Source: Candidatus Zambryskiibacteriota bacterium
GTDB taxonomy: Bacteria > Patescibacteriota > Minisyncoccia > Phycocordibacterales > WO2-35-19
Assembly (NCBI GenBank): GCA_048499675.1
Contig: JASNZL010000006.1
Coordinates: 2,089-66,088 of the forward strand
Direction: 5' to 3'
DNA: 64,000 bases
Shown here: piece after piece, positions 1 to 64,000 of the stretch
How positions within the stretch are numbered: position 1 is the stretch's first letter
Layout: each line of letters opens with the position of its first letter
Translations under genes and position numbers: made by a program
The notes under the pieces: generated by a model
The model's input: the letters and a program-made list of their open reading frames with translations, nothing else
Told to the model about the DNA's origin: nothing
Databases searched by the model: none

Positions 1-355
1 TTGGATTAATATTAGAATTATAGAAGGCAAATTGACACTACATATGATGCAAAGATCAGGCGATGTCCCTGTTGGTGTGCCTTCAAACATGGTTCAATAT
101 GGAGCCCTCGCAATGGCTATTGCCCACGTAACAAACACCACGGCCCACGAATACGTGCACAGTATTTCTGACGCTCATATTTATGTCGACCAAGTTCCAG
201 CAGTAGAAACAATGCTTGAGAGAGAGCCTAGAGCTTTCCCCACCCTAACAATCAATAAAGATAAAAATAACTTGTTTGATTTTAGAAAAGAAGATTTCGA
301 ATTAAGTGACTATAATCCGCATCCTGGAATCAAAGGAATTCCTGTAGCAATTTAA
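1..355 (+). CDS. thyA: Thymidylate synthase ThyA, C-terminal part (5' end lies outside the window)
   Basis: The open frame runs from the window edge. The translation ...KLTLHMMQRSGDV...DYNPHPGIKGIPVAI matches the conserved ThyA C-terminus (QRSxDxxLGxPFNIASYALL...PHPxIKAPVAI). Confidence 0.85.
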   Translation, partial: WINIRIIEGKLTLHMMQRSGDVPVGVPSNMVQYGALAMAIAHVTNTTAHEYVHSISDAHIYVDQVPAVETMLEREPRAFPTLTINKDKNNLFDFRKEDFELSDYNPHPGIKGIPVAI

Positions 356-359
356 TAAA

Positions 360-842
360 ATGAGTGATTCAAATAAATACATAAATTTAAGAGCCGTTAG
401 AAGAGAGGACCAGAGAGTTGTAATGGAGGAGATAAAAAAACAAGAACACTGTCCTTTTTGTATAGAAAACTTGTCTAAGTATCACAAAAACCCAATCTTA
501 AAAGAAGGCAAATTTTGGCTTTTAACAGAAAATCAGTGGCCTTATGAAAAGGTCAAACATCAACTTCTTGCGATTTACAAAACTCACATAGAGCACATAA
601 AAGATATGGACCCCGAAGCGGGCAAAGAACTGATTGAATTTTTTAGTGAAGAAGCTGAAAAAAGAAATATAGAAGGTGGAGGTTTGGCAATAAGATTTGG
701 AAAGAGTACTAACGGAAACTACGGCAGTAGTGTGCTTCATATTCATGCCCACCTTGTAGAACCAGATTTGGAAAAACTTGAGGAAAGCGAAGCTTGGAAA
801 TTCAAATTCGGAGAACCAAAAAACTATAAAAAGAAAGTTTGA
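360..842 (+). CDS. HIT-family (histidine triad) nucleotide hydrolase/transferase
   Basis: HIHAHLV histidine-triad motif near the C-terminus and a CPFC zinc-binding pair. A hairpin terminator follows at 853-880. Confidence 0.6.
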   Translation: MSDSNKYINLRAVRREDQRVVMEEIKKQEHCPFCIENLSKYHKNPILKEGKFWLLTENQWPYEKVKHQLLAIYKTHIEHIKDMDPEAGKELIEFFSEEAEKRNIEGGGLAIRFGKSTNGNYGSSVLHIHAHLVEPDLEKLEESEAWKFKFGEPKNYKKKV

Positions 843-852
843 TATAAGACAA

Positions 853-880
853 AGGTCTCGCTCGCGCGAGACCTTTTTTA
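853..880 (+). terminator. Rho-independent terminator
   Basis: Perfect hairpin aggtctcgc-tcgc-gcgagacct followed by a T-run. Confidence 0.7.
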
Positions 881-908
881 AAAAAATCCCAATTACCTTC
901 TTGAGTAA

Positions 909-1499
909 CTACAATTTGTCTTGAACAAGTTGATACTCTTCTAGAGTTAGCACCCTAGAAAGGGGAACCCCCTCTTCATCCGCAACTCGGCACTTCTCAA
1001 AAATTTGAAGTATCCGGAGTTTTCTCAATAAGTCCTCCCCAGACTTAGCAATCGTCACTTCCACCCTATCATTACCTGTAGGCATATGAAAATTAAAGTG
1101 AAGATGGGGCACACTCTTGGCGTTCCTTGCAGGGTCTCCGGTGCGGACCAACCACACTCCGTCCCCGCCAACACCAAGAATTCTGTTTGCCCATTGCAAC
1201 ACCTCTCGAAAATCAATCCATTCTTCAGGAGTGAGGTCTAAAATGTTTTCAACGTGACGCTTAGACGGCGCCACAAGCTGACATTTCTGACCAGAACGCG
1301 GAGCCACATCATTCTTCCAAAGAAGCCATGACCCATTTTCAAAGAGGATCTTGTTCCGATCTGTGTCTATCTGACAGAACGGACATTTACCCGTCCTGAG
1401 ATCTAGAACGGTTTGTTTGTAATATCGGTAGTTGCTTGTGTTGAACAACCGCCAAATATCCTCCGGCTTTACACCTGGGACAGAAAATTTTGGGTACAT
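909..1499 (-). CDS. HIT-family protein (Ap4A phosphorylase/GalT-like), GC-rich
   Basis: HLHFNFHMP histidine-triad motif and a CPFC motif. GC is about 48-50%, well above the flanks. Confidence 0.55.
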   Translation of the reverse strand: MYPKFSVPGVKPEDIWRLFNTSNYRYYKQTVLDLRTGKCPFCQIDTDRNKILFENGSWLLWKNDVAPRSGQKCQLVAPSKRHVENILDLTPEEWIDFREVLQWANRILGVGGDGVWLVRTGDPARNAKSVPHLHFNFHMPTGNDRVEVTIAKSGEDLLRKLRILQIFEKCRVADEEGVPLSRVLTLEEYQLVQDKL

Positions 1500-1529
1500 T
1501 CCCTTATCCTTTCTGGGGACAGAATACCA

Positions 1530-2369
1530 CTACTTACCACCCAAGTCAACATATATAATCTCTACCCCTTTGCTTCGGAGAATTGTCTCCTGATCGAGCA
1601 ATTGGTAACCCCCACCATAATATAATTTTTTAATACCGGAAAAAGCTATCTGCTTTGCACAAGTTGGACAAGGGAAAATACTTACATAAATTGACGAACC
1701 CTCGAGGGAAATTCCTCTCTTTGCCGATTCTGCTATCAGGCGAGCTTCTGAATGAATAGAGGTGGAGTATTCAATCCCTATACCTTTATGTAAAGTATTC
1801 CTAGGGTCTCCATCAGCATAGGGAGAATGTTGACTCGGCAAATGCTCGTTGTGTGCAAACATAATAATCTCGTTGTCCTTCACAATCGCTGATGATATTC
1901 TTCTCCACCAATCACTACTCTTTTCTGCCTCAGTTCTAAGTTTTTTTATAACTTCTCTGTCAAAATCCTCTTTAGAAATTTTTTGGTCTGCCTCTACTGG
2001 TCTCTCCTCCATCGCTTTGTGTTTATCCCATCGTAAAAAAATGCTATCAAAAGCAACTGTCTTGTCTTTGAAATATTCCTCCGCAAACAGCTTGCACACA
2101 TCTTCGTCTGGCATCACTATTTGTGAAGCTTCTATTTTTTTTATATCCCCCTCTTCCAGTATTTCTACTTTTTTAAAAATACCCCAACCAAGAACAGACT
2201 TCTTCACCAATTCTGGCGCAAGCTGACGAATTTCTTTTGCTAGATAATCGTATTTTTTTATAATAGAATCACCAAAAATATATAGCGCGTCCGCATCCTT
2301 ATTTTTATCAAATAATTTTAAATAGCCATTATGAAGTACTGGGACATAACAAATCAAAATCTTATTCAT
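1530..2369 (-). CDS. Two-domain protein: unknown N-terminal domain fused to a dCMP/cytidine deaminase domain (ComEB-like)
   Basis: C-terminal HSEARLIAE...PCPTCAKQI is the zinc-dependent CDA/dCMP deaminase signature (H-A-E ... PCxxC). It sits in thymidylate context next to thyA and folA. Confidence 0.7.
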   Translation of the reverse strand: MNKILICYVPVLHNGYLKLFDKNKDADALYIFGDSIIKKYDYLAKEIRQLAPELVKKSVLGWGIFKKVEILEEGDIKKIEASQIVMPDEDVCKLFAEEYFKDKTVAFDSIFLRWDKHKAMEERPVEADQKISKEDFDREVIKKLRTEAEKSSDWWRRISSAIVKDNEIIMFAHNEHLPSQHSPYADGDPRNTLHKGIGIEYSTSIHSEARLIAESAKRGISLEGSSIYVSIFPCPTCAKQIAFSGIKKLYYGGGYQLLDQETILRSKGVEIIYVDLGGK

Positions 2370-2374
2370 AATTC

Positions 2375-2977
2375 TTAATTTTTTAGTTCATCCAACACGT
2401 CCTGAATAGTTTTAATTAATTTAGGTGTTAATCTTTGACCAAGCTGTTTTGCTGTACTTATCTGCAATCTTCTAATTTTGGCACTAGTCGAAGTTGTCGC
2501 TTGAGGCTCAAGCACTACAACTTCGCCACAATATTTTTTTAGTTCTTTAAGTTGTTTTTTTGTGTAGGTTTCTTTTGTTGCTATAAGTGTATCTGGTTCG
2601 AGCGCTTTTATTAAACTCCATTTTGGATCTTTTAATTGTTTCAAAAATACAAGGTCTACATATTTTAAATGTGTGAGCATTTCTATTCTTTCGTTTTCTG
2701 GCACAACAGGTCTTTCTGGACCTTTCCTGTGTTTTATTTTTTCATCACTATCAAGGCCAACTACGAGCAAATCTCCTCTCTTCTTTGCTTCTCTTAAATA
2801 TCTTCCATGCCCAACGTGAATCATATCAAACGAACCCTGTGTAAGAACTATTTTCATACCAAGCTCTTTGCAATGCCCAATCAAGCTTTTTATTTTCTTG
2901 TGATCTGTCATCGCTCTACCACCCAAACTTAGGTGGGCGAAGGCTCCTTTATCTACAATATGAGAGTCTGTGTTCAT
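2375..2977 (-). CDS. Cytidylyltransferase-family nucleotidyltransferase (RibL/TagD/RfaE-domain-II-like)
   Basis: GSFDMIHVGHGRYL (the T/GxFDxxHxGH motif) and LDSDEKIKHRKGPERPVVPENERIEML...KYVD, which resembles archaeal FAD synthetase RibL and glycerol-3-phosphate cytidylyltransferase. Confidence 0.6.
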   Translation of the reverse strand: MNTDSHIVDKGAFAHLSLGGRAMTDHKKIKSLIGHCKELGMKIVLTQGSFDMIHVGHGRYLREAKKRGDLLVVGLDSDEKIKHRKGPERPVVPENERIEMLTHLKYVDLVFLKQLKDPKWSLIKALEPDTLIATKETYTKKQLKELKKYCGEVVVLEPQATTSTSAKIRRLQISTAKQLGQRLTPKLIKTIQDVLDELKN

Positions 2978-3035
2978 AGGGATATATTATTTACTTTTTT
3001 GCTCTTTTGCAAGTATGCATTATAATTCCTATATG

Positions 3036-3530
3036 AATAAACCCATAATAAGTCTTATTGCGGCCATAAGCGAAAAACAAAGAGCACTCGGTTTTAAAAA
3101 CCAATTGCTTTGGAAGATAGAAGGTGATTTGCCAAGATTTAAGGCATTAACAAGTGGACACGCTATTATAATGGGAAGAAACACTTATCTCTCTATTGGT
3201 AAACCCCTGCCCGATAGAAAAAACATAGTCATATCCCACACAAGAAAAGAAGAACTTCCTCTAAAAGAAGAGGTTATCGTGGTATCCACCCTTGAAGAAG
3301 CATTTGAAGAAGCGAAAAAAATAGAGAGTGAAGAAATATTTGTCGTTGGGGGTGGAATGGTTTATACAAGCGCAATAAAATTTGCCGACAAGTTGTATCT
3401 CACAATTGTATATGATGAACCAGAGGCAGACACCTTTTTCCCAGATTATAGCGATTTCAAAAAACTAATTTTAAAAGAAGATCATCTTGATAAAAATCCA
3501 CCTTTTTCATATTTAATTTTAGAGAGATAA
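3036..3530 (+). CDS. folA: Dihydrofolate reductase
   Basis: MNKPIISLIAAIS...LLWKIEGDLPRFKALTSGHAIIMGRNTY...VVGGGMVY matches the DHFR fold motifs. The likely start is at the internal Met of the 2970 ORF. Confidence 0.8.
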   Translation, partial: NKPIISLIAAISEKQRALGFKNQLLWKIEGDLPRFKALTSGHAIIMGRNTYLSIGKPLPDRKNIVISHTRKEELPLKEEVIVVSTLEEAFEEAKKIESEEIFVVGGGMVYTSAIKFADKLYLTIVYDEPEADTFFPDYSDFKKLILKEDHLDKNPPFSYLILER

Positions 3531-3601
3531 TGTATTTTTGGATAACTAATTTACGTAACTCATCATTTGATTAAATACTTTCTCTTTGTATAATCAGGCG
3601 A

Positions 3602-4625
3602 ATGAAAAGAAAAAGAGTTTGGGAACTCGGGGAAATACTTCAAAAAATCGCTTCAAAAATAGAAGCGAAGGTTTTGCTTGAACCCAACTGGAAAACAGTT
3701 GGAAGAATTGTTTTCAAAAACGGCAAACATTCATATTTTAGATACAACACACTTGATATAAATCCGATGGGAGCATCTGAAATTGCAAAAGACAAAGATT
3801 ATGCCAACTTTTTCATACGAAAATTAGGTTATAAAACAGTTCCTAAAAAAGCAAGACTTTCTTCTCAAAAGATTGGTGTGTAGAGCAGTAAAGTTCCTGA
3901 TAGAGATAGACCAAGCTTTTTGTATGCAAAAAAAAATTGGCTTTCCTGTTGTAGTAAAACCAAATAGTGGAAGCCAAGGCAAGGATGTTGCTTTTGTTCA
4001 AAACAAAAAAGAGTTTTATAGAGCGCTGAATAAAATATTCCAGCGGGACAGAATTGCCATAGTTCAAAAACCTGTCTATGGCAAGGATTATAGGTTGGTT
4101 GTTTTGGACAACAGAGTCATTTCAGCTTACGAAAGAATTCCCCTATCGATTACAGGCGATGGGAAATCAAATATTTTAGAATTACTAGAGAAAAAAATAA
4201 AAAAGTTTAAGAAAGAAAAAAGAGACGTGAGAATCAAAATTAAAGATGAAAGAATCATAAACAAACTTAAACATCAAAATTTAAATCTACATTCTATTTT
4301 AAATAAAAATAAGAATATTTTCTTGCTCGATAACGCCAATCTCTCTTCTGGTGGTGATTCTATAGACGTAACAAACGTTGTAAGTAAAGAATTTAAAAAC
4401 ATTGCAGTCAGCCTCTCAAAAAAAATGGGTTTAAAACTTTGTGGCGTTGATTTAATTGTAGAAGGAAATATAAGCGACAAACCAAATAAATACTGGATTT
4501 TAGAAATAAATTCTGCTCCAGGTTTAGACAACTATGCGAAATCTGGAAGCAAACAAAAAGAAATTGTAGAAAATTTATATTTGGAGGTTTTGAAAAAGAT
4601 TGGAAAGAATAAAGTTGACTTTTAA
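3602..4625 (+). pseudogene. ATP-grasp ligase (RimK/cyanophycin-synthetase-like), split by a frameshift near 3873-3883
   Basis: Two overlapping ORFs (3602-3883 in frame 2, 3873-4625 in frame 3) together form one ATP-grasp protein: GFPVVVKPNSGSQGKDV, YRLVVLD, ILEINSAPGL. This is either a true frameshift or a sequencing indel. Confidence 0.55.
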
Positions 4626-4688
4626 TAACAAAAATGCTATAATATAGGTAGTGGTGATCTTTGACATGATTTAGAAAGGAGGTAGAAA

Positions 4689-6077
4689 ATGAGGTGGTAT
4701 ATACCCCTCTTCGTCCTTATCATCACGGCGTTCGCGCCGTGGGTGATGGAAATCAACAGGGTTGCAGGCGAACGTGATCGCCTGCAAGAGCAAATCGCCC
4801 CGCTCTACACACCGGATATGATCCGCTCGGAGTTTGAGTGGATTAAGAAGGTGGAGCGACAGTGGAGCGGTCACTCCAATGAAATTAGTTTGCCTGACGA
4901 TCCCTCTGCCTATTGGCAGTATCTGGATCGCAATTACAAGCTAGCGGATGCACTGGAACAGATTATTCGGGACAGGAAGGATTTGCGGTTTTGCGGTGAG
5001 GCTGAGTCTCGTCTCAAATCACTTCGGACCCTTTCCCCGATTAATCTCATCAACAACAACTTCACCATGAAGTTCGGCGCAGAAAAAATGATCTCTAGTA
5101 AGCCTACCGTTGCCTACTTCATTGAAAAGGAGAGGGTGGGTCGGCAGGAGATCAAAAATGACGCCATGGCCAAGTTCAGACGAGGATACCTTATAAGTAT
5201 CCCGCTGATGTTCTTGGTATTCGCCTTGATACTCTCTAACCTCGGTTTGATGATTTGGGTAGAAATACCCCGCATCATCATCGCGGCTTTGTTTTGGCCC
5301 GTTGCCTTGTTCGTCTATCCGCGCGATGTGCGGAGAAGCGAACAAGTCAAAAGAGCGATGCAATTTGTCGCTCAATTGGCCTCGGTCGCTGTCGGATTCT
5401 TCGGTGGTGGCATGACCAATATGGTGAAGGCGCAGGTCTCACCGAACGGCAAGAGCCAGACCCAATCTGGCAAAAAGGGCAACTCGACTTTTGGCTACGG
5501 CCTTGAGTTGTATCCCCAATCTTCCGGCATCGACGCCGGACTCTTGGTGAGCCCTTGGTACGCGCATTCGCATGCTCTACCAAATGGTTTCACCCTCTCC
5601 GGTTTCGGATTTGTGGAAGCTGGTGAACGCAAAAGCCAGTTATTCACGAACCACTCAATGAACTTGTCCCACGCGAAAGCCTTTGGAGCAATGTTCACAG
5701 TCGAGACCGGCGGGACAAGCGCGGGGAGTTTTGTTCAGGTAGGTCCTCGGGTTAACTTGGTCAAGATTCCGGGCTTCCCACAACAGGCAACCAAGATTGT
5801 GAAGTCGGTGGTTGCTGGCTCGTTCTGGCGAATCCGAGGCCCGACGCATTATCAGGAATGGTACCTGTCATGGGTCTCGGAGGAGGCGAAGCTCCCCGGT
5901 GGCTGGAAACTTTCCAGCGAAGGGATGATGCGCTTCCGGCCTGGACCTAGGGCGACGATAGGCCAGCCTCAGCTCATCCTTCGACATCCGAGAATTCGGC
6001 ATGTCATGCTCATGACGGAATTCTGGATCATCGGCACCCAGCCGACTATCCGTTTCGGCGTTCAGTTCGCAAATTAA
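4689..6077 (+). CDS. Hypothetical membrane protein encoded in a GC-rich (about 55%) foreign segment
   Basis: Strong RBS aaggaggtagaaaATG. There is an N-terminal TM helix and a central double TM. GC3 is very high, unlike the 33%-GC flanks. A hairpin terminator follows. Confidence 0.6.
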   Translation: MRWYIPLFVLIITAFAPWVMEINRVAGERDRLQEQIAPLYTPDMIRSEFEWIKKVERQWSGHSNEISLPDDPSAYWQYLDRNYKLADALEQIIRDRKDLRFCGEAESRLKSLRTLSPINLINNNFTMKFGAEKMISSKPTVAYFIEKERVGRQEIKNDAMAKFRRGYLISIPLMFLVFALILSNLGLMIWVEIPRIIIAALFWPVALFVYPRDVRRSEQVKRAMQFVAQLASVAVGFFGGGMTNMVKAQVSPNGKSQTQSGKKGNSTFGYGLELYPQSSGIDAGLLVSPWYAHSHALPNGFTLSGFGFVEAGERKSQLFTNHSMNLSHAKAFGAMFTVETGGTSAGSFVQVGPRVNLVKIPGFPQQATKIVKSVVAGSFWRIRGPTHYQEWYLSWVSEEAKLPGGWKLSSEGMMRFRPGPRATIGQPQLILRHPRIRHVMLMTEFWIIGTQPTIRFGVQFAN

Positions 6078-6084
6078 CACACAA

Positions 6085-6113
6085 GGGCTCTGCTTACAAA
6101 AGCAGAGCCCTTT
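6085..6113 (+). terminator. Rho-independent terminator
   Basis: gggctctgctt-acaaa-agcagagccc followed by ttt. Confidence 0.7.
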
Positions 6114-6159
6114 CCTCATCTTGTATTTATTTGTCTTCTTAATATATAATAATCTGTCC

Positions 6160-6591
6160 ATGGTAAAAAATCCAAAAGGAGTTCTAGATGGGTATGATTC
6201 ATGTATTTTATACAACCCAATGAAAGATGAGGTGGATTTTAATGAGCCAAATTTTCCTATTGAGATTCCTCGTAAAAAAATAATACTATCTCAAAATCCC
6301 GAAGTAAATCCTTTTTTGGAAGCAGAAAGATGCGTCAAAGAGTTTACAGCAGAACAAGTTTTTGTTCTGGTCCCCGGTAGAAGATTTGATATTTTTGGCA
6401 ACAGAAAAGGAAGAGGTCTTGGTTGGTATGATAGATTTCTATCAAAAATCCCAGAGAACTGGACAAAAATTGGTGTTCTATATGAAAAAGATTTAAGCAA
6501 AGAAAATCTAAAGATAAATTCTTGGGACCAAAAAATGGATATGCTTGTAATTAGAAAAGAAGACGAGTGGTTGGTAAAAAAACTTAAATAA
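6160..6591 (+). CDS. 5-formyltetrahydrofolate cyclo-ligase (MTHFS) family
   Basis: VLVPGRRFDIFGNRKGRGLGWYDRFL is the MTHFS nucleotide-binding signature (GxGxGYYD). It lies in folate-gene context. Confidence 0.65.
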   Translation: MVKNPKGVLDGYDSCILYNPMKDEVDFNEPNFPIEIPRKKIILSQNPEVNPFLEAERCVKEFTAEQVFVLVPGRRFDIFGNRKGRGLGWYDRFLSKIPENWTKIGVLYEKDLSKENLKINSWDQKMDMLVIRKEDEWLVKKLK

Positions 6592-6593
6592 AA

Positions 6594-6620
6594 AAACACT
6601 TTTATAAGTGTTTTTTTATT
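6594..6620 (+). terminator. Rho-independent terminator
   Basis: aaacacttttataagtgttt followed by a T-run. Confidence 0.6.
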
Positions 6621-6811
6621 TAAGTTTTATTTAAGATATTATCCTTTTACTTCAACCCACGCATAATTTTCTGCTGAAAATTTGCGCAATTCTTACAGAA
6701 TCTGTCCACTCATTGGATTTTTCTTCAAATAATCTCAATGAGTCTTGCGAAGCTCCAAGTATTCGCTTCTCACCCACCTCAGCTCGTCAGCTTCCGGTCG
6801 GTCGATGTTTC

Positions 6812-7231
6812 TTATTTCACATCGACCCCCATGCTTCTACATTGCCCTGCGATAATTTTGACGGCTGCCTCCAAATCATTTGCATTTAAGTCAACCATTT
6901 TGACTTGGGCTATTTCTTCAAGTTGTTTTCTTGTTATCGTACCCACCTTTTGAGATGGAGTCTTACCTGCCCCCTTTTCAATTCCTAGAGCTTTTTTTAT
7001 CAAGCTCGATGCTGGAGGAGTTTTGAGGACAAAATCAAAAGTACGGTCTTCGTATACATTTATTTCAGCCGGAACAAGTCCTTCCATGCCTTTTGTAGCA
7101 TCGTTAAATTTTGTAACGAATTCACCAATGTTAATACCCGCAGGACCAAGTGCGGTACCTACAGGAGGAGCGGGAGTTGCTTTGCCCGCCGCAATCACCA
7201 ACTTTATTTTTTTTGTTATTTTTTTTGCCAT
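6812..7231 (-). CDS. rplK: 50S ribosomal protein L11
   Basis: [35 protein letters not shown]... is canonical L11. Confidence 0.92.
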
Positions 7232-7244
7232 TACATGACACTAA

Positions 7245-7646
7245 TTACGAATTGGCACGAATGACACGAATGGGTTTTAGGTACTTATTCCTGAAATTTA
7301 CAATCAACCCTAGCTTAAAACCACTCGCATTTAGATACCTATTCATCTGATAATAATCGTCTTTTGTAACCAAATCCTTGGCCTTAAGATCAATTAGAAG
7401 CTGTTTATTTATAACAAAGTCTACTCTATTTGTAAACTGGTTATCTACTTTGTCTACAGGCAACTCTTTCTCTCTCTCATAAGTGATCATTCTATCTTTT
7501 AAGTAATTTTCCAACATATCACCATATTGTTTCTCTCTACCGTACCTTCCCAATTTATTATGAACTTCAAATAGTATTCCTGTGATTAAATAAGATAATT
7601 CTTTGTACACAATTTTTCCTTTTTCATTTGTGTCATTCGCGTTCAT
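7245..7646 (-). CDS. GxxExxY-family protein (PD-(D/E)XK-like), inserted between nusG and rplK
   Basis: YLITGILFEVHNKLGRYGREKQY fits the GxxExxY family signature. The gene is flanked by inverted CGAATG-heptad repeats at about 7249-7275 and 7625-7662. Confidence 0.55.
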   Translation of the reverse strand: MNANDTNEKGKIVYKELSYLITGILFEVHNKLGRYGREKQYGDMLENYLKDRMITYEREKELPVDKVDNQFTNRVDFVINKQLLIDLKAKDLVTKDDYYQMNRYLNASGFKLGLIVNFRNKYLKPIRVIRANS

Positions 7647-7664
7647 TCGTGTATTGGTGTCGAG

Positions 7665-8210
7665 TTAGATTTTCTTCACCTGCAGGAAGTCTAGCTCTAC
7701 TGGAGTTTCGCGTCCAAACATCGGCACCAACACTTTTACTTTACCCCTTGCTTCATCCACTTCACCAACCTTACCTTCCAAATCCTTGAACGGACCGTCT
7801 GCAATCTTCACCGCATCATCAATTGAAAGGTCTATATTGTGTTTAACGGTCTCTGAACTCATCCTTCTAAACAACTCATCAACCTCTTTTTGCTCTAACG
7901 GCACAGGGAAAACTCCAGAACCAACGAATCCCGTAACTCTTGGAGTATTTCTAACCACATACCAAGATTCATCGGTCACAATCATATCTACCAAAATGTA
8001 TCCGGGGTATATCTTCTCCTCTTCTTCTACTCTCTTGTTTCCTTTTATTTTAATTTTCTTTTCGGTAGGAACTACAACGTCAAATATTTTGTCTTCCATA
8101 CCCAAAGACTCTATTCTTTGTTTTAGATTTCTCATAACCGCATTTTCGTAACCGGAATATGTGTGAACTGCATACCAGTTCCTTCCCTCTTGTATTTGTT
8201 GTTTAGACAT
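7665..8210 (-). CDS. nusG: Transcription termination/antitermination factor NusG
   Basis: NGN domain (WYAVHTYSGYENAV...) and a C-terminal KOW (GKVGEVDEARGKVKVLV). Confidence 0.9.
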   Translation of the reverse strand: MSKQQIQEGRNWYAVHTYSGYENAVMRNLKQRIESLGMEDKIFDVVVPTEKKIKIKGNKRVEEEEKIYPGYILVDMIVTDESWYVVRNTPRVTGFVGSGVFPVPLEQKEVDELFRRMSSETVKHNIDLSIDDAVKIADGPFKDLEGKVGEVDEARGKVKVLVPMFGRETPVELDFLQVKKI

Positions 8211-8273
8211 GTTTCAAATTAAAAATTAAAAATTAAAAAATCAAAAATAAAAATTACAATTCAAAATGTAAAA

Positions 8274-8451
8274 ATTAGACGAAGAGGGCGAGAATTCTTG
8301 AGAAAATATAGTCAAAAAGACCCAAATAAAGTGCGACCAAAATAGAGATGACAATCACCACTGAAGAAAATATTGTTGTCTGTCTTTTGGTAGGCCAATT
8401 GACATGCACAAGCTCGCCTTTTGTTTCTTTTATGTAATTTATTATGGACAT
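8274..8451 (-). CDS. secE: Preprotein translocase subunit SecE (59 aa, below the ORF-track cutoff)
   Basis: My own translation is MSIINYIKETKGELVHVNWPTKRQTTIFSSVVIVISILVALYLGLFDYIFSRILALFV. It has the SecE signature and a single TM, and sits upstream of nusG as in the conserved secE-nusG-rplK order. Confidence 0.6.
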
Positions 8452-8636
8452 AGATGTAAATTAAAAATTAAAAAATCAAAATTTAAAATTATAAGTTTAT
8501 AAAGTTACCCACCAATCCGCAAATGCATGCGAATTATAGCGAATAAGGACATTGTATAACAAAACCTATTAAAAAACCCCTTGCGGGGCCGTTTTATTAA
8601 GTTACACATTAATTATATACCCGTTCAAAAATAAAG

Positions 8637-9680
8637 TCAAGTTCCTGTATCCGTCCAGCACTTTTGAGACTCTGGGACTGTTAATTTGGAACAAATATAC
8701 TGCAAAGGAGAGAGCATGTGAAGAGCATAGTGGGGACGACGAGTGTTGTACCAAATGAGCCAGTCAATTAGTTTCTTGTTAAATTCAGGTACATTATCTC
8801 GAAGAAGTGATCTGTGATAAACAAGGAACTCTTCATTTAGACTACGATTAAATCTCTCCACATGAGCGTTTTCTTTAGGTGATCTTGGATGAGTATTGAA
8901 GTGTAGACCTGTTTCTTCCACTGCTTGGTGGAAGTGGAGAGCAAACTCTGATCCATTGTCAGTCTGGACATCTTTGGGACACAAAGGTAGAACCTGACGA
9001 GTTTTGGAGAGAAAATCGGCAGCACTTCTTGATCCATGATTAGTATAGGCTGTAGCAAAAGCAGTACGTTTTTCGATATCTATGCCAGTCAAAATGTATC
9101 GCTTCACTCCATCCACAAATCGTACAACAGTATCAACTTCCAACACTCTATATCCTTTGGGTCTCCTGAGCTTCTTTCTAGGCTTGTATACTCGCTCAAT
9201 TAGCTTTCCAGTCTTTCCTGAGACGGAGAGTTTTGTGTTTTTTGGTAACTTACCTTGAAACTTTAAGTCATTAATCATTCGACCAACAGTTGAGGGTGAA
9301 AGGTCTGCCACCTTCTCATTTTTCATCATGACAGAAAGTTTGTCCTTCGAGAGACGAGGAGTTTGTCCTCTTTCTTTCAAAATGAAAGCTTCCACCGCTT
9401 CCGGTACGGTTCTTTTTCTTCTGTGTATTGGAGCTGTACTTTTCTTGTTCAGATTCTCTAATTTTCCTAGGTTAGCTTTTAATTTTTTCTGCCATCGGAA
9501 AAGAGTTGGTCTAGAAACCTTGAAAGCTTCCTTTGTAGCTTCCATACTATACTTCTTCCAGAAAGAGAGTATTTTAGCTCTTTCTTTTGCTTGTTCGGTA
9601 ATCATATACCGAAATCGTATCACTCTTTCCCAAGTACTTTTAAATCCTCTGGTTCCCCTAAATTTGTTGAAAAATGCCAT
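8637..9680 (-). CDS. DDE (rve integrase-core) transposase, IS481-family-like
   Basis: N-terminal HTH, rve core with DNGSEF, and HVERFNRSL...RPH in the C-terminus. The ORF is 347 aa. Confidence 0.75.
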   Translation of the reverse strand: MAFFNKFRGTRGFKSTWERVIRFRYMITEQAKERAKILSFWKKYSMEATKEAFKVSRPTLFRWQKKLKANLGKLENLNKKSTAPIHRRKRTVPEAVEAFILKERGQTPRLSKDKLSVMMKNEKVADLSPSTVGRMINDLKFQGKLPKNTKLSVSGKTGKLIERVYKPRKKLRRPKGYRVLEVDTVVRFVDGVKRYILTGIDIEKRTAFATAYTNHGSRSAADFLSKTRQVLPLCPKDVQTDNGSEFALHFHQAVEETGLHFNTHPRSPKENAHVERFNRSLNEEFLVYHRSLLRDNVPEFNKKLIDWLIWYNTRRPHYALHMLSPLQYICSKLTVPESQKCWTDTGT

Positions 9681-9725
9681 ACAAAACTCTTAAACCAGAG
9701 TCTCATATGTTTCTGAACTTATGCA
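8646..9725 (-). mobile_element. IS481-like insertion sequence, intact copy 1
   Basis: A 1080-bp unit is shared with a second copy at 30373-31456. The imperfect terminal inverted repeats are TGTATCCGTCC / GGAACTTATGCA. It contains a single DDE transposase ORF. Confidence 0.7.
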
Positions 9726-9736
9726 CTTATCAAAAT

Positions 9737-10558
9737 CTATTTAACTTCGTAAGTAATACTTACTTGTGACATTATTCTTGTTTCTCCTTGTGGTAATTCT
9801 GCTCTCACTGGGGCAACTGATGATTTAAGCATATCTCCCCCCATTCCCATTTCTCCGTAATAAGGCATTGGCATATAATTTCCGCTTTCATTGAAGTAAA
9901 GCATCTTACCCATTCTTACCCCTAATTGTTTTGACAATTCTTTTGCTTGCTCCTTTGCTTTGCTTATAGCTTCTTCTCTTGCTTTGGCAATAAACTCTTC
10001 TCTATTATCCACAGTAAATTCTAGTCCACTAATATTGCTTACATCTGTTGAGCCGATTTTTGTCACCAAATCTGGAGCCTTGTCTGTATCTCTAACCTTT
10101 ACTGTAATTGTTTGATTAACCTCATATCCCTTCAAAACATTTCTACCTGGAGGACAAACAACACCAACCATAGCTATGCAATATTGCTGTTCCCATTCAT
10201 ATTTTGGATATACATTATAATTTGTTGTTTTGATATCTCTTTCTTCAACTCCTGATTCTCTCACAGCAGAAAGTGCTCTGTTCATTTTTTCGTCCAATTT
10301 TTCTTGAGCCTCCGCCACAGTCCCTCCAACTTCTATAATAGAAAAGTTAAACGTAGCAATATCCGGTATTGCAAATGCTTCCCCTTCTCCGCTCACAGTA
10401 ATCGTTGATTGTGGATAAACTTCTTTACCAACCGATGGTAATTTCTTAAATCCTATTAAAACTTGAACAAAAAGAAAAATTGAAAACAAAACCAACGATA
10501 TAACAAGCCATTTTGTTATTTTTTGACCAGAACCAACACCTAAAAATTGATCTAACAT
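9737..10558 (-). CDS. SIMPL-domain protein (DUF541, YggE-like), membrane-anchored
   Basis: N-terminal TM, and a SIMPL-like repeat architecture with a lysine-rich helix (AKAREEAISKAKEQAKELSKQLG). Confidence 0.6.
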   Translation of the reverse strand: MLDQFLGVGSGQKITKWLVISLVLFSIFLFVQVLIGFKKLPSVGKEVYPQSTITVSGEGEAFAIPDIATFNFSIIEVGGTVAEAQEKLDEKMNRALSAVRESGVEERDIKTTNYNVYPKYEWEQQYCIAMVGVVCPPGRNVLKGYEVNQTITVKVRDTDKAPDLVTKIGSTDVSNISGLEFTVDNREEFIAKAREEAISKAKEQAKELSKQLGVRMGKMLYFNESGNYMPMPYYGEMGMGGDMLKSSVAPVRAELPQGETRIMSQVSITYEVK

Positions 10559-10670
10559 ATTTTTTAATTAACTAATAATGCAAAAACATTATAATCCCAA
10601 TATTAACACAAATCAATCTATACAATCCTACAAATGATATAATAATAAAATTATTAAAGATATAAAACTC

Positions 10671-12401
10671 ATGACAAATAAACAAAATATACTTAGTTTT
10701 TTAATAGTGGTACTTATTCTTGTTTTCACCCTCCCGCTTGCAGTCGATGCGCAGATTCCCACCGGCGTCCCGTCAAGAACCCCTGACCCATCAAGTGGTT
10801 GTACCGGCTTTGAAAACACCGCTCAATGTCGACCAGAATGGGCTTCTGCTGTATCAAAATGCATTACGGGATCGATAAACCAAAGTGCCAACACTTGTGA
10901 TGTGCTAATTAATAATTCTCCTCAAACAATTGCGATATGTTCACCTACAAATACAACAGGACCTTGCAGACCAGAGAGGGTAAATCCTTACGCCGCTGGC
11001 ACAATCGCTAGACAAGCTGAAATAATGGGTAGATCAGTCGGATATGACATAACATGTAGTGCAAGCAGAGCTTCTTTCTGGGGAACTGACACAAATACAG
11101 GACTTGATTATTTTATGAATAGTCTTTGTTCAATAGATGGCACACAAATGACTGGCATCTCTGCTGAATTATTAGTAAACAGCTATCCTAATAGTTGGCA
11201 AACACTAGAGACAGAAATTAAAAGTACTGAAGCTTCTATAACTTGCGGGGGGATCCAGTACGTATTCTTCAATACCGACGGCACATACAGATGTTTAGCT
11301 CGTCCAACCAATCCTACCGCTCCCACAACTCCTACCACCCCAACTACACCCACAACTCCCACAGCACCCACCACACCAACTTATGTAACAAGTACTGGAT
11401 ATAGCTACTCAACCGAGCTTCTTAATACACTTTACAACATGGTGAACTCGATGAGGACACAGCTTGCATCAATCGGCGCAACAGGTGTAACAACAGGTAC
11501 AACAGCCATGCAAACAACTAGTACTTCTGGTTTTACAACACCAATGATTGACCTTATAAACCAGATGACAGCTACGCTACAATCACAACTTACTTCTATT
11601 GGTACAACAGGAGGAACAACAGGTACAGGTACAACAGGAACACAGACTGAAACACAAACAGTTACCAACACATCTACACATGTTACCGTCAATCCAAATG
11701 ACCCAAACTCCAAATGCACCGGTTACGAAACGACTGAAAATTGCCACCCCGAATGGGCGATATCTGCCGGTAATTGTTTGGCTGGTACAATAAATACACA
11801 AATGAGTACTTGCCAAGTTAACCCCGCTATCGCTCCCAATCTTGCAAAAATATCTCCAATGGTTTCTATTTGTTCAGCAACAAACATGAGTGGTCCTTGT
11901 AAACCAGAAAGAGTAAACATATATGGAGCAACTACTTTGGCAAAAGAATATGAAGCAAATAGCGGTGGGACGAGGACGTGTGGAGTACAGCAGGTGCATA
12001 TGTTTGGAAATCTAGACCCTAACACCAATCTTCCATATTATTACAACATAGAATGTTCTTCATCAGTAGACAGTAGTCCACAAATTAGTCTCTGGTTAGA
12101 AGGGGCTCAACAAAAATTTGCAAGTTTTTCAGTTGGAGAAACTATCAAATATCATTTTAGAATGGAAAACATTAATTCAGTTAGTTCTTATTACAGCGCC
12201 AGTCCCGGTGACAAATGTGTTGGTGGCTCAAATAATGGAGAACAAAAACCTTGGATAATAAATAACGTCTCACCATTTGGCGTCGAAACATCTGTAGCAC
12301 AACAATGCCAATCTGGTTCAAATTATGTTATATCGCTAGTTGGGAAAAATAAAATTACTGGCAAAACAGCGGCATCAACAATTTCAGTCTATATAAGATA
12401 A
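10671..12401 (+). CDS. Secreted repeat protein: signal peptide, two copies of a roughly 80-aa Cys-rich domain, and a (PTT)n plus T/G-rich linker
   Basis: Signal peptide LIVVLILVFTLPLAVDA. Duplicated domains GCTGFENTAQCRPEWA...CSPTNTTGPCRPERVNPY and KCTGYETTENCHPEWA...CSATNMSGPCKPERVNIY. Linker PTTPTTPTTPTTPTAPTTPT. Confidence 0.65.
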   Translation: MTNKQNILSFLIVVLILVFTLPLAVDAQIPTGVPSRTPDPSSGCTGFENTAQCRPEWASAVSKCITGSINQSANTCDVLINNSPQTIAICSPTNTTGPCRPERVNPYAAGTIARQAEIMGRSVGYDITCSASRASFWGTDTNTGLDYFMNSLCSIDGTQMTGISAELLVNSYPNSWQTLETEIKSTEASITCGGIQYVFFNTDGTYRCLARPTNPTAPTTPTTPTTPTTPTAPTTPTYVTSTGYSYSTELLNTLYNMVNSMRTQLASIGATGVTTGTTAMQTTSTSGFTTPMIDLINQMTATLQSQLTSIGTTGGTTGTGTTGTQTETQTVTNTSTHVTVNPNDPNSKCTGYETTENCHPEWAISAGNCLAGTINTQMSTCQVNPAIAPNLAKISPMVSICSATNMSGPCKPERVNIYGATTLAKEYEANSGGTRTCGVQQVHMFGNLDPNTNLPYYYNIECSSSVDSSPQISLWLEGAQQKFASFSVGETIKYHFRMENINSVSSYYSASPGDKCVGGSNNGEQKPWIINNVSPFGVETSVAQQCQSGSNYVISLVGKNKITGKTAASTISVYIR

Positions 12402-12406
12402 AGTGG

Positions 12407-13249
12407 TTATTCTTCAATCAAATCCAAAAGATTTTCGAATAGACAAGCAACAGTTATAACCCCAATACCACCAGGTACTGGGGTTATTGCTTTTACATTT
12501 TTTGAAACTATATCAAAATCCACATCTCCCACTACCAGATTTCTCCCTTCGGCTGTTTCCCCTATCTTGTTTATACCAACATCAATTACTACTTGGTTTG
12601 GATTTGTAAACTCCCTCGTTATCAACTTAATACTCCCAGTCGCAGAAACCAAAATATCTGCTTTGCTTGAGTATTCAATAACATCTTCCCGCTTGGATTC
12701 TTTATCAAAAACCACAACTTCCGCACCTTCTTTTTTTAGAGATTCTGAAATAGGGGCGCCCGCCAAAATTGACTTACCCAAAACAACTACATTACACCCT
12801 CTTATATTTATTTCGTAAAAATTAAGTAGGGATAATACAGCCCTTGCAGTCGCTGGTGTGACAACATTTACAAAATCATCTCCGAGAGATCTGGAGAGAG
12901 CGTCTGCATCCATATTTTTTGGAATTAAATTCAACACCTTCTCTGTGTTTAAATGACTCGGTAACGGCAGTTGAACAATTATTCCATCGTATTTTTCTTC
13001 TTCTACAATTTTTTGTATATCTGATTCTAGTTCTTCTTGGCTAATTTTCTCTTCATTTTTTTTTAACAAAACATCTACACCAACATCTTTACCAAAATCC
13101 ATTTTACTTTTGATATAAATATTGGAATCACTTCTGTTGCCCACTTGTATTATGAGCAAAGTTGGCTTTTTTGTGAGCTTTTTTATCCTTACGACTAAAT
13201 TATCCTTTATTTTCTCCTTCACAGGAGCACCGTATAAAATTTTTGCCAT
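12407..13249 (-). CDS. folD: Bifunctional methylenetetrahydrofolate dehydrogenase/cyclohydrolase
   Basis: MAKILYGAPVKEKIK...LIIQVGNRSDSNIYIKSK...VVVLGKSILAGAPI...PVPGGIGVITVA are canonical FolD motifs. The start is set at the internal Met. Confidence 0.85.
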   Translation of the reverse strand: MAKILYGAPVKEKIKDNLVVRIKKLTKKPTLLIIQVGNRSDSNIYIKSKMDFGKDVGVDVLLKKNEEKISQEELESDIQKIVEEEKYDGIIVQLPLPSHLNTEKVLNLIPKNMDADALSRSLGDDFVNVVTPATARAVLSLLNFYEINIRGCNVVVLGKSILAGAPISESLKKEGAEVVVFDKESKREDVIEYSSKADILVSATGSIKLITREFTNPNQVVIDVGINKIGETAEGRNLVVGDVDFDIVSKNVKAITPVPGGIGVITVACLFENLLDLIEE

Positions 13250-13371
13250 TTTTAAAATATACCATTCTTTCTTTATTTTGTAATTTTGTCTAATCGTTTT
13301 ATATAACAGAAATCCCCCAGACCCACCCACAATTGGGAAAGGGTCTGAGGGATTAAGAATCGGAGGGTCAA

Positions 13372-14043
13372 CTACGCCACGAGTGTCTGCGGAACGACAA
13401 TCCGAGGACGGCTAGCGCCATTCCAACCGTCGTCACGCGAGAACCGGAGGGCGACGGCGTCAGGCCTCTCGCCGGAATCCAGACTCACGCGAGCAACGAA
13501 GAATTTGCGATTTTCCTTGAACAGGAAAAAAGTGGCATATCCTTCCTTCCGAAGCCAGTCCTTGTGGTCTTCCACAAAAGCAATGATTTGCTCCTGTGTC
13601 AGACAAAGGTCTTCCCGTTCGCGACCCAACAAGCTGTCGAAGATGGTTTCAAAATCACCATCCTCGACCATCTCGTAGACCAGAACGGGCGTTTCTGGTT
13701 TCGCTTCTCCTGGAACATCCAAACCCCAGTTTTTGAAGTCGGAGTCGATGCCCCAAGTGAAGATGTCCGTGGCCTGGGCGATGGTTCTGTGCCCACTCGT
13801 GGCGCGGATAGTGATTTGCTTCCCGCCCGAGATGAGGCGGAGAATGTTCGCCTTTCCTGTTGGAATATCTCCAATCATTTTGCCCTCAATCACATTTTGC
13901 AATGTGGAGAGAAGAGCTTCCGGATTATAATTTCCGACTTTGGCACGGCGGATAAGCTCGGGGATTCTGCTTTCCAACAAAGTTTCCCACTCTTCCGCTG
14001 TGGGTTTCCTTTTCATACCGTCTGGGACAACGCGGGTCGTCAT
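13372..14043 (-). CDS. Hypothetical protein, GC-rich (about 52-55%) orphan next to IS30
   Basis: The ORF is open throughout and its GC content and codon usage are foreign to the host. No recognisable motif. The start is taken at MTTRVVPDG. Confidence 0.45.
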   Translation of the reverse strand: MTTRVVPDGMKRKPTAEEWETLLESRIPELIRRAKVGNYNPEALLSTLQNVIEGKMIGDIPTGKANILRLISGGKQITIRATSGHRTIAQATDIFTWGIDSDFKNWGLDVPGEAKPETPVLVYEMVEDGDFETIFDSLLGREREDLCLTQEQIIAFVEDHKDWLRKEGYATFFLFKENRKFFVARVSLDSGERPDAVALRFSRDDGWNGASRPRIVVPQTLVA

Positions 14044-14093
14044 GACAGTTTCCTTTCTCAATGAGCACGGGTTTTGTATAGGTATTGAACCTC

Positions 14094-15128
14094 CTGAAAA
14101 TTCTTGTTTGAAATGCAACTGGCGGTAATATAATTTGTATGGGAAAAACAAGAATTTTCGTCCAGTTGGACGAGCATAAAAGAGACAGGATTGAAGCTCT
14201 TTTGACTCAAGGAGTGGAGAAAAAATTAATAGCTAAAATCATCGGAGTACACAAAAGCACCGTCACAAGAGAGGTACAAAAAAGAAGCAGATTGAATGGA
14301 GAATATAGAGCCAGCTCTGCGGAACACAAAGCTCAAATTTTGCGGAGCAACTCTAAATATCAAGGCATGAAAATCGAGAGGCATCCGGAACTCCGGAGGT
14401 TCATAATTTCAGAATTAAAAAAATATCAATCTCCCGATGGTATCGCCGGAAGAATGAGAGAAGAAAAATGGTCAGTCAGAGTTTCGGGAGATGCCATATA
14501 CCGATGGCTTCGATCTGTTCACGGAGTAAGATATTGCAAGTATCTTTGTACCAAAAGATATCGCAAGAAACCGCATACTGATACTCCAAAGAGGCAGATC
14601 ATCCCAAATATGGTCAGTATTCACGATATGCCAGCTAATCCGGGATTTGTGACCGAAGGAGACACATTCCTTTCACCAAAGAAAATATCCAAAACGGCAG
14701 CGGTACTTGTCGGTTGGAGAGAAACCAAACTTCTCAAAGGAGACTTGGTTAAAAGTCTCCGACCGATACATACTGCGAGAGTTATGAGAAAAATTAACAA
14801 TGAAAACATCATTCATGTTATGATTTTGGACCAAGGTGGAGAAAACCGAGAGCATGAAAAATTCAGCATGAAGACATATTTTTGCGATCCGGCATCTCCG
14901 AGGCAGAAACCCTTCATTGAGTCCAGCATCGGATTATGTAGAAGATGGTTTTGGCCCAAGGGAACTAATTTGAAAAAAGTATCAAAAGAAGAATTCCAAG
15001 AAAAATTGGAAATCTTAAACAACAAATACAGAAAAACGCTTCGTTACCGAAGCGCCAATGAAGCAGCGAGAGAGTGTGGTATCATTCATGGCAATTAGCA
15101 ACTCCAGTTGCATTTCACCCCAGAATTT
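14094..15128 (+). mobile_element. IS30-family insertion sequence with about 25-bp terminal inverted repeats
   Basis: IRL aaattcttgtttgaaatgcaactgg (14096-14122) and IRR ccagttgcatttcaccccagaattt (15104-15128) are reverse complements. They bracket a single transposase ORF. Confidence 0.75.
14139..15098 (+). CDS. IS30-family transposase
   Basis: N-terminal HTH (IAKIIGVHKSTVTREV) and a C-terminal FCDPASPRQKPFIESSIGLCRRWFPKGTNL, typical of IS30 DDE transposases. Confidence 0.7.
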   Translation: MGKTRIFVQLDEHKRDRIEALLTQGVEKKLIAKIIGVHKSTVTREVQKRSRLNGEYRASSAEHKAQILRSNSKYQGMKIERHPELRRFIISELKKYQSPDGIAGRMREEKWSVRVSGDAIYRWLRSVHGVRYCKYLCTKRYRKKPHTDTPKRQIIPNMVSIHDMPANPGFVTEGDTFLSPKKISKTAAVLVGWRETKLLKGDLVKSLRPIHTARVMRKINNENIIHVMILDQGGENREHEKFSMKTYFCDPASPRQKPFIESSIGLCRRWFWPKGTNLKKVSKEEFQEKLEILNNKYRKTLRYRSANEAARECGIIHGN

Positions 15129-15263
15129 ACACAAAACCTCCTCTACTTACTATACATAAATTTACTGATTTGTCAAATGAATGAAACCCGGCACCAATCA
15201 GGGATTGGCACCGGGGCTATTGCTTTACTTCGGGTGTCGCCTTTGAACAAGACGACTCCTGTC

Positions 15264-15470
15264 TTAAGCTTTAAGTATTTTAACTATTAAATATAAAAAA
15301 TCAAAATAAAACCGCGAGGAAATATCCTTCAAATACTTTTTAAAATCTTTTTTTACTCCATTATGTTTTAGAGCAAAATCAACTGTTGCTTTTAGAAATC
15401 CAATCTTACTACCACAATCATATCTTTTGCCTTTAAAAAGTACACCATACACGGGAGCCTTTTTTAGATA
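15264..15470 (-). pseudogene. galU: Remnant of UTP-glucose-1-phosphate uridylyltransferase (GalU), C-terminal about 60 aa only
   Basis: LFKGKRYDCGSKIGFLKATVDFALKH matches the GalU C-terminus (FDCGSKLGYLxA). The upstream frame is closed by stops, so the N-terminal roughly 230 aa are missing. Confidence 0.55.
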
Positions 15471-15680
15471 ACTCTTTAGTGCATCAGCTAGTCGTATCTC
15501 ACCACTTCTTTTTTATGTCTTTCACCTTTTTATTATATGACTTGAGCCACCTCGCAGGATCGGTCACGGATAATTTCCTCATCGTCACTCGGAAATTTCC
15601 GCGACCCCGCCTCGCGACCAGCTTTGCTAAGCTGGTACCCGCTCCGACTTTCGATCCTGCAATAAAACTACTTTTTATTG

Positions 15681-15753
15681 AGCCACCTCGCAGGATCGAA
15701 CTGCGGACCTGCGGTTTACGATACCGCCGCTCTACCAACTGAGCTAAGGTGGC
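15681..15753 (-). tRNA. tRNA-Thr (anticodon CGU)
   Basis: Cloverleaf GCCACCT/AGGTGGC acceptor, D-arm GCTCAGTTGGTAGAGC, anticodon stem GCGGT/ACCGC with loop ATCGTAA, and T-arm CTGCG-TTCGATC-CGCAG. Confidence 0.8.
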
Positions 15754-15952
15754 AAATTTTACGATAAATGAGCCGTTGATCGGGATTGGTGTCAACTCAC
15801 ATCAATATTTTTATTCGTAATACTCTAAAAATATTGTGTGGTTCCTACCCGGCCTCGCCCGTCTCGCTTAGCTCGACATGGCTCCGGCTTTCAACCTCCG
15901 AACGCAAAGCAAGCAGTTTCTTTGCTTCAACACCTCACTCACTTTGTTCGTG

Positions 15953-16025
15953 AGCCGTTGATCGGGATTGAACCGATGACCTCCCCCTTACCATGGGGGT
16001 GCTCTACCAACTGAGCTACAACGGC
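15953..16025 (-). tRNA. tRNA-Thr (anticodon GGU)
   Basis: GCCGTTG/CAACGGC acceptor, anticodon stem CCCCC/GGGGG with loop ATGGTAA, T-loop TTCAATC. Confidence 0.8.
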
Positions 16026-16139
16026 ATAGATTAAATCTATTATATAAAACAAATCTTTTCAAACCACAAATAAAATCAAAATTTAAAAATCAAAATTAAA
16101 AATTACAATTTAAAATTTAAAATTTTTGGACTTTTTAAC

Positions 16140-16820
16140 TTATTTATTCGTATCGTTCGCACCCATTTGTGTATTAGTGTCGTTTTGCTTCTCATAATCC
16201 TTATACAAAAGTGAAAGTCCTCCGAGAGCCAATACAAAAGTTATAAGCGGAAGAATAAAAAAGTACTTCAAAGACAAGTCAACAAGTTTTGAACCCAGAT
16301 AAACATAGAGAAGGTTTAGAGGAATAAAGAATAATGAGTTAAGCACGACAAATGTAAAAAAATTCATTTTACTGAGTCCTGCCGAATATGCCACCAGCTC
16401 CGGAATTGTCATAAAACCAATTCGAGCTTTTATAAATGACTTTGTGTCATTCAAAACAGAAAGTGCCTTTTCTATTTTTTCAAAATACTTTTCTCCAGCA
16501 AGTTTTCTCACAATTTTCGCTCCATATTTCCTCGCCAAAACAAAACAAGTAATTGAACCTAAAATATCTCCTATCATTACTATTATAAAAGCTTTTGTAC
16601 TTCCATAGAGAGCGCCCGCTACCAAATAAAGTGGTGAACCGCCAAGAGGAGCAATAATAAGCGTGGACATCTTCAGAAGAATTATGACGAGCGGAGCAAG
16701 GATTCCAAAACTTTCTACTTTTTCTTGCAATTGTCCACCACGCACCAAAACCATAGCAAAAACAAAAATTGCAACTATAAAAACAAACCACCCTATTTCA
16801 ACTATTTTCTCTCTTTTCAT
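16140..16820 (-). CDS. DedA/VTT-domain (TVP38/TMEM64) family membrane protein
   Basis: Multi-pass membrane protein with a VTT-like core. The last 8 codons (MGANDTNK) are encoded by a CGAATG-type intergenic repeat. Confidence 0.55.
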   Translation of the reverse strand: MKREKIVEIGWFVFIVAIFVFAMVLVRGGQLQEKVESFGILAPLVIILLKMSTLIIAPLGGSPLYLVAGALYGSTKAFIIVMIGDILGSITCFVLARKYGAKIVRKLAGEKYFEKIEKALSVLNDTKSFIKARIGFMTIPELVAYSAGLSKMNFFTFVVLNSLFFIPLNLLYVYLGSKLVDLSLKYFFILPLITFVLALGGLSLLYKDYEKQNDTNTQMGANDTNK

Positions 16821-17242
16821 TTATTTAAATAATTTTTTATTAGAATAAGTGAATTATTATTTATAAAATTATCTATTTTTAGTAGTTCATCCAAAGGTTT
16901 CCAAGCCCATTCTGAAAATTTTTCTGGTTCCATTAATATAAAATCTTTATCGGTTTTACAGAGAAAAACCGGCACCACATCACCTTCTTTTGCGCCCAAA
17001 ACTTCTCCCAAATAATCAACAAAATCTAAATCTTTTATACCAACTTCTTCATAAATTTCCCTTTTTATAGTTTCTCCTACTGTCTCCCCTTCATCACATC
17101 TTCCCCCGGGCATTGTCCAAACTGAAATATTTTTCCATTTATTTTTGTAATGTCTAAATCCAACCAGAATCTTTTGGTCTTTAATAATGCAAGCGACCGG
17201 GCAAACATTGTCCTTTCCTTTTTCTTTTAACTTATCTTCCAT
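16817..17242 (-). CDS. NUDIX hydrolase
   Basis: Nudix box GGRCDEGETVGETIKREIYEEVGI. Confidence 0.8.
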   Translation of the reverse strand: MEDKLKEKGKDNVCPVACIIKDQKILVGFRHYKNKWKNISVWTMPGGRCDEGETVGETIKREIYEEVGIKDLDFVDYLGEVLGAKEGDVVPVFLCKTDKDFILMEPEKFSEWAWKPLDELLKIDNFINNNSLILIKNYLNK

Positions 17243-17459
17243 TTTTTATTTTTATCTTATCTCGTTTAAATTATTTGAATTTGGGATTTTAAATTTTTTT
17301 AGAATTTCGGATTTAGTATTTAGAATTTTATCGTAACTCGCAACTCGCCTCCTTAATCCGTGTCGTGTTTTACTTTCTAAACTTTCTGAACTTTTAAACT
17401 TTCTAACTAATGTATTAGTGTGATTAGTGGGTTACTTTCTAAACTTTTTAACTTTCAAA

Positions 17460-18362
17460 CTAAAGTTTACACACCCTCCTCATCTCCTCCAAATCCGCTT
17501 CTGTAAGCTCCAAACCAACCTCGCTATTTCCTCCAGTCAGATAATACATTACTGCATTAGAATCATCTACATGGTCCAAACCTAAAGCGTGTCCAAATTC
17601 GTGAATCATAGCAATCATCAAATCCTTTTTTCCAGAAAATTGGTAAATATTTATTTCTTGCCCACTATACTCCGCTTGGTTGAATTCAAGCCCTTTGCCA
17701 TATTTTTTGTTATACAAATCTGCAACCTTATTGTAGTCTCTCGCTGCTTCATTTCTTATCTTTAATAAATCATTTATCTCTGTAACCATAATATTCAATG
17801 CGGATGCTTCTTTATTTAATCTTGTAGCTTCATTGTTCAAAAATACACTTTCATTTTGGAGCCTATTGTAGTCACTCTCTGGTGCACCACCTCTACTATT
17901 CCAATGGTTAACTTCTCTTTCATATTCCTTTTGCCTGTTTTCAAAAACTTTTATTTCTTGTTCATATCTATCTAATCTAATTTTATAGCCCACATTAGCG
18001 GTACTTAGTTTTTCATCAAACTTCCTAAGATTTTCTTCTACCGATGAAAGCCCGGATTCAGTTTTTTGCTTTTGAATAGTATCTATTTGTCTCTGGTCAA
18101 AAATTAAATTAACTTTGAAATCAGAGCTCTCATTGTAAACAAAAGTTTCCTTGCCTATGGCCCGATTCCACACTTCATGAGACTCTTCCAAATATTTTTT
18201 AAATTCTTCCCTAGAAATACCAAATTCTGTATCAAATCTACCTACCGCATATTCAATTGTTCCACTGCAAGGATTTTTATTATATTCATATAAACCATAG
18301 CCGATATAGCCAAGGGAAGCAAATATTATGATTGAAACAAGCAAATATTTAAATATTTTCAT
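17460..18362 (-). CDS. Zinc metalloprotease, matrixin-like (peptidase M10), membrane-anchored with a coiled-coil region
   Basis: HEFGHALGLDHVDDSNAVMY is the HExxHxxGxxH motif plus the Met-turn. N-terminal TM. Confidence 0.7.
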   Translation of the reverse strand: MKIFKYLLVSIIIFASLGYIGYGLYEYNKNPCSGTIEYAVGRFDTEFGISREEFKKYLEESHEVWNRAIGKETFVYNESSDFKVNLIFDQRQIDTIQKQKTESGLSSVEENLRKFDEKLSTANVGYKIRLDRYEQEIKVFENRQKEYEREVNHWNSRGGAPESDYNRLQNESVFLNNEATRLNKEASALNIMVTEINDLLKIRNEAARDYNKVADLYNKKYGKGLEFNQAEYSGQEINIYQFSGKKDLMIAMIHEFGHALGLDHVDDSNAVMYYLTGGNSEVGLELTEADLEEMRRVCKL

Positions 18363-18870
18363 ATATAAAATTTAACATAAACACCTCTTTCTATAAACAA
18401 AAAAAATATGATTATATAATGTTATGTTTAAATTATTTAAAAGTAGAAATCTAAATATTGGTTATTTTGCAAAAAATATATCCATAGTTTTGGGGCTTGT
18501 TTTGATGTGGAGAGGTATTTGGTATGTTTTAGATGGAATAGATTATTGGCTTTTTGGAGGCAGTCATATTTATACAGGCATAGCCGGCGTAATAGTCGGG
18601 CTACTTGTTCTCTACATTCCAGACAAAGATTTAAAGGAGATATCGAAATTGTAAGTTCGAAAGTTTGAAAGTTAAAAGGTTGAAAGTTTATAAAGTAATC
18701 CACTAATCACGCTAATACATGCGGATCATAACGAATAAGTATTAGTAAGATTGGCCCGCCTACAACGCTTGAAGTGTAGCGACTGCGGGCAGGTGAATAT
18801 TAGTAATTAGTGGGTAATTTGTTATATTTAATTACTACGAAAATTTTTTAGAAATAGACCAAAAAACACC

Positions 18871-19245
18871 TTAGGGTGTTTTTTGGTTGAGAGCTTCTAC
18901 AAGCAACTGTTGGTTTTTCTCAAAATCTTTAGAGTTTCCTTTGACATTTGAATTTGGATAAACCCAAATATGCGCATGCAGAACCTCGTCCCCTACAATC
19001 TTCGAAAGTACCCAATCGGTATCAAAAACTTTTCTTTGGGCTTCTGCAATTTTTCTTACCACTTCAAAATATTCTCCCACATTGGACACATCCCAAACCC
19101 ATCTATAATGTTTTTTGGGTATTACCTGACAATGTCCCGCCGACTGTGGATTTATATCCAAAAACACCAAAAAATTATCATCTTCATAAACTGTATAGGA
19201 AGGAATTTCTTTATTCACTATTTTGCAAAAAATACAATTAGCCAT
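18871..19245 (-). CDS. HIT-family protein (Hint-like)
   Basis: Histidine triad LHAHIWVYP and an N-terminal CIFCKI. Confidence 0.6.
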   Translation of the reverse strand: MANCIFCKIVNKEIPSYTVYEDDNFLVFLDINPQSAGHCQVIPKKHYRWVWDVSNVGEYFEVVRKIAEAQRKVFDTDWVLSKIVGDEVLHAHIWVYPNSNVKGNSKDFEKNQQLLVEALNQKTP

Positions 19246-19253
19246 AATAAACT

Positions 19254-19727
19254 TTAAAAAGGTGGGTACCTATAATCGTATTCATTATTTATATTATTTA
19301 TTCTAGCACAACCAGAAAAACCATCATCCTCTCGATCAAAGGTCTCCATCTCTGCATATAAATAATATGTATTTCCGACTCTCCTATAAAAATAATCTTT
19401 TTCTGTATTGGCATACAGCGGGTCCTTTGATAATCCAGATGGTAGATACTGTGATATTGAATTATAAAATGATGTAGTGTAGGAAGGGTGAGAAATTTGT
19501 GTACACCATCCAGAACTCATAGGATAAGAATTGTTTGCAGAATAATACAGCTCTAGAGCATTTACCAGTTGTCTAATATCGACAATTCTTTTTGCATCTC
19601 TTGCTTTTGCTCTACTGTTATTAATTGAGACCATTATAATAGAAGACAAGACCCCGATAATTGCAATCACAACCAATAATTCTATTAAAGTAAACGCAGA
19701 CATTCTTTTTTTAGTAAAAGAGATCAT
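19254..19727 (-). CDS. Type IV pilin-like protein (prepilin N-terminal motif)
   Basis: FTLIELLVVIAIIGVLSSII, a class III signal peptide. Confidence 0.7.
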   Translation of the reverse strand: MISFTKKRMSAFTLIELLVVIAIIGVLSSIIMVSINNSRAKARDAKRIVDIRQLVNALELYYSANNSYPMSSGWCTQISHPSYTTSFYNSISQYLPSGLSKDPLYANTEKDYFYRRVGNTYYLYAEMETFDREDDGFSGCARINNINNEYDYRYPPF

Positions 19728-19746
19728 AAAATAATTATAAAAAAGA

Positions 19747-20499
19747 TTACATATTTAAATACCTCCTTCTTTCTTTATCTTCAAATTTCTCTATTGCATA
19801 TCTTAGAGTGGTTCTAGGTATTTGCCTTATATTTTCTTTCAAAAAAACCTTTAATTCTTTTTGACTAACGTTTTTGCCCACCTCCCTTAACATCCAACCC
19901 ATCGCCTTGTGAATCAAATCATGTTTATGATTAAAAAGTTTTTTGCAAATCACAAAAATATCTTTTGATTCACCTTTTTTTATAAAAGCATATGTAGAAA
20001 CAATAGCAATCCTTTGCTCCCACATATTTTTTGATGATATTAGTTTGTAAATAATTTTTCTGTCTTTTTTGTCGACTAGGTAACTGCCAAGTATTTGATA
20101 AGCAGAGGAATCTACCAAATCCCAATTATTGATATATTTTGTATTTTTTAGATAAAAATTAATTATTCTTTCTTTTTCAGATTCCCTATTTGTTTCTTGG
20201 AATTTTGAAACTAACACAAATAAGGCAATTAACCTTATTTCATGAATTTTATTTTTTAGAAGTGTGGAGACTTTTTTGATATTAATACTTTTGTGTTTTT
20301 TTGCAAATTTACTTAAATCTGGAACTGATATTCCTAAAAATATATCTCCTTCGCCATATTCCCCTTCGCCCGTTTTAAAATAACGAGCAAGGATTTTGGC
20401 TTTACTTGCGTTTCTTTGCTTTATTATTTCTTTCTCAATTTTATTGACAGTGATTTCCATGATTAATTTCTCACCAACTCTCCACCGCTTGCTTCCCAC
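19747..20499 (-). CDS. DNA alkylation repair enzyme (AlkC/AlkD-like HEAT-repeat glycosylase)
   Basis: Helical repeat protein with NNWDLVDSSAYQILG, which matches the pfam DNA_alkylation signature. Confidence 0.6.
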   Translation of the reverse strand: MGSKRWRVGEKLIMEITVNKIEKEIIKQRNASKAKILARYFKTGEGEYGEGDIFLGISVPDLSKFAKKHKSINIKKVSTLLKNKIHEIRLIALFVLVSKFQETNRESEKERIINFYLKNTKYINNWDLVDSSAYQILGSYLVDKKDRKIIYKLISSKNMWEQRIAIVSTYAFIKKGESKDIFVICKKLFNHKHDLIHKAMGWMLREVGKNVSQKELKVFLKENIRQIPRTTLRYAIEKFEDKERRRYLNM

Positions 20500-20900
20500 T
20501 CAATCACTCCGCCCAGATTTGTAACCTGCTCGTAACCCAAATCTTCTAAAATATTTTTTGCATTTCCTGCCCTTGCGCCAGATCTACAATAAACATAAAT
20601 GTCCTTATCCTTACTTATTTGTGTAAGTAGCGTCTCGTCTATACTTCCAAGAGGAATATTTATAGACCCTTCTATATGTCCTCCGTCCCACTCATAAGCC
20701 TCTCTTACATCTATAAGTACAATTTCTTTTTTTATAGCTTTGATTACAATTTCATCTTTATCCATTTGTTTTCCAAAATTATCACTGCTTATAACATTTG
20801 CTCCTGCACCACAAGATTCTCCAAAACATCTTGTGCTATATAAGGAGAACCCTATAATAATCAAAACAAAAACCAAACTAAATATTATACTTTTATTCAT
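20463..20900 (-). CDS. Rhodanese-domain sulfurtransferase, exported or membrane-anchored
   Basis: Active-site loop YVYCRSGARAGNA (CRSGxR). N-terminal hydrophobic segment. Confidence 0.7.
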   Translation of the reverse strand: MNKSIIFSLVFVLIIIGFSLYSTRCFGESCGAGANVISSDNFGKQMDKDEIVIKAIKKEIVLIDVREAYEWDGGHIEGSINIPLGSIDETLLTQISKDKDIYVYCRSGARAGNAKNILEDLGYEQVTNLGGVIEWEASGGELVRN

Positions 20901-21166
20901 ATTTTTATTAATTCCTTAACCCTATCTTCCAAAAAAGAAAGATATAAAATAAGTTCATCGTTAGAAAGGGACAACTTTTTTCTTGCATTCTCAATTATTT
21001 TACCTCCTTCTATTGTATTTATAGCCAGACCACCCCCCTCCTCCAAAACCAAACTTTCTCTCGATTTTTGTTGCATAAGTCTAACATATTCACTTGCATC
21101 AAAAAAAGCATTTCCTTTTATTAAATCTTCGCGCGAATCTTCATTTTTGTTTATTCTATTTTCCAT
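20897..21166 (-). CDS. Hypothetical protein
   Basis: ORF only. It is translationally coupled between the MGMT-like and rhodanese genes. Confidence 0.3.
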   Translation of the reverse strand: MENRINKNEDSREDLIKGNAFFDASEYVRLMQQKSRESLVLEEGGGLAINTIEGGKIIENARKKLSLSNDELILYLSFLEDRVKELIKI

Positions 21167-21410
21167 ATCCTTCTTTTTCTAAAAGCTCCTTTTTCCTATT
21201 TCCACCTCTATTATATCCCCCTATTTTACCATCTGACCTTATTACTCTGTGGCAAGGTATTTTTGGATTATAGTTTTTATTTAGAATATTTCCAACTGCC
21301 CGACTAGCCTTTTCATTTCCAGACATTTTTGCAACCTGCTTGTATGTTAAAACCTTTCCTCTTTTAATTTTTGAAACAACACGGAACACTTTTTCTCGAA
21401 ATGAAACCAT
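21156..21410 (-). CDS. Methylated-DNA-protein-cysteine methyltransferase, DNA-binding domain (MGMT/Ogt family, short form)
   Basis: KIPCHRVIRSDGKIGGY carries the PCHRV active-site Cys. Confidence 0.75.
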   Translation of the reverse strand: MVSFREKVFRVVSKIKRGKVLTYKQVAKMSGNEKASRAVGNILNKNYNPKIPCHRVIRSDGKIGGYNRGGNRKKELLEKEGYGK

Positions 21411-21591
21411 TATGAAAGAAATACAAATAGTTTATATACCAGAAAAATTGGCCACACTAGAGCTTTCAAAAAACCTAGTATACCAGCAGTAAATGTTGGG
21501 GCACCTAATACAAAATACACAAATGCCCCAATAAAACCAAGTCCATATAAAATACTACCGCTCCCTCCACCTTTTTGTTTATTTATCATAT

Positions 21592-21981
21592 TTATAAGTT
21601 AAGATAAGTAATTGTTATTTGTAAAATTGATGCAAAAGTAACCCAGAGTAAGTAAGGGATTTGAGCATAAAAAACAAAACTGGAATACTTTTTTATTACA
21701 ATCATTGCCCAAACAAGAGTAACCCAAACAAGAATTACATCGATCATGGCAAGAAAATTGTTTTGTAATCCAAACTGAAGAGGAGTAAATAAAAAGTTGA
21801 AAATCAAATTCAAAACAAAAGGTAGCGCGACTATTTTTGGAATTTTATTTTGAAATACAGAGATAAAAACTTTTCCAAAAGAAACTGTAATTATTATATA
21901 GAGTATTGTCCAAACAGGGCCAAAAAGAAAACTTGGTGGTGCCCATGTTGGTTTTATTAATTCTGTATACCATGTTTGCAT
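21592..21981 (-). CDS. TspO/MBR family membrane protein
   Basis: WYTELIKPTWAPPSFLFGPVWTILY is the TspO N-terminal signature. Confidence 0.6.
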   Translation of the reverse strand: MQTWYTELIKPTWAPPSFLFGPVWTILYIIITVSFGKVFISVFQNKIPKIVALPFVLNLIFNFLFTPLQFGLQNNFLAMIDVILVWVTLVWAMIVIKKYSSFVFYAQIPYLLWVTFASILQITITYLNL

Positions 21982-22042
21982 ACCTACATTTTATCATTTT
22001 TATATAAAGAAAGAACCCACTCAGGGTTCTTAGATTTATCGA

Positions 22043-22288
22043 TTACCAAAGGATTTTTAATGCCTTGAGAATCTTCTTATCCTGAGGGTTAGGCTCGGGA
22101 ATAACTTCATCAATGAGATTTGAAGGAATTTCCTTCTCGAACGTCATTACTACACTTATGTCTTTAAGTATACCAAGGTTCAATTCCTGGGCGCCTTTTA
22201 ACAAAGCTTTGAAAGTTTCGGAATTTAACAATGCACAAACAACCTCTTCTTCCACTTTCATAATCAAAGACCTCTCGTCAGGTGACAT
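22043..22288 (-). CDS. Hypothetical protein
   Basis: ORF only. A conserved 38-nt element also seen upstream of the pilin gene at 51872-51912 sits in its promoter region. Confidence 0.3.
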   Translation of the reverse strand: MSPDERSLIMKVEEEVVCALLNSETFKALLKGAQELNLGILKDISVVMTFEKEIPSNLIDEVIPEPNPQDKKILKALKILW

Positions 22289-22510
22289 TTTTTACTCCTA
22301 ACAAAATCATATATTTATTGATTCTTATGTCAAACAACCTAATAAAGAGTATTTGCTCCAAAGTAAACTCTGGACTCAAAGGAGTTCACCTCGCTCACTC
22401 TTTGATCCCGCTCTAGAGCAGTGGGGTATTCTTTCTTTTCTGCACTCCGTTCAAAAATGAAAAATTTCATTTTTCATTTTGTTCACTACGTTTGAAAATA
22501 AAAAATAGTA

Positions 22511-22924
22511 TCAAGAATTTTTAACTTCTTGAATTTGAGAGCAAAAAGCACACCTCCTTGCATCAAGAGGAATTTCACTCATACATTCTTTGCATTTTTT
22601 GGTTGTAGGATCAGCTGGTTTTTCTTTTCTAGACTTTGCCACCAAAACATTCATTGGTTTTATTATGAAGAAAAAAATAGCAGTTGCCACCAACAAAAAA
22701 GATATTGTCGCATTTAAGAATTTTCCGTAAGCAATAACACTCTCATTTATTGTAATAGAAAGCCCAGCAAAATCCGGCACTTTTGCTATAGCTCCAATAA
22801 TGGGAGTCAGAAGATCTGCCACTATTGAATTAACAACAGAGGTAAAAGCAGCGCCAATCACAACACCAACAGCCAAATCGACAACATTGCCTCTAAGTAA
22901 AAACTTTTTAAATTCTTGTAACAT
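22511..22924 (-). CDS. mscL: Large-conductance mechanosensitive channel MscL with a C-terminal CxxC-x17-CxxC zinc-ribbon extension
   Basis: MLQEFKKFLLRGNVVDLAVGVVIGAAF is canonical MscL TM1. The C-terminus is CKECMSEIPLDARRCAFCSQ. Confidence 0.8.
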   Translation of the reverse strand: MLQEFKKFLLRGNVVDLAVGVVIGAAFTSVVNSIVADLLTPIIGAIAKVPDFAGLSITINESVIAYGKFLNATISFLLVATAIFFFIIKPMNVLVAKSRKEKPADPTTKKCKECMSEIPLDARRCAFCSQIQEVKNS

Positions 22925-22943
22925 ATTTTTTGATTAATATTAA

Positions 22944-23471
22944 CTATCTAATTTTTAATTCTTTGCTCAAAACATTACCCTCAAATTCTACTTCAGCTTT
23001 AGTTATTTTTTGTAATTCATCAAAAGTAAAAATAGAGTCGAAACCTTCGTGAATATCTGGTGGAAAATTCTTTAAATTATCATTCATTCTATTTAGTACA
23101 AAATCTGGCACAACCCTTTCCCTGCTTTCATTTCTTGATTTTGCAATTTCAATAGGCACGTCAACGAAAACACCCTGCACTTTTTCCGTCCCAAAAAATC
23201 TTGCTTTACTTAAAAAGTTTTTCCTATCTTTTAAATTTGCCATTGTGGCATCAAAAACTACCACATTACCATTTCTTATTTCTCCTTCGAGTTTTTTGTA
23301 TACTTTTTGCCAAACTTCATTATTTTTTGATTGATCTGAAGCGTTGCCAGTCAATTCAAATCTAATATCATCTGGACAAATATATGAATAATTGTATTTA
23401 AGGGCAAAATCTTTTAACAAGGTTGTTTTGCCAGATCCGGGTATACCTATACCAACAATAACTTTTTTCAT
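22944..23471 (-). CDS. P-loop kinase (AAA_33/zeta-toxin/polynucleotide-kinase-like)
   Basis: Walker A GIPGSGKTT. Confidence 0.55.
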   Translation of the reverse strand: MKKVIVGIGIPGSGKTTLLKDFALKYNYSYICPDDIRFELTGNASDQSKNNEVWQKVYKKLEGEIRNGNVVVFDATMANLKDRKNFLSKARFFGTEKVQGVFVDVPIEIAKSRNESRERVVPDFVLNRMNDNLKNFPPDIHEGFDSIFTFDELQKITKAEVEFEGNVLSKELKIR

Positions 23472-24027
23472 AACTCAATTTTACCACAAAAAATTAAAGG
23501 CCTCTCAAGACCTTTAATAAAGTACATGGGACACCACTACTGCATTTGTGTGGGCCACTTTTTGTCGTAGGGGCACGGCCTTAATTTAGGCCGAAGTTCT
23601 GGTTGGGGGACTGCAGAGAGTTCTATAAAAACATTAACCCTCGCACTTTTTAATTGTTCGATAATCGTCTCGGCCTCAGGTGACTCACTAATGGCCGTGT
23701 TGATTACTTTTTTGAGTTCCAAAAGTAAACGTATTTTTTCTTCGTTCATTGTGAATACTCCTCTGAATATAGAGTAAAGATTTAGACATAAGTTGTCAAA
23801 AATACAGTGTTACTAACAAAGTGACTTATTTGTCCAATTTTGCTATAATTAATAAAGGAGAGTGTAGAGCTTGACCAAACGGGTGCAGGTCAAAAACCAC
23901 CGGAGTGTTTCCGCGACCTACCAACACTCAAGGGTGGTTTGCTCCACTCTCCCAGTTCTTTGTTCGTCTGTTCTCCCCCTCCTTCTTCGGCTCGAGCCCT
24001 TTGTGACTCGAGCCATCTTTTTTTTAC

Positions 24028-24052
24028 AAAATCACCCGCATATTATGCGGGT
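24028..24052. terminator. Bidirectional hairpin terminator
   Basis: cacccgcatattatgcgggtg with A/T runs on both sides. Confidence 0.5.
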
Positions 24053-24149
24053 GATTTCAAAAATACCATTTTTATTTACCTTTTACCGAACCTTTTTTTG
24101 GTTTCTTTTTTTCTTTTTTATGTCCATCTCCTTTGGCCATATATTTTGA

Positions 24150-24899
24150 TTAGTTATTAATTTTTTTACCAAAACCTTCAAGAGCTCGGAGTGCCTCTAT
24201 TGGCACTACATAAACAACGGTGTTGCTCTGATCAGATGACATATCATTTATAGACTGAAGAGTTCGGAGGTGCAGTGCTCCAGGAGCAGATGATAGCATT
24301 TCTGCGGCTCTTGCTATATTTTGTGAAGCGGCGAGCTCTCCTTCAGAATTAATTATTACCGCCCTCTTTTCTCTTTCTGCTTCTGCCTGCTTACCAATAG
24401 TTCTTTCTAATTCTGGCGGCAAACTTACATCTTTTAGTTCAACATTATTTACCACAAGCCCCCAAGCATCTGTTTCTTTATCCACAATCTCTCTTATCCT
24501 ATCTGCTATTTTATCCCTACTTGAAAGTAGTTCGTCGAGCGTAACTTCTCCAACGATATTTCTCATTGTCGTCTGAGCATATTGAGAAATAGCGTAACGA
24601 AAATCTTCAACTTCAATAATTGCTTTGGCCGGCTCATTTACTTTGTAATAAATAACAGCATTTACCCTAACTGAAACATTGTCTCGCGTGATTGCATTTT
24701 GATCTGGCACATCAACAGCTTTTGTTCTCACATCAACCTTTTGGTATGACTGAAAAATTGGAAAAACAAGTCTCCATCCCGGATTCATAACGCGACTATA
24801 TCTTCCAAGGGTAAATTTTATTCCCCTTTCGTATTGGTTAATTTGTTTGATACTTATGAGTATAAGCAAAATTGCAATTCCAGCTCCGATTTCGTACAT
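24150..24899 (-). CDS. SPFH/band-7 (stomatin/HflKC-like) membrane protein
   Basis: N-terminal TM followed by an SPFH core (VDVRTKAVDVPDQNAITRDNVSVRVNAVIYYKV). Confidence 0.75.
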   Translation of the reverse strand: MYEIGAGIAILLILISIKQINQYERGIKFTLGRYSRVMNPGWRLVFPIFQSYQKVDVRTKAVDVPDQNAITRDNVSVRVNAVIYYKVNEPAKAIIEVEDFRYAISQYAQTTMRNIVGEVTLDELLSSRDKIADRIREIVDKETDAWGLVVNNVELKDVSLPPELERTIGKQAEAEREKRAVIINSEGELAASQNIARAAEMLSSAPGALHLRTLQSINDMSSDQSNTVVYVVPIEALRALEGFGKKINN

Positions 24900-25214
24900 A
24901 TTTTTTGATTAAATAAATAATATTTTTGTATAAAACTACTTAATTATAACTCTTTATTTTTATCAACAAAAGTCGTTGTAAACAGTTGTTTAAAATATGT
25001 TGTTGACGATTAATATCGATTTTGTTATAAAAATGTTTGGAGGGGGCAACAGAATTCATTTCTGCAACCTTGAGTCTCTTCCCTGCAAGTCAAGCGTGGG
25101 TGGCCTCTCGCGAGCCTAACCACACTTCGCTCAAGGGTCCCTCTCCGCCAGTTCTTTTTGTCCTTTTTTGAACAAGGGCACAAACAATATGTTTGAGCCC
25201 TTTTTCTATAACAT

Positions 25215-25850
25215 TTATTCCAAAAGACTTCTTAAAACTGGGTAGATTCTGTCGGCTATTATTTTATACCCTTCATCATTTGGGTGAATTGCGTCAGACA
25301 TATAATTTTGATTACCAATGAGTCCACTTAAAACATTTGAAACATAGGCCGTCTCGTATCTGTCTCTCAATTTTTCAAAATCAGATTTGAAATCGTCCCC
25401 TATTATCCCACCCTTTATACCAAGCAAAAGTACAATCGCTCCTCTCGCTTGGATATTTTCTATAATTTTTTCTAGATTAGCAAAGGTTTCTTCCTGTGGA
25501 ACTTTTCTTAAATAATCGTTTCCACCAAGCAAAAGTATTACAACTTTTGGATTATACTTATCGAGCTCATCTATCCTTTTTAGACCATCCTCTGTTGTAT
25601 ATCCAGAAATTCCAAGATTGATTATTGGTTTACCTATTTGACGCGATAAAATAGAAACAAAATTTTTGTCTCGGGAGGTTGCCCCCATTCCATAAACCAA
25701 ACTGTCTCCAATAGCAACAATCTGAGTACCCGAGGAAGGATAATTTCTAACGTCTATTTTGTTTCTGGATTTAAAAAACCAAAAGGAAAACAGAGCAATT
25801 AAGACAAATAAAACTGTTAGATATATTTTTTTGTTTTCAACCAAATTCAT
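25215..25850 (-). CDS. SGNH/GDSL hydrolase
   Basis: GDSL block VAIGDSLVYG and a GGND block LLLGGNDY. N-terminal TM. Confidence 0.75.
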   Translation of the reverse strand: MNLVENKKIYLTVLFVLIALFSFWFFKSRNKIDVRNYPSSGTQIVAIGDSLVYGMGATSRDKNFVSILSRQIGKPIINLGISGYTTEDGLKRIDELDKYNPKVVILLLGGNDYLRKVPQEETFANLEKIIENIQARGAIVLLLGIKGGIIGDDFKSDFEKLRDRYETAYVSNVLSGLIGNQNYMSDAIHPNDEGYKIIADRIYPVLRSLLE

Positions 25851-25865
25851 TTGGTTTTTTATAAT

Positions 25866-26276
25866 TTACAAATCACTATCCTGTGTTTCTAACTTTTCTT
25901 CTTGTTTTGGGTCTTTTTCTACCAAACAATTATCTATATAAGTTGCCCCATCCAACTCTATGAACGCACCATCTCCTTTGCTCCAAAAAACGAGCGACTC
26001 ATCACTGTTTGCAAAACGCACCCCCGAAGCAGACATTGTTCTTTGTAAGTAAGCTTTAAACCCTTCAAATTTTATATATACAAAATTTTCATAATAATCT
26101 ACTCTAACTTTTTGACCTTCTTCACAAACATATTTTGCCATTATCACTGGATCTCCAGTAACCGTTCTCGCCCCAAAAGGTCGCCCTACAAAAAATCCAA
26201 CAAAAAATACAACCAAAAACAAAATGATTGCAAAGATTTGAGAAACGCTTGTAACTTTATTCCATTCTATTTTCAT
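25866..26276 (-). CDS. MliC-like lysozyme inhibitor family protein
   Basis: SASGVRFANSDESLVFWSKGDGAFIELDGATYIDNC matches the MliC core (SGSGAxY...FWxKGDEA...C). Confidence 0.55.
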   Translation of the reverse strand: MKIEWNKVTSVSQIFAIILFLVVFFVGFFVGRPFGARTVTGDPVIMAKYVCEEGQKVRVDYYENFVYIKFEGFKAYLQRTMSASGVRFANSDESLVFWSKGDGAFIELDGATYIDNCLVEKDPKQEEKLETQDSDL

Positions 26277-26459
26277 ATATTTATATTAACTATTACTTCA
26301 TTAAGATTAACAATTATTAAAACAAAACAAAACTTTTTATGTAGACTGACTCTCTGGTTGCACAAAATCCAATTTCTTTTACAAAAACCTTTAACCTCCA
26401 ACTTCTTAGCTCTTAGCTTTCCCAAAAGCTCCAAGCTTCTACCTCTAACCTTTCCCCCC

Positions 26460-27725
26460 TCAAACCACTTCTCCCAAATATGGAAACGGTAAATTTCTTA
26501 TATATAATTCCCCTTTGTGTTTTTCTCTGTAATCAAGATTTCGTCTTTGATTAGATTTCATACTTGAAGCAAGCATCAGAGAAGCTTCTCCAAATCTTTG
26601 TTTTATAAGATCAATGGTATTTACAAAACTACTCTGTTTTTTAAATTCACAGACAGCTCCAAACAAATCAACTTGTAGACTTTCATTTGGCAACAGATTA
26701 TAGAGGGTAATACCTGTCGCTCTGTATTTTTTGTTTTTATCAAATACTCCAAATAAATACTTTTCTATTTTGTTTAATATTTCACTTGGATTATTTGTAG
26801 GATAGTCGAGTTCAAAATCAAAAGTTTTCTTGGAAAAATTATCTTCTTTTATAAAAACCGAGGCTTTTTTTGCAAGCTGGTCTTCCTCTCTCAATCTAAG
26901 AGAAACAACTTCTACGTTTTTTGATATTTCAGAAAAGATAAGACTAAAATTGTTGGAGACTGGCAAAAATGAACGAGTGGCTTGCAAGGACTTTGAATAT
27001 TTTTTTGAAACACCAGAAACATCAAAAAGTCTCTCGCCTTTGAGCTCACACCAAATCTCTTGAATTGGGAGGTTAAAATATTTTGTTATTTTAGTCCTTT
27101 CGGTTTTTGTAAAATCAAGTGCATTTTGTATTCCTATATTCTGGAGTTTTAATGTTGTCTTTGCTCCTATTCCCCAAACAGAACTGATTTGGGTTTTGGA
27201 GAGACATTCATCCATATTATCTCCTGAAATTATAGTTAATCCATCAGGTTTTTGGTATTTGGAAGCCAATTTTGCCAAAACTTTTGTGTCAGCAAGCCCA
27301 AAAGAATATGTGATGCCAAGAGACCTTTGTACATCTTTTTTTATGAGAGAAATATATTCTTCAAAACCACCGTGCCTTTTTGCTTCTTTTTGATCTATCA
27401 AAACAAAACATTCGTCGATACTATACTCTTCTACACAATCTGAATACTTTTTTAGAATTTTGATTAACTTTTCTGCATATTTAGCATAGAGCTCAAAATG
27501 AGTTGGCAGAACGATAACACTCGGAAAATCTCTTCTAATTTGAAATATTGGCATTCCTCGTTTGACCCCAAGAGCTTTGGCTTCATAAGTAACAGCCGTT
27601 GCAATCCCTCTCTCTGTACCAACTACAACTGGCATATTTCTAAATTTGGGATAATTGACTCTCTCAACCGAAGCAAAAAAAGCATCCCCATCAATATGCA
27701 AAATTTTGTTTTGATATTTATTCAT
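26460..27725 (-). CDS. dinB: Y-family DNA polymerase IV
   Basis: ILHIDGDAFFASVE and the downstream Y-family palm motifs. It is co-operonic with lexA, overlapping by 4 nt. Confidence 0.85.
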   Translation of the reverse strand: MNKYQNKILHIDGDAFFASVERVNYPKFRNMPVVVGTERGIATAVTYEAKALGVKRGMPIFQIRRDFPSVIVLPTHFELYAKYAEKLIKILKKYSDCVEEYSIDECFVLIDQKEAKRHGGFEEYISLIKKDVQRSLGITYSFGLADTKVLAKLASKYQKPDGLTIISGDNMDECLSKTQISSVWGIGAKTTLKLQNIGIQNALDFTKTERTKITKYFNLPIQEIWCELKGERLFDVSGVSKKYSKSLQATRSFLPVSNNFSLIFSEISKNVEVVSLRLREEDQLAKKASVFIKEDNFSKKTFDFELDYPTNNPSEILNKIEKYLFGVFDKNKKYRATGITLYNLLPNESLQVDLFGAVCEFKKQSSFVNTIDLIKQRFGEASLMLASSMKSNQRRNLDYREKHKGELYIRNLPFPYLGEVV

Positions 27726-28312
27726 TTACTGTATTTTCTTATTATTGCTGTAACCACCGCTTTAATTTGCAATTCTTCTTTTGGGTATATTGGTTTAAAT
27801 GTTTTGTTGGCTGGTTCAAGATACAGACCATTTTTATCTTTTTTCAGATATTTCATTGTCCACTCACCATCGATTTCAGCTATGACAATTTGACCAATTT
27901 TTGGAGAATCAGTTCTTTCTACCAAAACCATATCACCGTCTCTTATCCCAGCATCATACATAGAGTCTCCCCTGACTTTGAGCATAAAAGTAGCTTCTCT
28001 GTCGTCTACCAAGTAATCCTCCAAAGTGACAGAATCTAAAAGATTTTCTTCTGTCATTGTCGGAAAACCTGCTTCTACAAAGCCCAAGAGTTTTATCTCA
28101 CCAAATTTTCTACCATACACCAATGCACCAGAATCACTCTTTTGTAAGAAATCCAAATCAATTAGTTTTTGTAAAAAAGCAAAAGTACCAGATTTGGATT
28201 TAAAACCTAAGAGCTTCGACGCTTCAGCATAAGAAGGCATACGCTTATTCTTTTTGTAAAAATCCTTAATTTTTTGAGCGCTGATTTTATATTTTGAATT
28301 TAGATTTTCCAT
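27722..28312 (-). CDS. lexA: LexA repressor (S24 peptidase)
   Basis: N-terminal winged HTH. C-terminal VRGDSMYDAGIRDGDMVLVE...EWTMKYL carries the Ser-Lys dyad. Confidence 0.85.
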   Translation of the reverse strand: MENLNSKYKISAQKIKDFYKKNKRMPSYAEASKLLGFKSKSGTFAFLQKLIDLDFLQKSDSGALVYGRKFGEIKLLGFVEAGFPTMTEENLLDSVTLEDYLVDDREATFMLKVRGDSMYDAGIRDGDMVLVERTDSPKIGQIVIAEIDGEWTMKYLKKDKNGLYLEPANKTFKPIYPKEELQIKAVVTAIIRKYSK

Positions 28313-28325
28313 ATAAAAAGCATAT

Positions 28326-28339
28326 CGAACGCTCGTTCG
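28326..28339 (-). promoter_or_regulatory. SOS box (Cheo-type LexA operator CGAAC-N4-GTTCG) 14 nt upstream of the lexA start
   Basis: cgaacgctcgttcg is a perfect CGAACRNRYGTTCG palindrome. Confidence 0.65.
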
Positions 28340-28424
28340 TATTGCAAGGTGCAAACTGTGTATTTCTTTATCTGACTTATCTAAAGTGTCTCAAAAGGCT
28401 TCTGCTCCGTGTTTGGGTGCTATG

Positions 28425-28685
28425 CTAATGCTTTATATTGAATATCTTGTTTTTTGATGTAGCGCCCGAAACAAGATTTATAGAGGATTTGGCTACCCCA
28501 AAATGTTCTGCAAGAATTTTTATTATAGCTTCGTTTGCCCTACCTAAAACCGGCTTCTCTTTTACCTTGATTACAAAACTAAAATCAAATTTTTCTTTTT
28601 TAGCTTCAAACAAATTACTCTGAGCGTTCAATTCCTCAATTTTGTTTTCTTTTGAATTTGGTTTTGCTTTAACAAAAACTTTCAT
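28425..28685 (-). CDS. DUF167/YggU-family protein
   Basis: LGRANEAIIKILAEHFGVAKSSINLVSGATSKNK matches the YggU family. Confidence 0.6.
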   Translation of the reverse strand: MKVFVKAKPNSKENKIEELNAQSNLFEAKKEKFDFSFVIKVKEKPVLGRANEAIIKILAEHFGVAKSSINLVSGATSKNKIFNIKH

Positions 28686-29039
28686 TTTGACTGTGTTTAA
28701 TAAAAGTGTATTCTATAAAAAGAGAGGTGACAAATGAAAAGGATGACAGCAGATGAAATATTTGATTTTTGTACCGGAGGACACGGTGCAAGTAAAGCAA
28801 TAATATACAATTTGGATGCGAATGCATTCAAAAAACTCCTAGATGATCCAGACGCACATATTGTAAAACTAAACCATCCCACAAACGGATTCTACCTACA
28901 CAAGGTGAAATTCAAGGGACAAATTTTCTGTCACAAAAGTACAGAGCGTCTCATTTACGAAGCGTGCTCCTAGTGAGCCGCTTTTTTATTTTCGTCCAAA
29001 ACAGAACAAAACGAAAGTGAAATTTTTCATCTTGTTTAT

Positions 29040-29558
29040 TCAATTTTTTCTTTTTTTCTTTCCCACATCAAGTAAATCTATATTTTTTTGGTAAACACTT
29101 CCAATAAAAGAAATAAAATCCGATAGCGATCTCTCTAAATTCACTTTTGTTTCGTATCTATCTATAAATTGGTTTATTCTGTCTCTAAGATTTGGGTCAA
29201 ATTCTCCATCCTTACCATTTATTATATCCGTAAACTCATTGAGAGACATTCTTTCATCTATTTCTGAGTTTTTTCTTAGATAGGATTCCAAATCAGCCAA
29301 AAGATACTTGGTCAGACGAACTTTCTCTCTGGCTTCCCTCTCTACCTGATTTGCAACATTATTAAATTCCAAGTCCATGTCTTCGGAAATTTTTCTTCCA
29401 ATTAAATTTATTTCTTCGTTTATTTTTTCATCCTCTGGTGTCATTTTTGGATTCTGTGGAAAAGATTCACTCATATATTTTAAATACCTACTAAAGACAT
29501 ATAATAACACAAAAGCCGACTTCAATAGAAATCGGCTTATCAAGTCTTTGTTGGCCAT
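29040..29558 (-). CDS. Hypothetical coiled-coil protein with an N-terminal hydrophobic segment
   Basis: ORF only. Confidence 0.3.
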   Translation of the reverse strand: MANKDLISRFLLKSAFVLLYVFSRYLKYMSESFPQNPKMTPEDEKINEEINLIGRKISEDMDLEFNNVANQVEREAREKVRLTKYLLADLESYLRKNSEIDERMSLNEFTDIINGKDGEFDPNLRDRINQFIDRYETKVNLERSLSDFISFIGSVYQKNIDLLDVGKKKRKN

Positions 29559-29688
29559 TTGGGTATCTTTTTAAAACCAATTATTACAAAAACGACCCAA
29601 ATAACTAAAACCGCAACCAAAAAAACGATTGAGTAAATGAACATAATACTACCTCAAATTTGATTATATGCTTGTTTTTTTATAAGTA

Positions 29689-29723
29689 AAGCCCGCGTTT
29701 GGACTTCGTCCAAACGCGGGCTT
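29689..29723. terminator. Long perfect hairpin terminator
   Basis: aagcccgcgtttggac-ttcg-tccaaacgcgggctt. Confidence 0.65.
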
Positions 29724-29980
29724 GTTGTCAAAACTCGTTCTCCTCCACTCTCCTCTTTTTTTCTTGCCTGATAGCATACATTTTTAAAAAACACGCAACA
29801 TTATTTATTCCGCTTGTGTTGATAAATATTATTGTTTTATTTTTTTCTGCGCGGACTAGTGGACGACCTAATTTTTAATGACTGAAAGGAATATAAAAAT
29901 GGAAGTACTCTTGTAGTGCGATGTTAGAACTGGAATAATAAATAATTTAGTAAAATTTCCTGAGTTTGTGTAATAGAAAA

Positions 29981-30021
29981 CCGCCGACCGTGCCGACGAT
30001 TTTCATCGTCGCGGTCGGCGG
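29981..30021 (-). terminator. Terminator hairpin downstream of the lipoprotein gene
   Basis: ccgccgaccgtgccgacgat-tttc-atcgtcgcggtcggcgg, with a T-run on the minus strand. Confidence 0.6.
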
Positions 30022-30022
30022 A

Positions 30023-30319
30023 TTACTTCTGAGAAGCCGGACAAGCAGAGCTTCGGTATTCTTGAATGGTAACAGTTCCCTGCATAAGACCCCAAGAGCT
30101 GTCTTCCTTGAACTGGTAGGTCTCCGTTTTTTCTCCCTCATGCATGTCCCGAGTAAGAACCCAAAGATTGGACTCCTTCCACGTGACCACAACAAGTTTC
30201 TTGCACGCTTGCAAGTCAATCTTGGAGGATCCACCGTATTGACGAGCCACCTGCTGTTGGGTGCACCCACTCAAAAGAGCACACAACATAATAATTGAAA
30301 AACAAACAAGCTTTTTCAC
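30023..30319 (-). CDS. Small lipoprotein (lipobox LLSGC), GC-rich (about 50%) foreign gene
   Basis: Signal peptide plus LSGC lipobox. GC is far above the flanks. Confidence 0.55.
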   Translation of the reverse strand: MKKLVCFSIIMLCALLSGCTQQQVARQYGGSSKIDLQACKKLVVVTWKESNLWVLTRDMHEGEKTETYQFKEDSSWGLMQGTVTIQEYRSSACPASQK

Positions 30320-30372
30320 AACTCACCTCCTATCTTAAATATTAGCATATAATAAATTTTATGTCAAGCATT

Positions 30373-31456
30373 TGTATCCGTCCAGCACTTTTGAGACTCT
30401 GGGACTGTTAATTTGGAACAAATATACTGCAAAGGAGAGAGCATGTGAAGAGCATAGTGGGGACGACGAGTGTTGTACCAAATGAGCCAGTCAATTAGTT
30501 TCTTGTTAAATTCAGGTACATTATCTCGAAGAAGTGATCTGTGATAAACAAGGAACTCTTCATTTAGACTACGATTAAATCTCTCCAAATGAGCGTTTCT
30601 TTAGGTGATCTTTGGATGAGTATTGTAGGGGACCTGTTTCTTCCACTGCTTGTGGAAGTGGAGAGCAAAACTCTGATCCATTGTCAGTCTGGACATCTTT
30701 TGGGACACAAAGGTAGAACCTGACGAGTTTTGAGAGAAAATCGGCGCATCTCTGATCCATGATTAGTATAGGCTGTAGCAAAAGCAGTACGTTTTTTCGA
30801 TATCTATGCCAGTCAAAAATGTATCGCTTCACTCCATCCACAAATCGTACAACAGTATCAACTTCCAACACTCTATATCCTTGGGTCTCCTGAGCTTCTT
30901 TTCTAGGCTTGTATACTGCTCAATTAGCTTTCCAGTCTTTCCTGAGACGGGAGGTTTCCCTCGTTTTTTGGAACTTCATTTGAAACTTTAAGTCATTAAT
31001 CATTCGACCAACAGTTGAGGGTGAAAGGTCTGCCACTTTCATTTTTCAACATGACAGAAAGTTTTTCCTTCGAGAGACGAGGAGTTTGTCCTCTTCTTTT
31101 CAAAATGAAAGCTTCCAACGCTTCCGGTACGGTTCTTTTTTTTTCTTCTGTGTATTGGAGCTGTACTTTTCTTTTTGTTCAGATTCTTAATTTTCTCCTA
31201 GGTTAGCTTTTTAATTTTTCTGCCATCGGAAAAAGAGTTGGTCTAGAAACCTTGAAAGCTTCCTTTGTAGCTTCCATACTATATGCCTCTTCCAGAAAGA
31301 GAGTATTTTAGCTCTTTCTTTTGCTTGTTCGGTAATCATATACCGAAATCGTATCACTCTTTCCCAAGTATTTTAAACTCTGGTTCCCCTAAATTTGTTG
31401 AAAAATGCCATACAAAAACTTTAAACCAGAGTCTCATATGTTTCTGAACTTATGCA
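30373..31456 (-). pseudogene. Decayed second copy of the IS481-like element (transposase broken by many homopolymer indels), flanked by a 5-bp GCATT target duplication
   Basis: About 95% identical to 8646-9725 but carrying more than 10 single-base indels. The ORF track shows only fragments (30364-30588, 30575-30871). GCATT occurs on both flanks. Confidence 0.75.
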
Positions 31457-31694
31457 GCATTTCTTGTCGCAAACCTGTTTATACATTGAAAAATAAGGCT
31501 TAATACTAAAACAATACCTTGTCACACACAATCTTCGCACTTTACAGAATAAACAAAACATCGTCCTTCCATATATTTTTTTATAATGCTCATTAACATA
31601 TATTATAACAAAATCCGCCCCAATAAAACGGGTCGAATTTTATCTATGCGCGGTCTAGTGGACGGTGTTGGAACTAAAATACAAAACATTTATT

Positions 31695-32813
31695 CTAAGG
31701 CAAAGACTCTACATTTTTAAGCCTAGGATATAATATAACATCACGGATATTTTCATATCCAAGCACCCAGGCAATAAATCTTTCAATTCCTAATCCAAAA
31801 CCTGATGTAATTTTGTAATTATCTTGTCTACGTAAATCTATATACCATTCATAATTTTTAGAGTCTACAGATTGTCTTTTTAATGATTCATAAATTTCAC
31901 TCGGATTATCTTGCCTTTGACCAGCTCCAACAATTTCTCCTGAAAAACCTTCAGTTGATAGAGGGGGAAACATTAAATCCGAAGCAATTACTGAATCATT
32001 ATTAAATGGTTTTTGATAAAAAGGAGTCATATCTCTATCAAAATTTGTAATCCAAAATGGCTTAAAATTACCCCTATTAGCTGCATATGCCCTTTCTCCT
32101 TTTGCTGATATCTTTCTACCAAAATTATTCTGTATAACATATTCATTACCGCCTTTTCCTTCCAAATCCTTAAAAACCTCATCAAAAGTAACAGAATCCA
32201 ATCTTTCACTTTTTTGAATAGAAATTAAAGCAGCTTTAGTGTTCAAAGGATCAATGGCCATTTTTTCAACAATTGGCATAAGTGACATACAAATTTCAGA
32301 TAGTGCTTTTATATAATCTTCAACCAGTGGTATTAGATTTTCCATTTTGTCTAAAATTTCTGCTTCGCAATGATAAAATTGATTTAAATGTCTTTCATCA
32401 GGATCTTCTCCTCTCATTGAGGGTAAATAACAGTATAATTTATCAATATTATTACCAAGTAACGGTTCAAAACCAAATTGTGATGAATCAGTAAGATTAG
32501 TTAAATTCTCCCCCAATTTGAAAGCAATGGCTTCAGAATCAGACCCAGGACCCATTGGTGAGGATACACTTGAAGTCATCATAAACAGATCAATATTCTT
32601 TGCTCCAACATGATTACTAAAAAAATCATCTGAAGCCAGTTTAATATAATGTCTTAATATGATAAGTGCTTCATAGTAAGGATTTTTAATAATGTCTAAA
32701 TAATAACTACTTGGAATATATTTGGAAGGTCTTAATTCTGAATTTATATTTTCAATAAACTTTCCAGACTCACTTTTAGCCTTTTTTAAAATTTTTTTAG
32801 ATACAAAAGTCAT
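31695..32813 (-). CDS. Asparaginyl-tRNA-synthetase-like protein: class IIb catalytic core only, no anticodon-binding domain
   Basis: Motif 2 is YLPSMRGEDPDERHLNQFYHCEAEI. Motif 3 is NYEWYIDLRRQDNYKITSGFGLGIERFIAWVLGYENIRDVILYPR, nearly co-linear with AsnRS DYWWYRDLRRYG...[27 protein letters not shown]. The N-terminal 120 aa are unrelated to the OB fold. Confidence 0.75.
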   Translation of the reverse strand: MTFVSKKILKKAKSESGKFIENINSELRPSKYIPSSYYLDIIKNPYYEALIILRHYIKLASDDFFSNHVGAKNIDLFMMTSSVSSPMGPGSDSEAIAFKLGENLTNLTDSSQFGFEPLLGNNIDKLYCYLPSMRGEDPDERHLNQFYHCEAEILDKMENLIPLVEDYIKALSEICMSLMPIVEKMAIDPLNTKAALISIQKSERLDSVTFDEVFKDLEGKGGNEYVIQNNFGRKISAKGERAYAANRGNFKPFWITNFDRDMTPFYQKPFNNDSVIASDLMFPPLSTEGFSGEIVGAGQRQDNPSEIYESLKRQSVDSKNYEWYIDLRRQDNYKITSGFGLGIERFIAWVLGYENIRDVILYPRLKNVESLP

Positions 32814-32818
32814 AAAAT

Positions 32819-33763
32819 TTATTGATTGAATATTAAAATGTTTTTAGAAGTATTTATGTGAGCAATGCCTCCAATAGGTATTGTGAACATTGGGTCTGTG
32901 TGACCAAAATCTAAATTATATAATATTGGTATATTTAAATCTCCACATATTTCATTAATTAAATCAATAAGTTGTTCGTCGTCTATATTAGCAGATTCAG
33001 CAAAACGACCAAAAACTAAACCTTTTATTTTTGAAAAATTTTTCTGTAGAGATAATTGTGTTAAAAATCTTCTAAACATGGTATTTGTTATAGTTTCATC
33101 TTCTTCTATAAAAATAATACTACCTTCTAATTCAGGAAAATACTCTGTACCTGCTAAAATTAATATAGTTTGTAGATTACCCGCAATAATTTTACCTGTC
33201 GCTATACCAGTTCCAACAACAAGACGTCCTTTATTTTTTTTTATTTCTCTTACCAAGTTTTCAGGTGGTTTTTTTAAATAATAAGCATCATCGGCATATA
33301 CCTCTGAATCAGAAATCAATATCTCAGATTCACCTGATACAGCTTTTTTCATATATTCTAAAGTATATTCGAGTGGCTCTGGCTTAAGATAAGTTATGCC
33401 TGCTGGTCCCAGATAAGTAATTTGACCAGTTTTTTGTGTTATCGCTATAAGTAATGCAGTAGTATCTGAAAAACCTATTGTGGGTTTAAAATTATTTTTT
33501 ATTAGTTCATAATCTAAATGTTTCAAAACTTCATTTGTATTAAATCCACCCCAAAAAGACATCACGATATCAATAGTATCATCTTGATACAGCTCATGTA
33601 GAGCATCTGCTCTCTCTTTTGCAGTTCCGGCCAAGTATCCATTATGAACCTTTTTACATATAGAATGTTCAAATACATTAAACCCATTGTTTTTTAAAAA
33701 TTCATATTTTCTTTGTTCACCTTTTGGTGTCATATCTCCGGTTGCAAAAATTCCAATATTCAT
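32819..33763 (-). CDS. S66-family serine peptidase (LD-carboxypeptidase / MccF-like)
   Basis: Nucleophile motif GFSDTTAL, with length and architecture typical of LdcA/MccF. Confidence 0.7.
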   Translation of the reverse strand: MNIGIFATGDMTPKGEQRKYEFLKNNGFNVFEHSICKKVHNGYLAGTAKERADALHELYQDDTIDIVMSFWGGFNTNEVLKHLDYELIKNNFKPTIGFSDTTALLIAITQKTGQITYLGPAGITYLKPEPLEYTLEYMKKAVSGESEILISDSEVYADDAYYLKKPPENLVREIKKNKGRLVVGTGIATGKIIAGNLQTILILAGTEYFPELEGSIIFIEEDETITNTMFRRFLTQLSLQKNFSKIKGLVFGRFAESANIDDEQLIDLINEICGDLNIPILYNLDFGHTDPMFTIPIGGIAHINTSKNILIFNQ

Positions 33764-33767
33764 AAAT

Positions 33768-34928
33768 CTATTTATTATTTGATAAAACCTCTAAATATAT
33801 ATCTCGAGTTTTGATTAACATCTTTTCTAGAGAATAGTGTTCTTCATAATATTTTAAAGTATCTTTACGCATCTTTAATATTTTATCTTCTGATAATTTC
33901 AACATTATACTTGCTGAATTTCCAATAACATCTTCATCGACTCGAAAACCTGATACTTCGTTTTCAAACATTTTTGATACAGAATCCAAATTAGGTAATA
34001 TTGGTATGCATCCGCAAGACATACTATCTATTATTGAAATAGGAAAAACATCTGATGTTGAAAATAACACAGAGAAAGAACAGTTCACCATTATAGATTT
34101 CATCTCACTAGGATCATCTAAATATCCGTATAGTTTTACGAATGGTAAGTTTTCCTTTTTTATTTGTTCATATAGTTCTCCTTCCCCTATTACATGTAGA
34201 TTTACATTATTAGTTAATCTAATTTTTTTTACTAAATCAATTGCTTTCAGTATTCCTTTGTCATAACTTAATTTTCCTAAATACAGAATATCTGTTGTTA
34301 CTTTTAAATTATTTTGATCAACAGGTTCAATTTTTGATGTATGATGTATAATTGATATATTATTTCTTTTTATTTCATATTCTTTCTCTACTACTTTTTT
34401 AGATTCATCAGAAAAACATATAATATGATTTGAATTAAGCAACATATCTTTTTCAATATTAATAATATCAAGATGCTTTTCTTCTATTGGGTTTTCTATC
34501 ATTTTTTCATATTGTTTTTGCAAAAAATGAATTGAAGATATAATTGGAATTTTTAAAGCCTTACTAACTTTTTTTGCTGTTATCCAAGACATCCAATTGT
34601 TTGAATGTATTACAATATTTTTTAGATTATTATTCTTAATAAAATTAATAATATGCTTAGCAAGAAAATCCTGCCAAATTAAAAAATTATTATAATTATC
34701 AAAAATAGAGTACTTATCATGACTTAAATATTTTTCATCTTCCTCCATTTCGGTTGTAATTATTGTTTTATCAAAAACTCTAACTTTCTTTGCGGTAGCC
34801 ACATAAGATTGTATATCTGAATATTCCCTTAAACCATTATGAAGCCTTTCTACATAAATACCCATACCCCATAATGAATTAGGTGGATAATCTGAAGTTA
34901 TATGAATCACTACTATATTTCTTGACAT
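33768..34928 (-). CDS. Glycosyltransferase, GT4 (GT-B) family
   Basis: C-terminal GT4 motifs ...LYLGKLSYDKGI...E(x7)E region; 386 aa. Confidence 0.6.
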   Translation of the reverse strand: MSRNIVVIHITSDYPPNSLWGMGIYVERLHNGLREYSDIQSYVATAKKVRVFDKTIITTEMEEDEKYLSHDKYSIFDNYNNFLIWQDFLAKHIINFIKNNNLKNIVIHSNNWMSWITAKKVSKALKIPIISSIHFLQKQYEKMIENPIEEKHLDIINIEKDMLLNSNHIICFSDESKKVVEKEYEIKRNNISIIHHTSKIEPVDQNNLKVTTDILYLGKLSYDKGILKAIDLVKKIRLTNNVNLHVIGEGELYEQIKKENLPFVKLYGYLDDPSEMKSIMVNCSFSVLFSTSDVFPISIIDSMSCGCIPILPNLDSVSKMFENEVSGFRVDEDVIGNSASIMLKLSEDKILKMRKDTLKYYEEHYSLEKMLIKTRDIYLEVLSNNK

Positions 34929-36076
34929 AATTTATATATTTTAGAATTACTATCATAATTTTTACCTACTTGTAATAATAATTCCCCCACTCTTATCCCG
35001 TTTTGAGAGATGTAATCTGCAATATTTTTCTTAGCTTTATCATCATCAATATCTCTTTTTATAATATCAACAAAAATACTTTCTAATTTTTTTAATACTT
35101 CCAAACGAGAGTCAAATTTTTCTAAGAATATATCGACATCTATGTCACCATTAAAAAGTTCTTTGTATTTTATTGCAATATTTTTAATTTCTTCTCTAGT
35201 AAAACCAACTGTCTGTGAAAGAAAAAAAACAGCATTAATATATTTGTTAATCATTTTTTTTGTTCTTCCTCTGGCTTGTTGAATTATGGAAATAGCGTTT
35301 AAAACAACTTCTAGATATGTTAATGCTTTTTTCTCCAAAGGTGAGCTGTGCTCTCTTACTTTGAACATGTTGGAATTTTTAAAAGGATCTCCTGATCCGG
35401 TTAATGACATTTCTAAAAATTCACGGCCAACACCAAACTCTATAGCTAATTCTTTGTCATCTTTATAAATCAAAACTATATTCCCAACATCCCACCATTC
35501 TCCATTTTTATCTTTTATAAAAATTGTAATTCCTTCACCTTTTAAATTATCAATACCATATTTCCATTGGTAAAAACGCGAATAATCTACTTCTGTTTGT
35601 ATACCCCTTTTGACAAATGGACCCAGGAGTTCAGAATGTTTTTCTGGAACAGTTGGTTTAATTAGTAAATTTTTATTATCAACCCCATATTTTTCTTTTA
35701 ATAATTTAATAACATCATTTACTATTTTGTCATATTCACCAGGTGGACAAAATATTCCATCTATATGAAAAAATGGCATACCAAAAGGTATATGCGATGT
35801 ATCATAAGCATTAATAATATCATGTGTCCTAATACAAGATTGATTAATAACAAAGCTATTTTCTGGAGATTTTCCACTTATTAAATAATCTTTAAAGGCA
35901 TTTATAGAAGATCCAACAAAAGGAACTGTGTCATCTTCCTCAGAAGGATTTAAAGATAAGCTTTCTCTTTTTATGTATCCTAAATCTACAAAATGATTAA
36001 GAAAAGTTTTATGTGTTTCTTGAGATTCAATGCTAGAGCTATTTTCTATATTACTACTAAAGTTAAAATTCTTCAT
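34913..36076 (-). CDS. Alanyl-tRNA-synthetase-like protein: class IIc catalytic domain only, no tRNA-recognition, editing or C-terminal domains
   Basis: FLNHF...[28 protein letters not shown] ~ AlaRS FLDFF...[35 protein letters not shown] ~ [24 protein letters not shown] ~ TFFEMLGNFSFGDY. GNIVLIY ~ [17 protein letters not shown] ~ DTGMGLERI (motif 3). Confidence 0.7.
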   Translation of the reverse strand: [387 protein letters not shown]

Positions 36077-36081
36077 CTTAT

Positions 36082-36897
36082 TTAAACAAAAAACTCAGGT
36101 TCCTCTTTTATTTTTCTTTTTCGATATATTTGAATAGAGAAACCTAAATACTTGTGATTTTCATTAAAAACTTGTATATGTTTTTTCCAACGTTCTCTGA
36201 TTACCTCTTGCAAATCATTGTTTAAATTTTGAATGTGTTCTTTTTGAATGAAATATGAAACATAGTCATTTATTTCCATTTCTGTTTTTGATGATAAAGT
36301 TTTAGTTTCTTCATGATATAACTCCCACAATTCATTTTCCGCCAAAATCTTATTTTTCCAATCACCGGCATTCATTGGAGTAATTTCAATACCTAATATT
36401 TTGTTTATAGAATTAATAATTTCTTTGGGTGGATCTGTATGATATACAAGTGGAGTAATTATCAAAAACCCCCAATTTTTTAAGATACGAAAGTATTCTT
36501 CTAAAGCTTTTTCTTTTCTACTCATGAAACCCGTCGCTCCTCCTGCCATAATAATATCAAAATATTCATCCTTATAAGGTATGTCGTAACTACTTGCAAC
36601 CTTAAAATTAACCCTGTGACTAATTTCTTTGCAGTCTGATTTTTTTATTTCATTCGCAATTTCCACACATTTTTCGGATATATCAATACCATATATTTTA
36701 GCTTTAGATATTCTTACAAATTCTAAAGAGGTAAACCCTGTATTAGAACCAATCTCTAATATTTTTGTTTTTTCGTTTATATCAATAATCTCTCTTATCC
36801 TTTTTATAGTTTGTTTACCTCCAGGACATCTATTAGTCTCTTTAATAAACGCGATAAAATCGGTATAAGACATATCCTTTATAGTTTTCAGATCCAT
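36082..36897 (-). CDS. Class I SAM-dependent methyltransferase
   Basis: Motif I ILEIGSNTGFTSLEF and a post-I acidic residue (YGIDISE). Confidence 0.7.
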   Translation of the reverse strand: MDLKTIKDMSYTDFIAFIKETNRCPGGKQTIKRIREIIDINEKTKILEIGSNTGFTSLEFVRISKAKIYGIDISEKCVEIANEIKKSDCKEISHRVNFKVASSYDIPYKDEYFDIIMAGGATGFMSRKEKALEEYFRILKNWGFLIITPLVYHTDPPKEIINSINKILGIEITPMNAGDWKNKILAENELWELYHEETKTLSSKTEMEINDYVSYFIQKEHIQNLNNDLQEVIRERWKKHIQVFNENHKYLGFSIQIYRKRKIKEEPEFFV

Positions 36898-37384
36898 TAA
36901 TAGAGATTATCACATTTGTGTGAAATAGAAAATATTTTATTTAAGCTAGATATTCAAAGAATATTCCTTGGCGCGAGTGATCCTCTTTCGCTTAAGCTAC
37001 AGTGGGACGCAGTAGGATTTGGTCACACATATTTTTCTCGCCGTCGCTCGAAAAATTGTTCGACCCCGCCTCTCTTCTGAACTTTGCTAAGTCCAGCCTC
37101 CGCTTCGCTTCGGGCGCTGCGGCTTTCAAGTCCCATCGTGCTTAGCATAAGCACCAAAAGAAAATCCCAGTTTTTACTGGGATTTTCTTTTGTCGCTGCG
37201 CGAGTGATGGGAATCTTTTCCTCAACTCAAAATTTTTTCAGTCAAAAAATTTTGGTCTGGGCACCGGCTCATGGAAATTTTTTGCTAAAAATTTCACATT
37301 CCGCCGTTCAAGTCCCATACGCAAAGCAAGCAGTTGCTTTGCTCACTCGCTTAAACAAAAAGCCCCCAGAGGGGGTTTTGTTTG

Positions 37385-37658
37385 CGCGAGTGATGGGACT
37401 TGAACCCACGGCCTTCCGCGTGCACTGATCCACTATTTTCATAATGGCGTGGACTATATCTTCGCCATGAGCATTGAGCTTTTAGGTGCTTTGGTATCTA
37501 GTCTCTACGGCGCTCTCGCCTCAATTAGGCAAGTTCCCTCGGTGTTCGCATATCTTTCGACTTAGCCTTCACCGATATCCCAAAGAGTTTCAATTCGTCT
37601 TTCAACGAAAAGCTGCAATTCTACAGGCGGACGCTCTAACCAGCTGAGCTACACCCGC
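37385..37658 (-). tRNA. tRNA-Asp (GUC) interrupted by a 200-nt group I intron in the anticodon loop (between nt 35 and 36)
   Basis: 5' exon GCGGGTG-TA-GCTCAGCTGGTTAGAGC-G-TCCGC-CTGT. 3' exon CAC-GCGGA-AGGCC-GTGGGTTCAAGTCCCAT-CACTCGC-G. The reconstituted loop is CTGTCAC, with G73, C38 and G10 (Asp identity elements). The intron ends in G and carries a P7-like GTAGAGACTAGAT. Confidence 0.7.
37423..37622 (-). other. Group I intron (about 200 nt) within tRNA-Asp
   Basis: An internal guide GCAG can pair with the exon end CUGU (U·G at the splice site). The terminal nucleotide is G. It shares a GTAGAGACTAGAT core motif with the intron at 39867-40138. Confidence 0.6.
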
Positions 37659-38322
37659 ACTTTTATATATCTCTCAAAAATCACCCTTTTCCTACCAAGA
37701 AATAATTTTGAGGTATATAGTCCATTATACATAAAACTATATAATTTTAAAGAGCCATAAATGCTATATGTTAAACGATAAAAATTACCTTTCCCTTTCT
37801 TTAATACTCCTTTTTTTATACCATGTTTCTCTAATTTATCATTTATACTTTCCAGAAAGTTTTTTGAACAAGAAGTGAAAACTGTTTGTATAGATAAAGT
37901 ACTTGTTCTCCTGTTCTTGTGGATTAAACCACTCCACACATTACCATCCCCATCAAAATACCCCCTTACAAAATGGCAAAAAATTTATCTGGAATATTTG
38001 GAACTGCTAGACTTTTGGTTTTGTTTTGTCTCATTCCCAAATCGTAGAGATCGTTATACATTTCCTTACTACCAATTTGCAATCTATAGCTAATTTTATC
38101 TTCTTTGCGTTTTTTTACTCTTAAACTTATTTTATGTTCCGATCCAATTGTTTTTTTAATCTCCATTAGTAATTTTTTATCGTTAATATGGATATTCCAA
38201 AAATGGGCACCCCTTTTGTTTAAGGTCATATATCCGTCAGCAGCAAAAAAACCTAAAATATAAGCCATCTCCGGTGTCCATTTTTTAAAGAAATTTTTGT
38301 TTACATTTTTATATATCGGCAT
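37649..38322 (-). pseudogene. LAGLIDADG homing endonuclease, free-standing, split into two ORFs (37966-38322 and 37649-37939)
   Basis: The N-terminal ORF has AYILGFFAADGYM (the LAGLIDADG motif) and the C-terminal ORF carries the second half-domain. The split lies at 37940-37965. The 3' end abuts or overlaps the tRNA-Asp 5' end. Confidence 0.65.
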
Positions 38323-38970
38323 GATTTAATAATATCTCGTGACAGTATAGTTTACTATCCGTAATGTTTATAGCTTTTAAACTTTCTGATAAAAAATTAC
38401 CGCTTCACTACCAATCCAACAGGCGGGAAGGTTGCAGAGCTACTGCGGTGTAAGTACAATTAATATATATTAATTAATCTAAATTATGGAACCTAATGAT
38501 CAAAAACTGATTGAGTTGGAGAAAAAAGTTGATGCGATTTATGAATCCGTAGAAAAAACCAGAAAATATTTTCTCTGGACCTTGATTATTACTCTCGCAA
38601 TAGTTGTTTTACCACTAATTGCTATGATGTTTGTAATCCCCTCTTTTATAAGCAGTTATACAAGCACTTTGGATACTTTGGGATTGTGATTATTTTGTAC
38701 TTGCACAGCAAAACGAAGTGAAGTGGTGCTGGGGGTGGGGATCGGTCACAAATAAATTGCTTCGCAATTTTTCGTCTTCTTACAGAAGCTGTTCACTCAT
38801 TGGGCTTTTTATTTCGCATAGCTCATAAAAATTCTCAATGAGTCTTGCGCTTGGGCCCCATCCCAAGCTCACCCCAGCTCACCTGTTTCTCTTTGCTCAA
38901 CATGGCTCCACTTTTCGATCCACAACGCAAATCAAGCAGTTGATTTGCTCTGAAAAAAATACTTCGTATT

Positions 38971-39047
38971 TGGTGCCGGGGGTGGGGATCGAACCCACGA
39001 CCTGAGGTTTATGATTCCTCTGCTCTACCAACTAAGCTACCCCGACA
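38971..39047 (-). tRNA. tRNA-Met/Ile2 (anticodon CAU), intronless, with encoded CCA
   Basis: GTCGGGG/CCCCGGC acceptor, D-arm GCTTAGTTGGTAGAGC, anticodon loop ATCATAA, T-arm CGTGG-GTTCGAT-CCCAC, and 3' CCA. Confidence 0.75.
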
Positions 39048-39061
39048 ATTCTCATAATTTA

Positions 39062-39748
39062 TCATATTTTAGAACGACTTGCCATATAATCTATGGCCCC
39101 AAGTATTTTATTTTTTAAGAATAATCCCCTCCTAACCTTAATCCTTAAAACACCTCTATAAGTAGCAATATTTTTAAAAGAAGCTTTTTTAAGCTTTGAT
39201 TTTATTAGAGTCGTCTTTGAAAACTGATTTTCTTTTATATTTAGATATTTTATCCAAAAATTTTTTATTTTTTCCTTTTCAATCTTAAATATATCATTTA
39301 AAGACAAGCGAAATATTAAATCATTTTTTGATACATTATTTTTTTGAAGCCATTTTATATAGAACCTTATCATTTGCGGATTGCTGTTTGTAAAGCCCAT
39401 TTCATCATTACTTTCTTTGTACCCCTCGCCCCAATATAAACCGAGCCCAACCATCAATATGTCTCTATCAGTAATTTTACCGACCATTTTTACACCTTTA
39501 TTTTTCTGATCAATAGTATTATGTATTCTTTGTGCCCTTCTCTTTTCTGAATATCTTAACAAACCCTTGATAGACCTTTCCTTTTTATTAAATTTCATCA
39601 TTTTTATAATAGATGTTGATAGTTTTATGTCTCTACACCAAAAACTGACAGTAGAAAAACTCACATTTAATTTTTTTGCTATCGCCCTAACTGTCTCTCC
39701 TTTTAATCGTAATCTCTTTGCCTCACTTTTTATACCTATATTATGCAT
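39062..39748 (-). CDS. LAGLIDADG-family homing endonuclease (LGLYWGEG variant) with an N-terminal HTH, free-standing between two tRNA-Met genes
   Basis: ILMVGLGLYWGEGYK is a LAGLIDADG-type motif. The N-terminal region RAIAKKLNVSFSTVSFW is HTH-like. Confidence 0.55.
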   Translation of the reverse strand: MHNIGIKSEAKRLRLKGETVRAIAKKLNVSFSTVSFWCRDIKLSTSIIKMMKFNKKERSIKGLLRYSEKRRAQRIHNTIDQKNKGVKMVGKITDRDILMVGLGLYWGEGYKESNDEMGFTNSNPQMIRFYIKWLQKNNVSKNDLIFRLSLNDIFKIEKEKIKNFWIKYLNIKENQFSKTTLIKSKLKKASFKNIATYRGVLRIKVRRGLFLKNKILGAIDYMASRSKI

Positions 39749-39834
39749 GAGGTAAATTATACACTAAGGTGTGTGCATTTAAATGTGTTATTAACACTTG
39801 CAAACATAAATATTTTAAAGTAATATATAAATAT

Positions 39835-40177
39835 TGCGGGGTAGAGTAATAGTAACTCGTCAGGCTCAAATATGGTGGGCCCCCTATTGAGAGATTAATA
39901 GGAGCAAATTCGCCAAATTCGGAGAAATCCTCTCCACTAAAAGTGGAAAGACAATTCCGAGCTAAATTCCTTTGAACTTGTCCTGCTTGCCCGACATAGT
40001 TTTAACAACGTTGGGAGCGAAAATCAAAGGATAAATGTGTAGAGACTAGATGGTGAAATTCCAAGTTTAAATTTGGAATATGGTATAGTCCAGACCCCAA
40101 ATCCCAATCATGGGAGCATTGAAAAATGTAGTGGTAAGCATAACCTGAAAATTTTGGTGCGAATCCAAACTCCGCAA
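39835..40177 (+). tRNA. tRNA-Met (CAU) interrupted by a 272-nt group I intron between U33 and C34
   Basis: 5' exon TGCGGGG-TA-GAGTAATAGTAACTC-G-TCAGG-CT. 3' exon CATAA-CCTGA-AAAT-TTTGG-TGCGAAT-CCAAA-CTCCGCA-A. The spliced loop is CTCATAA. The intron starts after U, ends in G, has an internal guide GGCC opposite the exon GGCU, and a P7-like GTAGAGACTAGATGG. Confidence 0.7.
39867..40138 (+). other. Group I intron (272 nt) in tRNA-Met
   Basis: See the tRNA call above. There is no ORF inside. Confidence 0.6.
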
Positions 40178-40794
40178 CACGCAAATTGCACATAAAAATC
40201 CAGTTTAAAACAACTGGATTTTATGTTTGCAATTAAGTAGCCACGTGGTGAGCTTGTCCCGTGAAGCTTTGCTTTTTACGGGACATAGCGAATTTTACGT
40301 GGCCGCGATTTCTTTTCAAACCTCACCTCATTTATTGTAAGAGAAAAATTAAATATCGTTTTTCAAAACTCGATTTTCTCCGTGCAAAAAATCATTCTCT
40401 ATTTTTTAAGAAAGAGATTAAATTTTTTTATAGATACAGAACAAGAAATAAGAAGTGTGTAAAGTTAGATTTTTTCAAACAGTATTTTGAAAACAGCTTT
40501 CTGAAAATTAGCAAAGCGTTCGTTTTCAATAAGAATAGCTGTCTCAGTATCAAAATCTATAAAAATAACCTTGTCGTTTCCAATAAGTTGAGTGATATTA
40601 TACTCAAACGGAATATTCAAGGCTTTTGAGAGACGATTCAAATTGTTATGTCTTTTTTCGTGCGTCTTTCGGTTAGTAATTACATATTTATCAATATCTC
40701 CTTTAGATCCAGCTCTCTTCCAATATAAATCTGGATAATACTTTTTGTTATAGGAATAGTCTTTGGGTGATTCATATCGGTATATTGCACCTTC

Positions 40795-41199
40795 TTATTT
40801 GGTTGAAGAAACTAAGCGCTCATAAACTGTAGCAATACCTTCCTTACCCTCAAAAAATGAAATTTTAGGTTTTTTATCTTTATTTTCAAAAATGTTTAAA
40901 AGGTCCGGTAAGACATTCTCAATATCTTCAGATTGCTTTTTGAGCAGAGAAGAAAGTATAGCTGGAGATTCGGCTTTATAAACTATTCTCTTACCTTTAA
41001 GTGACTTGGAAACAAGATTGGAAGAGGTTAGCTCTGGCAAAGCCCTGTAAATAGCTGGCCGGTGCTTGCCTGTAAACTGGGATAGTTCTGCAACGGAACA
41101 AGCCCCTCTCTTTAGGAGAGAGAAATAGATACTTTCAGCTGTACTACTAAATCCGACTTGTTTTAATATACCTTTTTGTTTTTCCATAATGTGTAACAA
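40795..41199 (-). CDS. TrmB-like winged-HTH transcriptional regulator
   Basis: SIYFSLLKRGACSVAELSQFTGKHRPAIYRALPELTSSNLV is the TrmB-type HTH. Confidence 0.55.
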   Translation of the reverse strand: MLHIMEKQKGILKQVGFSSTAESIYFSLLKRGACSVAELSQFTGKHRPAIYRALPELTSSNLVSKSLKGKRIVYKAESPAILSSLLKKQSEDIENVLPDLLNIFENKDKKPKISFFEGKEGIATVYERLVSSTK

Positions 41200-41347
41200 T
41201 ATTAGTACACATTTTATTTAAATTCAAGCTTTTAAATAAACACCATAAGGAAAAGGGGTTAAATTTGTAAGTATCTCGGTTTATTTTCAGCAAGAATTTA
41301 CAGAATATTTTATTTTTACTTCAGATGTTATTTGAAAGGACAAATCA

Positions 41348-42391
41348 ATGAGTTGGCCATCACAAATCGTAATCGTCCGTCATGCAGAATCAGAAGGTAA
41401 TGCTAAAACACCAACTGATTCATCGTTCAGAAACAAAGCAAACCACAGCTTCTCACTTACAGATGAAGGGAGAAAACAGGCAAAAATCACCGGAAATTAT
41501 TTGAAAGAAAAGTACGGTAGATTTGATGTCTACATATGCTCAACCTTCAAACGGACACAAGAAACCCTGTCTGTAATGTATCCCGAGGTGACTCCAGTCA
41601 TAGATTCAAGACTGGATGAAATGTGGCGTGGTATTTGGCACACCATGACCGAGGAAGAAGTTGCAAAATACTATCCCGAAGAAAGAAGAATTTGGGATAG
41701 AGAGGGTTGGTATCATTACAGAGCTCCTGGCGGACAGAATGGGCAAGACGTGGAACTCATCATCTGCTCCTTCCTCTACCACCTTCGCGAGTTTTTCGGA
41801 GGAAAAAGAATTCTCGTTGTAGGACACGGAACGTGGATGATTTTCCTCTGGCGTATCTTGTTTAACCACTCTGTGGCTGAGGCTGAAGCAAAGTATAAAA
41901 GCAACAAGTATAAAAATGCCTCAGTTACCGTACTAGAATCAAAAGATGGTCTTGCTATGGAGCTCTCATTGGAAAACTATGTGCCCCAAGTTGAACCACC
42001 AAAAGCCAATCGTATAAGAAAGTGGTATGAACATGATAGTTGGGTAACACCTGAAGAAGTCCAAAAGGCTACCGATGCCCTACGCAACTTCATGAATACC
42101 AGTGCTTGGTCTCAACTATTAGAGAGTTTGAAAAGAACTCAACAAAAAATCAGAGTCCATGTCTGGGATGACCGATGCGATGACTACGAAGCAATGTACC
42201 TAACCGGAGACGGCTTTGTTAATCATCACGGCTATTTGTACGGGAATCTAACAGAGGTCGTAGAAAACTTCATGACACACGACTTCTATGGAGCCAGAAA
42301 TGAAGGTGGAAATTGGGCTATGAAGCGCCACCCCAACAAACTCATTCCTTGGTTAGAGTTGCAATATAAATATGCAACACTCCAAGGTTAA
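41348..42391 (+). CDS. Histidine phosphatase superfamily (phosphoglycerate-mutase-like) with a roughly 150-aa C-terminal extension
   Basis: Catalytic RHG motif IVIVRHAESEGN and a downstream HGTWMIF. Confidence 0.65.
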   Translation: MSWPSQIVIVRHAESEGNAKTPTDSSFRNKANHSFSLTDEGRKQAKITGNYLKEKYGRFDVYICSTFKRTQETLSVMYPEVTPVIDSRLDEMWRGIWHTMTEEEVAKYYPEERRIWDREGWYHYRAPGGQNGQDVELIICSFLYHLREFFGGKRILVVGHGTWMIFLWRILFNHSVAEAEAKYKSNKYKNASVTVLESKDGLAMELSLENYVPQVEPPKANRIRKWYEHDSWVTPEEVQKATDALRNFMNTSAWSQLLESLKRTQQKIRVHVWDDRCDDYEAMYLTGDGFVNHHGYLYGNLTEVVENFMTHDFYGARNEGGNWAMKRHPNKLIPWLELQYKYATLQG

Positions 42392-42647
42392 ATTTCTCCC
42401 TAAACCTAAGCTCACCTACTCTTCCCTTACACAACAAGGCTTCGCTAAAAAACAGCCAGCATATCCCGCAACTAAAAACGTTGCGGGGTTCTTTTTTACA
42501 TTTGCATTTTTTATAGATGACTCTTGTCTCCCACTTCTTACTTACTTTCTTTATTATTTAAATTCTATATTCTAAATCCTACATTCTATATCCTCTCAAC
42601 TCAATATCGTACTTCGTAATTCGTACTTCGTATCTCGTATTTTGGCA

Positions 42648-43370
42648 CTATATCAAATGGAATTCTTTGAATACTTTTTCGTAGAGTGAAATTATTCGGC
42701 GGGTTTCTCTTTGGTTGAGTAGAAAGTCGCTTCCTTCGTGCGCAATCATATTGCGAGCTTTGTGCGCTTCCCATGCTTCGTCTAGAGTAACAAAATCACT
42801 TTTCTCAACTGCTTTTAGTTTATCCCCCATTGTATCTCCCGGCAATTGTAATTTTTCTAGAAGGTCGTCCAATATGATATCAGATTCAATAATTGCAAGA
42901 CGCCAATCAGATTGATTGATGGATTCAGAAAGTTTAACTATTTTTTCCCATTTTGTTTGAATCTGGGTTTTTGTTTCTACTTTGGCACCAGAAACAAAAT
43001 GCAAAGGAACATTATCTGGCGAAACTTTTGCTTTTTGGGCGAGCCATACCGCATCACCCATCCTAGTCAGAATAAAAGTTCCGACAGCAGAAGCTCCAGC
43101 AATACTAAAACCTAACCCTTTGAAAAATAAAGAATTGGATTTAACAAAATCTACTAAATTGGATAATTTAAAACCAAAAAAAGATATTTCACCAGAAGTA
43201 ACTAGACTTAATAGAGCAGGAAGAACACCACCCAATAGAGCAACCAAAATAAGTAGAATAAAGATTATCTCTACAATGTCAAAATCCCATCCTTTTGGTT
43301 TTTCTTTTGGTTTATCTTTTTTAGGATCAGGCATATTTATAAATATGATACCAATATACGAATTATACAA
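42648..43370 (-). CDS. Hypothetical membrane protein with a possible C-terminal HEPN-like Rx4H motif
   Basis: N-terminal K/P-rich tail, two TM helices, and C-terminal AHKARNMIAHEG (R-x4-H). Confidence 0.35.
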   Translation of the reverse strand: MYNSYIGIIFINMPDPKKDKPKEKPKGWDFDIVEIIFILLILVALLGGVLPALLSLVTSGEISFFGFKLSNLVDFVKSNSLFFKGLGFSIAGASAVGTFILTRMGDAVWLAQKAKVSPDNVPLHFVSGAKVETKTQIQTKWEKIVKLSESINQSDWRLAIIESDIILDDLLEKLQLPGDTMGDKLKAVEKSDFVTLDEAWEAHKARNMIAHEGSDFLLNQRETRRIISLYEKVFKEFHLI

Positions 43371-43383
43371 ATGATACTAATGG

Positions 43384-44846
43384 CTACGAATTTTCACCCA
43401 GAAAGGATTTGCCGATATCAAATAAAATATTTTCATTACTGTGTGGTGCCATTAATTGTATACCAAGAGGTAAATCGATTCCATCTATTTTGGAAAATCC
43501 AGAAGGTAATGATACCGCAGGGCAACCAACAATATTTGCACTCACTGTAAAAATATCTGCCAAATACATTTCGAGCGGATCAGAAATTTCCCCTATTTTG
43601 AAAGCGGGTGAAGTGGTAGTTGGAGTCAAAATTGCATCCACCTCTTTGTATGCGTTTTCAAATTCTTGTCTTAGTATTTTCCTTGCGAGCATAGCTTTGC
43701 CATAATACGAATCATAATAACCAGATGACAAAACATAAGTTCCGAGAATAATCCTTCTTCTTATTTCTTTTCCAAAACCAGTACCTCTTGTTTTTTTATA
43801 TACTTCAAGAAGATTTTCTCCATCAAGATAGTCCGTATTTGATTCCATCAAACGTGCTATCTGATGAAACTTCCTGCCGGCATAACAATATAATAAACCG
43901 CAAGCGACTTATCTACATTTGGAAGTTCTATATCTTTTACTTCGTAACCCAAATCTTTTAGTTTTATTACGGATTCTTCAAAATTTTTTAAAACATCCTC
44001 TCTTATTCCTTCCATTTCTAAAAGATGTCTTGGAATTCCTATCTTTCGTAACTCGTTGCTCGTGACTCGTGATTCGATATCAATACTTGTAGAATCCATT
44101 TTGTCTTTACCTTTTATTGAATCAAAAATTATTTCTGCATCAGTTACTGTTTTGGCAAGAGGACCTATTACATCAAGAGAAGAACCCATTGCCATAAGAC
44201 CATAACGAGAAACGCTACCATAAGTTGGTTTTAGTCCTACAAGCCCACAAAAACTTGCTGGTTCCCTAATAGAACCCCCTGTGTCAGAACCGAGTGCACC
44301 AAGTGCCATATCCCCCGCTACAGACGCTGAGGAGCCACCCGACGAGCCACCCGGTACTCTTGTTGGATCAATGGGGTTTTTGGTGGGGCCATATGCCGAA
44401 TTTTCGGTTGAACCACCGCAAGCAAATTCATCCATATTGGTCCTACCAAGGAAAACGACTCCCTCGTCTATAAGTTTTTGGCTCACAGTAGAATTATATG
44501 TTGCGGTATAGTTTTCTAATATTTTCGAAGCGCTACTTGCTTTTCTTCCTTTTATTAAAATATTGTCTTTGATAGCTAGAGGGATTCCTGTTAGATTTTT
44601 TGACTTTCCACTGTCAATAATTTTTTGAGCCTCTTCTGCTTGCTTTAAAACATCATCATATACTTCCAAATACACATTCAAATCTTCATTCTTTTCTTCA
44701 ATATTTTTTAAATAATGTTCTGCAAGCTCAATAGCGCTCAATTTTTTTGAGTCCAGTAAACCTCTTGCTTCTTTAATTGTAATTTTTGAGAAATCCACTT
44801 TTTTAATTAATCTAATTATACTAATTGACCTAATTATTCTAAACAA
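43384..44846 (-). pseudogene. gatA: Glutamyl-tRNA(Gln)/aspartyl-tRNA(Asn) amidotransferase subunit A, disrupted by a single frameshift near 43852-43870
   Basis: The 329-aa N-terminal ORF (amidase signature GGSSGGSSASVA) and the 155-aa C-terminal ORF (FGKEIRRRIILGTYVLSSGYYDSYYGKA) are contiguous GatA in two frames. Confidence 0.7.
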
Positions 44847-44928
44847 ATTCCAATTTCTAATTTCTAATTTTTAAATTATAATTTTATTCTTTTAGATTAA
44901 TTAGAATAATTAGGGTGCTTAGAGCAAT

Positions 44929-45216
44929 TTATAATATTTTCTTTACTTTAAGTAAATCATCTTCTTTGTTTGGAAACTCGGCAATAATTTCTTTACTATT
45001 TGTACCTCCTTCCGTTGGATTTGTATCTTCTCGCATCACATTAAAAACGGGACCAACTTCAACTTCAGTTGCCGTCTCTCCTGCAACTTTTTGCACTTGG
45101 CCCACATACTCCAATATGGAATCCATCTCTTTGGATAACTCTTGCATTTCAGCTTCAGTCATTTCGATTCTTGCCAAATCTGCAAGTTTTTTTACATCTT
45201 CTTGTGATATAGACAT
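44929..45216 (-). CDS. gatC: Amidotransferase subunit C
   Basis: MSISQEDVKKLADLARIEMTEAEMQELSKEMDSILEYV is canonical GatC. Confidence 0.8.
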   Translation of the reverse strand: MSISQEDVKKLADLARIEMTEAEMQELSKEMDSILEYVGQVQKVAGETATEVEVGPVFNVMREDTNPTEGGTNSKEIIAEFPNKEDDLLKVKKIL

Positions 45217-45287
45217 AATTTGATTTTAGCATTTATTATTTAATTTTTCATTATTTGCAATAACATCTATTTAATTGTATATTTATA

Positions 45288-47745
<2,458 letters not shown>

Positions 47746-47870
47746 TTAAATTTCTAATTATACTAATTGACCTAATTATTCCCCGCCTGCCTAAGATTTG
47801 CAAGGCGTGATGCGCAGGTAAAAACCCCAATTGTGTTAATTAGAAATTAAAATAATTAGGTTAATTATAA

Positions 47871-48440
47871 TTAGTAATTTACCTCCACACCTCTTTCTAC
47901 CCTTCTTGGATTATTTATGTCGCAACTATTGTAACCTCTAGATTTTATGTAAGTTCCCAAATATGAGCCAGTATACCTTTTTTCTACAGTTACAACTGCG
48001 CATGGACCAGATTCATCACCAGGGGTCATGAGAAAGCTAAAAACACTTGTGGGATTTGCATTTCCGCCCAAACCAATTCTACCTAATGTTGTTGTACCAT
48101 ATAGCGCTTGACCTGTACCAGCAATACCGCTACCTGCACAATATATGGTCCTTGGCAAAGTCTCCCCTGAGTATGACGAAGTAGCAAAAGCACTATCAGA
48201 AATTCTAGGCTCAGATGGATTATATCTATATTTTGAATCCCAATAGAGTGCACATTCTAACCCAGAATCAGCAAGATAAAAGGCAATCTGAGACTCTCTA
48301 CCTGACGAAGCAAATAACGTACCCTTGATTGCAATATTAACCATTGCAAAACCAATAAACAGGAGTACTCCCGAGACAACCACAGCTATAAAAAGAGTAA
48401 TCCCTTTTTTGTTATTTGGTTTTTTATAGTTAGACGTCAT
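47871..48440 (-). CDS. Minor pilin/pseudopilin-like protein (PilX-like N-terminus)
   Basis: N-terminal KKGITLFIAVVVSGVLLFIGF hydrophobic helix. It is the first gene of the pseudopilin operon. Confidence 0.45.
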   Translation of the reverse strand: MTSNYKKPNNKKGITLFIAVVVSGVLLFIGFAMVNIAIKGTLFASSGRESQIAFYLADSGLECALYWDSKYRYNPSEPRISDSAFATSSYSGETLPRTIYCAGSGIAGTGQALYGTTTLGRIGLGGNANPTSVFSFLMTPGDESGPCAVVTVEKRYTGSYLGTYIKSRGYNSCDINNPRRVERGVEVNY

Positions 48441-48442
48441 GA

Positions 48443-49060
48443 CTATATTCTATTAAATAAAATTGCTTTGGCAGTAAACACTCTGTTTGTCAAACCTTTG
48501 CTCCACGTAATTCTTACAGTGACTAAAACTTCGGACAAAACAGGATTTCCTGTATTTGGATCTATTTCCCAATTAACTTCCTCTAACATAATTTCTCTTC
48601 TAAAATTAGTTGCTGTCCACCCAGAGCCAGTTGTATGACCATATAAAAAAGTAGATTGATTTTGGTTCAAAAGAGGACAACTTCCCCAATTAGAAGAATT
48701 GCAATATACAAAATTGGAAGAACTTACTGTAGCATCTAGTCTACAAACTCTTCCAAAATAACATGGGTCTGTAGAAAATTGGGATATACCGGCCAACCAA
48801 TAACCGCTTCCTGAATTATATTTTATTAGCTGATTTTCATCTCTTTTATTTCTAATATACTCAAAAACTTCTTGGGTTAGATAAAAAGCCCTGACTTCGT
48901 CTTTAGCTATTACAGACTGGGACAAACTCTGTTGAACAGCAGAAAAAACACCGGCAATCGTTAATGACAAGACAAATATAGCAAAAAGTGACTCAAGAAT
49001 TGTAAATCCACGAGTTGAATTGAAAATTGAAAATTGAAAATTGAAAATTTTTCTTATCAT
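48443..49060 (-). CDS. Pseudopilin (type IV pilin-like) with an extended leader
   Basis: TRGFTILESLFAIFVLSLTIAG prepilin motif. The leader [15 protein letters not shown] is encoded by the (aattgaaa)n repeat. Confidence 0.7.
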   Translation of the reverse strand: MIRKIFNFQFSIFNSTRGFTILESLFAIFVLSLTIAGVFSAVQQSLSQSVIAKDEVRAFYLTQEVFEYIRNKRDENQLIKYNSGSGYWLAGISQFSTDPCYFGRVCRLDATVSSSNFVYCNSSNWGSCPLLNQNQSTFLYGHTTGSGWTATNFRREIMLEEVNWEIDPNTGNPVLSEVLVTVRITWSKGLTNRVFTAKAILFNRI

Positions 49061-49644
49061 ATATCTAATTTACGTTGTGACATTAAGGTTTGGATACTAA
49101 ATATTGACTGCGAAGTTGGCTTGTTACCCACGTATCCTTTTATAATTGCAAGAACCCTTGGTTGTACTGAATCACCAGAGGTTGAGCCCATTACATAAAA
49201 CCTAACATACTCAATGCGGGTTTCTGGAGAAGTTATCTCTGTATAAATTGTACTACTATCTGTATATTTTCTTATTGGCGAATTATTTCCTGGCCAACTA
49301 TAAATAATTCTTCTACCTTCAAATGTGACCGAAATACTGCTAGCCCCACCACTAGAACCAATTGGGCAATCATTCTTTGCACCCTGATTAGATGAAAACC
49401 CACAATAATATTCTCCACCAAACTTAATTGTTCTTGCCATATCTTCTATAGAAAAATTGAGGTTATCAACTACCGTCTTCATTGATTTAGCTCTCCTGTT
49501 TGCATCAAAAATAGAGAGGACTGCACCAAGAGCAAAAGTTGCAATCAAAGTAAAGAGTGCAACTGCAACTAAAAGCTCTACAAGAGTGAATCCCTTCTGA
49601 GTAATTCTAAATTGAAAATTGAAAATTGAAAATTTTTTTATCAT
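49057..49644 (-). CDS. Pseudopilin (type IV pilin-like) with an extended leader
   Basis: QKGFTLVELLVAVALFTLIA. The leader [15 protein letters not shown] is encoded by the same repeat. Confidence 0.7.
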   Translation of the reverse strand: MIKKFSIFNFQFRITQKGFTLVELLVAVALFTLIATFALGAVLSIFDANRRAKSMKTVVDNLNFSIEDMARTIKFGGEYYCGFSSNQGAKNDCPIGSSGGASSISVTFEGRRIIYSWPGNNSPIRKYTDSSTIYTEITSPETRIEYVRFYVMGSTSGDSVQPRVLAIIKGYVGNKPTSQSIFSIQTLMSQRKLDI

Positions 49645-49645
49645 T

Positions 49646-50260
49646 CTATTGTGTAGAAATTATTCCGTTTGAATCAACTCTAACGAAGACTTCTCTTCCG
49701 TTTGGAGAAACCAAATAAACTTTTCCTGGGGGCGCATACTGATTAACAAGTTGGTTTCCATCGTTTAAAAAAACTATAGTAGATGTTGAGGTTGGTCTCC
49801 TATAAGTTACAGAGAGTTGGGAGATCGCGGGGAATTCACAATGCTCAGCCCCCTGTCTAATTCCACATATTTTACTTATAGAAACACCTCGCGTTAAAGA
49901 TTTTTGCTCTAATATCTGATCCTCCCCTACCACATATTTGCTATCATTATTTAAATCGGCATAGAATATGTAATGATATGGCCCATTAAGATCAATATGT
50001 ACACCATACCCCAAATTGAACCCATCTCCAGAGATAGATGAATTACCTTTGACTCCCATAGCATAGACTTGTGCTTGTCGGACCATAAGCAAGAGTTCGT
50101 AGGCTTGTGTATCTACAGCTAACTGGTCATTCCACTTGCCTTGCTGAACAATAAGGACCGTAGATAAAACTGTAGTTATAGCCATAACAACTATCAGTTC
50201 AACCAAAGTAAAAGCTTTGGAATGATTTGGTTTTAATTGTTTTTTAGATTTTATAAACAT
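49646..50260 (-). CDS. Pseudopilin (type IV pilin-like)
   Basis: SKAFTLVELIVVMAITTVLS. Confidence 0.7.
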   Translation of the reverse strand: MFIKSKKQLKPNHSKAFTLVELIVVMAITTVLSTVLIVQQGKWNDQLAVDTQAYELLLMVRQAQVYAMGVKGNSSISGDGFNLGYGVHIDLNGPYHYIFYADLNNDSKYVVGEDQILEQKSLTRGVSISKICGIRQGAEHCEFPAISQLSVTYRRPTSTSTIVFLNDGNQLVNQYAPPGKVYLVSPNGREVFVRVDSNGIISTQ

Positions 50261-50261
50261 T

Positions 50262-51131
50262 TTAGTTTAGGAACACTTCTAGTATGAAATTTATATGAAA
50301 TATGTCTAGGTTAAACAAAAAAGCCAAAAGTATTCCGAGCGATAGGAATGGTCCAAAAGGAATCTCTGACTTAATTGTAAGTCCACTCCTAAACATTGGC
50401 AAATTAATTTTTACTTTTTTGAGAGCCAATAGACCTAAAGAGAAAACCGCTCCTATCCAAAAAGCTAATATGACCGCAGAGACACCGTTTGCAAGTCCCA
50501 AAAATAAACCTATTACAAAAATATATTTTACATCTCCAAATCCGAGCCAGCGTCCCTTCGAAATAAAAAAGAGGAAAAGGAATGGTAGAGCAACGATTAC
50601 ACCAGAAATAAAATGGATTAAAAGAAGCCAGAAGCTAGAAGCTAGAATCCAGTTATATAAAAGAGAAAAAGCAAAAAAGGCAATTAGGAAGGAGTCGGGA
50701 ATGATGAAATGGCGCAAGTCGTAGACCGAAATTAGTAAAATAATTCCAAAAATAGCAGTTAAAATTAAAAATTGGAAAATTGATTGAAAATTAAAAATTA
50801 TAAAACTTGTCCTGAGAGTATCGAAGGATTGAAAATTATCAAAAATCCCTAGTTTTAATGCGACTAAAACCGTCAATATACCCATAACCACCTCTGTAAT
50901 AAATACATCCACTGGTATTTTTGATTGGCAATATCGACACCTTCCCTTGAGAAACAAGAAAGAAAAGATTGGGACCAAATCAGCTCTTTTGAGTTGTGTA
51001 TTACAAGAAAAACAAAATGAACGACCTTTAAAGAATTTTAGACCTGTGTTGAACCTATCCGCAATAACAAGAATGAAGCTACCCAAAGCGGAGCCGAATA
51101 AAAATACAATTACTATCAAAAAATACAGCAT
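50262..51131 (-). CDS. pilD: Prepilin peptidase (A24 family)
   Basis: Multi-TM protein with the catalytic Asp motifs of the A24 family. It overlaps 50262/50260 with the upstream pseudopilin. Confidence 0.75.
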   Translation of the reverse strand: MLYFLIVIVFLFGSALGSFILVIADRFNTGLKFFKGRSFCFSCNTQLKRADLVPIFSFLFLKGRCRYCQSKIPVDVFITEVVMGILTVLVALKLGIFDNFQSFDTLRTSFIIFNFQSIFQFLILTAIFGIILLISVYDLRHFIIPDSFLIAFFAFSLLYNWILASSFWLLLIHFISGVIVALPFLFLFFISKGRWLGFGDVKYIFVIGLFLGLANGVSAVILAFWIGAVFSLGLLALKKVKINLPMFRSGLTIKSEIPFGPFLSLGILLAFLFNLDIFHINFILEVFLN

Positions 51132-51167
51132 TATTTAATTATAACCTAAATATTATTTATCCAAAAC

Positions 51168-51190
51168 AAAAACGCCATATGGCGTTTTTG
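51168..51190 (-). terminator. Hairpin terminator downstream of the major pilin
   Basis: aaaaacgccatatggcgttttt. Confidence 0.65.
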
Positions 51191-51211
51191 TTTCGCAATA
51201 ATCAAATAAGA

Positions 51212-51679
51212 TTATGATGCTGGGCAAGCGGTTGTTGAAAGAGCTGTTGTTACCTGCCTGGACGCACCAGTTGAATCAATACAGAAGAAAGAACCAGATG
51301 TACCTGGGAGACTTGCTTGTATTGCAAAAGCTGATGCACTCGAAACGCACCTAGGAGTTGAACCTGCCGGCCAAGCACCAGTTGCGAAATAAGTATTCAT
51401 ACTAGATGGGCCGTCGGTAAACAACACGGTGTTAGTTGTAGCAGCTTGTCCTATTGGGCAGTTTGCCAATGTGAAAGCTGTTCCGTAGCCATTATTTGTA
51501 TCATAAAATAATTCAGCTGCTGCGCGAAGACTTGATAACTGTGCCTTTACTTTTGCATCATTTCCTCTACCTCTTGCAGTGTTTAACGAAGCCAAAACAA
51601 CTGATGAAAGAATACCAATAATAGCTATGACAACTAGAAGTTCTATAAGTGTAAAACCTTTATTTTTTAAATTAAACAT
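51212..51679 (-). CDS. Type IV pilin (likely the major pilin)
   Basis: MFNLKNKGFTLIELLVVIAIIGILSSVV is a canonical class III signal. Its own promoter region and terminator are present. Confidence 0.8.
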   Translation of the reverse strand: MFNLKNKGFTLIELLVVIAIIGILSSVVLASLNTARGRGNDAKVKAQLSSLRAAAELFYDTNNGYGTAFTLANCPIGQAATTNTVLFTDGPSSMNTYFATGAWPAGSTPRCVSSASAFAIQASLPGTSGSFFCIDSTGASRQVTTALSTTACPAS

Positions 51680-52230
51680 ATTTTTTAATGAATTAACTAA
51701 TGCTCTCTCGAGAGAGAAGCTTGGACAATCGACCTATCTTTTGTGTCCATCAAGCTTGATTACATTATATATAATAGTAAAATTTTTGTTTTTATAGTTG
51801 TGTGGATAACCCCTAAAGGGGAACGAGATACGAAATACGAGTTACGAGTTATTAAAAGGATTAATTAGAAATTTCATTTTTCATTTTGTTCACTACGTTT
51901 GAAAATAAATTACAAAGCACAAATTCCAAATTTTACTAGCTATTTTAGTAAGTTTTATAATTTTGTGTTTTGTTTGTAATTTGTTTCGGATTTAGGATTT
52001 AGGATTTATCATATCTCGTACCTCGTACTTCTTAACTCGTTTTACTAATTCGTGTCATTCGTGCCCATTGGCCCGCCTGCAACGCTTATGCGATAGCATT
52101 TGCGGGTAGATGTATTGGTGTCATGTTAAATTTTGAATTGTAATTTTAAATTTTGAATTTTTAATTAATCCAAAATGCCTTTTTGGATATTAGAATAATC
52201 AAGTCAATTAGAATAATTCTTCTTTTGTGC

Positions 52231-52770
52231 CTACTTTACCCCTTGTATCATAACTGAAACTTGTCTTTCTCTATTATGGTCAAGTTCCACAAGCATTATT
52301 TGTTGCCATTTACCCAAAAGCAGTTTTCCATCTTTTACAATGCAACATAGTGAAGGATGTATCATAAGGGCTTGGGCGTGCGCATGCCCGTTTATACATT
52401 CATGTATCACTCCATTTTCGTCTGGCTCACAGAGATGCGTGTTTCTCTTGCCTTTTTCATTTCTTGAGTCTCTCACATCGTTGTGATTATAGTCATGCAT
52501 TGGACTTGCAAAATTATCTAGAACTTTTCGTAAATCAGAAGCATAGCCGATTTCCTCCGATGGCCCGATTAGGTTTTTTTCGTCTTCGTTTATCCAAACA
52601 CCGCAAGTTGTATGGTGAGTTTGAATAACTATATTTCCATCAATTATTCCTGACTTACTTATCAGTTTTTGAATATCTTCAGTAATAGTTATAAAATGAG
52701 CCCTGTATTTTGTCTGGTATTTGAGAGTCTCAAAATATGAATGAAAAATTAAGCCCATGTGTGAATACAA
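52231..52770 (-). CDS. YjbQ/UPF0047 family protein
   Basis: HTTCGVWINEDE...HAHAQALMIHPS fit the YjbQ signature. Confidence 0.6.
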   Translation of the reverse strand: MYSHMGLIFHSYFETLKYQTKYRAHFITITEDIQKLISKSGIIDGNIVIQTHHTTCGVWINEDEKNLIGPSEEIGYASDLRKVLDNFASPMHDYNHNDVRDSRNEKGKRNTHLCEPDENGVIHECINGHAHAQALMIHPSLCCIVKDGKLLLGKWQQIMLVELDHNRERQVSVMIQGVK

Positions 52771-52796
52771 AAAATTAAGTACTTAAAAATAGTTTA

Positions 52797-53249
52797 TTAG
52801 GGGCAGACTGATACAGCGCTTCCTATTGGTCCTGATATTGTTTTGCCAGCACCCTTACTATCTACACAAAAGTACTCGTTCCCATAGTACAATGACGCTT
52901 TTACAGCATATTCTTGACCGTTAGCCAAACACAAAACTTGAGTAGAAGGAGGCAAATTATTTGACGCTATGTATGTCCCAGGTCTTCCATTCTCGGCTGT
53001 CATATCGCCAAAAATACCAGAGGTGCAGTTGTTTGCTGTTCCATAAGAATTAGGGATTTGATTATAATAATATAGATTTGCTGAGGTTCTAAAACTTATA
53101 AGCTGTTGTTTTATTTTTGAATCATATGACCTTACCCGACTCTGATTTAGGTTAGTCAAAACTACAGCACTAAGAATCCCAACTATTGTAATTACAATCA
53201 GAAGTTCGACTAAAGAGAATCCTTTTTTTGTATTAATTAAATTCTTCAT
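52797..53249 (-). CDS. Type IV pilin-like protein
   Basis: KKGFSLVELLIVITIVGILSAVV. Confidence 0.75.
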   Translation of the reverse strand: MKNLINTKKGFSLVELLIVITIVGILSAVVLTNLNQSRVRSYDSKIKQQLISFRTSANLYYYNQIPNSYGTANNCTSGIFGDMTAENGRPGTYIASNNLPPSTQVLCLANGQEYAVKASLYYGNEYFCVDSKGAGKTISGPIGSAVSVCP

Positions 53250-53274
53250 TTTATAATTATTATCTTAACAAATA

Positions 53275-54486
53275 TTAAGAAACAGTTGAAGCAATGTTAT
53301 AAATCGGCATAAGTACTGAAGCAAGGAGAATTCCGACTCCCACACCCAACCCAACAATCATAACAGGTTCAATCATACCAACAAGCGTATCAACCGCATT
53401 CATAACCTCTCTTTGATAAAACTTGGACATAGTTTTAAGAATTGCTCCAAGCTCCCCCGTCTCTTCCCCAACCTTTATCATCTGGACCAATATACTAGGA
53501 ATTTCTTCCTTGTCACCGAGAGCCACAGATAGCGCTTGACCAGCTTTGACTTTTGAAATTGACTCTTCTAAAAGATTTTTGTAAGTTTCGTTATCAATTA
53601 TAGAAGCAGTAACCTCTATTGCTTTTAACATTGGGATACCTGACAACACCATTGTGCTCATATTGTCTGAAAATCTAGATAGATATAACTTTCTATACAA
53701 ATCGCCAACATAAGGAATATAGAGTCTTGCGTTTGATATTGACCTTTTACCCTCGTCTGTTCTTCCGTACCAAATAACTCCTATGATTGCCATTATCACA
53801 CCTAAAATCATCAATATCCAATTGTTTAAAAAGAAATCGCTAACCGCAAAAACTATCTTAGTATAAAAAGGAACTTCTTGAGCTGATTCTTTTATAATTA
53901 CACCAATTTTTGGAACAATAACAGTAAACATCAAAATCATAACGGCAAAGAAAGTAAATATAACGAAAGCTGGGTAAATCAAGGCATTTTTTGCTTTTGA
54001 TGAAACTTCGTAGTTTCTGTCCATATAGTCCGCAAGATAAGAAAAGGTTTCGTCAATTTTACCCGATTCTTCACCAGCTCTAACCATATTTACATAAAAA
54101 TCTGAGAAAATCTCCGAATGTTTGGCCAATGCACCAGAAATAGAAGCGCCCCCTTGCAAATCATCAACCACTTCAAGTAAATGTTTTTTTAACGTCGGAT
54201 TTTCTGCCTCTTCTGAAATCAGTTTAAAAACTTTTAGTGCAGAAACTTGGGATTCAAACAAAGTGGACATCTGTCGTGACAGAATGACTATGTCTTTGTT
54301 TGAAACCTTATTGAAGAAAGGTATTTTTTTTAAAATATCTCCATCATCTTCATCTTTTGGTTTTACAGAAGAAACAACTAGCCCTCTACTTTGCAAATTA
54401 GATATAGCTGAATCCATATTAAAGGCATCTATTGTACCCTCTTCTTTGTTCCCATTTGTGTTTATGGCTTTATATTCGAAAATCAT
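53275..54486 (-). CDS. pilC: Type IV pilus assembly platform protein PilC/GspF
   Basis: Two GspF repeats and three TM segments; 403 aa. Confidence 0.8.
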   Translation of the reverse strand: MIFEYKAINTNGNKEEGTIDAFNMDSAISNLQSRGLVVSSVKPKDEDDGDILKKIPFFNKVSNKDIVILSRQMSTLFESQVSALKVFKLISEEAENPTLKKHLLEVVDDLQGGASISGALAKHSEIFSDFYVNMVRAGEESGKIDETFSYLADYMDRNYEVSSKAKNALIYPAFVIFTFFAVMILMFTVIVPKIGVIIKESAQEVPFYTKIVFAVSDFFLNNWILMILGVIMAIIGVIWYGRTDEGKRSISNARLYIPYVGDLYRKLYLSRFSDNMSTMVLSGIPMLKAIEVTASIIDNETYKNLLEESISKVKAGQALSVALGDKEEIPSILVQMIKVGEETGELGAILKTMSKFYQREVMNAVDTLVGMIEPVMIVGLGVGVGILLASVLMPIYNIASTVS

Positions 54487-54487
54487 T

Positions 54488-55537
54488 TTATAGCATTTTT
54501 TCTAGAGCTTTTGGATTGGTTGAATACAAATATGCATTATCCAAACTTATTTCTCCTTTTCTTACTTTATCTACTAAACATCTATTAAAGTCCATCATAC
54601 CTTCTTGTGTTCCTGTTTCAATAATCATATTTAGCTCGTGCGTTCTTTTGTCTCTAATAAGATTTGAAACCGCGGTATTATTAACCATAAGTTCATAAAC
54701 AGGTACAAGACCACCAGATATTCTTGGTACAAGCCTTTGTGAGAAAATCCCAGACAATGAAGCGGCGAGCTGAATTCTGATCTGGTTTTGTTGTGAAGCT
54801 TCAAACGAGTCTATAATACGATCAACAGTCTGAGAAGCATTGTTTGTGTGAAGAGTTGAAAAAACCAAATGGCCTGTTTCAGCAGCAGATACAGCAGTTG
54901 ATATAGTATCCGAATCTCTCATCTCACCTACCATTATTACATTTACATCGGCCCTAAAAGAGTCGTGGAGGGCACTTGCAAAACTTGGAGCATCAAGCCC
55001 AACCTCCCTTTGGTGAATTATAGATTTTTTGGGAGTAAAGAGATATTCTATTGGCTCTTCGATAGTAATAATATTTTCAAGTCTCTCGTTGTTTATAATT
55101 TCTACAAGCGATGCCAAGGTTGTGGATTTGCCGTGTCCCGTTGGACCAACAACCAAGAAAAAGCCAGATTTTAATCTTGCAAAATTCTCTAACTCTGGCG
55201 GGAGATTTAATTCTGAAATTGTCGGTATATTTTTGGGTATATGACGGAAAGCCATACAAATTCTTTGTTGATCAATGTATGTATGAGCCCTAAATCTCTC
55301 ACTTTTGTGTTCGTAAGCAAAATCAGCACTCTGTCTTTTATCAAAAATTTCTTTTTTGTTCTTTGACAGAACATTATCCAAAATACTTACCATTTGTGTT
55401 TTAGTAAATTTTGGATACTTTGTTAGTGGCACTAATTGACCAGAAACTCTAACATAAGGATGTCTACCTTCTGATATATGAAGGTCTGAGGCCCCTTCTC
55501 GCATTACTAATTCAACTAAATTATCTAAATCTTGCAT
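54488..55537 (-). CDS. pilT: Twitching-motility retraction ATPase PilT
   Basis: Walker A GPTGHGKSTTLA, with Asp box and His box; 349 aa. Confidence 0.85.
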   Translation of the reverse strand: MQDLDNLVELVMREGASDLHISEGRHPYVRVSGQLVPLTKYPKFTKTQMVSILDNVLSKNKKEIFDKRQSADFAYEHKSERFRAHTYIDQQRICMAFRHIPKNIPTISELNLPPELENFARLKSGFFLVVGPTGHGKSTTLASLVEIINNERLENIITIEEPIEYLFTPKKSIIHQREVGLDAPSFASALHDSFRADVNVIMVGEMRDSDTISTAVSAAETGHLVFSTLHTNNASQTVDRIIDSFEASQQNQIRIQLAASLSGIFSQRLVPRISGGLVPVYELMVNNTAVSNLIRDKRTHELNMIIETGTQEGMMDFNRCLVDKVRKGEISLDNAYLYSTNPKALEKML

Positions 55538-55546
55538 AACAATAAA

Positions 55547-55933
55547 TTACTCTTTTATATACTGCATTACTTGTTCAACCACCTCTGAAGGTGTAGCAGA
55601 AGATTTTACAATGTAACCCTTAACACCAAGTTCCCGTGCTTTTTTGACATCACTTTCATCATTCTGATTTGTAAGCATTATTACTGGAATATTTTCTGCC
55701 AACTTGTCTTTTCTCATCTGTTCCAAAATTTCAAGCCCATTCATTCCAGGCATTACAATATCAAGTAATATCGCTTTAGCACTTGATTCTGTTTTTAATA
55801 CTTCAAACAAAGCCTCCCCAGATTTGCACGAAATAGTCACAATGCCTGAATTTCCGAATTTGGTCGCATACATATCCAACAAAAAATCGTCATCATCAAC
55901 TAATATTATTTTGTTTTTTAAATCTTCAGTCAT
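55547..55933 (-). CDS. CheY-like receiver-only response regulator
   Basis: DDDD acidic pocket, phosphoacceptor LLDIVMPGMNG, and conserved Lys (GYIVK). Confidence 0.75.
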   Translation of the reverse strand: MTEDLKNKIILVDDDDFLLDMYATKFGNSGIVTISCKSGEALFEVLKTESSAKAILLDIVMPGMNGLEILEQMRKDKLAENIPVIMLTNQNDESDVKKARELGVKGYIVKSSATPSEVVEQVMQYIKE

Positions 55934-55969
55934 ACAAATATTATATCATTATTAATGACTTAATCGTGT

Positions 55970-57733
55970 TTATAACATATTATACTCTTCAAAAGGAATA
56001 ACTCTTTCAAAAACTTTTATGAGAGCGTCGTCTTTCATTGTAAGCATTCCTTTACTTCGTGCATATTTCCAAATCTCCTGTTCAGTTGGGGTTTTTAATA
56101 TAATTTGCTCTAACTGTTTGTCAATTTCAAGAACTTCCATAACAGCCACCCTACCCTTTACTCCATTTGGACAATTTGGCCCAGGTGCTATCTCGTATAT
56201 TTCTTTACCTATTGGTATTTTGTTTTTATATTGATCTGGCAAATCTTCAAACTGCTTATCAATCATCATTTGAATACTAGCATCCACGGGCACTGCCTTA
56301 CCCGCCCCTGGACACAAAGACCGAGAAAGTCTTTGTGCAATTGCTAGAACTAAAGTTGGTGCAATAAGATAAGGATCGACTCCCATATCCACCAACCTAG
56401 GAATTACTCCAATTGCATTGTTTGTGTGAATAGTTGAAAACACCAAGTGACCAGTCAAAGCTGCTTGAATTGCAAGTTGAGCAGTCTCTTTATCTCTAAT
56501 CTCTCCAACCATTATAATGTCTGGATCCTGACGAAGGGTTGTTCTTAAACCTGAAGCAAATGTATAACCAATATCGGCTCTAACCTGCGACTGGCTCATT
56601 CCTTCCATATTGTATTCAACAGGATCTTCAAGAGAAAGTACGTTTTTATGTTCCTTGTCAACTTCATTCAGCATTGAATAAAGAGTTGTTGATTTACCAC
56701 TTCCAGTAGGACCAGAAATCAATATTAATCCATATGGTCTATTTATAGCACTCATTATTCTTTGTAGATTATCTTTGCTTATACCCAACTCACTTAGTGG
56801 TTTGATACCTTTTTCTTGGTCAAGAATACGAATAACAACTTTTTCACCAAAAAAAGTTGGGAATGTAGAAACACGGAAATCAACTTTTCTTTTATCCATT
56901 TTTGCAGAAAATCTACCGTCTTGAGGTTTTCTTTTTTCATCAAGTCGCATATTACACAAAATTTTTATACGTGCGACTACAGCAGAATGAACTTTTATTG
57001 GCAACACAAGACTTGTATTCATTACCCCATCAACTCTAAAACGAACTCTTACATTGGATACAGTTGGCTCTATGTGAATATCTGAGGCCCTACCATCAAT
57101 AGCATATCTAAGCATTGTGGCAACAATTTTTGTAACAGGTGCATTTCTCACTATTTCGCCACCTTTATTACCAAGGAAATTTAAATCATTTTCTTCAACT
57201 ACATCCTGCGCTTTTTTGTTGTCTTCTTCGTCTGAATCTTTATCAGTTTTGGTTGATTCTGTCACAAATTCTGTCTCGAGCTCTGTCAAAGCTTTTGTTA
57301 CTTCACCAGATAACCCTTTGTACAAATTTATTACCCGATCAAAATCAGACTCAGAAATTATAAACACTTTGAACGGCAAACCTATTTTTGATGATATAAA
57401 ATTCAATGCATCTCTAGCAGAAATATTATCCGGATCTACCATTCCAACATTTAAAATACCATTTTCTACTCCTAGTGGTACAAATCTATAATAGACGGCT
57501 GACTCTTCGGGTAAATAATCCAATAATTTTGATGTGACTTTGTCTATGTCTATTTTTTTGTATGGTACCGAATAATATTCACTCTTGGCCTTCATTATAT
57601 TTTCTTCTTTTATACCCATAGAAATTAAAATATCATCGATATTTTCAGATGAGTCTTTTTGTTTTTCTCTTATAGTGGCCAAATCTTGCTTAGAAATCGC
57701 CCCCTGTTTGACAAGAATATCTAATATGCTCAT
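55970..57733 (-). CDS. pilB: Type IV pilus assembly ATPase PilB/GspE
   Basis: N-terminal GSPII domain, Walker A GPTGSGKSTTL, and a tetracysteine CPGAG...CPNG motif. Confidence 0.85.
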   Translation of the reverse strand: MSILDILVKQGAISKQDLATIREKQKDSSENIDDILISMGIKEENIMKAKSEYYSVPYKKIDIDKVTSKLLDYLPEESAVYYRFVPLGVENGILNVGMVDPDNISARDALNFISSKIGLPFKVFIISESDFDRVINLYKGLSGEVTKALTELETEFVTESTKTDKDSDEEDNKKAQDVVEENDLNFLGNKGGEIVRNAPVTKIVATMLRYAIDGRASDIHIEPTVSNVRVRFRVDGVMNTSLVLPIKVHSAVVARIKILCNMRLDEKRKPQDGRFSAKMDKRKVDFRVSTFPTFFGEKVVIRILDQEKGIKPLSELGISKDNLQRIMSAINRPYGLILISGPTGSGKSTTLYSMLNEVDKEHKNVLSLEDPVEYNMEGMSQSQVRADIGYTFASGLRTTLRQDPDIIMVGEIRDKETAQLAIQAALTGHLVFSTIHTNNAIGVIPRLVDMGVDPYLIAPTLVLAIAQRLSRSLCPGAGKAVPVDASIQMMIDKQFEDLPDQYKNKIPIGKEIYEIAPGPNCPNGVKGRVAVMEVLEIDKQLEQIILKTPTEQEIWKYARSKGMLTMKDDALIKVFERVIPFEEYNML

Positions 57734-57745
57734 AAATTAAAATAT

Positions 57746-58048
57746 TTAATTTTGGGAAAATGGATTAGTCTTACCAAGAGGAAGATTAATCAAAGGTATC
57801 TCTATACTTTCCAAAGAATTAAATTTTGGATCATTTATAACAGACGTATCAAAATTTATATTCTCTATAGATTGTATGAGAACAGTAACTCTATCCATTG
57901 TGGCTTGGTTTTCTTGAAATGCAAACTCGTCTATCGGCTCCACAAACAAAAACTTATAACCAAATATTACTATGGCTATGAGTAGTACAACTAACATATT
58001 TGTTCTTGTATTTTTTTTAGTTCTCATTATAGCGTCATATTTAATCAA
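57746..58048 (-). CDS. Hypothetical membrane-anchored protein (possible PilP-like)
   Basis: Single TM. Its position lies between the pilO-like gene and pilB. Confidence 0.3.
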   Translation of the reverse strand: MIKYDAIMRTKKNTRTNMLVVLLIAIVIFGYKFLFVEPIDEFAFQENQATMDRVTVLIQSIENINFDTSVINDPKFNSLESIEIPLINLPLGKTNPFSQN

Positions 58049-58595
58049 CAGAAGGTAACCAATAAGTTTCGTAACTCACTCTAAATTCATAAGAATTTAG
58101 AGCAGTTGGTCTTATTTGCAAATTCTTTATATCTAAAATTCTTAAACTTCTTTCTAGTTCATCAGTAAAATTAATAAAATTATTATAGTCTGAAACAAAT
58201 GTAAAACTAATTACTGCTGAATTATAATTCAAAACCTCAAAACCTCCGGGCGAATTTGTCCCTGCCCCCAAATCTGGATTTGCATTTTTTTCTACAACAG
58301 AAATATCATTTATTCTAACTCCGTAATTTGAAGCCACATTATCGATCTGTGAAATTAACCTCACAAAATCTAGAGAATTTGGAAGGATAGTTTCTATTTT
58401 GTTTTTTACTTCTGGCTCAATGTTTTTAACTTGAGTCAAAAGCTCTGTTGTTTTATTTTCTATTTGTTTTACAGCTTCTATAGATTCTTCGTATTTTTTG
58501 TTTTCTTCCATTAATATAGATATGCCACCATAACTTGGTAGAACAAAAGAGTATATAATCGCTATTGAAAGTATTAGATAAGATAATATATTCAT
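58041..58595 (-). CDS. PilO-like pilus assembly protein
   Basis: N-terminal TM plus coiled coil, in the pilMNO position. Confidence 0.45.
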   Translation of the reverse strand: MNILSYLILSIAIIYSFVLPSYGGISILMEENKKYEESIEAVKQIENKTTELLTQVKNIEPEVKNKIETILPNSLDFVRLISQIDNVASNYGVRINDISVVEKNANPDLGAGTNSPGGFEVLNYNSAVISFTFVSDYNNFINFTDELERSLRILDIKNLQIRPTALNSYEFRVSYETYWLPSVD

Positions 58596-58606
58596 ACTCT
58601 TTGTTT

Positions 58607-59317
58607 TTAATTGGTTGTATTAAGGGACTCCTCTGTTTGTGATGTGTTTTCTGTTTCTTCGTTTGACGGAGAACTTTCTGCTTGCTCACCATCTTCTCCA
58701 ATTTGTTCTACACCTGTTTCCGAAAGATTTTCTAACGATACGGGTTCCTCTACAGTGTAAGTAATTATTTTTGGATCTACCTGTAAATAAACATCAAAAG
58801 AAACTCTACCATTTTCTCCCAATCTTAAATTAGAAAAAATAACTTTTTTGTAATTTGGATTTTTAAGAAAAACACTTTCTTGAAAAGCAACTCCAGAGTA
58901 ATTTGTTGCAGAACCTTTTAATGATACAGACAGCCCAGTATTGTCTAAATTGCCATATGTAAAGTCATCAAAAAATACACTGCTCGCAGTACCACTTGCT
59001 AAATCTTTTAGGAAATTGCTTATAACTTCATGTTTTGCTACTAGATTTTTTGAGTAACTTAATTTTCTATCAAACCTCAATACCTCATTTATATCTTCAC
59101 GATTTATGCTGTTTTCTGATTCTATTAATAACGCTTTTAGTTCTGTGTTTTTGTTGTTCAATATTCTTTTATATACAAAAAGACCACCAGCTGAAACTAT
59201 TGATAATATAAAAACCAACAAACCAATAGTTGTTAATAGATTGGGTTTTTCTTTACCAAAGGATTCTTCATTGGTAGGGTCTTTAGGTATGAATGATGAT
59301 TGAATATTTGTAGACAT
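58607..59317 (-). CDS. PilN-like pilus assembly protein
   Basis: N-terminal cytoplasmic tail, TM (LLTTIGLLVFILSIVSAGGLFVY), periplasmic domain and an acidic C-terminal tail. It follows pilM. Confidence 0.45.
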   Translation of the reverse strand: MSTNIQSSFIPKDPTNEESFGKEKPNLLTTIGLLVFILSIVSAGGLFVYKRILNNKNTELKALLIESENSINREDINEVLRFDRKLSYSKNLVAKHEVISNFLKDLASGTASSVFFDDFTYGNLDNTGLSVSLKGSATNYSGVAFQESVFLKNPNYKKVIFSNLRLGENGRVSFDVYLQVDPKIITYTVEEPVSLENLSETGVEQIGEDGEQAESSPSNEETENTSQTEESLNTTN

Positions 59318-59402
59318 AATTACTTATTAATTATATCTAATGCAAACAAATATTGTAAAGATATATGTTGATTACTTCTTAGGTTTATAAATTAGCAAAA
59401 AA

Positions 59403-60530
59403 CTATAACTCCCTCAAACATCTCAGGGCCACTCCAGCTGCCACAGTAAATTCTGGGCCAGTAGCTCTCAGAATCTCTTCTAGAAAAGCTGGAACTTCTA
59501 TTTTTTCAAAAGAATTTCCTGAAACAACTTCTACTTTAAAATTTTCTGAAGCCAAATCCTTGAAACCCTTTAGAGCAGAACCTCCCCCTGTTAGAAAAAC
59601 TGATTTTACATTTTGATTTGTTTTCTTTTGGTAATCAAACAAAAATCTATTTGCTTCTGAAAAAATGGTATCAGCTATAATTGAAACCGCTTCACTAAGA
59701 TCATTGCCATTTGACGTCTTGCCCATACCAACAGATCTTTTTATAACTTCCGCTTCTTCTATATCCACGTTTAAAATTCTGGCTATATTTGAGGTAATTT
59801 CTTGAGAACCTTTGTTTACTGTATGGGAAGACAAAACCAAACCTCTTTCTATTATGTACAATTTTGTTGTAGAAGCACCCATGTCAAAAATCATAACTGG
59901 ATGATTCACCCCCTCCAGAACAGCTCGCATTGTACTGAAAACCTCTATCTCAAAAAATTTTGCATCCAAGGTAGTAGACGAAACTATTTCTTTGTATTGA
60001 TTTATTATATTGTTGTGAATTGCAACCAACAAAACATCTACCATCTTTACTTGACCTTTGTCACTAATACTAGCCACACCTTCATCGTTTTCTCTTTTTG
60101 GTATAATTGACCAATCTATTGTTACATCACCTATCGGAACTGGAATATATTTACGAGCCTCTATTGATACCATAGAATTCATTTCCTTCTCCCCTATTTT
60201 TGGCATTGAAACAACCGATAGTAAACTTGCTCTAAATGGAATAGCAAGACCACATACTTTTGTCGTGATACCTACCTCTTTTTCGTTCAAAAGATCATTT
60301 AATGCCTGAGTTATTTTATCGGTATCTAAATTTGTAGATTGTCCAATAGAAACCCCTCCATAAGGACCGAGGGATAGTTCACCATATGTATCCAAAACCG
60401 CTTTTTCACCTTTTTTTTGCAGTTGCACTATCTTAATAGAAGAAGAACCTATATCGATTCCTAAAGCACTCTTATTTTCTCTTTTTAATAAATCACTAAA
60501 AAAACTCATCCCATTATTGGAAAATGGCAT
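59403..60530 (-). CDS. pilM: Type IV pilus assembly protein PilM (actin-like ATPase fold)
   Basis: ALGIDIGSSSIKIVQL (phosphate-1 motif) and a C-terminal actin-like fold; 375 aa. Confidence 0.8.
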   Translation of the reverse strand: MPFSNNGMSFFSDLLKRENKSALGIDIGSSSIKIVQLQKKGEKAVLDTYGELSLGPYGGVSIGQSTNLDTDKITQALNDLLNEKEVGITTKVCGLAIPFRASLLSVVSMPKIGEKEMNSMVSIEARKYIPVPIGDVTIDWSIIPKRENDEGVASISDKGQVKMVDVLLVAIHNNIINQYKEIVSSTTLDAKFFEIEVFSTMRAVLEGVNHPVMIFDMGASTTKLYIIERGLVLSSHTVNKGSQEITSNIARILNVDIEEAEVIKRSVGMGKTSNGNDLSEAVSIIADTIFSEANRFLFDYQKKTNQNVKSVFLTGGGSALKGFKDLASENFKVEVVSGNSFEKIEVPAFLEEILRATGPEFTVAAGVALRCLREL

Positions 60531-60698
60531 CGTCTTTTGAAAGCACCATTTTTACAGTTAAAACACATAATAATTTCTAAATTAATGAAGATATTCTTAA
60601 TCTAAAGAACAAAAACTTTCCAATGCCATTTTCTACTACAAAACACATGGAATGAAATTTGATACAAAATGAAGTAAAATTCAATACAAAAGCACTTT

Positions 60699-61391
60699 TT
60701 GCCTTTTGTTAATTATAACATAATGAATATTTTAAAGTCAGTGTATAATTTTGTATCAAACCTAATACTCTACATATTCAATATTTTGGTGCCAGAAGAC
60801 GTAAAGATTGATAAAATCCTAAAAATTGATCCTAGTGATTTATTTTATTTATTACCAAAATCAAAAGCAAATATTAGAGATATTTTCGTCCTGTTTGACT
60901 ATCAAAACAATATAACAAAGAGTCTAGTCAAATCAATAAAATATAAGAATAATTTAAAAGCAAAAAAAATAATTTCACAATATTTGTTTGATGAAATTGT
61001 TTCTATTAGCTCCGACAAAGAATTATTTGGTGGAAGTTTGCCTATTTTATTACCGATGCCAATGAGTAAGAAGGAAAAGAAAGAGAGAGGTTTTAATCAA
61101 TGTGAGGAAATAGTAAGGGAGCTAGAAAAACTTAATAACAAAAACTTTGAGGTCAGATACGACATACTTTTTAAAACAAAAGAAACCGAAAGACAGACCA
61201 AACTAAGCAAACAAAAAAGACTAGAAAACGTTTTAAACTGTATGCAAGTTTTGGATGAGTCCAAAATAAAAGACAGGACCGTAATTGTATTTGACGATGT
61301 GTTTACGACTCTATCTACTCTAAAGGAAGCAAAGAGAGCTCTCCTAGAAGCTGGTTCAAGAAAAGTTATTGGTTTATTCATTGCCCATTAA
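60699..61391 (+). CDS. comFC: ComF-family phosphoribosyltransferase (ComFC-like competence protein)
   Basis: PRTase motif RTVIVFDDVFTTLSTLKEA. Confidence 0.65.
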   Translation: MPFVNYNIMNILKSVYNFVSNLILYIFNILVPEDVKIDKILKIDPSDLFYLLPKSKANIRDIFVLFDYQNNITKSLVKSIKYKNNLKAKKIISQYLFDEIVSISSDKELFGGSLPILLPMPMSKKEKKERGFNQCEEIVRELEKLNNKNFEVRYDILFKTKETERQTKLSKQKRLENVLNCMQVLDESKIKDRTVIVFDDVFTTLSTLKEAKRALLEAGSRKVIGLFIAH

Positions 61392-61406
61392 AAAACAAGA
61401 CGCGGA

Positions 61407-61766
61407 CTAACCCACGTCTTCAATTTTTTTCACAATACTTAGGAGTTTTTTTATAGAATCTGCGGATCCTTTTTGGATAAAGAAATCCCCAAAACAAAGG
61501 TTTGAGTCAGCGGAAAACCCAATAACCTTTATCTCCGGAAATTTATCCTTGATTTCTTGGGCAAGAGGCGGACCATTAGTCCCCACTTCACCTTTATCAA
61601 AAACTGGAAAGTTGCCGTCCAAAACGACAACATCAAAACCTGTGTTCAGAGTTGTTTTGGCCTGTTTGAGATTGGAAGCAATTCTAACCTCGTGCCCCAT
61701 ACTCACAAAAATATCCTGAAAGAATCTTGCGAGCATCTTTTCATCCTCAACAATGAGTATTTTCAA
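61407..61766 (-). CDS. CheY-like receiver-only response regulator
   Basis: MKILIVEDEKM...DVVVLDGNFPV...KVIGFSAD. Confidence 0.7.
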   Translation of the reverse strand: MKILIVEDEKMLARFFQDIFVSMGHEVRIASNLKQAKTTLNTGFDVVVLDGNFPVFDKGEVGTNGPPLAQEIKDKFPEIKVIGFSADSNLCFGDFFIQKGSADSIKKLLSIVKKIEDVG

Positions 61767-61820
61767 AAAAGAACCCTCCTTAGGCTCTTTTTTGAGAATA
61801 ACACAACAAACAGTAAACTA

Positions 61821-62357
61821 CTAGCTTTTCTTAAACGGAAAGTTTAGTGCCTTGAAAAATTCGGTTGCGCTATTTTTATCTTTTAGATTTGTGACGATTG
61901 TAACAGCAAAGCCAAATACGTCTTTCAAGTCTTCATCACTTGTTTCAGGGAATACAGTGTGCTCTTTTACAGAAAGAGTGTAGTTACCCATTTCATCAAC
62001 AGCATTTATTGATATGCCTCTAAAGTCTTTTGTTCTTGGAAGAGCCACGTTTAGCAATCTATCCAAAAAGCTCCACATCTTCTCACCTCGGAGAGTAACA
62101 GCAACCCCAACTATATCTCCTTCTCTTGATTTAAATGAAGCGATTGATTTCTTTGCACCTTTTTTTGAAACTTTTTGACCAGTAATTTTTGAAAGTCTGT
62201 CCTCAACTATCTCTATTTTTTTCTTATCACCAAAAGAGCCGACTCCAGAATTAACAACCACCTTCATTATTTTTGGCGCTTGCATAACATTATTTAAATT
62301 GAGTTTTTCTTTCAAATCCTTATAAGAATCTTTAACTTTTTGTTTTGTGAGTTTCAT
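61821..62357 (-). CDS. rplE: 50S ribosomal protein L5
   Basis: Canonical L5 (NVMQAPKIMKVVVNSGVG...). Confidence 0.9.
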   Translation of the reverse strand: MKLTKQKVKDSYKDLKEKLNLNNVMQAPKIMKVVVNSGVGSFGDKKKIEIVEDRLSKITGQKVSKKGAKKSIASFKSREGDIVGVAVTLRGEKMWSFLDRLLNVALPRTKDFRGISINAVDEMGNYTLSVKEHTVFPETSDEDLKDVFGFAVTIVTNLKDKNSATEFFKALNFPFKKS

Positions 62358-62453
62358 GATATTTAAATTAACCTAATTATTCTAATTGATCTAATTGGAA
62401 ATTGTGCATTATAAATTTTTTAGAATAATTAGTGTAATTAGCATAATTAGAAA

Positions 62454-62702
62454 TTAACTGACTTTCTTTATATTCGATACATGTACCGGTGTCGCTTGTT
62501 CGACTATTCTACCTTTTTCGCCTTGTTTTCTGGGTCTTTTGTGCAATTTTTTGATATTTACCCCCTCAACCAATACCCTTTCTTCTTTTGGAAAAGCACG
62601 CACAACAGCACCGGATTTTCCTTTATCCTTTCCTGTGATTACTTTTACTTTGTCCCCTTTCTTAATATGCATAATTTTTAATTTAGAATTTACAATTTTC
62701 AC
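62454..62702 (-). CDS. rplX: 50S ribosomal protein L24
   Basis: [39 protein letters not shown]. Confidence 0.9.
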
Positions 62703-62798
62703 TAAATTTTCAATGTTTTAATGTTTAAAATTTGAAAATTGATAATTTTATTATTTCTTATTCGTGTCATTCGTGTGCATTCGTATATTTGTATCTTA

Positions 62799-63176
62799 TT
62801 AAATGACTTCTGGTGCCAATGACACTATTGCCTGATGTCCAGCCTCTGCGATCTCTCTTGGAATCGGACCGAATATACGACCTGCTTTTGGTACCAATTC
62901 ACCTTTCTTTTGATCTACCACAATAACTGCATTTTCATCAAATCTAATATATGAACCATCCTTTCTTCTTAGGGGAGCTTTTTGTCTAACAACAAGTCCT
63001 AGCAATACTGCTTTTTTCTTTATATCTTTTCTTGGTTCAGCTTTTTGCACAGAAAATTTAACAAGTTCACCCACTTTTGCATATCTCTTTTTTGAACTTC
63101 CAAGCACTTTAAATACTCTGCCGATCTTTGCACCAGAATTGTCCGCTATTTTTACTATTGTTTGTGGTTGAATCAT
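62799..63176 (-). CDS. rplN: 50S ribosomal protein L14
   Basis: MIQPQTIVKIADNSGAKIGRVFKVLG. Confidence 0.92.
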   Translation of the reverse strand: MIQPQTIVKIADNSGAKIGRVFKVLGSSKKRYAKVGELVKFSVQKAEPRKDIKKKAVLLGLVVRQKAPLRRKDGSYIRFDENAVIVVDQKKGELVPKAGRIFGPIPREIAEAGHQAIVSLAPEVI

Positions 63177-63249
63177 AAATTAGTATTAAAGTTTAAATAT
63201 TTGAAAGTTTATAAAGTTATTCTGTTCTTTACTTTTTACTTGCGCCTTT

Positions 63250-63513
63250 TTAACTTGCAACTATCTTAAAATGCTTATCTTTTGAAATCGGACTGCAAGA
63301 CACTATTTCCACTTTATCTCCAATCTTTTTTGTATTACCCTTATCGTCCGCTTTGTATTTTTTATTTATTTTGTAATACTTTTTGTATTTCGGATGTTTG
63401 ACAAATCGTGTCACCTCAACAACAACCGTATCCGTCATTTTATCTGAAACAACAACTCCCCTCAAAGTCTTCAAAATTTTTGTACTATTATTTTTTACTA
63501 TATCTTTTGTCAT
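63250..63513 (-). CDS. rpsQ: 30S ribosomal protein S17
   Basis: LRGVVVSDKMTDTVVVEVTRFVKHPKYKK. Confidence 0.9.
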   Translation of the reverse strand: MTKDIVKNNSTKILKTLRGVVVSDKMTDTVVVEVTRFVKHPKYKKYYKINKKYKADDKGNTKKIGDKVEIVSCSPISKDKHFKIVAS

Positions 63514-63514
63514 T

Positions 63515-63700
63515 TTATTCTTTATTTTTCTGACTTAATGCAGTTTTTATTCTTGCAATTTCTTTTTTTAAATTTGAATATTGTTTTACATTTTTATTCT
63601 TGCTACCAGCTACACCAAATCTAAGATCACGCAAAGAAATATTTTTTTCTCCCAATTCCTTTTCCAAATCCTTTTTATCTTTTTTTAATAAATCTTTCAT
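63515..63700 (-). CDS. rpmC: 50S ribosomal protein L29
   Basis: EKNISLRDLRFGVAGSKNKNVKQYSNLKKEIARIKTAL. Confidence 0.85.
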   Translation of the reverse strand: MKDLLKKDKKDLEKELGEKNISLRDLRFGVAGSKNKNVKQYSNLKKEIARIKTALSQKNKE

Positions 63701-63718
63701 TTTTTTATTTAAATCAAA

Positions 63719-64000
63719 TTATTCTCTTGCAACAATTTTTGTTTTTACTGGCATCTTTGTTCCGCCTTTTCTAAGAGCTTCAAAGGCCACTGGTTGTGTG
63801 ATTCCATCTACCTCAAACATAACCTGACCAACCTTAACCGGAGCACAATATCCTTCCAAATCACCCTTTCCTTTACCCATCTTTACCTCTGCAGGTTTTT
63901 TTGTAAAAGGCATATCAGGAAAAATTCTAATCCAAACTCTGCCAGTTTTACCTACCGCTTTGTTAATTGCTTTTCTGGCTGCTTCAATTTGATTTGAGGT
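63719..64000 (-). CDS. rplP: 50S ribosomal protein L16 (N-terminus beyond the window end)
   Basis: ...[44 protein letters not shown]... The frame stays open to the window edge. Confidence 0.85.

Follow-up and report, generated by a model that had tools for sequence, protein, structure and literature searches.

Porins of the KdgM/NanC type consist of 12 antiparallel strands in about 200 residues, with a Sec-type signal directly upstream and an aromatic residue at the terminus. In other envelope proteins, such as the OmpM/SLH-porins of diderm Firmicutes and Deinococcus, intimin/invasin and the β-domains of autotransporters, a barrel is combined with a second module that ties envelope layers together. 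Outer-membrane barrels are assembled by the BAM machinery; Patescibacteria are generally regarded as monoderm and, to our knowledge, are held to lack both an outer membrane and BAM. Here we describe a gene (positions 4689-6077, forward strand, of the 64,000-nucleotide stretch of DNA analysed, hereafter ‘the window’) whose product is predicted to end in a porin-like barrel, an unexpected fold for a phylum of this kind. Neither the family nor any GC-rich structured ORF of Patescibacteria had been described in the literature that we searched.

Two further kinds of described system come close to the locus. It resembles the islets or ‘morons’ of horizontal gene transfer in its atypical GC content and codons, in having its own promoter and terminator, in being absent from a near-identical strain and in occupying differing loci. 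It also resembles the long-lived ompA and S-layer mRNAs, in being a monocistronic unit whose promoter, Shine-Dalgarno sequence and terminator are all strong, in encoding a (predicted) envelope protein, and in carrying extra RNA structure; those known envelope messages are stabilised by stem-loops, with the stabilising structure in the 5′UTR. We suggest, as a reading with roughly an even chance of being right, that the locus is a mobile accessory cassette of Patescibacteria in which selection for a heavily structured mRNA maintains GC-rich codons, and which encodes a precursor with a porin-like barrel.

The gene stands apart from its surroundings in composition. At 52.7% GC (GC1/2/3 of 0.52/0.42/0.64) it lies in a window of 35.2% GC overall, between genes with GC3 of 0.25-0.34 (resident genes, about 0.27); the preliminary description had rightly noted this excess, although its value of 55% was too high. 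In a 300-nt profile, GC goes up at about 4650 (0.29 to 0.51) and down again at about 6100 (0.51 to 0.37), steps that coincide with the ends of the frame, as had been proposed. Codon usage is likewise unlike that of the resident genome, being shifted towards GC in every class (NNC 0.59 vs 0.24; NNG 0.63 vs 0.27; CGN fraction of arginine codons 0.72 vs 0.20), and resembles the usage of a genome with about 55% GC. So abrupt a shift would also be seen if a GC-rich piece of another organism had been joined to an AT-rich contig during assembly, an explanation that we consider next to impossible: an independent Logan assembly of SRR21762701 matches the window over 3977-6771 with 0 mismatches, spanning both of the junctions that the preliminary description had marked for checking, the change in GC sits at the ends of the ORF, within a segment whose promoter and terminator flanks are AT-rich, and the same arrangement recurs at 8 other loci from unrelated samples.

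An open frame of 462 codons at around 50% GC is far beyond chance, and this is a real gene. Its protein has 19 homologs at 32-61% identity, 18 of which align over at least 96% of the query, and a profile search returned 151 matches. All orthologs retain the frame of 462 codons, with amino acids conserved (32-76% identity) and four-fold degenerate sites near saturation (identity 0.19-0.39).

Sequence libraries say little about the protein. Scans of Pfam, NCBIfam and PHROGs gave nothing significant, Pfam scans of remote homologs gave nothing, and a PDB sequence-profile search gave no match; among the outer-membrane protein (OMP) profiles of Pfam and NCBIfam the best, OMP_b-brl_2, reached an E-value of only 0.07-0.28, under the cut-off, and no member of A5, a further set of family sequences, attains threshold for any OMP family. 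The earlier statement that there is no recognisable motif therefore stands for these libraries but not for the fold, which we modelled with AF2 on the family alignment (mean pLDDT 79.6) and searched with Foldseek. The model opens with a transmembrane (TM) helix, at about residues 4-22, followed by a helical domain (about 23-158; together 4698-5162, forward strand, as are all features below), at pLDDT 80-95 and in agreement with hydropathy; modelled alone (pLDDT 84.7), this N-terminal module found no fold relative in the PDB, the best Foldseek match having E = 0.14. A hydrophobic helical hairpin follows (about residues 159-211; 5163-5321; AF2 and hydropathy), with helices predicted at 159-184, 190-201 and 203-209, set between positively charged clusters (RLRVR and DIRR) that are conserved in family alignment A1.

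Next comes an internal segment that resembles a Sec-type signal peptide (about residues 212-248; 5322-5432), with a charged n-region, a hydrophobic helix and a VKA/Q boundary. In the alignment, the stretch from the fourth TM segment to VKAQ lines up with the signal peptides (..AxAQ) at the N-termini of homologs with a stand-alone barrel, and K247-A248-Q249 is invariant in 19 sequences; judged from this alignment, signal peptidase may cleave at VKA/Q. All the hydrophobic segments first reported are real, with one more (residues 214-239) to be added to them. Beyond the boundary, a low-complexity linker rich in K, S, Q and G (5433-5483) is predicted to be disordered (pLDDT below 50 over residues 230-263), and leads into the C-terminal domain (residues 266-462; 5484-6074).

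AF2 predicts that this domain is a porin-like, 12-stranded barrel; block means of pLDDT range from 71 to 88 and lie mostly at 80-88, and one face of most strands is hydrophobic. Its top Foldseek matches in the PDB are KdgM (4pr7/4fqe) and NanC (2wjq), at E-values of 2e-5 to 5.5e-5 and target TM-scores of 0.53-0.56, followed by intimin and autotransporter barrels, with invasin also among the fold matches; in BFVD, the viral structure library, it matches phage-borne OMP barrels. The predicted domain is thus like the KdgM/NanC porins in strand number, in size and in the (predicted) Sec-type signal directly upstream. It differs from them in having no family membership at the level of sequence, in belonging to a phylum regarded as without outer membrane and BAM (the analysis covered 64 kb of this genome, and no gene of the BamA type turned up in the flanks inspected), and in its C-terminus, the most conserved part of the family, which reads ...GVQF-x-[KN] in place of a terminal aromatic residue. 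It also lies behind a helical membrane module of 245 residues, so that the signal peptide, unlike theirs, is internal. As in OmpM, intimin and the autotransporters, barrel and second module share one protein; here, however, the partner is a helical domain of the cytoplasmic membrane, novel to the PDB, rather than an SLH, LysM or passenger domain, and the two modules may be split by cleavage at VKA/Q.

The gene carries its own expression signals. A promoter of the sigma-70 type (TTGACT-17-TGcTATAAT, with an extended -10 TG and 11 of 12 consensus matches) lies at 4615-4643, its -35 box overlapping the final codons of the ATP-grasp gene upstream, and the arrangement TTGACTTT...TGnTATAAT is also found upstream of orthologs at 7 other loci. 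A Shine-Dalgarno sequence (AAGGAGG, 4676-4682), read directly in the sequence, stands 6 nt ahead of the ATG, and a search for inverted repeats places a terminator hairpin at 6083-6112 (perfect 13-bp stem, 4-nt loop, weak T tail); the preliminary description was correct on both elements. Orthologous loci have Shine-Dalgarno sequences of the AAAGGAG type and, 3′ of the gene, equivalent GC hairpins followed by T runs. Promoter, Shine-Dalgarno sequence, ORF and terminator make up a self-contained expression cassette.

This cassette varies between strains. Comparison with the near-identical strain L023 (blastn and MAFFT) shows 94.5% identity over 3008-4613, 99.8% over 6209-6771 and no homology in between: where the window has 1596 bp (4614-6208), L023 has 50 unrelated bp, and its gene for 5-formyl-THF cyclo-ligase comes directly after the ATP-grasp gene. 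The segment thus exchanged contains promoter, ORF and terminator, together with alternative ends of both neighbours, 3′ for the ATP-grasp gene and 5′ for the cyclo-ligase gene. A sister Paceibacterota genome (L014) keeps only a 3′ remnant of the gene, at a different locus, and a further contig (L022) likewise carries a remnant. Four-fold-site identity between the L014 remnant and the window gene is 0.58 (n=31), as against 0.26-0.36 for housekeeping genes of the same two genomes. Taken together, these sequence comparisons support horizontal mobility of the cassette.

Site-specific insertion was considered as the route and rejected, as the window site has no flanking repeats, tRNA or integrase; our search there for direct or inverted flanking repeats, tRNA, integrase, transposase and att repeats found none, and in this the locus departs from islets and ‘morons’. 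Some of the orthologous loci do adjoin a tRNA gene (tRNA-Gly in L001 and L012, tRNA-Asn in L003), with integrase absent there.

As to where the cassette came from, each of the 12 distinct genomic contexts that we inspected has the look of a CPR genome, and the matches to named genomes, three in number, are to MAGs of Patescibacteria, Saccharibacteria and Paceibacterota. No homolog in a context outside Patescibacteria was found among 5.8 billion clustered proteins or among 1.84 billion representatives, and neither tblastn against phage and plasmid collections nor a scan of IMG/VR gave a match. This is a small family found only in Patescibacteria-type contigs. The preliminary description had proposed a recent horizontal acquisition, possibly from a high-GC host or partner. 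The first half of that proposal fares well, since the empty site in L023 and the remnant in L014 mark the cassette as an accessory insert recently gained or lost, but the second does not. A donor outside Patescibacteria, for example a diderm with outer-membrane proteins, would account for the codon usage and for the strain that lacks the segment, and it would suit a barrel fold that is typical of diderm outer membranes and is also carried by phages of Gram-negative bacteria. We nonetheless judge it very unlikely: besides the distribution just given, the closest relative is only 61% identical and again lies in a CPR-type contig, promoter and 5′UTR are common to the Patescibacteria orthologs, and the swapped segment brings AT-rich regulatory DNA as well as the alternative ends of both flanking host genes, from which it follows that the immediate donor had an identical gene order.

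The GC excess is a property of the family. At every locus the gene (GC 0.48-0.56) exceeds its flanks (0.35-0.49), and close orthologs from eight lineages all fall at 0.48-0.53, none of them fully host-like. Two lineages, L001 and L012, have orthologous flanks on both sides and a four-fold-site identity in the gene (0.39) within the range of their flanks (0.34-0.57), synteny and synonymous divergence that identify them as a vertically inherited pair. Their copies nevertheless have GC3 of 0.55 and 0.52, with neighbours at 0.29-0.40, and so stay about 0.17-0.19 above them, without host-ward fading of composition with residence time. In L003 and L006, where an upstream SmpB-FtsH pair is common to both, GC3 of the gene is 0.61 and 0.48 against about 0.40 and 0.25. 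A GC-rich allele that is syntenic in all related AT-rich genomes had been named beforehand as an outcome that would speak against recent acquisition, and L001 and L012 go part of the way towards it. The elevation in every ortholog, the vertical pair included, means that high GC is not simply the mark of a foreign high-GC donor. Odd composition that persists under vertical inheritance and ends with the ORF (promoter, 5′UTR and the remainder of the swapped segment are AT-rich) again sets the locus apart from islets and ‘morons’.

A purely historical origin of the GC content is possible, though we think it the less probable account: the home of the gene would be Patescibacteria of about 50-55% GC, from which it was repeatedly transferred to AT-rich relatives and drifted slowly host-ward, with mRNA structure either a separate trait or one that arrived with the gene, and not what maintains its GC. 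Relatives and remnants do occur in higher-GC contigs of Patescibacteria (flanks of 0.49 in L016, 0.49 in L022 and 0.46 in L018), and a distant subfamily member, L015, is as AT-rich as its host (GC3 0.23). The GC3 excess is largest in the window copy (+0.37 over its host, about twice that of the orthologs), for which a recent gain or loss is directly evidenced; this copy reaches GC3 of 0.52 even at third positions predicted to be unpaired, and shares more four-fold sites with the L014 remnant than the housekeeping genes of the two genomes do. In view of its excess and its unpaired sites, part of this copy's GC may indeed be historical. Against history as the whole explanation stand the undiminished GC3 of the vertical pair, the uniformity of the eight lineages with no host-like copy among close orthologs, and the end of the rise with the ORF, although promoter and UTR were transferred with it. 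Translational selection was rejected as a cause: NNG, CCG, TCG and CGG codons are also raised, and an Akashi-type test was negative, GC3 being no higher at conserved residues.

The structure of the mRNA favours the reading in which selection keeps the GC-rich codons. Folding of the window ORF gives z-scores of -4.4 to -4.9 against dinucleotide shuffles and, in three separate runs, -5.5 to -7.2 against codon shuffles. Mean dinucleotide-shuffle z-scores of seven orthologs range from -2.0 to -4.5, with controls, GC-matched ones included, at -1.0 to +0.5, and in all seven (7/7) the sense strand exceeds the antisense strand in structure. Against codon shuffles, eight orthologs score between -4.9 and -8.3 (L029, -13), with controls between +1.6 and -2.0; structure beyond the codon-shuffle expectation in 8/8 orthologs places synonymous sites under selection and speaks against a purely historical account. 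Perfect short hairpins number 39, as against about 16 expected, when summed over the eight orthologs, with clear enrichment only in the window and L001 copies. GC3 does differ between paired and unpaired positions, but the contrast is equally large in shuffled sequences and so is no proof that pairing drives GC. Structure and GC are also uncoupled elsewhere in the window, where an AT-rich gene (19747-20499) has a z-score of -6.4 and a GC-rich lipoprotein ORF one of -0.4.

GC peaks in AT-rich genomes usually stem from structured non-coding RNAs, and a GC-rich region with strongly negative folding scores could in principle be a large RNA of this kind with a chance open frame. That the locus is such an RNA and not a protein gene we regard as scarcely credible, given the frame kept in all orthologs, the conservation of amino acids despite near-saturated synonymous sites, the confident AF2 fold obtained from the alignment, Rfam matches all at E 0.35 or worse, and a structure conservation index of about 0.13 across six orthologs. 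Hairpin positions are not conserved, and an index this low shows that no fixed RNA fold is conserved either. An overlapping antisense gene or conserved RNA was also considered, and rejected because synonymous sites are near saturation and the index is so low. The excess pairing extends over the entire coding region and changes from ortholog to ortholog, which is unlike the ompA and S-layer messages; a codon arrangement that appears to be under selection for RNA pairing is, equally, unlike islets and ‘morons’.

Synthesising these findings, we propose that the cassette is part of the accessory genome in a Paceibacterota (Patescibacteria/CPR) lineage rich in AT, and that its GC-richness would reflect long-term selection at synonymous sites for a base-paired mRNA, G/C third positions supplying the pairing; the benefit may lie in mRNA longevity or in control of translation. 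The precursor would run from TM helix, helical domain of about 135 residues and hydrophobic hairpin through signal peptide and disordered linker to the barrel. The signal peptide would send the barrel across the cytoplasmic membrane, where signal peptidase may cut it, and the barrel, whose function and final location we infer from the predicted fold, would act at the cell surface or at the host interface. The cassette would move among related Patescibacteria by homologous recombination, taking up different loci, missing from a near-identical strain and decaying to 3′ remnants in other genomes; the window copy is probably also a recent arrival, from another Patescibacterium.

Three other ORFs in the window had been described as sharing its anomalous composition: a HIT-like ORF (909-1499; GC 0.46, GC3 0.47), 13372-14043 (GC 0.53, GC3 0.60) and a phage-type lipoprotein ORF (30023-30319; GC 0.47, GC3 0.51). 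All are indeed GC-elevated, but they do not form a single class: alongside the phage-type lipoprotein, 13372-14043 belongs to a family of DGR targets (genes diversified by a diversity-generating retroelement) that is GC-rich in another host too. The idea that 4689-6077 is itself a DGR target was rejected, since the template repeat is absent (a search across the window found no repeat of any part of it) and conservation in the family is highest at the C-terminus.

When an AT-rich genome contains a GC island, the island is routinely taken for foreign DNA. Should the behaviour of this gene prove general, GC-rich genes that are ORF-limited and persist vertically would be misclassified wherever horizontal transfer is detected from composition, and there would be a class of Patescibacteria mRNAs under strong selection for structure. 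We also consider, as an unlikely idea, that the barrel, whether exported by Sec and cleaved at VKA/Q or kept on its module in the cytoplasmic membrane, becomes inserted in a diderm host's outer membrane; in an extreme version, the cassette or its mRNA would itself work inside the host, where a universal promoter and Shine-Dalgarno sequence, host-like GC-rich codons and a nuclease-resistant paired transcript would all serve that end. A barrel inserted in this way would serve the epibiont as a nutrient pore of its own or as a point of attachment, and ORF-limited, GC-rich, hyper-structured genes (this ORF, the DGR target and the HIT-like ORF) would mark a Patescibacteria toolkit for host interaction. 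The recurrence of a Sec-signal barrel with a novel membrane module would point either to an unrecognised outer layer in some Patescibacteria or to a barrel in the membrane of the host, and either option matters for our view of feeding and attachment in these ultra-small epibionts.

The open reading frame at 4689-6077 (+; 462 aa; here the ‘barrel gene’) has a GC content of 52.7% (GC1/2/3 of 0.52/0.42/0.64) in a window of 35.2% GC, with a GC3 (GC at third codon positions) of 0.25-0.34 in the adjacent genes; in a 300-nt profile, the rise and fall coincide with the ends of the ORF. This confirms the jump reported in the preliminary description, the 55% given there being slightly too high. Codon usage is shifted towards G/C in all codon classes, with NNC at 0.59 vs 0.24, NNG at 0.63 vs 0.27, the CGN share of Arg codons at 0.72 vs 0.20 and CCG at 0.42 vs 0.10. 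The gene has a promoter of its own, close to consensus and including an extended -10 element (TTGACT-17-TGcTATAAT, 4615-4643), along with the previously described strong Shine-Dalgarno sequence (AAGGAGG, 4676-4682, 6 nt 5′ of the ATG) and terminator hairpin (a perfect 13-bp stem after the stop codon, 6083-6112). An assembly artefact at the junctions is ruled out by an independent Logan assembly (L011, run SRR21762701) that matches 3977-6771, both junctions included, with 0 mismatches. Searching with the protein sequence gave 19 relatives with identities of 32-61%; 18 of them cover 96% or more of the query and one is a 274-aa fragment. A profile run against 1.84 billion representatives picked up 151 proteins. 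The ORF matches no Rfam family. Identity at 4-fold degenerate sites between orthologs is only 0.19-0.39, close to random, whilst the amino acids are conserved, which indicates purifying selection on the protein; this is a genuine protein gene.

All genomic contexts examined for the family look Patescibacteria-like (small genes, ribosomal operons, type IV pilins, SmpB/FtsH and similar), and named genomes account for three hits, to Patescibacteria, Saccharibacteria and Paceibacterota MAGs; phage, plasmid and IMG/VR collections gave no match. The orthologs occupy at least six different neighbourhoods. At three orthologous loci a tRNA lies just upstream of the cassette of promoter, Shine-Dalgarno sequence, ORF and terminator (Gly-CCC at L001 9221-9292 and L012 9744-9815, Asn at L003 9265-9339), with no integrase present at any of the three.

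GC is elevated in every ortholog, at 0.48-0.56 against 0.35-0.49 for their own flanks, with a GC3 of 0.48-0.64. In contigs L001 and L012 the gene sits between orthologous neighbours (upstream, tRNA-Gly(CCC) and a gene with a metallo-beta-lactamase fold; downstream, a cupin gene), and it is as conserved at 4-fold sites (identity 0.39) as the flanks are (0.34-0.57), indicating vertical inheritance; despite this, its GC3 is 0.55/0.52 vs 0.29-0.40. Loci L003 and L006, which have upstream SmpB-FtsH genes in common, give 0.61/0.48 vs about 0.40/0.25 for their neighbours. The preliminary description had proposed a high-GC host or partner as a possible source. Against any such foreign donor stand the presence of the GC excess throughout the family, its confinement to the ORF although the mobile segment is longer, and its retention in the vertically inherited pair. 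Moreover, the arrangement of promoter, extended -10 and Shine-Dalgarno sequence is common to all orthologous loci, and the 5′UTR is nearly identical between the window gene and its closest relative, L029, so the immediate source was another Patescibacterium; the earlier reading is wrong both on the likely source and on the meaning of the GC content. Translational selection is also an unlikely explanation, as G-ending and CGN/CCG/TCG codons are enriched too, and conserved residues show no increase in GC3.

What does hold of the horizontal acquisition reading is mobility, with a recent gain or loss, as seen by comparison with the window's nearest available relative, L023 (run SRR33243635), which lacks the cassette. 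The two are 94.5% identical across window 3008-4613 (a mosaic, with 83-100% in individual 100-nt stretches) and 99.8% across 6209-6771. L023 carries an ATP-grasp gene followed 11 bp on by a 5-formyl-THF cyclo-ligase gene. The intervening 4614-6208 (1596 bp) corresponds to 50 bp in L023 and, besides the ORF, holds the promoter and terminator and replaces approximately the last 7 codons of the ATP-grasp gene and the first 20 of the cyclo-ligase gene; all of its non-ORF parts are AT-rich. Since the segment supplies alternative ends for both flanking genes, the event was a replacement, which would most simply reflect homologous recombination with a relative already having, or already lacking, the cassette at this locus; from these two genomes, it may have been a gain or a loss. 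No repeats, tRNA or integrase mark the insertion site in the window. Small indels at 3845-3905 split the ATP-grasp (cyanophycin-synthetase-like) gene at 3602-4625 (+) into a pair of ORFs, through either pseudogenisation or misassembly; L023 carries an intact 336-aa version.

The window genome is related to a Paceibacterota MAG (L014), with syntenic type IV pilus clusters and 73-79% amino-acid identity across the main genes. There, only the last 73 codons of the barrel gene are left (9995-10222; 78% amino-acid and 79% nucleotide identity; GC 0.56), at a different locus beside msrB, comF and pilM. At 4-fold sites the remnant and its window counterpart have an identity of 0.58 (n=31), compared with 0.26-0.36 for housekeeping genes of the two genomes, a difference which hints that the gene may share ancestry more recently than the genomes do, with the caveat that the 3′ end is generally more constrained. 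A second remnant lies in L022 (about 5219-5377); the two are independent, 5′-truncated, limited to the last 50-73 codons and still GC-rich, and in L014 small ORFs fill the place of the missing 5′ part. Elsewhere, the window holds an rve-family (integrase-core) transposase gene (347 aa, 8627-9725) and, 21.7 kb off, a decayed copy (30354-31456) that is 92-100% identical in patches.

By sequence, the barrel protein has no match at threshold in Pfam, NCBIfam, PHROGs or the PDB. An AlphaFold2 model built on a 19-sequence alignment (mean pLDDT 79.6) predicts an N-terminal helix (residues 4-36) leading into a helical bundle that ends near residue 151, hydrophobic helices at 159-184, 190-209 and 214-239, a disordered K/S/Q/G-rich linker, and twelve long β-strands (266 to 461), most with one hydrophobic face. 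Foldseek places the 12-stranded porins KdgM (4pr7, 4fqe) and NanC (2wjq) at the top of the PDB (E 2e-5 to 5.5e-5; target TM-score 0.53-0.56), with intimin, invasin, autotransporter barrels and general porins ranking below; among viral models, the hits are to phage-borne OMP barrels. Modelled separately (pLDDT 84.7), the N-terminal module finds no relative in the PDB (best match E = 0.14). Among remote homologs, those of ~210-235 aa consist of a barrel alone behind an ordinary N-terminal signal peptide ending ..AxAQ, and these signal peptides align with the fourth hydrophobic helix and VKAQ of the window protein, in which K247-A248-Q249 is invariant across the family alignment; others (~540 aa) have this protein's N-module linked to larger barrels with a terminal Phe. 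The window protein thus reads as a membrane module placed ahead of a signal peptide plus barrel; the barrel would be exported, with putative cleavage after A248. As modelled, the architecture is a new one that incorporates a known fold, one not expected in this phylum; the protein's function is inferred.

The transcript is predicted to be unusually structured. Three 300-nt pieces fold with z (stability relative to shuffled sequences) of -4.9, -4.4 and -4.8 against 200 dinucleotide shuffles. In 200-nt windows, the window gene averages a z of -3.1 and six orthologs -2.0 to -4.5, against -1.0 to +0.5 for neighbouring genes, including GC-matched ~50% GC genes of higher-GC Patescibacteria. Under a stricter null, permuting synonymous codons so that protein, codon usage and GC3 are kept, seven orthologs score -4.9 to -8.3 (0/40 shuffles as stable) and L029 -13, with controls at +1.6 to -2.0 and a median of -0.43 for all 69 window genes. 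This excess indicates that synonymous sites are under selection for pairing. In 7/7 orthologs the sense strand has more structure than its antisense, and eight orthologs together hold 39 perfect hairpins with a stem of 6 bp or longer, vs about 16 expected. The positions of structure are not conserved, hairpins differing lineage by lineage (mean structure conservation index 0.13, reaching 0.46 in the first 120 nt only).

Third positions with G or C are the natural source of such pairing, and we infer a causal link, as selection for pairing accounts for a GC level limited to the ORF and independent of the host better than history does by itself. The link is tentative: the GC3 contrast between paired and unpaired sites is equally large in shuffles, GC3 at unpaired sites of the window copy is still 0.52, and structure and GC are uncoupled elsewhere in the window. 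A 29% GC gene at 19747-20499 (-; 250 aa, no tandem repeats, no predicted signal peptide or TM segment) has a codon-shuffle z of -6.4, excess structure equal to that of the barrel gene; strong ORF-wide structure here is therefore not confined to GC-rich genes.

Other GC-rich stretches (37021-37430, 15562-15926, 38906-38949) have repeats of families D10 and D16 in common, beside tRNA-Thr and tRNA-Met (the latter at 38971-39046); the region has no Rfam match, and the 114-aa ORF at 37084-37428 is probably spurious, RNA being more likely. A group I intron lies at 39857-40116 (+; Rfam 60.8 bits), with no rRNA or other recognised host gene detected around it, and the nearby ORFs 37966-38322 (-) and 39062-39748 (-) look, by eye, LAGLIDADG homing endonuclease-like.

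Three further ORFs had been grouped with the barrel gene as GC-anomalous; GC is indeed elevated in all three, but they are different things. The ORF at 909-1499 (-; GC 0.46, GC3 0.47, codon-shuffle z -4.5) is HIT-like on an HLHFNFH motif read by eye, with no match in Pfam, NCBIfam or PHROGs. That at 30023-30319 (-; GC 0.47), adjoining a decayed IS copy, encodes a small lipoprotein (phrog_12728, E 1e-25) that has ~50% identity to lipoproteins from large phages of Bacillus and Brevibacillus; its RNA carries no excess structure. The third, 13372-14043 (-), adjoins an IS30-like gene and belongs to a family of diversity-generating retroelement targets with 278 hits, on Patescibacteria-type contigs only. 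Its homolog on contig L026 is clearly such a target (region 5348-6706), with a 3′ variable repeat (about 5850-5975), a template repeat with AAC codons at variable sites (about 6283-6405) adjoining a bAvd gene, and a reverse transcriptase (RVT_1) gene near; the 64-kb window has neither template repeat nor reverse transcriptase for its own copy. The 5′UTR and 3′ hairpin of the two are almost identical. The L026 target has a GC of 0.57 and GC3 of 0.64 in a 36.5% GC genome, its reverse transcriptase and Avd genes being AT-rich, and codon-shuffle z is ~-3 in window and L026 alike. At least two unrelated, Patescibacteria-restricted families have an ORF-limited GC excess in different hosts.

Follow-up and report, generated by a model that had tools for sequence, protein, structure and literature searches.

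The GxxExxY gene at the nusG-rplK junction

On the minus strand of the window (the whole stretch of DNA analysed, 64 kb), the ORF listing and the profile matches give the order secE, nusG, a 133-aa GxxExxY ORF and rplK (Table 1), in agreement with a preliminary description in which such an ORF splits nusG from rplK. The ORF matched TIGR04256 with 80.8 bits (cut-off 35) over profile positions 1-114 of 116, and PF13366 (PDDEXK_3) with 85.1 bits (cut-off 22). It is the only copy of a GxxExxY gene in the window and, together with the repeat arms at its ends, forms a cassette of ~430 bp (7236-7662), sense-oriented and placed between the nusG stop and the rplK start, with 13 nt from the cassette stop codon to the rplK ATG. 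When the whole window was searched with Rfam 15, the arms, the cassette and the GC-rich cores described below had no match at the gathering score. Three tRNAs and one group I intron were the only Rfam matches in the window.

Table 1 Features of the nusG-rplK locus and further arm sites in the window
Feature	Position	Strand	Remarks
secE	8451..8275	minus	TIGR00964
nusG, host gene upstream of cassette	7665..8210	minus	TIGR00922, 196 bits
Cassette 5' arm	7623..7662	minus	CGACACCAAT ACACGAAT GAACGCGAAT GACACAAAT GAA
GxxExxY / PDDEXK_3 ORF, 133 aa	7245..7646	minus	TIGR04256, PF13366
Cassette 3' arm	7236..7274	minus	CCCATTCGTGTC ATTCGTGCC AATTCGTA ATTAGTGTCA
rplK (L11), host gene downstream of cassette	6812..7231	minus	TIGR01632, 177 bits
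Solo arm copy	8508..8547	plus	between integrase-family (rve) gene and secE
Solo arm, 5'-arm type	16143..16182	minus	in frame as C-terminal DTNTQMGANDTNK plus stop of VTT/DedA protein
ORF-less doublet, 5' + 3' arm	18700..18814	plus	ends CCACTAAT / ATTAGTGG
Solo arm copy, five units	43347..43391	plus	3' end of amidase-family ORF
Solo arm, 5'-arm type	52045..52122	minus	interrupted by 38-nt GC-rich palindromic core 52072-52109, adjoining ATTGG
Solo arm, 5'-arm type	62757..62795	minus	directly past rplN (L14) stop, rplN|rplX junction

A repeat search recovered the inverted copies that had been reported on both sides of the gene as arms of 26 nt with 81% complementarity (7247-7272 / 7625-7650), and the inverted repeat grows to ~38 nt when one indel is allowed (7236-7274 / 7623-7662). 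Each arm is built from four units of ~9 nt with a CGAAT core in each, and the inversion between the arms is imperfect. The units had been called heptads, but their measured lengths are 7-10 nt (mean ~9). The 5' arm begins 2 nt past the nusG stop and includes the ATG and codons 1-8 of the ORF, so that the repeat does encode the first residues (MNANDTNE), as had been noticed. Beyond that observation, the end of the ORF (IRVIRANS and stop) also falls within an arm: the 3' arm codes for the C-terminal PIRVIRANS plus stop, and its final nucleotide lies 4 nt before the rplK ATG. The four-unit 5' arm recurs in >25 non-redundant loci, and a C-terminal ...KPIRVIR[AS][NH]S is present in nearly all of the 120 homologues listed.

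In the protein, E38, E59, D76, (D/E)86-x-K88 and Q100 vary little or not at all among 33 sequences. These are the positions expected for the catalytic residues of the predicted PD-(D/E)XK nuclease; the window protein reads D86-x-K88 at the predicted catalytic pair. The AF2 model (pLDDT 85.5) has the topology alpha-alpha-beta-beta-beta-alpha-beta-beta, and Foldseek returned weak matches (E about 1e-3) to Cas4, lambda exonuclease, EndA and restriction enzymes. A PDB sequence search with the protein gave no match, and PADLOC and PHROGs gave no useful one. With dN/dS values of 0.06-0.12 among orthologues and the conserved PD-(D/E)XK positions, the protein looks functional and is under purifying selection. 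The family is large (4124 cluster representatives at E <= 1e-3 among 1.84 billion), and its function was given as unknown in a 2012 survey (PMC3424549). Our literature search under the family names found no paper on GxxExxY function, and no description of a nuclease activity, DNA binding or a cleavage site.

Occupancy of the junction and history of the cassette

We compared the junction in 80 relatives fetched through NusG (76-92% NusG identity). The GxxExxY gene was absent from the nusG-rplK junction in 80/80 of them, and their nusG-rplK gaps, 3-454 bp long, are free of arms except in one (L054). The cassette is therefore an insertion, which bears out the proposal that the gene entered a normally contiguous gene pair; an ancestral gene, carried at this site by all relatives without repeats, is contradicted by the same 80 empty sites. 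On a NusG + L11 host tree, built on these two short proteins, occupied junctions turn up at 8 or more separate positions. Cassette and host identities correlate weakly (Spearman 0.26), and hosts that are 65-68% identical carry cassettes that are 72-76% identical. At four-fold degenerate sites of the same genome pairs, the cassettes are 50-76% identical, versus 22-44% (saturated) for the flanking nusG/rplK; likewise, the cassette has dS values of 0.7-1.8, and those of nusG are saturated. These values suggest that the cassette coalesces more recently than its flanks, although nucleotide-level constraint across the whole ORF could also conserve the synonymous sites.

The close homologues of the window gene (77-90% identity) are syntenic at nusG|rplK, indicating that the insertion has been inherited in the clade to which the window belongs and is not recent. 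Because these homologues are strictly syntenic and the window holds a single gene copy, recent movement is not directly seen. The cassette is in frame with nusG at 17/24 loci; a link between the two frames was dropped because the loci are not independent and stops are frequent. Other inserts also occupy this junction. In one lineage (L082) it holds a PF05635 (23S_rRNA_IVP) gene enclosed by inverted CTAAAAA-type arrays, and GIY-YIG genes within inverted repeats are found there as well.

Dispersed arms, derivatives and the cassette family

Besides the one GxxExxY gene, the 64 kb hold at least 7 further arm sites. The recurrences reported near 16140, 52044 and 62761 proved to be arms (16143-16182, 52045-52122 and 62757-62795), and additional sites were found at 8508-8547, 43347-43391 and 18700-18814. 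Under a strict array definition the window has 6 arrays, where shuffles expect 0.09 (maximum 1). Arrays of this kind are not ubiquitous spacers, the condition under which the earlier proposal would have failed: there were 5 in 633 kb of the NusG-fetched relatives, and 224 kb of contigs with a cassette contained 24 extra ones, a ~13-fold higher density in a contrast that spans different lineages and is not phylogenetically independent. Window intergenic regions are also rich in other short-period arrays, of AAATTTT, CTAATT and ACTTTCTAA type. Two 347-aa ORFs (8637-9680 and 41348-42391), considered as insertion-sequence copies that own the nearby arms, show no mutual alignment.

The preliminary description had taken the arms at 52 kb and 18.7 kb to bracket a GC-rich core of about 55 nt, possibly a miniature element. 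The cores are 38-39 nt long (52072-52109; 18755-18793). At 52 kb the core sits inside one arm, and the flanking pieces are direct, not inverted, because the core splits a single arm; at 18.7 kb, in an ORF-less doublet, it is inserted behind the ATTGG of the 3' arm and splits that arm. The idea of miniature elements thus holds insofar as ORF-less derivatives exist, while the core itself is a secondary arm insertion and, at 52 kb, not a bracketed cargo. Across all collected loci, the core was present in the window only.

The window's solo arms at rplN|rplX and after the VTT gene mark junctions that hold intact cassettes in other lineages. An intact GxxExxY gene lies directly upstream of rplX in four loci (L126, L127, L129 and L134; rplN upstream confirmed in L127 and L134), and a VTT gene is followed by an intact GxxExxY gene in another (L091). 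Arms accompany the gene in >50 independent Patescibacteria loci, at junctions of co-directional housekeeping genes (upstream neighbour co-directional in 46/46, downstream in 48/51) or in frame within housekeeping proteins, and the distance from the cassette stop to the next ATG is most often 12-14 nt. Gene and arms make up a unit: 87.8% of cells pair in register between the two arms, versus 20-37% with the partner slid, and the mean arm duplex is about -33 to -36 kcal/mol, against -15 for shuffles. Cognate arm pairs score only slightly above non-cognate ones (30.9 vs 25.8), owing to arm conservation throughout the subfamily. In-frame nested cassettes occur at recurrent sites in RecG (3x), GatB (3x), FolD, DHFR, RseP and RecO, and the host reading frame stays open across both arms in these copies. 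In a further folD gene (L084), arm sequence is read through in frame; the window ORF 1530-2369, tried as its counterpart, is not FolD. A Pfam search of 10 nested proteins found no Hint/intein domain; they show PDDEXK_3 with host domains, or PDDEXK_3 alone in P0152, and the protein-splicing domain that surrounds the endonuclease of an intein is absent from these nested relatives.

Some cassettes are degenerate (L123 is frameshifted; L160 and L162 are fragments). The ORF-less doublets in L087 and L107 match the resident element of the same contig (36/40 for the 3' arm in L107) and look like deletion derivatives of the full element, not an independent replicator. More generally, extra arm copies resemble the arms of their own contig more than foreign arms (p = 5e-4). 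Terminal inverted repeats and short non-autonomous derivatives with the same ends, the features of TIR transposons and MITEs, are thus both present. The proposed check for target-site duplications came out negative: among 29 non-redundant loci, 23 have no flanking direct repeat of >=3 nt and the other six have repeats of 3-4 nt only, and the cassette is therefore not a classical cut-and-paste element. The type of arm unit changes together with the GxxExxY lineage. On plasmids of other phyla (Bacteroidota, Spirochaetota), inverted repeats with other unit sequences flank 3/4 of the GxxExxY genes examined, those of Bacteroides, Bernardetia and Treponema.

Origin of the cassette and its closest counterparts

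Taken together, the sequence comparisons suggest that the window cassette is a member of a large cassette family. The reading that we favour, at a probability of roughly 0.55, is a selfish, operon-nested nuclease cassette spread by a homing-like or REPIN-like process, for which we infer the following mechanism. Lacking an obvious promoter of its own, the cassette would be expressed from the host operon. Its nuclease would act on DNA, either on the arms (as inverted phased binding sites or as a hairpin) or on cassette-free alleles, and repair or recombination would then copy the cassette into homologous junctions of related genomes, homing-style. Internal deletion would give rise to ORF-less doublets and solo arms, which may persist or spread like MITEs/REPINs. 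In the window's own clade the insertion is now vertically inherited. No description of this cassette organisation was found in the literature searched (GxxExxY, PDDEXK_3, CPR repeats and cargo-family combinations).

Free-standing homing endonuclease genes (intronless homing) and intein-type placement offer one counterpart, and I-Ssp6803I is a PD-(D/E)XK homing enzyme. As with these genes, highly conserved genes are the neighbours or the hosts of a small, putative nuclease gene, the same site is occupied patchily with empty alleles in close relatives, the history is discordant with that of the host, the cassette appears younger than its flanks, and degenerate copies occur. To our knowledge, terminal inverted arms and miniature derivatives are not features of homing endonuclease genes, whereas the cassette has both; the nested cassettes also differ from intein placement in carrying no Hint or intein domain by Pfam.

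Cyanobacterial STRR heptanucleotide arrays are tandem short units that are intergenic and often occur as inverted sets, and the cassette arms resemble them in each of these respects. We know of no definition of STRRs as the ends of a gene cassette, and the arms keep a fixed four-unit order, unlike an open-ended tandem array. An analogy with these heptamer arrays underlies a reading that is disfavoured and that we hold to be very improbable, in which a resident host gene was lost in most relatives and the repeats are simple-sequence spacers typical of the lineage and unlinked to the gene. The many other short-period arrays in the window's intergenic regions, the purifying selection and the synteny among close relatives would fit it. 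It is difficult to reconcile with CGAAT arms that track the GxxExxY gene across contexts and lineages, with a unit type that shifts with the gene lineage, with the rarity of arms in relatives whose junction is without the gene, with GxxExxY genes in unrelated junctions and inside ORFs, and with synonymous sites that are saturated in the flanks but not in the gene.

REPINs and RAYTs, that is, REP doublets and REP-associated tyrosine transposases (PMC3116915, PMC3337134, PMC5581495), provide the counterpart for the dispersed arms. In both systems one nuclease-type gene has inverted copies of a short dispersed repeat on both sides, the repeat also occurs extragenically as singlets and as doublets able to form hairpins, the copies in the same genome match the flanks of the resident gene, and target-site duplications are absent. 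Combined with the strict synteny within the window's clade and the contrast between a single gene and 7 or more other arm sites in the window, these REPIN/RAYT features (PMC3116915) would also fit a gene that is itself immobile, single-copy and vertically inherited, with the nuclease dispersing or maintaining the arms as REPIN-like doublets and singlets. We regard this as unlikely. The cassette protein has a PD-(D/E)XK fold of 125-133 aa and is not a Y1/HUH transposase; the Pfam and NCBIfam searches of the inserted ORF returned the PD-(D/E)XK family only. Unlike REPIN/RAYT repeats, each arm consists of four phased ~9-bp units and overlaps the ORF. The gene and its arms are found at many junctions and nested in frame within many host genes, which is not expected of a stationary gene, the synonymous sites of the cassette appear younger than those of its flanks, and the L087 and L107 doublets look like derivatives of a full element.

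The arms might instead act at the RNA level, as a ~35-bp transcript stem that encloses the ORF in the manner of 23S rRNA intervening sequences, with mobility a separate matter. RNase III could then process the transcript, the nuclease ORF could be repressed, or rplK translation could be coupled to nusG termination, and the insertion would be harmless. The mean arm duplex on the sense strand is -33 kcal/mol, against -15 for shuffles, and the minimum-free-energy fold of 7685..7225 pairs both arms. Both the start and stop codons of the ORF, and the initiation region of rplK, lie in or adjoining the stem, and the cassette is always sense-oriented within operons. The 23S rRNA intervening sequence (S23p / PF05635) likewise has a small ORF within inverted repeats in a conserved transcription unit, and in Coxiella it is excised by RNase III (PMC4990558); the PF05635 gene with its inverted CTAAAAA-type arrays at the L082 junction provides a direct tie, and the GIY-YIG genes there are similarly enclosed. 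The mismatches argue against an RNA stem. On the sense strand they are mostly A.C (102, versus 35 of the G.U type), the opposite of what such a stem predicts, and in 32/40 loci stability is higher for the antisense duplex. Pairing between the arms is conserved, but compensatory change in the register that we assigned showed no excess over shuffles (153/500), so that selection on pairing as such is not demonstrated. RNAalifold on the joined arms settled on a slipped register because the arm units repeat. An RNA-level role also leaves the solo arms and the sequence-specific CGAAT units unexplained, and nested copies would not need to hold the host frame open through both arms if the RNA were removed. 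Unlike the rRNA intervening sequences, the cassette lies outside rRNA, between protein-coding genes, with a stem that is predicted, and its cargo is a putative nuclease, not a four-helix bundle protein. We consider this reading quite improbable.

A stronger version, by analogy with archaeal bulge-helix-bulge introns, would make the cassette a bacterial intervening sequence whose arms pair in the transcript, whose own EndA-like nuclease excises the segment and whose ends are rejoined by an RtcB/archease-type ligase. It would explain how copies in folD, gatB, recG and folA are tolerated, and it is consistent with arms that are complementary in every context, with tRNA-splicing endonucleases among the weak structural matches and with one relative fused in frame upstream of a putative archease (read by eye). 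Here too, the open host frame through both arms of nested copies and the mismatch spectrum speak against a spliced sense-strand stem, and conservation falls on the residues of metal-dependent DNA nucleases, making the proposal highly unlikely.

Rickettsia palindromic elements and in-frame MITEs (reviewed in PMC10969869) share with the cassette family the read-through of palindromic or arm sequence in host proteins, seen here in the window's DedA C-terminus, in the L084 folD and, as full cassettes, in FolD, GatB, RecG and DHFR. The cassette differs from them in being an autonomous-looking version with a folded nuclease domain, in arms made of short-unit arrays and in the absence of target-site duplications.

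In the reading of a selfish nuclease cassette, GxxExxY / PDDEXK_3, a large family without known function, may supply the protein of a recognisable element, whose hallmarks are a nuclease ORF, phased inverted arm arrays, miniature derivatives and placement either in the stop-to-start gaps of housekeeping operons or, in frame, within essential proteins. If this is true, the family would have a testable function, in that its proteins would recognise or cleave their own arms or empty sites, and at least some intergenic short-period inverted arrays, here and beside the GxxExxY genes of Bacteroidota plasmids, would have a source. It would also account for repeat-encoded peptides at protein termini, such as TNDTN and IRVIR, and for the origin of domains inserted into essential proteins in the genome-reduced Patescibacteria. 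In annotation, fused or extended ORFs at such sites would then be treated with caution, as products of the cassette.

An inverted-arm cassette between nusG and rplK

The minus strand of the window (35% GC, AT-rich) carries secE, nusG, a GxxExxY ORF of 133 amino acids and rplK in this order, with 18 nt between the nusG stop codon and the ORF and 13 nt between the ORF and the rplK ATG. A repeat search of the window detected inverted arms of 26 nt at 7247-7272 and 7625-7650 (81% complementary), which reach about 38 nt when one indel is allowed. Each arm is made of four units with C-N-AAT at the unit end; the preliminary description had regarded them as strict heptads, a claim that must be dropped because the units measure 7–10 nt. 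The ATG of the ORF lies inside the 5′ arm, which codes for NANDTN, and the stop codon with the preceding IRVIRANS is encoded by the 3′ arm; ACGAATGACACGAAT (TNDTN) is the reverse complement of ATTCGTGTCATTCGT (IRVIR). Under a strict array definition, six arrays were observed in the window versus 0.09 expected from shuffles.

The gene had been described as an insertion between two normally adjacent genes, and the relatives bear this out: nusG|rplK was an empty site in all 80 loci fetched with NusG (MAGs labelled Zambryskibacteria, Taylorbacteria or Paceibacteria; 76–92% NusG identity), none of which has GxxExxY between the two genes, the gap being 3–454 bp. No arms were found at the closest empty sites (L004-L007), and a profile HMM search detected exactly one GxxExxY in the window and none at all in the 633 kb of NusG-fetched loci. 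The nuclease ORF and its inverted four-unit arms constitute a discrete cassette inserted at this junction.

The AF2 model of the protein (pLDDT 85.5) has a compact α/β core, with the arm-encoded residues 1–9 disordered and the IRVIR segment as the last strand. The conserved positions are those expected for a PD-(D/E)XK site (E38, E59, D76, D/E86-x-K88 and Q100), and structural similarity in Foldseek was only weak (E about 1e-3), the proteins hit being Cas4, lambda exonuclease, RecE, tRNA-splicing endonucleases and restriction enzymes. A PDB sequence search, PADLOC and PHROGs added nothing on the protein, and the function of the family is listed as unknown (PMC3424549).

In relatives, nusG|rplK is likewise a hotspot for small ORFs of other kinds that lie within inverted repeats, including a PF05635 23S_rRNA_IVP gene flanked by inverted CTAAAAA-type arrays (locus L082, 926-1380) and GIY-YIG genes within a CCCCG...CGGGG stem (L061 4543-4925, L074 4543-4876). 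This stem occurs with short loops at the L005, L011 and L040 junctions, and L054 has a hairpin of ACGAA units without an ORF (4543-4706). Neither the window (6592-6811) nor its closest relatives (L085, L087, L088) have rplA after rplK; in the window this place is taken by a hairpin resembling a terminator and by a 5-formyltetrahydrofolate cyclo-ligase gene in convergent orientation, and in the relatives by a dCTP deaminase or cytidylyltransferase gene. Another cassette-bearing nusG|rplK locus, L093, has a Y1 transposase gene (PF01797, 3890-4540) directly 3′ of rplK, which may be a coincidence.

Features of the window
Feature	Position	Strand	Remarks
secE	8451..8275	-	above curated cut-off
nusG	8210..7665	-	above curated cut-off
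5′ arm	7662..7623	-	CGACACCAAT ACACGAAT GAACGCGAAT GACACAAAT (coding strand)
GxxExxY ORF	7646..7245	-	TIGR04256 80.8 bits, PF13366 (PDDEXK_3) 85 bits; above curated cut-offs
3′ arm	7274..7236	-	ATTCGTGTC ATTCGTGCC AATTCGTA ATTAGTGTC (coding strand)
rplK	7231..6812	-	above curated cut-off
Solo arm	8508-8547		
Solo arm	16143-16182		in frame, C-terminus of VTT/DedA protein
Solo arm	43347-43391		overlaps 3′ end of 155-aa amidase-type ORF
Solo arm	52045-52122		
Solo arm	62757-62795		directly 3′ of rplN
ORF-less doublet	18700-18814		
GC-rich core	18755-18793; 52072-52109		
Looser relative of core	47781-47828		
Short-period arrays	8211-8274; 8452-8500; 16060-16139; 42610-42647; 47746-47870; 52123-52170; 62358-62453; 62703-62750		
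Paired arrays	17380-17459 with 18660-18700; 51830-51870 with 52005-52045		
Group I intron	39857-40116	+	Rfam, 60.8 bits
tRNA-like gene	39836-40190	+	
155-aa ORF	43384-43851	-	
329-aa ORF	43857-44846	-	

Distribution, nesting and history of the cassette family

Of 639 GxxExxY homologues (E ≤ 1e-5), 120 were listed; the C-terminus is ...KPIRVIR[AS][NH]S in nearly all of these, and the N-terminus is M-x-x-NDTN in many. The same four-unit arms surround the ORF in about 60 metagenome loci and looked-up contigs, where the outer arm ends are (C)TCGACAC and GTGTCG(AG). Pairing in register was seen for 87.8% of cells across 24 diverse joined arms, as against 20–37% when slid, and covariation showed no excess over shuffles, so that the sequence of both arms is what is conserved. 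In more distant homologues (43–56% identity) the units differ (for example CCGAAT, ACGAAC and TTTCGTA) and are likewise inverted at both ends. Outside the Patescibacteria, four plasmid-borne GxxExxY genes were sampled: those of Bacteroides finegoldii and Bernardetia have inverted CACAGAGG/CACAGAGA arrays on both flanks, that of Treponema a flanking ACACGGATTCG inverted repeat, and that of Gemmatirosa a CGCGGAT array on the downstream side only.

Cassettes are regularly placed in sense orientation between or inside housekeeping genes. Neighbours are co-directional upstream in 46/46 assessable cases and downstream in 48/51, the commonest distance from the cassette stop codon to the next ATG is 12–14 nt, just beyond the last arm unit, and no target-site duplications were found at cassette loci. 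The commonest context is nusG|rplK; others are rplN|rplX (L126, L127, L129, L134), the position after a VTT/DedA gene (L091) and consecutive junctions within a PrgI/TraC/TraG cluster (L100).

When 1.84 billion representatives were searched with a profile, 4124 GxxExxY proteins were obtained at E ≤ 1e-3. The best 150 comprise 54 stand-alone proteins, 38 short fragments (<110 aa), 34 proteins with in-frame C-terminal and 4 with in-frame N-terminal extensions, and 20 longer proteins in which the domain is internal (including the doubtful match P0169), proportions that are not frequencies because cluster representatives may over-represent long fusions. Two C-terminal extensions inspected by eye, prepilin-like and archease-like, resemble downstream host proteins. 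Where the internal-domain proteins were Pfam-scanned or read directly, GxxExxY lies in frame within host proteins, namely RecG (three representatives that share a position between motif II and SATPIPR), GatB (three representatives sharing a site, plus one elsewhere by eye), FolD, DHFR, an M50 protease, RecO and a group 1 glycosyltransferase (examples, in the order FolD, RecG, GatB, DHFR, M50 protease, RecO: P0127/L168 1501-2775; P0149, P0145, P0160; P0202, P0213, P0253; P0267; P0138; P0212). The linker peptides are arm-encoded, the CGAAC x4 and GTTCG x4 arms of the nested FolD DNA (P0127) are both open in the host frame, and Pfam detected no Hint domain in the nested proteins.

Close cassette homologues (77–90% identity) show synteny at nusG|rplK where the host NusG is 88–92% identical to that of the window, indicating that the insertion was inherited within the window's clade. 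Occupied junctions fall in at least eight separate places of a NusG+L11 neighbour-joining tree, and cassette identity correlates weakly with host identity (Spearman 0.26), with cassettes 72–76% identical in hosts 65–68% identical. For the same genome pairs, identity at four-fold degenerate sites is 50–76% in the cassette versus 22–44%, the saturation level, in nusG and rplK; dS is 0.7–1.8 in the cassette and saturated in nusG, and dN/dS is 0.06–0.12. Read most simply, the protein is functional and its gene coalesces later than the flanking sequence, which amounts to an exchange among lineages at one and the same site. Nucleotide-level constraint across the whole ORF is an alternative explanation of the synonymous-site contrast.

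Solo arms, doublets and other elements of the window

Recurrence of the repeat elsewhere in the window, as previously proposed, was recovered, the solo arms starting at 16143, 52045 and 62757 being among the copies found. Window junctions with solo arms, single copies without the ORF, at rplN|rplX and VTT hold intact cassettes in other lineages. Extra arrays number 24 in 224 kb of cassette-bearing contigs versus 5 in 633 kb of NusG-fetched loci, and extra copies are closer to the resident arms of their own contig than to foreign arms (median rank fraction 0.06, p = 5e-4). In two distant lineages, doublets of both arms without the ORF lie at secE|nusG (L087 2325-2432, L107 1830-1928), next to an intact cassette at nusG|rplK. 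They retain both arms of the resident element with 12–22 nt between them (36/40 for the L107 doublet 3′ arm against the resident one) and look like internal-deletion derivatives. A solo arm in frame within folD (L084 556-597), CTCGACACTAATACGCGAATGGGTGCGAATGACACGAATG, encodes LDTNTRMGANDTN and is the same arm variant as at the window DedA C-terminus. Miniature derivatives are part of the cassette family, whose history is discordant with that of the flanking sequence.

Both window copies of a GC-rich palindromic core of 38–39 nt (CCCGCCTRCAACGCTT...TGCGGGYAG) are inserted immediately 3′ of ATTGG of an arm unit, and the looser third relative lies between inverted CTAATT-type arrays. Absent from all other loci compared, the core could be a nested mini-insertion or a structured RNA. 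The other short-period arrays, found in many intergenic regions of the window, include AT-rich heptads (AAATTTT/AAAATTA type) located upstream of genes, the inverted CTAATT type, ACTTTCTAA together with its complement, ACGAGWT paired with its complement at a distance of about 170 nt, and TACTTCG/TAATTCG units.

The group I intron appears to interrupt the tRNA-like gene, whose 5′ half begins GCGGGGTAGAG and whose 3′ half ends ...GGTGCGAATCCAAACTCCGCA; ARAGORN made no call there, and trial splicing gave only a tRNA of undetermined type. The similarity of the 155-aa ORF to Pfam Amidase is confined to the C-terminal third (positions 310-443 of 445); the ORF lies 5 nt after the 329-aa ORF on the same strand, and the two may represent a gatA-like amidase gene that has been split or interrupted. 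A aaaccagagtctcatatgtttctgaacttatgca-containing sequence (9681-9736) upstream of an integrase-family (rve) gene (8637-9680) is repeated in the 31207-31694 intergenic region, suggesting a second, partial copy of the rve insertion sequence at 31.2–31.7 kb; a 347-aa ORF (41348-42391), considered as another copy, is unrelated to the rve gene.

Relation to known systems

The GxxExxY protein family and its annotation were already known, and the literature covered, largely outside subscription journals, described neither an organisation bracketed by arms nor miniature derivatives nor nesting within essential genes. The anatomy of REPIN/RAYT systems (PMC3116915) is close to that of the cassette, but the enzyme differs; homing endonuclease genes fit its distribution, but not its arms. 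The arms pair with each other in the RNA minimum-free-energy fold of the cassette region, and at the RNA level they could act like the stem of an intervening sequence (PMC4990558), a role compatible with the other readings. The sense-strand mismatches (102 of A·C versus 35 of G·U type), the strand energies and the reading frames kept open by nested copies do not favour such a role. We rate the cassette as a selfish nuclease element related to homing endonuclease genes, REPIN/RAYT systems and MITEs: the predicted nuclease would act on its own arms or on empty alleles, the cassette would spread via homing-like copying, and its deletion derivatives would behave as MITEs or REPINs do.

Follow-up and report, generated by a model that had tools for sequence, protein, structure and literature searches.

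Small structured elements bearing copies of the adjacent tRNA 3' end lie 3' of tRNA genes in CPR/Patescibacteria and Elusimicrobia

Five related modules lie 3' of four minus-strand tRNA genes (Thr-CGU, Thr-GGU, Met and an intron-split Asp) in the 64,000-nucleotide stretch of Candidatus Zambryskiibacteriota DNA analyzed here, hereafter the window, and they are members of a large family of small non-coding elements found 3' of tRNA genes in CPR/Patescibacteria and Elusimicrobia. The family corresponds to no Rfam family, and literature searches, both topical and with strings of the core sequence, gave no description of it. Viewed in the direction of the tRNA, a unit consists of an optional hairpin, an antisense arm that is an inverted copy of T54-N64 of the neighboring tRNA, a conserved three-way-junction cap (GAAAGCCGGAGC / GCGAGGCGGGGUCG / GUGAC), and, in direct orientation, a copy of the tRNA 3' segment that extends from C56 to the discriminator. 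With somewhat less than even confidence, we favor reading it as a non-autonomous structured-RNA element, concertedly evolving or mobile, that piggybacks on tRNA genes and mimics the tRNA acceptor/T minihelix.

The modules are homologous by covariance model (E 4.8e-25 to 7.7e-6 across the five in the 64-kb window, with the module A copy part of the seed alignment). Model R1 places all five, as class I cap elements, on the tRNA strand directly 3' of the tRNAs, and it gave no significant match in the 64-kb window beyond them (Table 1). Their inserts contain no ORF. Each module ends in a copy of its tRNA's 3' end that always starts at C56. A first-pass annotation of this DNA had described such direct repeats, 15 to 21 nt long, downstream of the same four tRNAs; they are real and non-random by BLAST, although their range is 13 to 21 nt, with Asp copies of 13 to 15 nt. 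Both Thr repeats stand where they had been placed. The Met repeat exists but is not at 38738-38760, and the two Asp repeats start 2 nt from the positions given for them.

Table 1. tRNA genes and tRNA-linked modules in the window
Feature	Position	Strand	Remarks
tRNA-Thr(GGU)	15952-16025	minus	ARAGORN and Rfam; CCA not encoded
Module B, class I	15768-15951	minus	covariance model 55.7 bits, E 3.7e-14 at 15768-15934; P3 long
B, H0 hairpin	15904-15925		plus-strand coordinates
B, antisense arm	15890-15901		degenerate
B, core1	15881-15892		GAAAGCCGGAGC
B, core2	15848-15857		GAGGCCGGGT
B, copy of tRNA-Thr(GGU) 3' end	15772-15790		C56 to discriminator plus CA; match over 17-20 nt (BLAST E 5e-4)
tRNA-Thr(CGU)	15680-15753	minus	ARAGORN and Rfam; CCA not encoded
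Module A, class I	15542-15679	minus	covariance model 94.3 bits, E 4.8e-25; predicted fold -59.8 kcal/mol, z -5.4
A, short trailer hairpin	15662-15679		plus-strand coordinates
A, antisense of T54-N64	15650-15660
A, core1	15641-15652		GAAAGTCGGAGC
A, P2	15617-15636
A, core2	15604-15613		GAGGCGGGGT
A, P3	15563-15603		GUGAC at its end
A, copy of tRNA-Thr(CGU) 3' end	15542-15562		21 nt; 21/21 to 15678-15698 (BLAST E 1.7e-6, within the window)
tRNA-Asp(GUC)	37385-37680	minus	split by group I intron in anticodon loop (37430-37660, Rfam match); 3' exon ~37385-37425, 5' exon ~37646-37680
Module D, degenerate class I	37196-37384	minus	covariance model 26.2 bits, E 7.7e-6
D, terminator-like hairpin	37363-37375
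D, H0	37321-37342
D, antisense of Asp T-loop/T-stem	37306-37318		13 nt
D, copy of Asp 3' end	37198-37212		15 nt
Module E, class I	36971-37195	minus	tandem behind D; covariance model 69.2 bits, E 5.6e-18 at 37001-37166
E, antisense of Asp T-arm	37125-37137		13 nt
E, core2	37063-37072
E, GUGAC	37021-37026
E, 3' end of a different tRNA	37002-37021		after GUGAC
E, partial copy of Asp 3' end	36971-36983
tRNA-Met(CAU)	38971-39046	minus	ARAGORN and Rfam; CCA encoded
Module C, class I 5' part	38724-38970	minus	class II-like insert ~38760-38870; covariance model 36.9 bits, E 7.6e-9 at 38815-38957
C, H0	38927-38948
C, antisense arm	38914-38923
C, core1	38905-38916
C, GUGAC	38744-38749
C, copy of tRNA-Met 3' end	38724-38744		includes CCA; 20/21 to 38971-38991 (BLAST E 8e-4)

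Other details of the earlier description hold in part. The motif GGTCAC, said to follow every repeat, does so in modules A and C only; in E it adjoins the fragment of a different tRNA rather than the Asp copy, B has GGTGTCA in its place, and D lacks any comparable sequence. Modules D and C have the 9-bp hairpin without a mismatch, and B has it with one. The sequence read as a plus-strand T-arm look-alike is present, but on the tRNA strand it is the antisense copy described above. A compensatory change can be seen inside the window, where the hairpin is GCAAAGCAA/TTGCTTTGC in D and GCAAATCAA/TTGATTTGC in C. ARAGORN misses tRNA-Asp because the group I intron splits the gene. A promoter-like TTGAAA-17-TAGATT at 16062-16034 precedes tRNA-Thr(GGU) and is the single such site for the stretch spanning Thr-GGU, B, Thr-CGU and A, across which no terminator was found; tRNA-Thr(GGU) is likely the first gene of a tRNA-B-tRNA-A transcription unit.

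A 20-base core pattern was searched against species-representative reference genomes, yielding at least 129 matches. Those listed are almost all from Patescibacteria/CPR, plus Elusimicrobia, and 105 of the 129 have a tRNA upstream of them on the same strand of the locus, usually at a distance of 23 to 116 nt; the tRNA-linked matches beyond that range are tandem second copies and two outliers. The same module thus occurs beside other tRNAs in related genomes, as the first-pass annotation had proposed to check, and the tRNA-linked matches listed span at least 39 anticodons. From loci sampled among the matches listed, the covariance model finds 116 copies across 100 loci and discards 4 chance coding matches. 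An antisense arm lies within 170 nt of 100 of the 203 tRNAs in these loci, versus 33 in the control, and many tRNAs are without any unit. The same arms are found with four or more unrelated cap classes, namely class I plus three or more sisters, and some units are arranged in tandem or nested. The core of the first-pass finding stands: the modules share structure, the repeats are 13 to 21 nt long, and every copy in the window is tRNA linked.

Known RNA families do not account for the modules. A search of all modules against all Rfam 15 families, at gathering and permissive thresholds, gave no relevant match at E ≤10, and no covariance model of a known self-cleaving ribozyme, riboswitch or T-box in Rfam 15 matched over them. 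Models of tRNA and tmRNA (RF00005, RF00023 and ARAGORN) score only the true tRNAs, the modules giving noise at E 7 to 10. A motif downstream of rplK also returned no family from Rfam. Manual mapping of the three-way junction onto the hammerhead was rejected, as the registers do not fit. Class I core1 may resemble RNase P CR-I, and the class II motif may resemble the 23S L1 stalk; neither likeness serves as evidence here.

The cap helices are selected as a single strand. In class I, an internal loop (GCC-GGA-GC / GC-GA-GGC) is accompanied by a P3 helix that closes with GUGAC, and helices Px, P2 and P3 are paired at 93 to 99.7%. A tandem G-A loop and an N26-x tertiary pair are predicted. The cap helices covary, in agreement with the compensatory changes that the first-pass annotation had suggested looking for: double-change cells number 599 versus 215 in shuffles, none of 500 shuffles attains 599, and slid controls collapse. 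G-U pairs are tolerated on the tRNA strand only, with sense versus antisense counts of 160:19 in P3, 107:15 in H0 and 63:29 in P2, which argues for selection on a single strand of tRNA-sense polarity. That strand is most likely RNA, although the asymmetry equally fits folded single-stranded DNA (ssDNA) of the same strand. Junction nucleotides are very strongly conserved across phyla, with part of that conservation imposed by the search pattern. Together with arms that match the local T-loop, such conservation could indicate a host function.

The arms behave differently. Agreement between the antisense arm and the local tRNA is 95% at positions 59-60 and 73 to 84% at positions 63-64, and both arms match the local T-loop at variable positions (91 to 95% at position 59). 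Each tracks the tRNA and not the other, with 74 and 49 single departures versus 9 compensatory ones, and arm mismatches have no G-U bias (16 G-U versus 19 A-C). The arms thus behave as DNA-level copies. P1, the pairing of antisense arm with copy, is not supported as a selected RNA helix, since compensation is rare (9/132), G-U bias is absent and only 45% is paired in the model alignment. A fixed-length target-site duplication was rejected, as the copy begins at C56 throughout whereas its end varies or is truncated. For 35 of 85 units no intact acceptor strand was found in the copy, many such copies being truncated. Retro-origin of the copy from mature tRNA fared no better: CCA follows only 7 of 54 copies, and copy identity often extends into the gene's own trailer.

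A subset of units goes further toward a tRNA-like shape. The antisense of the acceptor 3' strand is also present in 29 of 84 units, versus 3.6% in the control, and 18 of these 29 have a 25-nt hairpin insert at 64/65|65/66, the acceptor/T-stem junction. Such units have the layout of a minihelix mimic, namely an acceptor-like helix on a T-stem-like helix, a branch at the junction and a discriminator. In the other units, including module A, the acceptor-like antisense arm is absent or degenerate. CCA is encoded in 3 of 91 module-linked tRNA genes versus 27 of 122 (p = 5e-5), a rarity in keeping with 3' ends that would have to be cut endonucleolytically before a structured trailer. Between tRNA and core, 38 of 82 units have a terminator-like hairpin with a T-run, so that co-transcription would need read-through, and such a hairpin follows the unit in 19 of 82.

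Evidence of spread or homogenization between loci comes from the caps. On one contig, the caps next to tRNA-Leu and tRNA-Tyr share ~95% identity, their flanks being unrelated; across genomes, variable stems next to different tRNAs are 86 to 93% identical, as between window module A and a tRNA-Ser locus. One pair, L094 and L113, differs only at arm positions 57-59, where each matches its local tRNA. The likeness of caps across loci could stem from gene conversion among resident copies and not from transposition. A strain comparison by exact-protein look-up yielded only one near-identical contig and one short, uninformative contig; no polymorphism of filled versus empty sites was seen, the sole near-identical contig carrying the same modules.

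No partner gene emerged. The ~50 ORFs of the window include no tyrosine or serine recombinase, reverse transcriptase or HUH gene, and ORF clustering near the 116 copies (100 loci) gave no recurring protein family, the neighbors being housekeeping genes only (L19, LepA, RbfA, SmpB, CCA-adding enzyme and others). The cognate integrase that the first-pass annotation had proposed to look for was thus found neither in the window nor as a recurrent neighbor. Among 2.9 million viral contigs in IMG/VR, the core pattern has one match, a degenerate tandem array, and identity with a phage attP was rejected accordingly. As a separate observation, the window ORFs include two relics of DDE-type transposases and LAGLIDADG ORFs.

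In the reading we favor, the cap would function through its folded, single tRNA-sense strand, most probably an RNA produced from the tRNA promoter by transcription or read-through. Cap and arms would form a pseudo acceptor/T-arm minihelix, and host tRNA-processing enzymes, probably RNase Z and RNase P, could release an intact tRNA by cleaving at its true 3' end as well as at the ends of the pseudo-tRNA. Caps may spread or homogenize between tRNA loci through the shared homology of the near-universal T-loop sequence, with the arms re-copied at the DNA level from the adjacent tRNA gene and later decaying or being truncated. Such an element would be selfish, or at most weakly domesticated, and non-autonomous rather than the scar of an integrase. 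The two other options of the first-pass annotation, a non-autonomous tRNA-linked element family and a structured RNA tied to tRNA transcription, each find partial support here. A rather unlikely reading is that the caps are catalytic or guide RNAs. They could be a mobile RNA without a protein gene that would be guided internally to the tRNA T-loop by its antisense arm and would copy or join itself to the tRNA 3' segment; alternatively, in the reduced genomes of CPR bacteria, a cis-acting ribozyme or ruler might generate the mature 3' ends of CCA-less tRNAs.

It is possible, if doubtful, that the unit is a module that acts in cis and benefits the host in the maturation or quality control of tRNA 3' ends. 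With a three-segment logic as in an attenuator or riboswitch, the antisense arm would pair with the T-loop/T-stem of the nascent tRNA (and its acceptor 3' strand), the downstream copy would compete for that arm and free the tRNA, and the cap would bind a factor or ligand or serve as a ruler for discriminator cleavage. The fit of the antisense arm to the local tRNA at variable positions, the L094/L113 pair, the precise placement of the hairpin insert, the excess of antisense arms near tRNAs, the strong association with genes lacking encoded CCA and purifying selection on the cap across phyla all speak for such a module. However, with neither a G-U over A-C bias nor frequent compensation, pairing of the arms is not visibly selected as RNA, and the acceptor strands not found intact in many copies, the sharing of arms by unrelated cap classes, the tandem and nested units, the many tRNAs without a unit and the terminator-like hairpins that often precede one count against it. 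Distinctly unlikely is that the units are independent small tRNA-like RNAs acting in trans as decoy, sponge or guide, each a minihelix with the acceptor and T stems of its neighbor and the cap in place of the T-loop, and directed perhaps at tRNA-binding enzymes, toxins or the cognate tRNA. About one-third of units do combine a pseudo-acceptor stem with an extended T stem that carries a side arm at the junction equivalent to 7/49, some are followed by terminator-like hairpins, and the cap shows RNA-type constraints. Nevertheless, no promoter is evident between upstream hairpin and unit, the acceptor strand of the copy was often not found intact, and the modules score with neither ARAGORN nor the Rfam models of tRNA and tmRNA. 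Moreover, in two tRNA-Ala cases with an antisense acceptor arm (L098 and L022), the arm is a perfect complement giving A3-U70 and not G3-U70, so that this tRNA-Ala identity element is lost.

Recombination offers two further accounts. Very unlikely, in our estimation, is a folded ssDNA recombination element like integron attC or the CTX phage attP hairpin, in which a small tRNA-sense circle would fold, copy and antisense arm would rebuild the T-loop/3'-end duplex of the tRNA gene, and a host recombinase would exchange this duplex with the gene. One-strand exchange at 55|56 would give the exact order of tRNA, trailer hairpin, antisense arm, cap and displaced copy, the selected strand is the lagging-strand template for co-oriented genes, and the arms behave as DNA. 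On the other hand, the element has no linked recombinase, neither circles nor free forms were observed, an element-borne 3' end would have to fit each of 39 tRNAs, and strong conservation in an unpaired junction is seen more typically with RNA tertiary structure. The first-pass annotation had leaned on the footprint of tyrosine-integrase elements, that is, attL/attR scars with a collapsed interior in the segment from T-loop to 3' end. A complete tRNA with a displaced 3'-end copy, an identity block from the T-loop and tandem arrays that look like accretion are in keeping with this, as is CCA after 7 of 54 copies versus 1 of 54 functional genes, which fits the copy being the original gene end. 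Even so, decayed integrative elements are largely refuted and hardly probable: no integrase was found in the window or recurring near the 116 copies, viral contigs gave a single match, the interior of 100 to 250 bp is a conserved, covarying structure across phyla and 39 tRNA types, and an inverted target copy, not a product of integration, is also present.

The element can be compared with several known systems. Like attL/attR sites of the T-loop class at tRNA genes, it pairs a complete tRNA with a displaced 3'-end copy from the T-loop, allows tandem accretion and has direct repeats (13 to 21 nt; in the wider family the copy starts at C56). It differs in having no integrase or cargo, with inserts of ~120 to 250 bp, no attP counterpart in mobile genomes beyond the one IMG/VR match, and the inverted target copy and covarying interior common to 39 tRNA types and several phyla. 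Miniature inverted-repeat (MITE) and REP-type repeats (BIME/REP with RAYT, Correia, RUP and IS200/IS605-derived PATEs) are likewise short, non-coding, multi-copy, intergenic and hairpin rich, with strand-specific structure homogenized within a genome. In contrast, the modules have no terminal inverted repeats common to all copies, since one inverted and one direct arm vary with the adjacent tRNA and the cap is the conserved part; they are tRNA linked, and no cognate transposase was found. Integron attC and CTX phage attP(+) share the strand-specific hairpin whose stem rebuilds the duplex of a chromosomal target, but the junction of the modules is far more conserved, its target is a tRNA gene, and no known integrase is its partner.

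Other comparisons are with RNAs. tRNA-like signals and mimics include plant mitochondrial t-elements, the MALAT1 mascRNA and the tRNA-like domain of tmRNA. As in these, an acceptor-like stem stacks on a T-stem-like helix and ends at the discriminator, making recognition by RNase P and RNase Z plausible as a prediction. Unlike them, the modules have a large three-way junction in place of the T-loop and one 20-nt hairpin in place of the D and anticodon arms, their stems copy the neighboring tRNA, and tRNA/tmRNA models miss them. Three-way-junction ribozymes and orphan motifs, such as hammerhead and twister-sister, also have ~25 to 30 conserved junction nucleotides with freely covarying stems, many copies, tandem arrangement, clustering with other structured classes and no associated gene; here, though, no Rfam family matches, the hammerhead mapping failed and catalysis is only putative.

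CPR/Patescibacteria have very small genomes and yet apparently hold many copies of an element of 120 to 250 nt. A conserved folded core with such a distribution implies either an unrecognized RNA function or a very successful new selfish element, and RNA catalogues would gain with it a new structured-RNA family together with three or more sister cap classes. The element explains tRNA 3'-fragment "pseudogenes" that might otherwise be mis-annotated as integration scars, serves as a sequence marker for these lineages, and raises the puzzle of how an insert comes to carry two copies of its target, one inverted and one direct. Should the cap be catalytic or guide processing, it would bear on tRNA 3'-end maturation in reduced genomes, and caps that are catalytic or guide RNAs would constitute a new functional RNA class tied to tRNA biogenesis.

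The direct repeats of tRNA 3' ends that the first-pass annotation placed downstream of four tRNAs are real: with BLAST E values of 1.7e-6 to 8e-4 within the 64-kb window, they are not chance matches, although its Met repeat lay 14 nt and its Asp repeats 2 nt from the actual positions. Two features that it had ascribed to the modules generally are confined to some of them, with GGTCAC following the repeat in modules A and C only and the perfect 9-bp hairpin present in C and D only. Aligned on the tRNA strand, the five modules (A to E) share one order: an optional hairpin (H0), antisense T-loop and T-stem 3' strand, GAAAGnCGGAGC, a variable P2 hairpin, GAGGCnGGGU, a variable P3 hairpin ending in GUGAC, and a copy of the tRNA 3' end that begins at C56. 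The predicted fold of module A is a three-way junction (-59.8 kcal/mol, z = -5.4). A covariance model trained on 34 copies gave exactly five significant matches in the window, all on the minus strand and all after tRNAs, so the proposed kinship of the modules holds. Across related loci, the model gave 116 matches in 100 loci, with chance matches lost. The modules had no matching family in Rfam even at E values of 10 or below.

Coordinates of tRNA genes, modules, 3'-end copies and neighboring features in the window
Feature	Position	Strand	Evidence or detail
tRNA-Thr(CGU)	15680-15753	minus	ARAGORN and Rfam
tRNA-Thr(GGU)	15952-16025	minus	ARAGORN and Rfam
tRNA-Met	38971-39046	minus	ARAGORN and Rfam
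tRNA-Asp(GUC), group I intron of ~220 nt in anticodon loop	37385-37680	minus	Rfam intron match
Module A (after Thr-CGU)		minus	covariance model E 4.8e-25
Module B (after Thr-GGU)		minus	covariance model E 3.7e-14
Module C (after Met)		minus	covariance model E 7.6e-9
Module D (after Asp)		minus	covariance model E 7.7e-6
Module E (after Asp)		minus	covariance model E 5.6e-18
Thr-CGU 3'-end copy	15542-15562		21/21 nt
Thr-GGU 3'-end copy	15772-15790		17-20 nt
Met 3'-end copy	38724-38744		20/21 nt
Asp 3'-end copies, two	37198-37212 and 36971-36983		13-15 nt
tRNA with anticodon CAU and group I intron	~39827-40190	plus	Rfam intron 39857-40116, 60.8 bits
LAGLIDADG-type ORFs	37649-37939, 37966-38322, 39062-39748	minus	homing-endonuclease-like; one with N-terminal HTH domain
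Aminoacyl-tRNA-synthetase-like ORFs	31695-32813, 34913-36076	minus	stand-alone
IS30-like ORF	14139-15098	plus	degenerate, HTH_38 domain only
rve-domain DDE ORF	8637-9680	minus	near nusG/rplK
Class II-related motif	6640-6810	minus	just downstream of rplK stop at 6812
Class II-like motif inside module C	~38760-38870

The window is a low-GC bacterial chromosome segment (~35% GC) with CPR hallmarks, namely rplK/nusG, type IV pilus genes, tRNAs with group I introns and LAGLIDADG ORFs. ARAGORN left tRNA-Asp(GUC) uncalled; its intron matches Rfam RF00028 at 37430-37660 (E 3e-9; 40.6 bits, below the gathering score). The CAU tRNA is the only one in the window without a class I module (a unit with the cap described here) after it. 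The LAGLIDADG-type ORFs adjoin tRNA-Met and the intron-containing tRNA-Asp. About 1 kb from the tRNA-Asp modules, a glycosyltransferase/LD-carboxypeptidase cluster contains the two synthetase-like ORFs; one, of 372 aa, has a class II core of D/K/N type, and the other, of 387 aa, has a fragment of an AlaRS catalytic domain. The IS30-like ORF lies 440 nt from module A, in a region that is strain variable, since a 99.3%-identical Logan contig parts from the window exactly at 15130.

Scanning for the core pattern GAAAGNCGGAGC-N14-44-GAGGCNGGGT, with one genome per species, returned at least 119 stretches. Among those listed, nearly all are from Patescibacteria/CPR (Parcubacteria/Paceibacterota, Saccharibacteria, Falkow-, Nomura-, Zambryski-, Vogel-, Moran- and Giovannonibacteria, and others), several are from Elusimicrobia, and 4 are obvious chance matches in coding DNA. 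The check that the annotation proposed, for the module beside other tRNAs in related genomes, gave a positive result: for 105 of the 129 matches listed, the locus includes an upstream tRNA on the same strand, and 39 anticodons are represented among them. In these listed matches, the distance from tRNA end to core is usually 23-116 nt (median ~63), longer distances being mostly second copies of tandem arrays. In 2.9 million viral contigs, the core pattern occurs once.

The central part of the unit, or cap, is conserved as a structure. Mutual information on anchored columns, RNAalifold and counts of pairs in 115 distinct sequences all agree on a short GCC/GGC helix (Px), a 3x2 internal loop GGA/GA (probably sheared G-A pairs in tandem, one G being bulged out), P2, and a long P3 in which a bulged A is conserved. 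The helices are 93-99.7% paired, and the compensatory changes that the annotation proposed to look for are found in the family-wide sequences, where double-change cells number 599, compared with 215 for shuffles (0/500 shuffles reach 599), and the signal is lost once partners are slid. Watson-Crick covariation links the variable base of GAGGCnGGG to base 3 of P3 (77% paired, MI 0.96), suggesting that the two form a tertiary pair or an alternative one. Family-wide (L002-L120), some 20% of class I units have GA instead of UC opposite G57-A58 (..GGAUGAGAAAGCC / ..GGACGAGAAAGCC), which would make tandem G-A pairs beside the junction. G-U pairs are in excess in the tRNA-sense over the antisense fold (P3, 160:19; H0, 107:15; P2, 63:29; p from 5e-4 down to 6e-29), so selection for structure acts on the tRNA strand, as expected of RNA; folded single-stranded DNA of the same strand would also fit.

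The arms have a different character. The 3' copy always starts at C56 and ends at the discriminator plus 1-3 nt, or further in tandem arrays; the 5' arm, antisense to T54-N64, stops sharply at position 64. A second antisense block (65/66-73) is present in 29/84 units, versus 3.6% in the control, and in 18 of those 29 a constant 25-nt insert (H0 and linkers) separates the blocks, placing a branch at the acceptor/T-stem junction. Antisense blocks and copy would thereby give a pseudo acceptor/T minihelix with the cap in place of the T-loop. Maintenance of the arms as an RNA helix is not supported: antisense arm and copy each follow the tRNA (74 and 49 single departures versus 9 compensatory), mismatches lack a G-U bias (16 vs 19), and copies are often cut short. 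Of 85 copies, 38 match perfectly over 18 nt; among the others, many have small deletions or stop after 5-15 nt, which is not the pattern of gradual mutation. Two tRNA-Ala cases show a perfectly complementary antisense acceptor block (A3-U70) and not a copied tRNA 5' strand, and between orthologous units of related species (L004 and L032), the 3' copies track three substitutions in the acceptor strand of their own tRNA. The arms thus appear, by sequence comparison, to be DNA-level copies of the neighboring tRNA. Four loci (L026, L098, L027 and L107) hold perfect 23-28 bp palindromes of tRNA acceptor 3' strand plus trailer, terminator-like hairpin and antisense acceptor block, their perfection suggesting recent templated (fold-back or template-switch) synthesis.

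Caps appear to move from one tRNA locus to another, or to become homogenized among them. A single Saccharibacteria contig has tRNA-Leu(CAA) and tRNA-Tyr followed by caps that are ~95% identical from GAAAGCC to UGACC, with unrelated arms and flanks. Variable stems beside different tRNAs in different genomes reach 86-93% identity, against a background median of 55% (L094 Ser and L113 Leu; L067 Ala and L071 Ser; module A and L078 Ser), and in L094 and L113 both arms differ only at T-loop positions 57-59, each agreeing with the local tRNA. In module E, a partial Asp copy is preceded by a 3' end belonging to another tRNA (CAAATCCTACTGCGTCCCAC; 37002-37021, minus strand), implying past exchange between tRNA loci. 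Units also occur in tandem (L018, L090, L096, L119, and D with E) or nested (L020), and the same arms hold at least three further cap classes; at loci L035, L020, L032 and L004, further caps form tandem or nested arrangements with class I units. The class II-like motif in the window (GAGGUGGGUGAG, a hairpin, CAAGAC..UUGAG.., then ..GAGUGGACAG-AUUC-UGUAAG-AAU) is unannotated, matches no Rfam family and may resemble the 23S L1 stalk. Among listed metagenome matches to its sub-motif AAAAGGTGTACTG-N3-5-CTGTAAG, about half follow a tRNA and others lie elsewhere, for example after rplK (L138). The class III cap reads GAAGGGCG...GUAGCGCCCAGG, a hairpin and GAAUCC; class IV is tiny, ~20 nt.

How such units arise and persist can be read in several ways. 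The first-pass reading, scars of integrase action at tRNA genes, accounts for displaced 3' ends but fails its defining tests, as the window has no tyrosine recombinase, reverse transcriptase or HUH enzyme and no protein family recurs near units; we regard it as very improbable. A recombination element acting as folded single-stranded DNA would suit the strand-specific fold and is improbable too. A trans-acting tRNA-like RNA, for which the minihelix would be the relevant feature, is unlikely.

A cis-acting function of the units, in the 3' maturation of tRNAs or in their quality control, is the main rival; it is doubtful too but deserves more weight.

In the window, a single promoter-like site lies upstream of tRNA-Thr(GGU), and no terminator was found across B, tRNA-Thr(CGU) and A, which suggests that both tRNAs and both modules may be co-transcribed. 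A terminator-like hairpin separates tRNA-Asp from module D, and such a hairpin lies between tRNA and core in 38/82 units family-wide. CCA is encoded in 3/91 module-linked tRNA genes versus 27/122 (p = 5e-5), and follows 7/54 downstream copies, usually one base from the gene's CAA. CCA inhibits endonucleolytic 3' cleavage; on one reading, a stable structured trailer would force such cleavage, hence the rarity of CCA, and the copy would keep an older state of the gene end.

We found no description of the element in Rfam 15 or the searchable literature, although earlier publication is still possible. The evidence best fits a new family of noncoding elements linked to tRNA genes and made of two components: the cap is under structural selection as a single strand (RNA type), and the arms are copied, as DNA, from the tRNA next to them. 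We tentatively favor, at somewhat less than an even chance, a nonautonomous selfish or weakly domesticated element, which would ride on tRNA transcription, be cut away harmlessly by mimicking a tRNA minihelix, and spread or be homogenized via the universal T-loop sequence.
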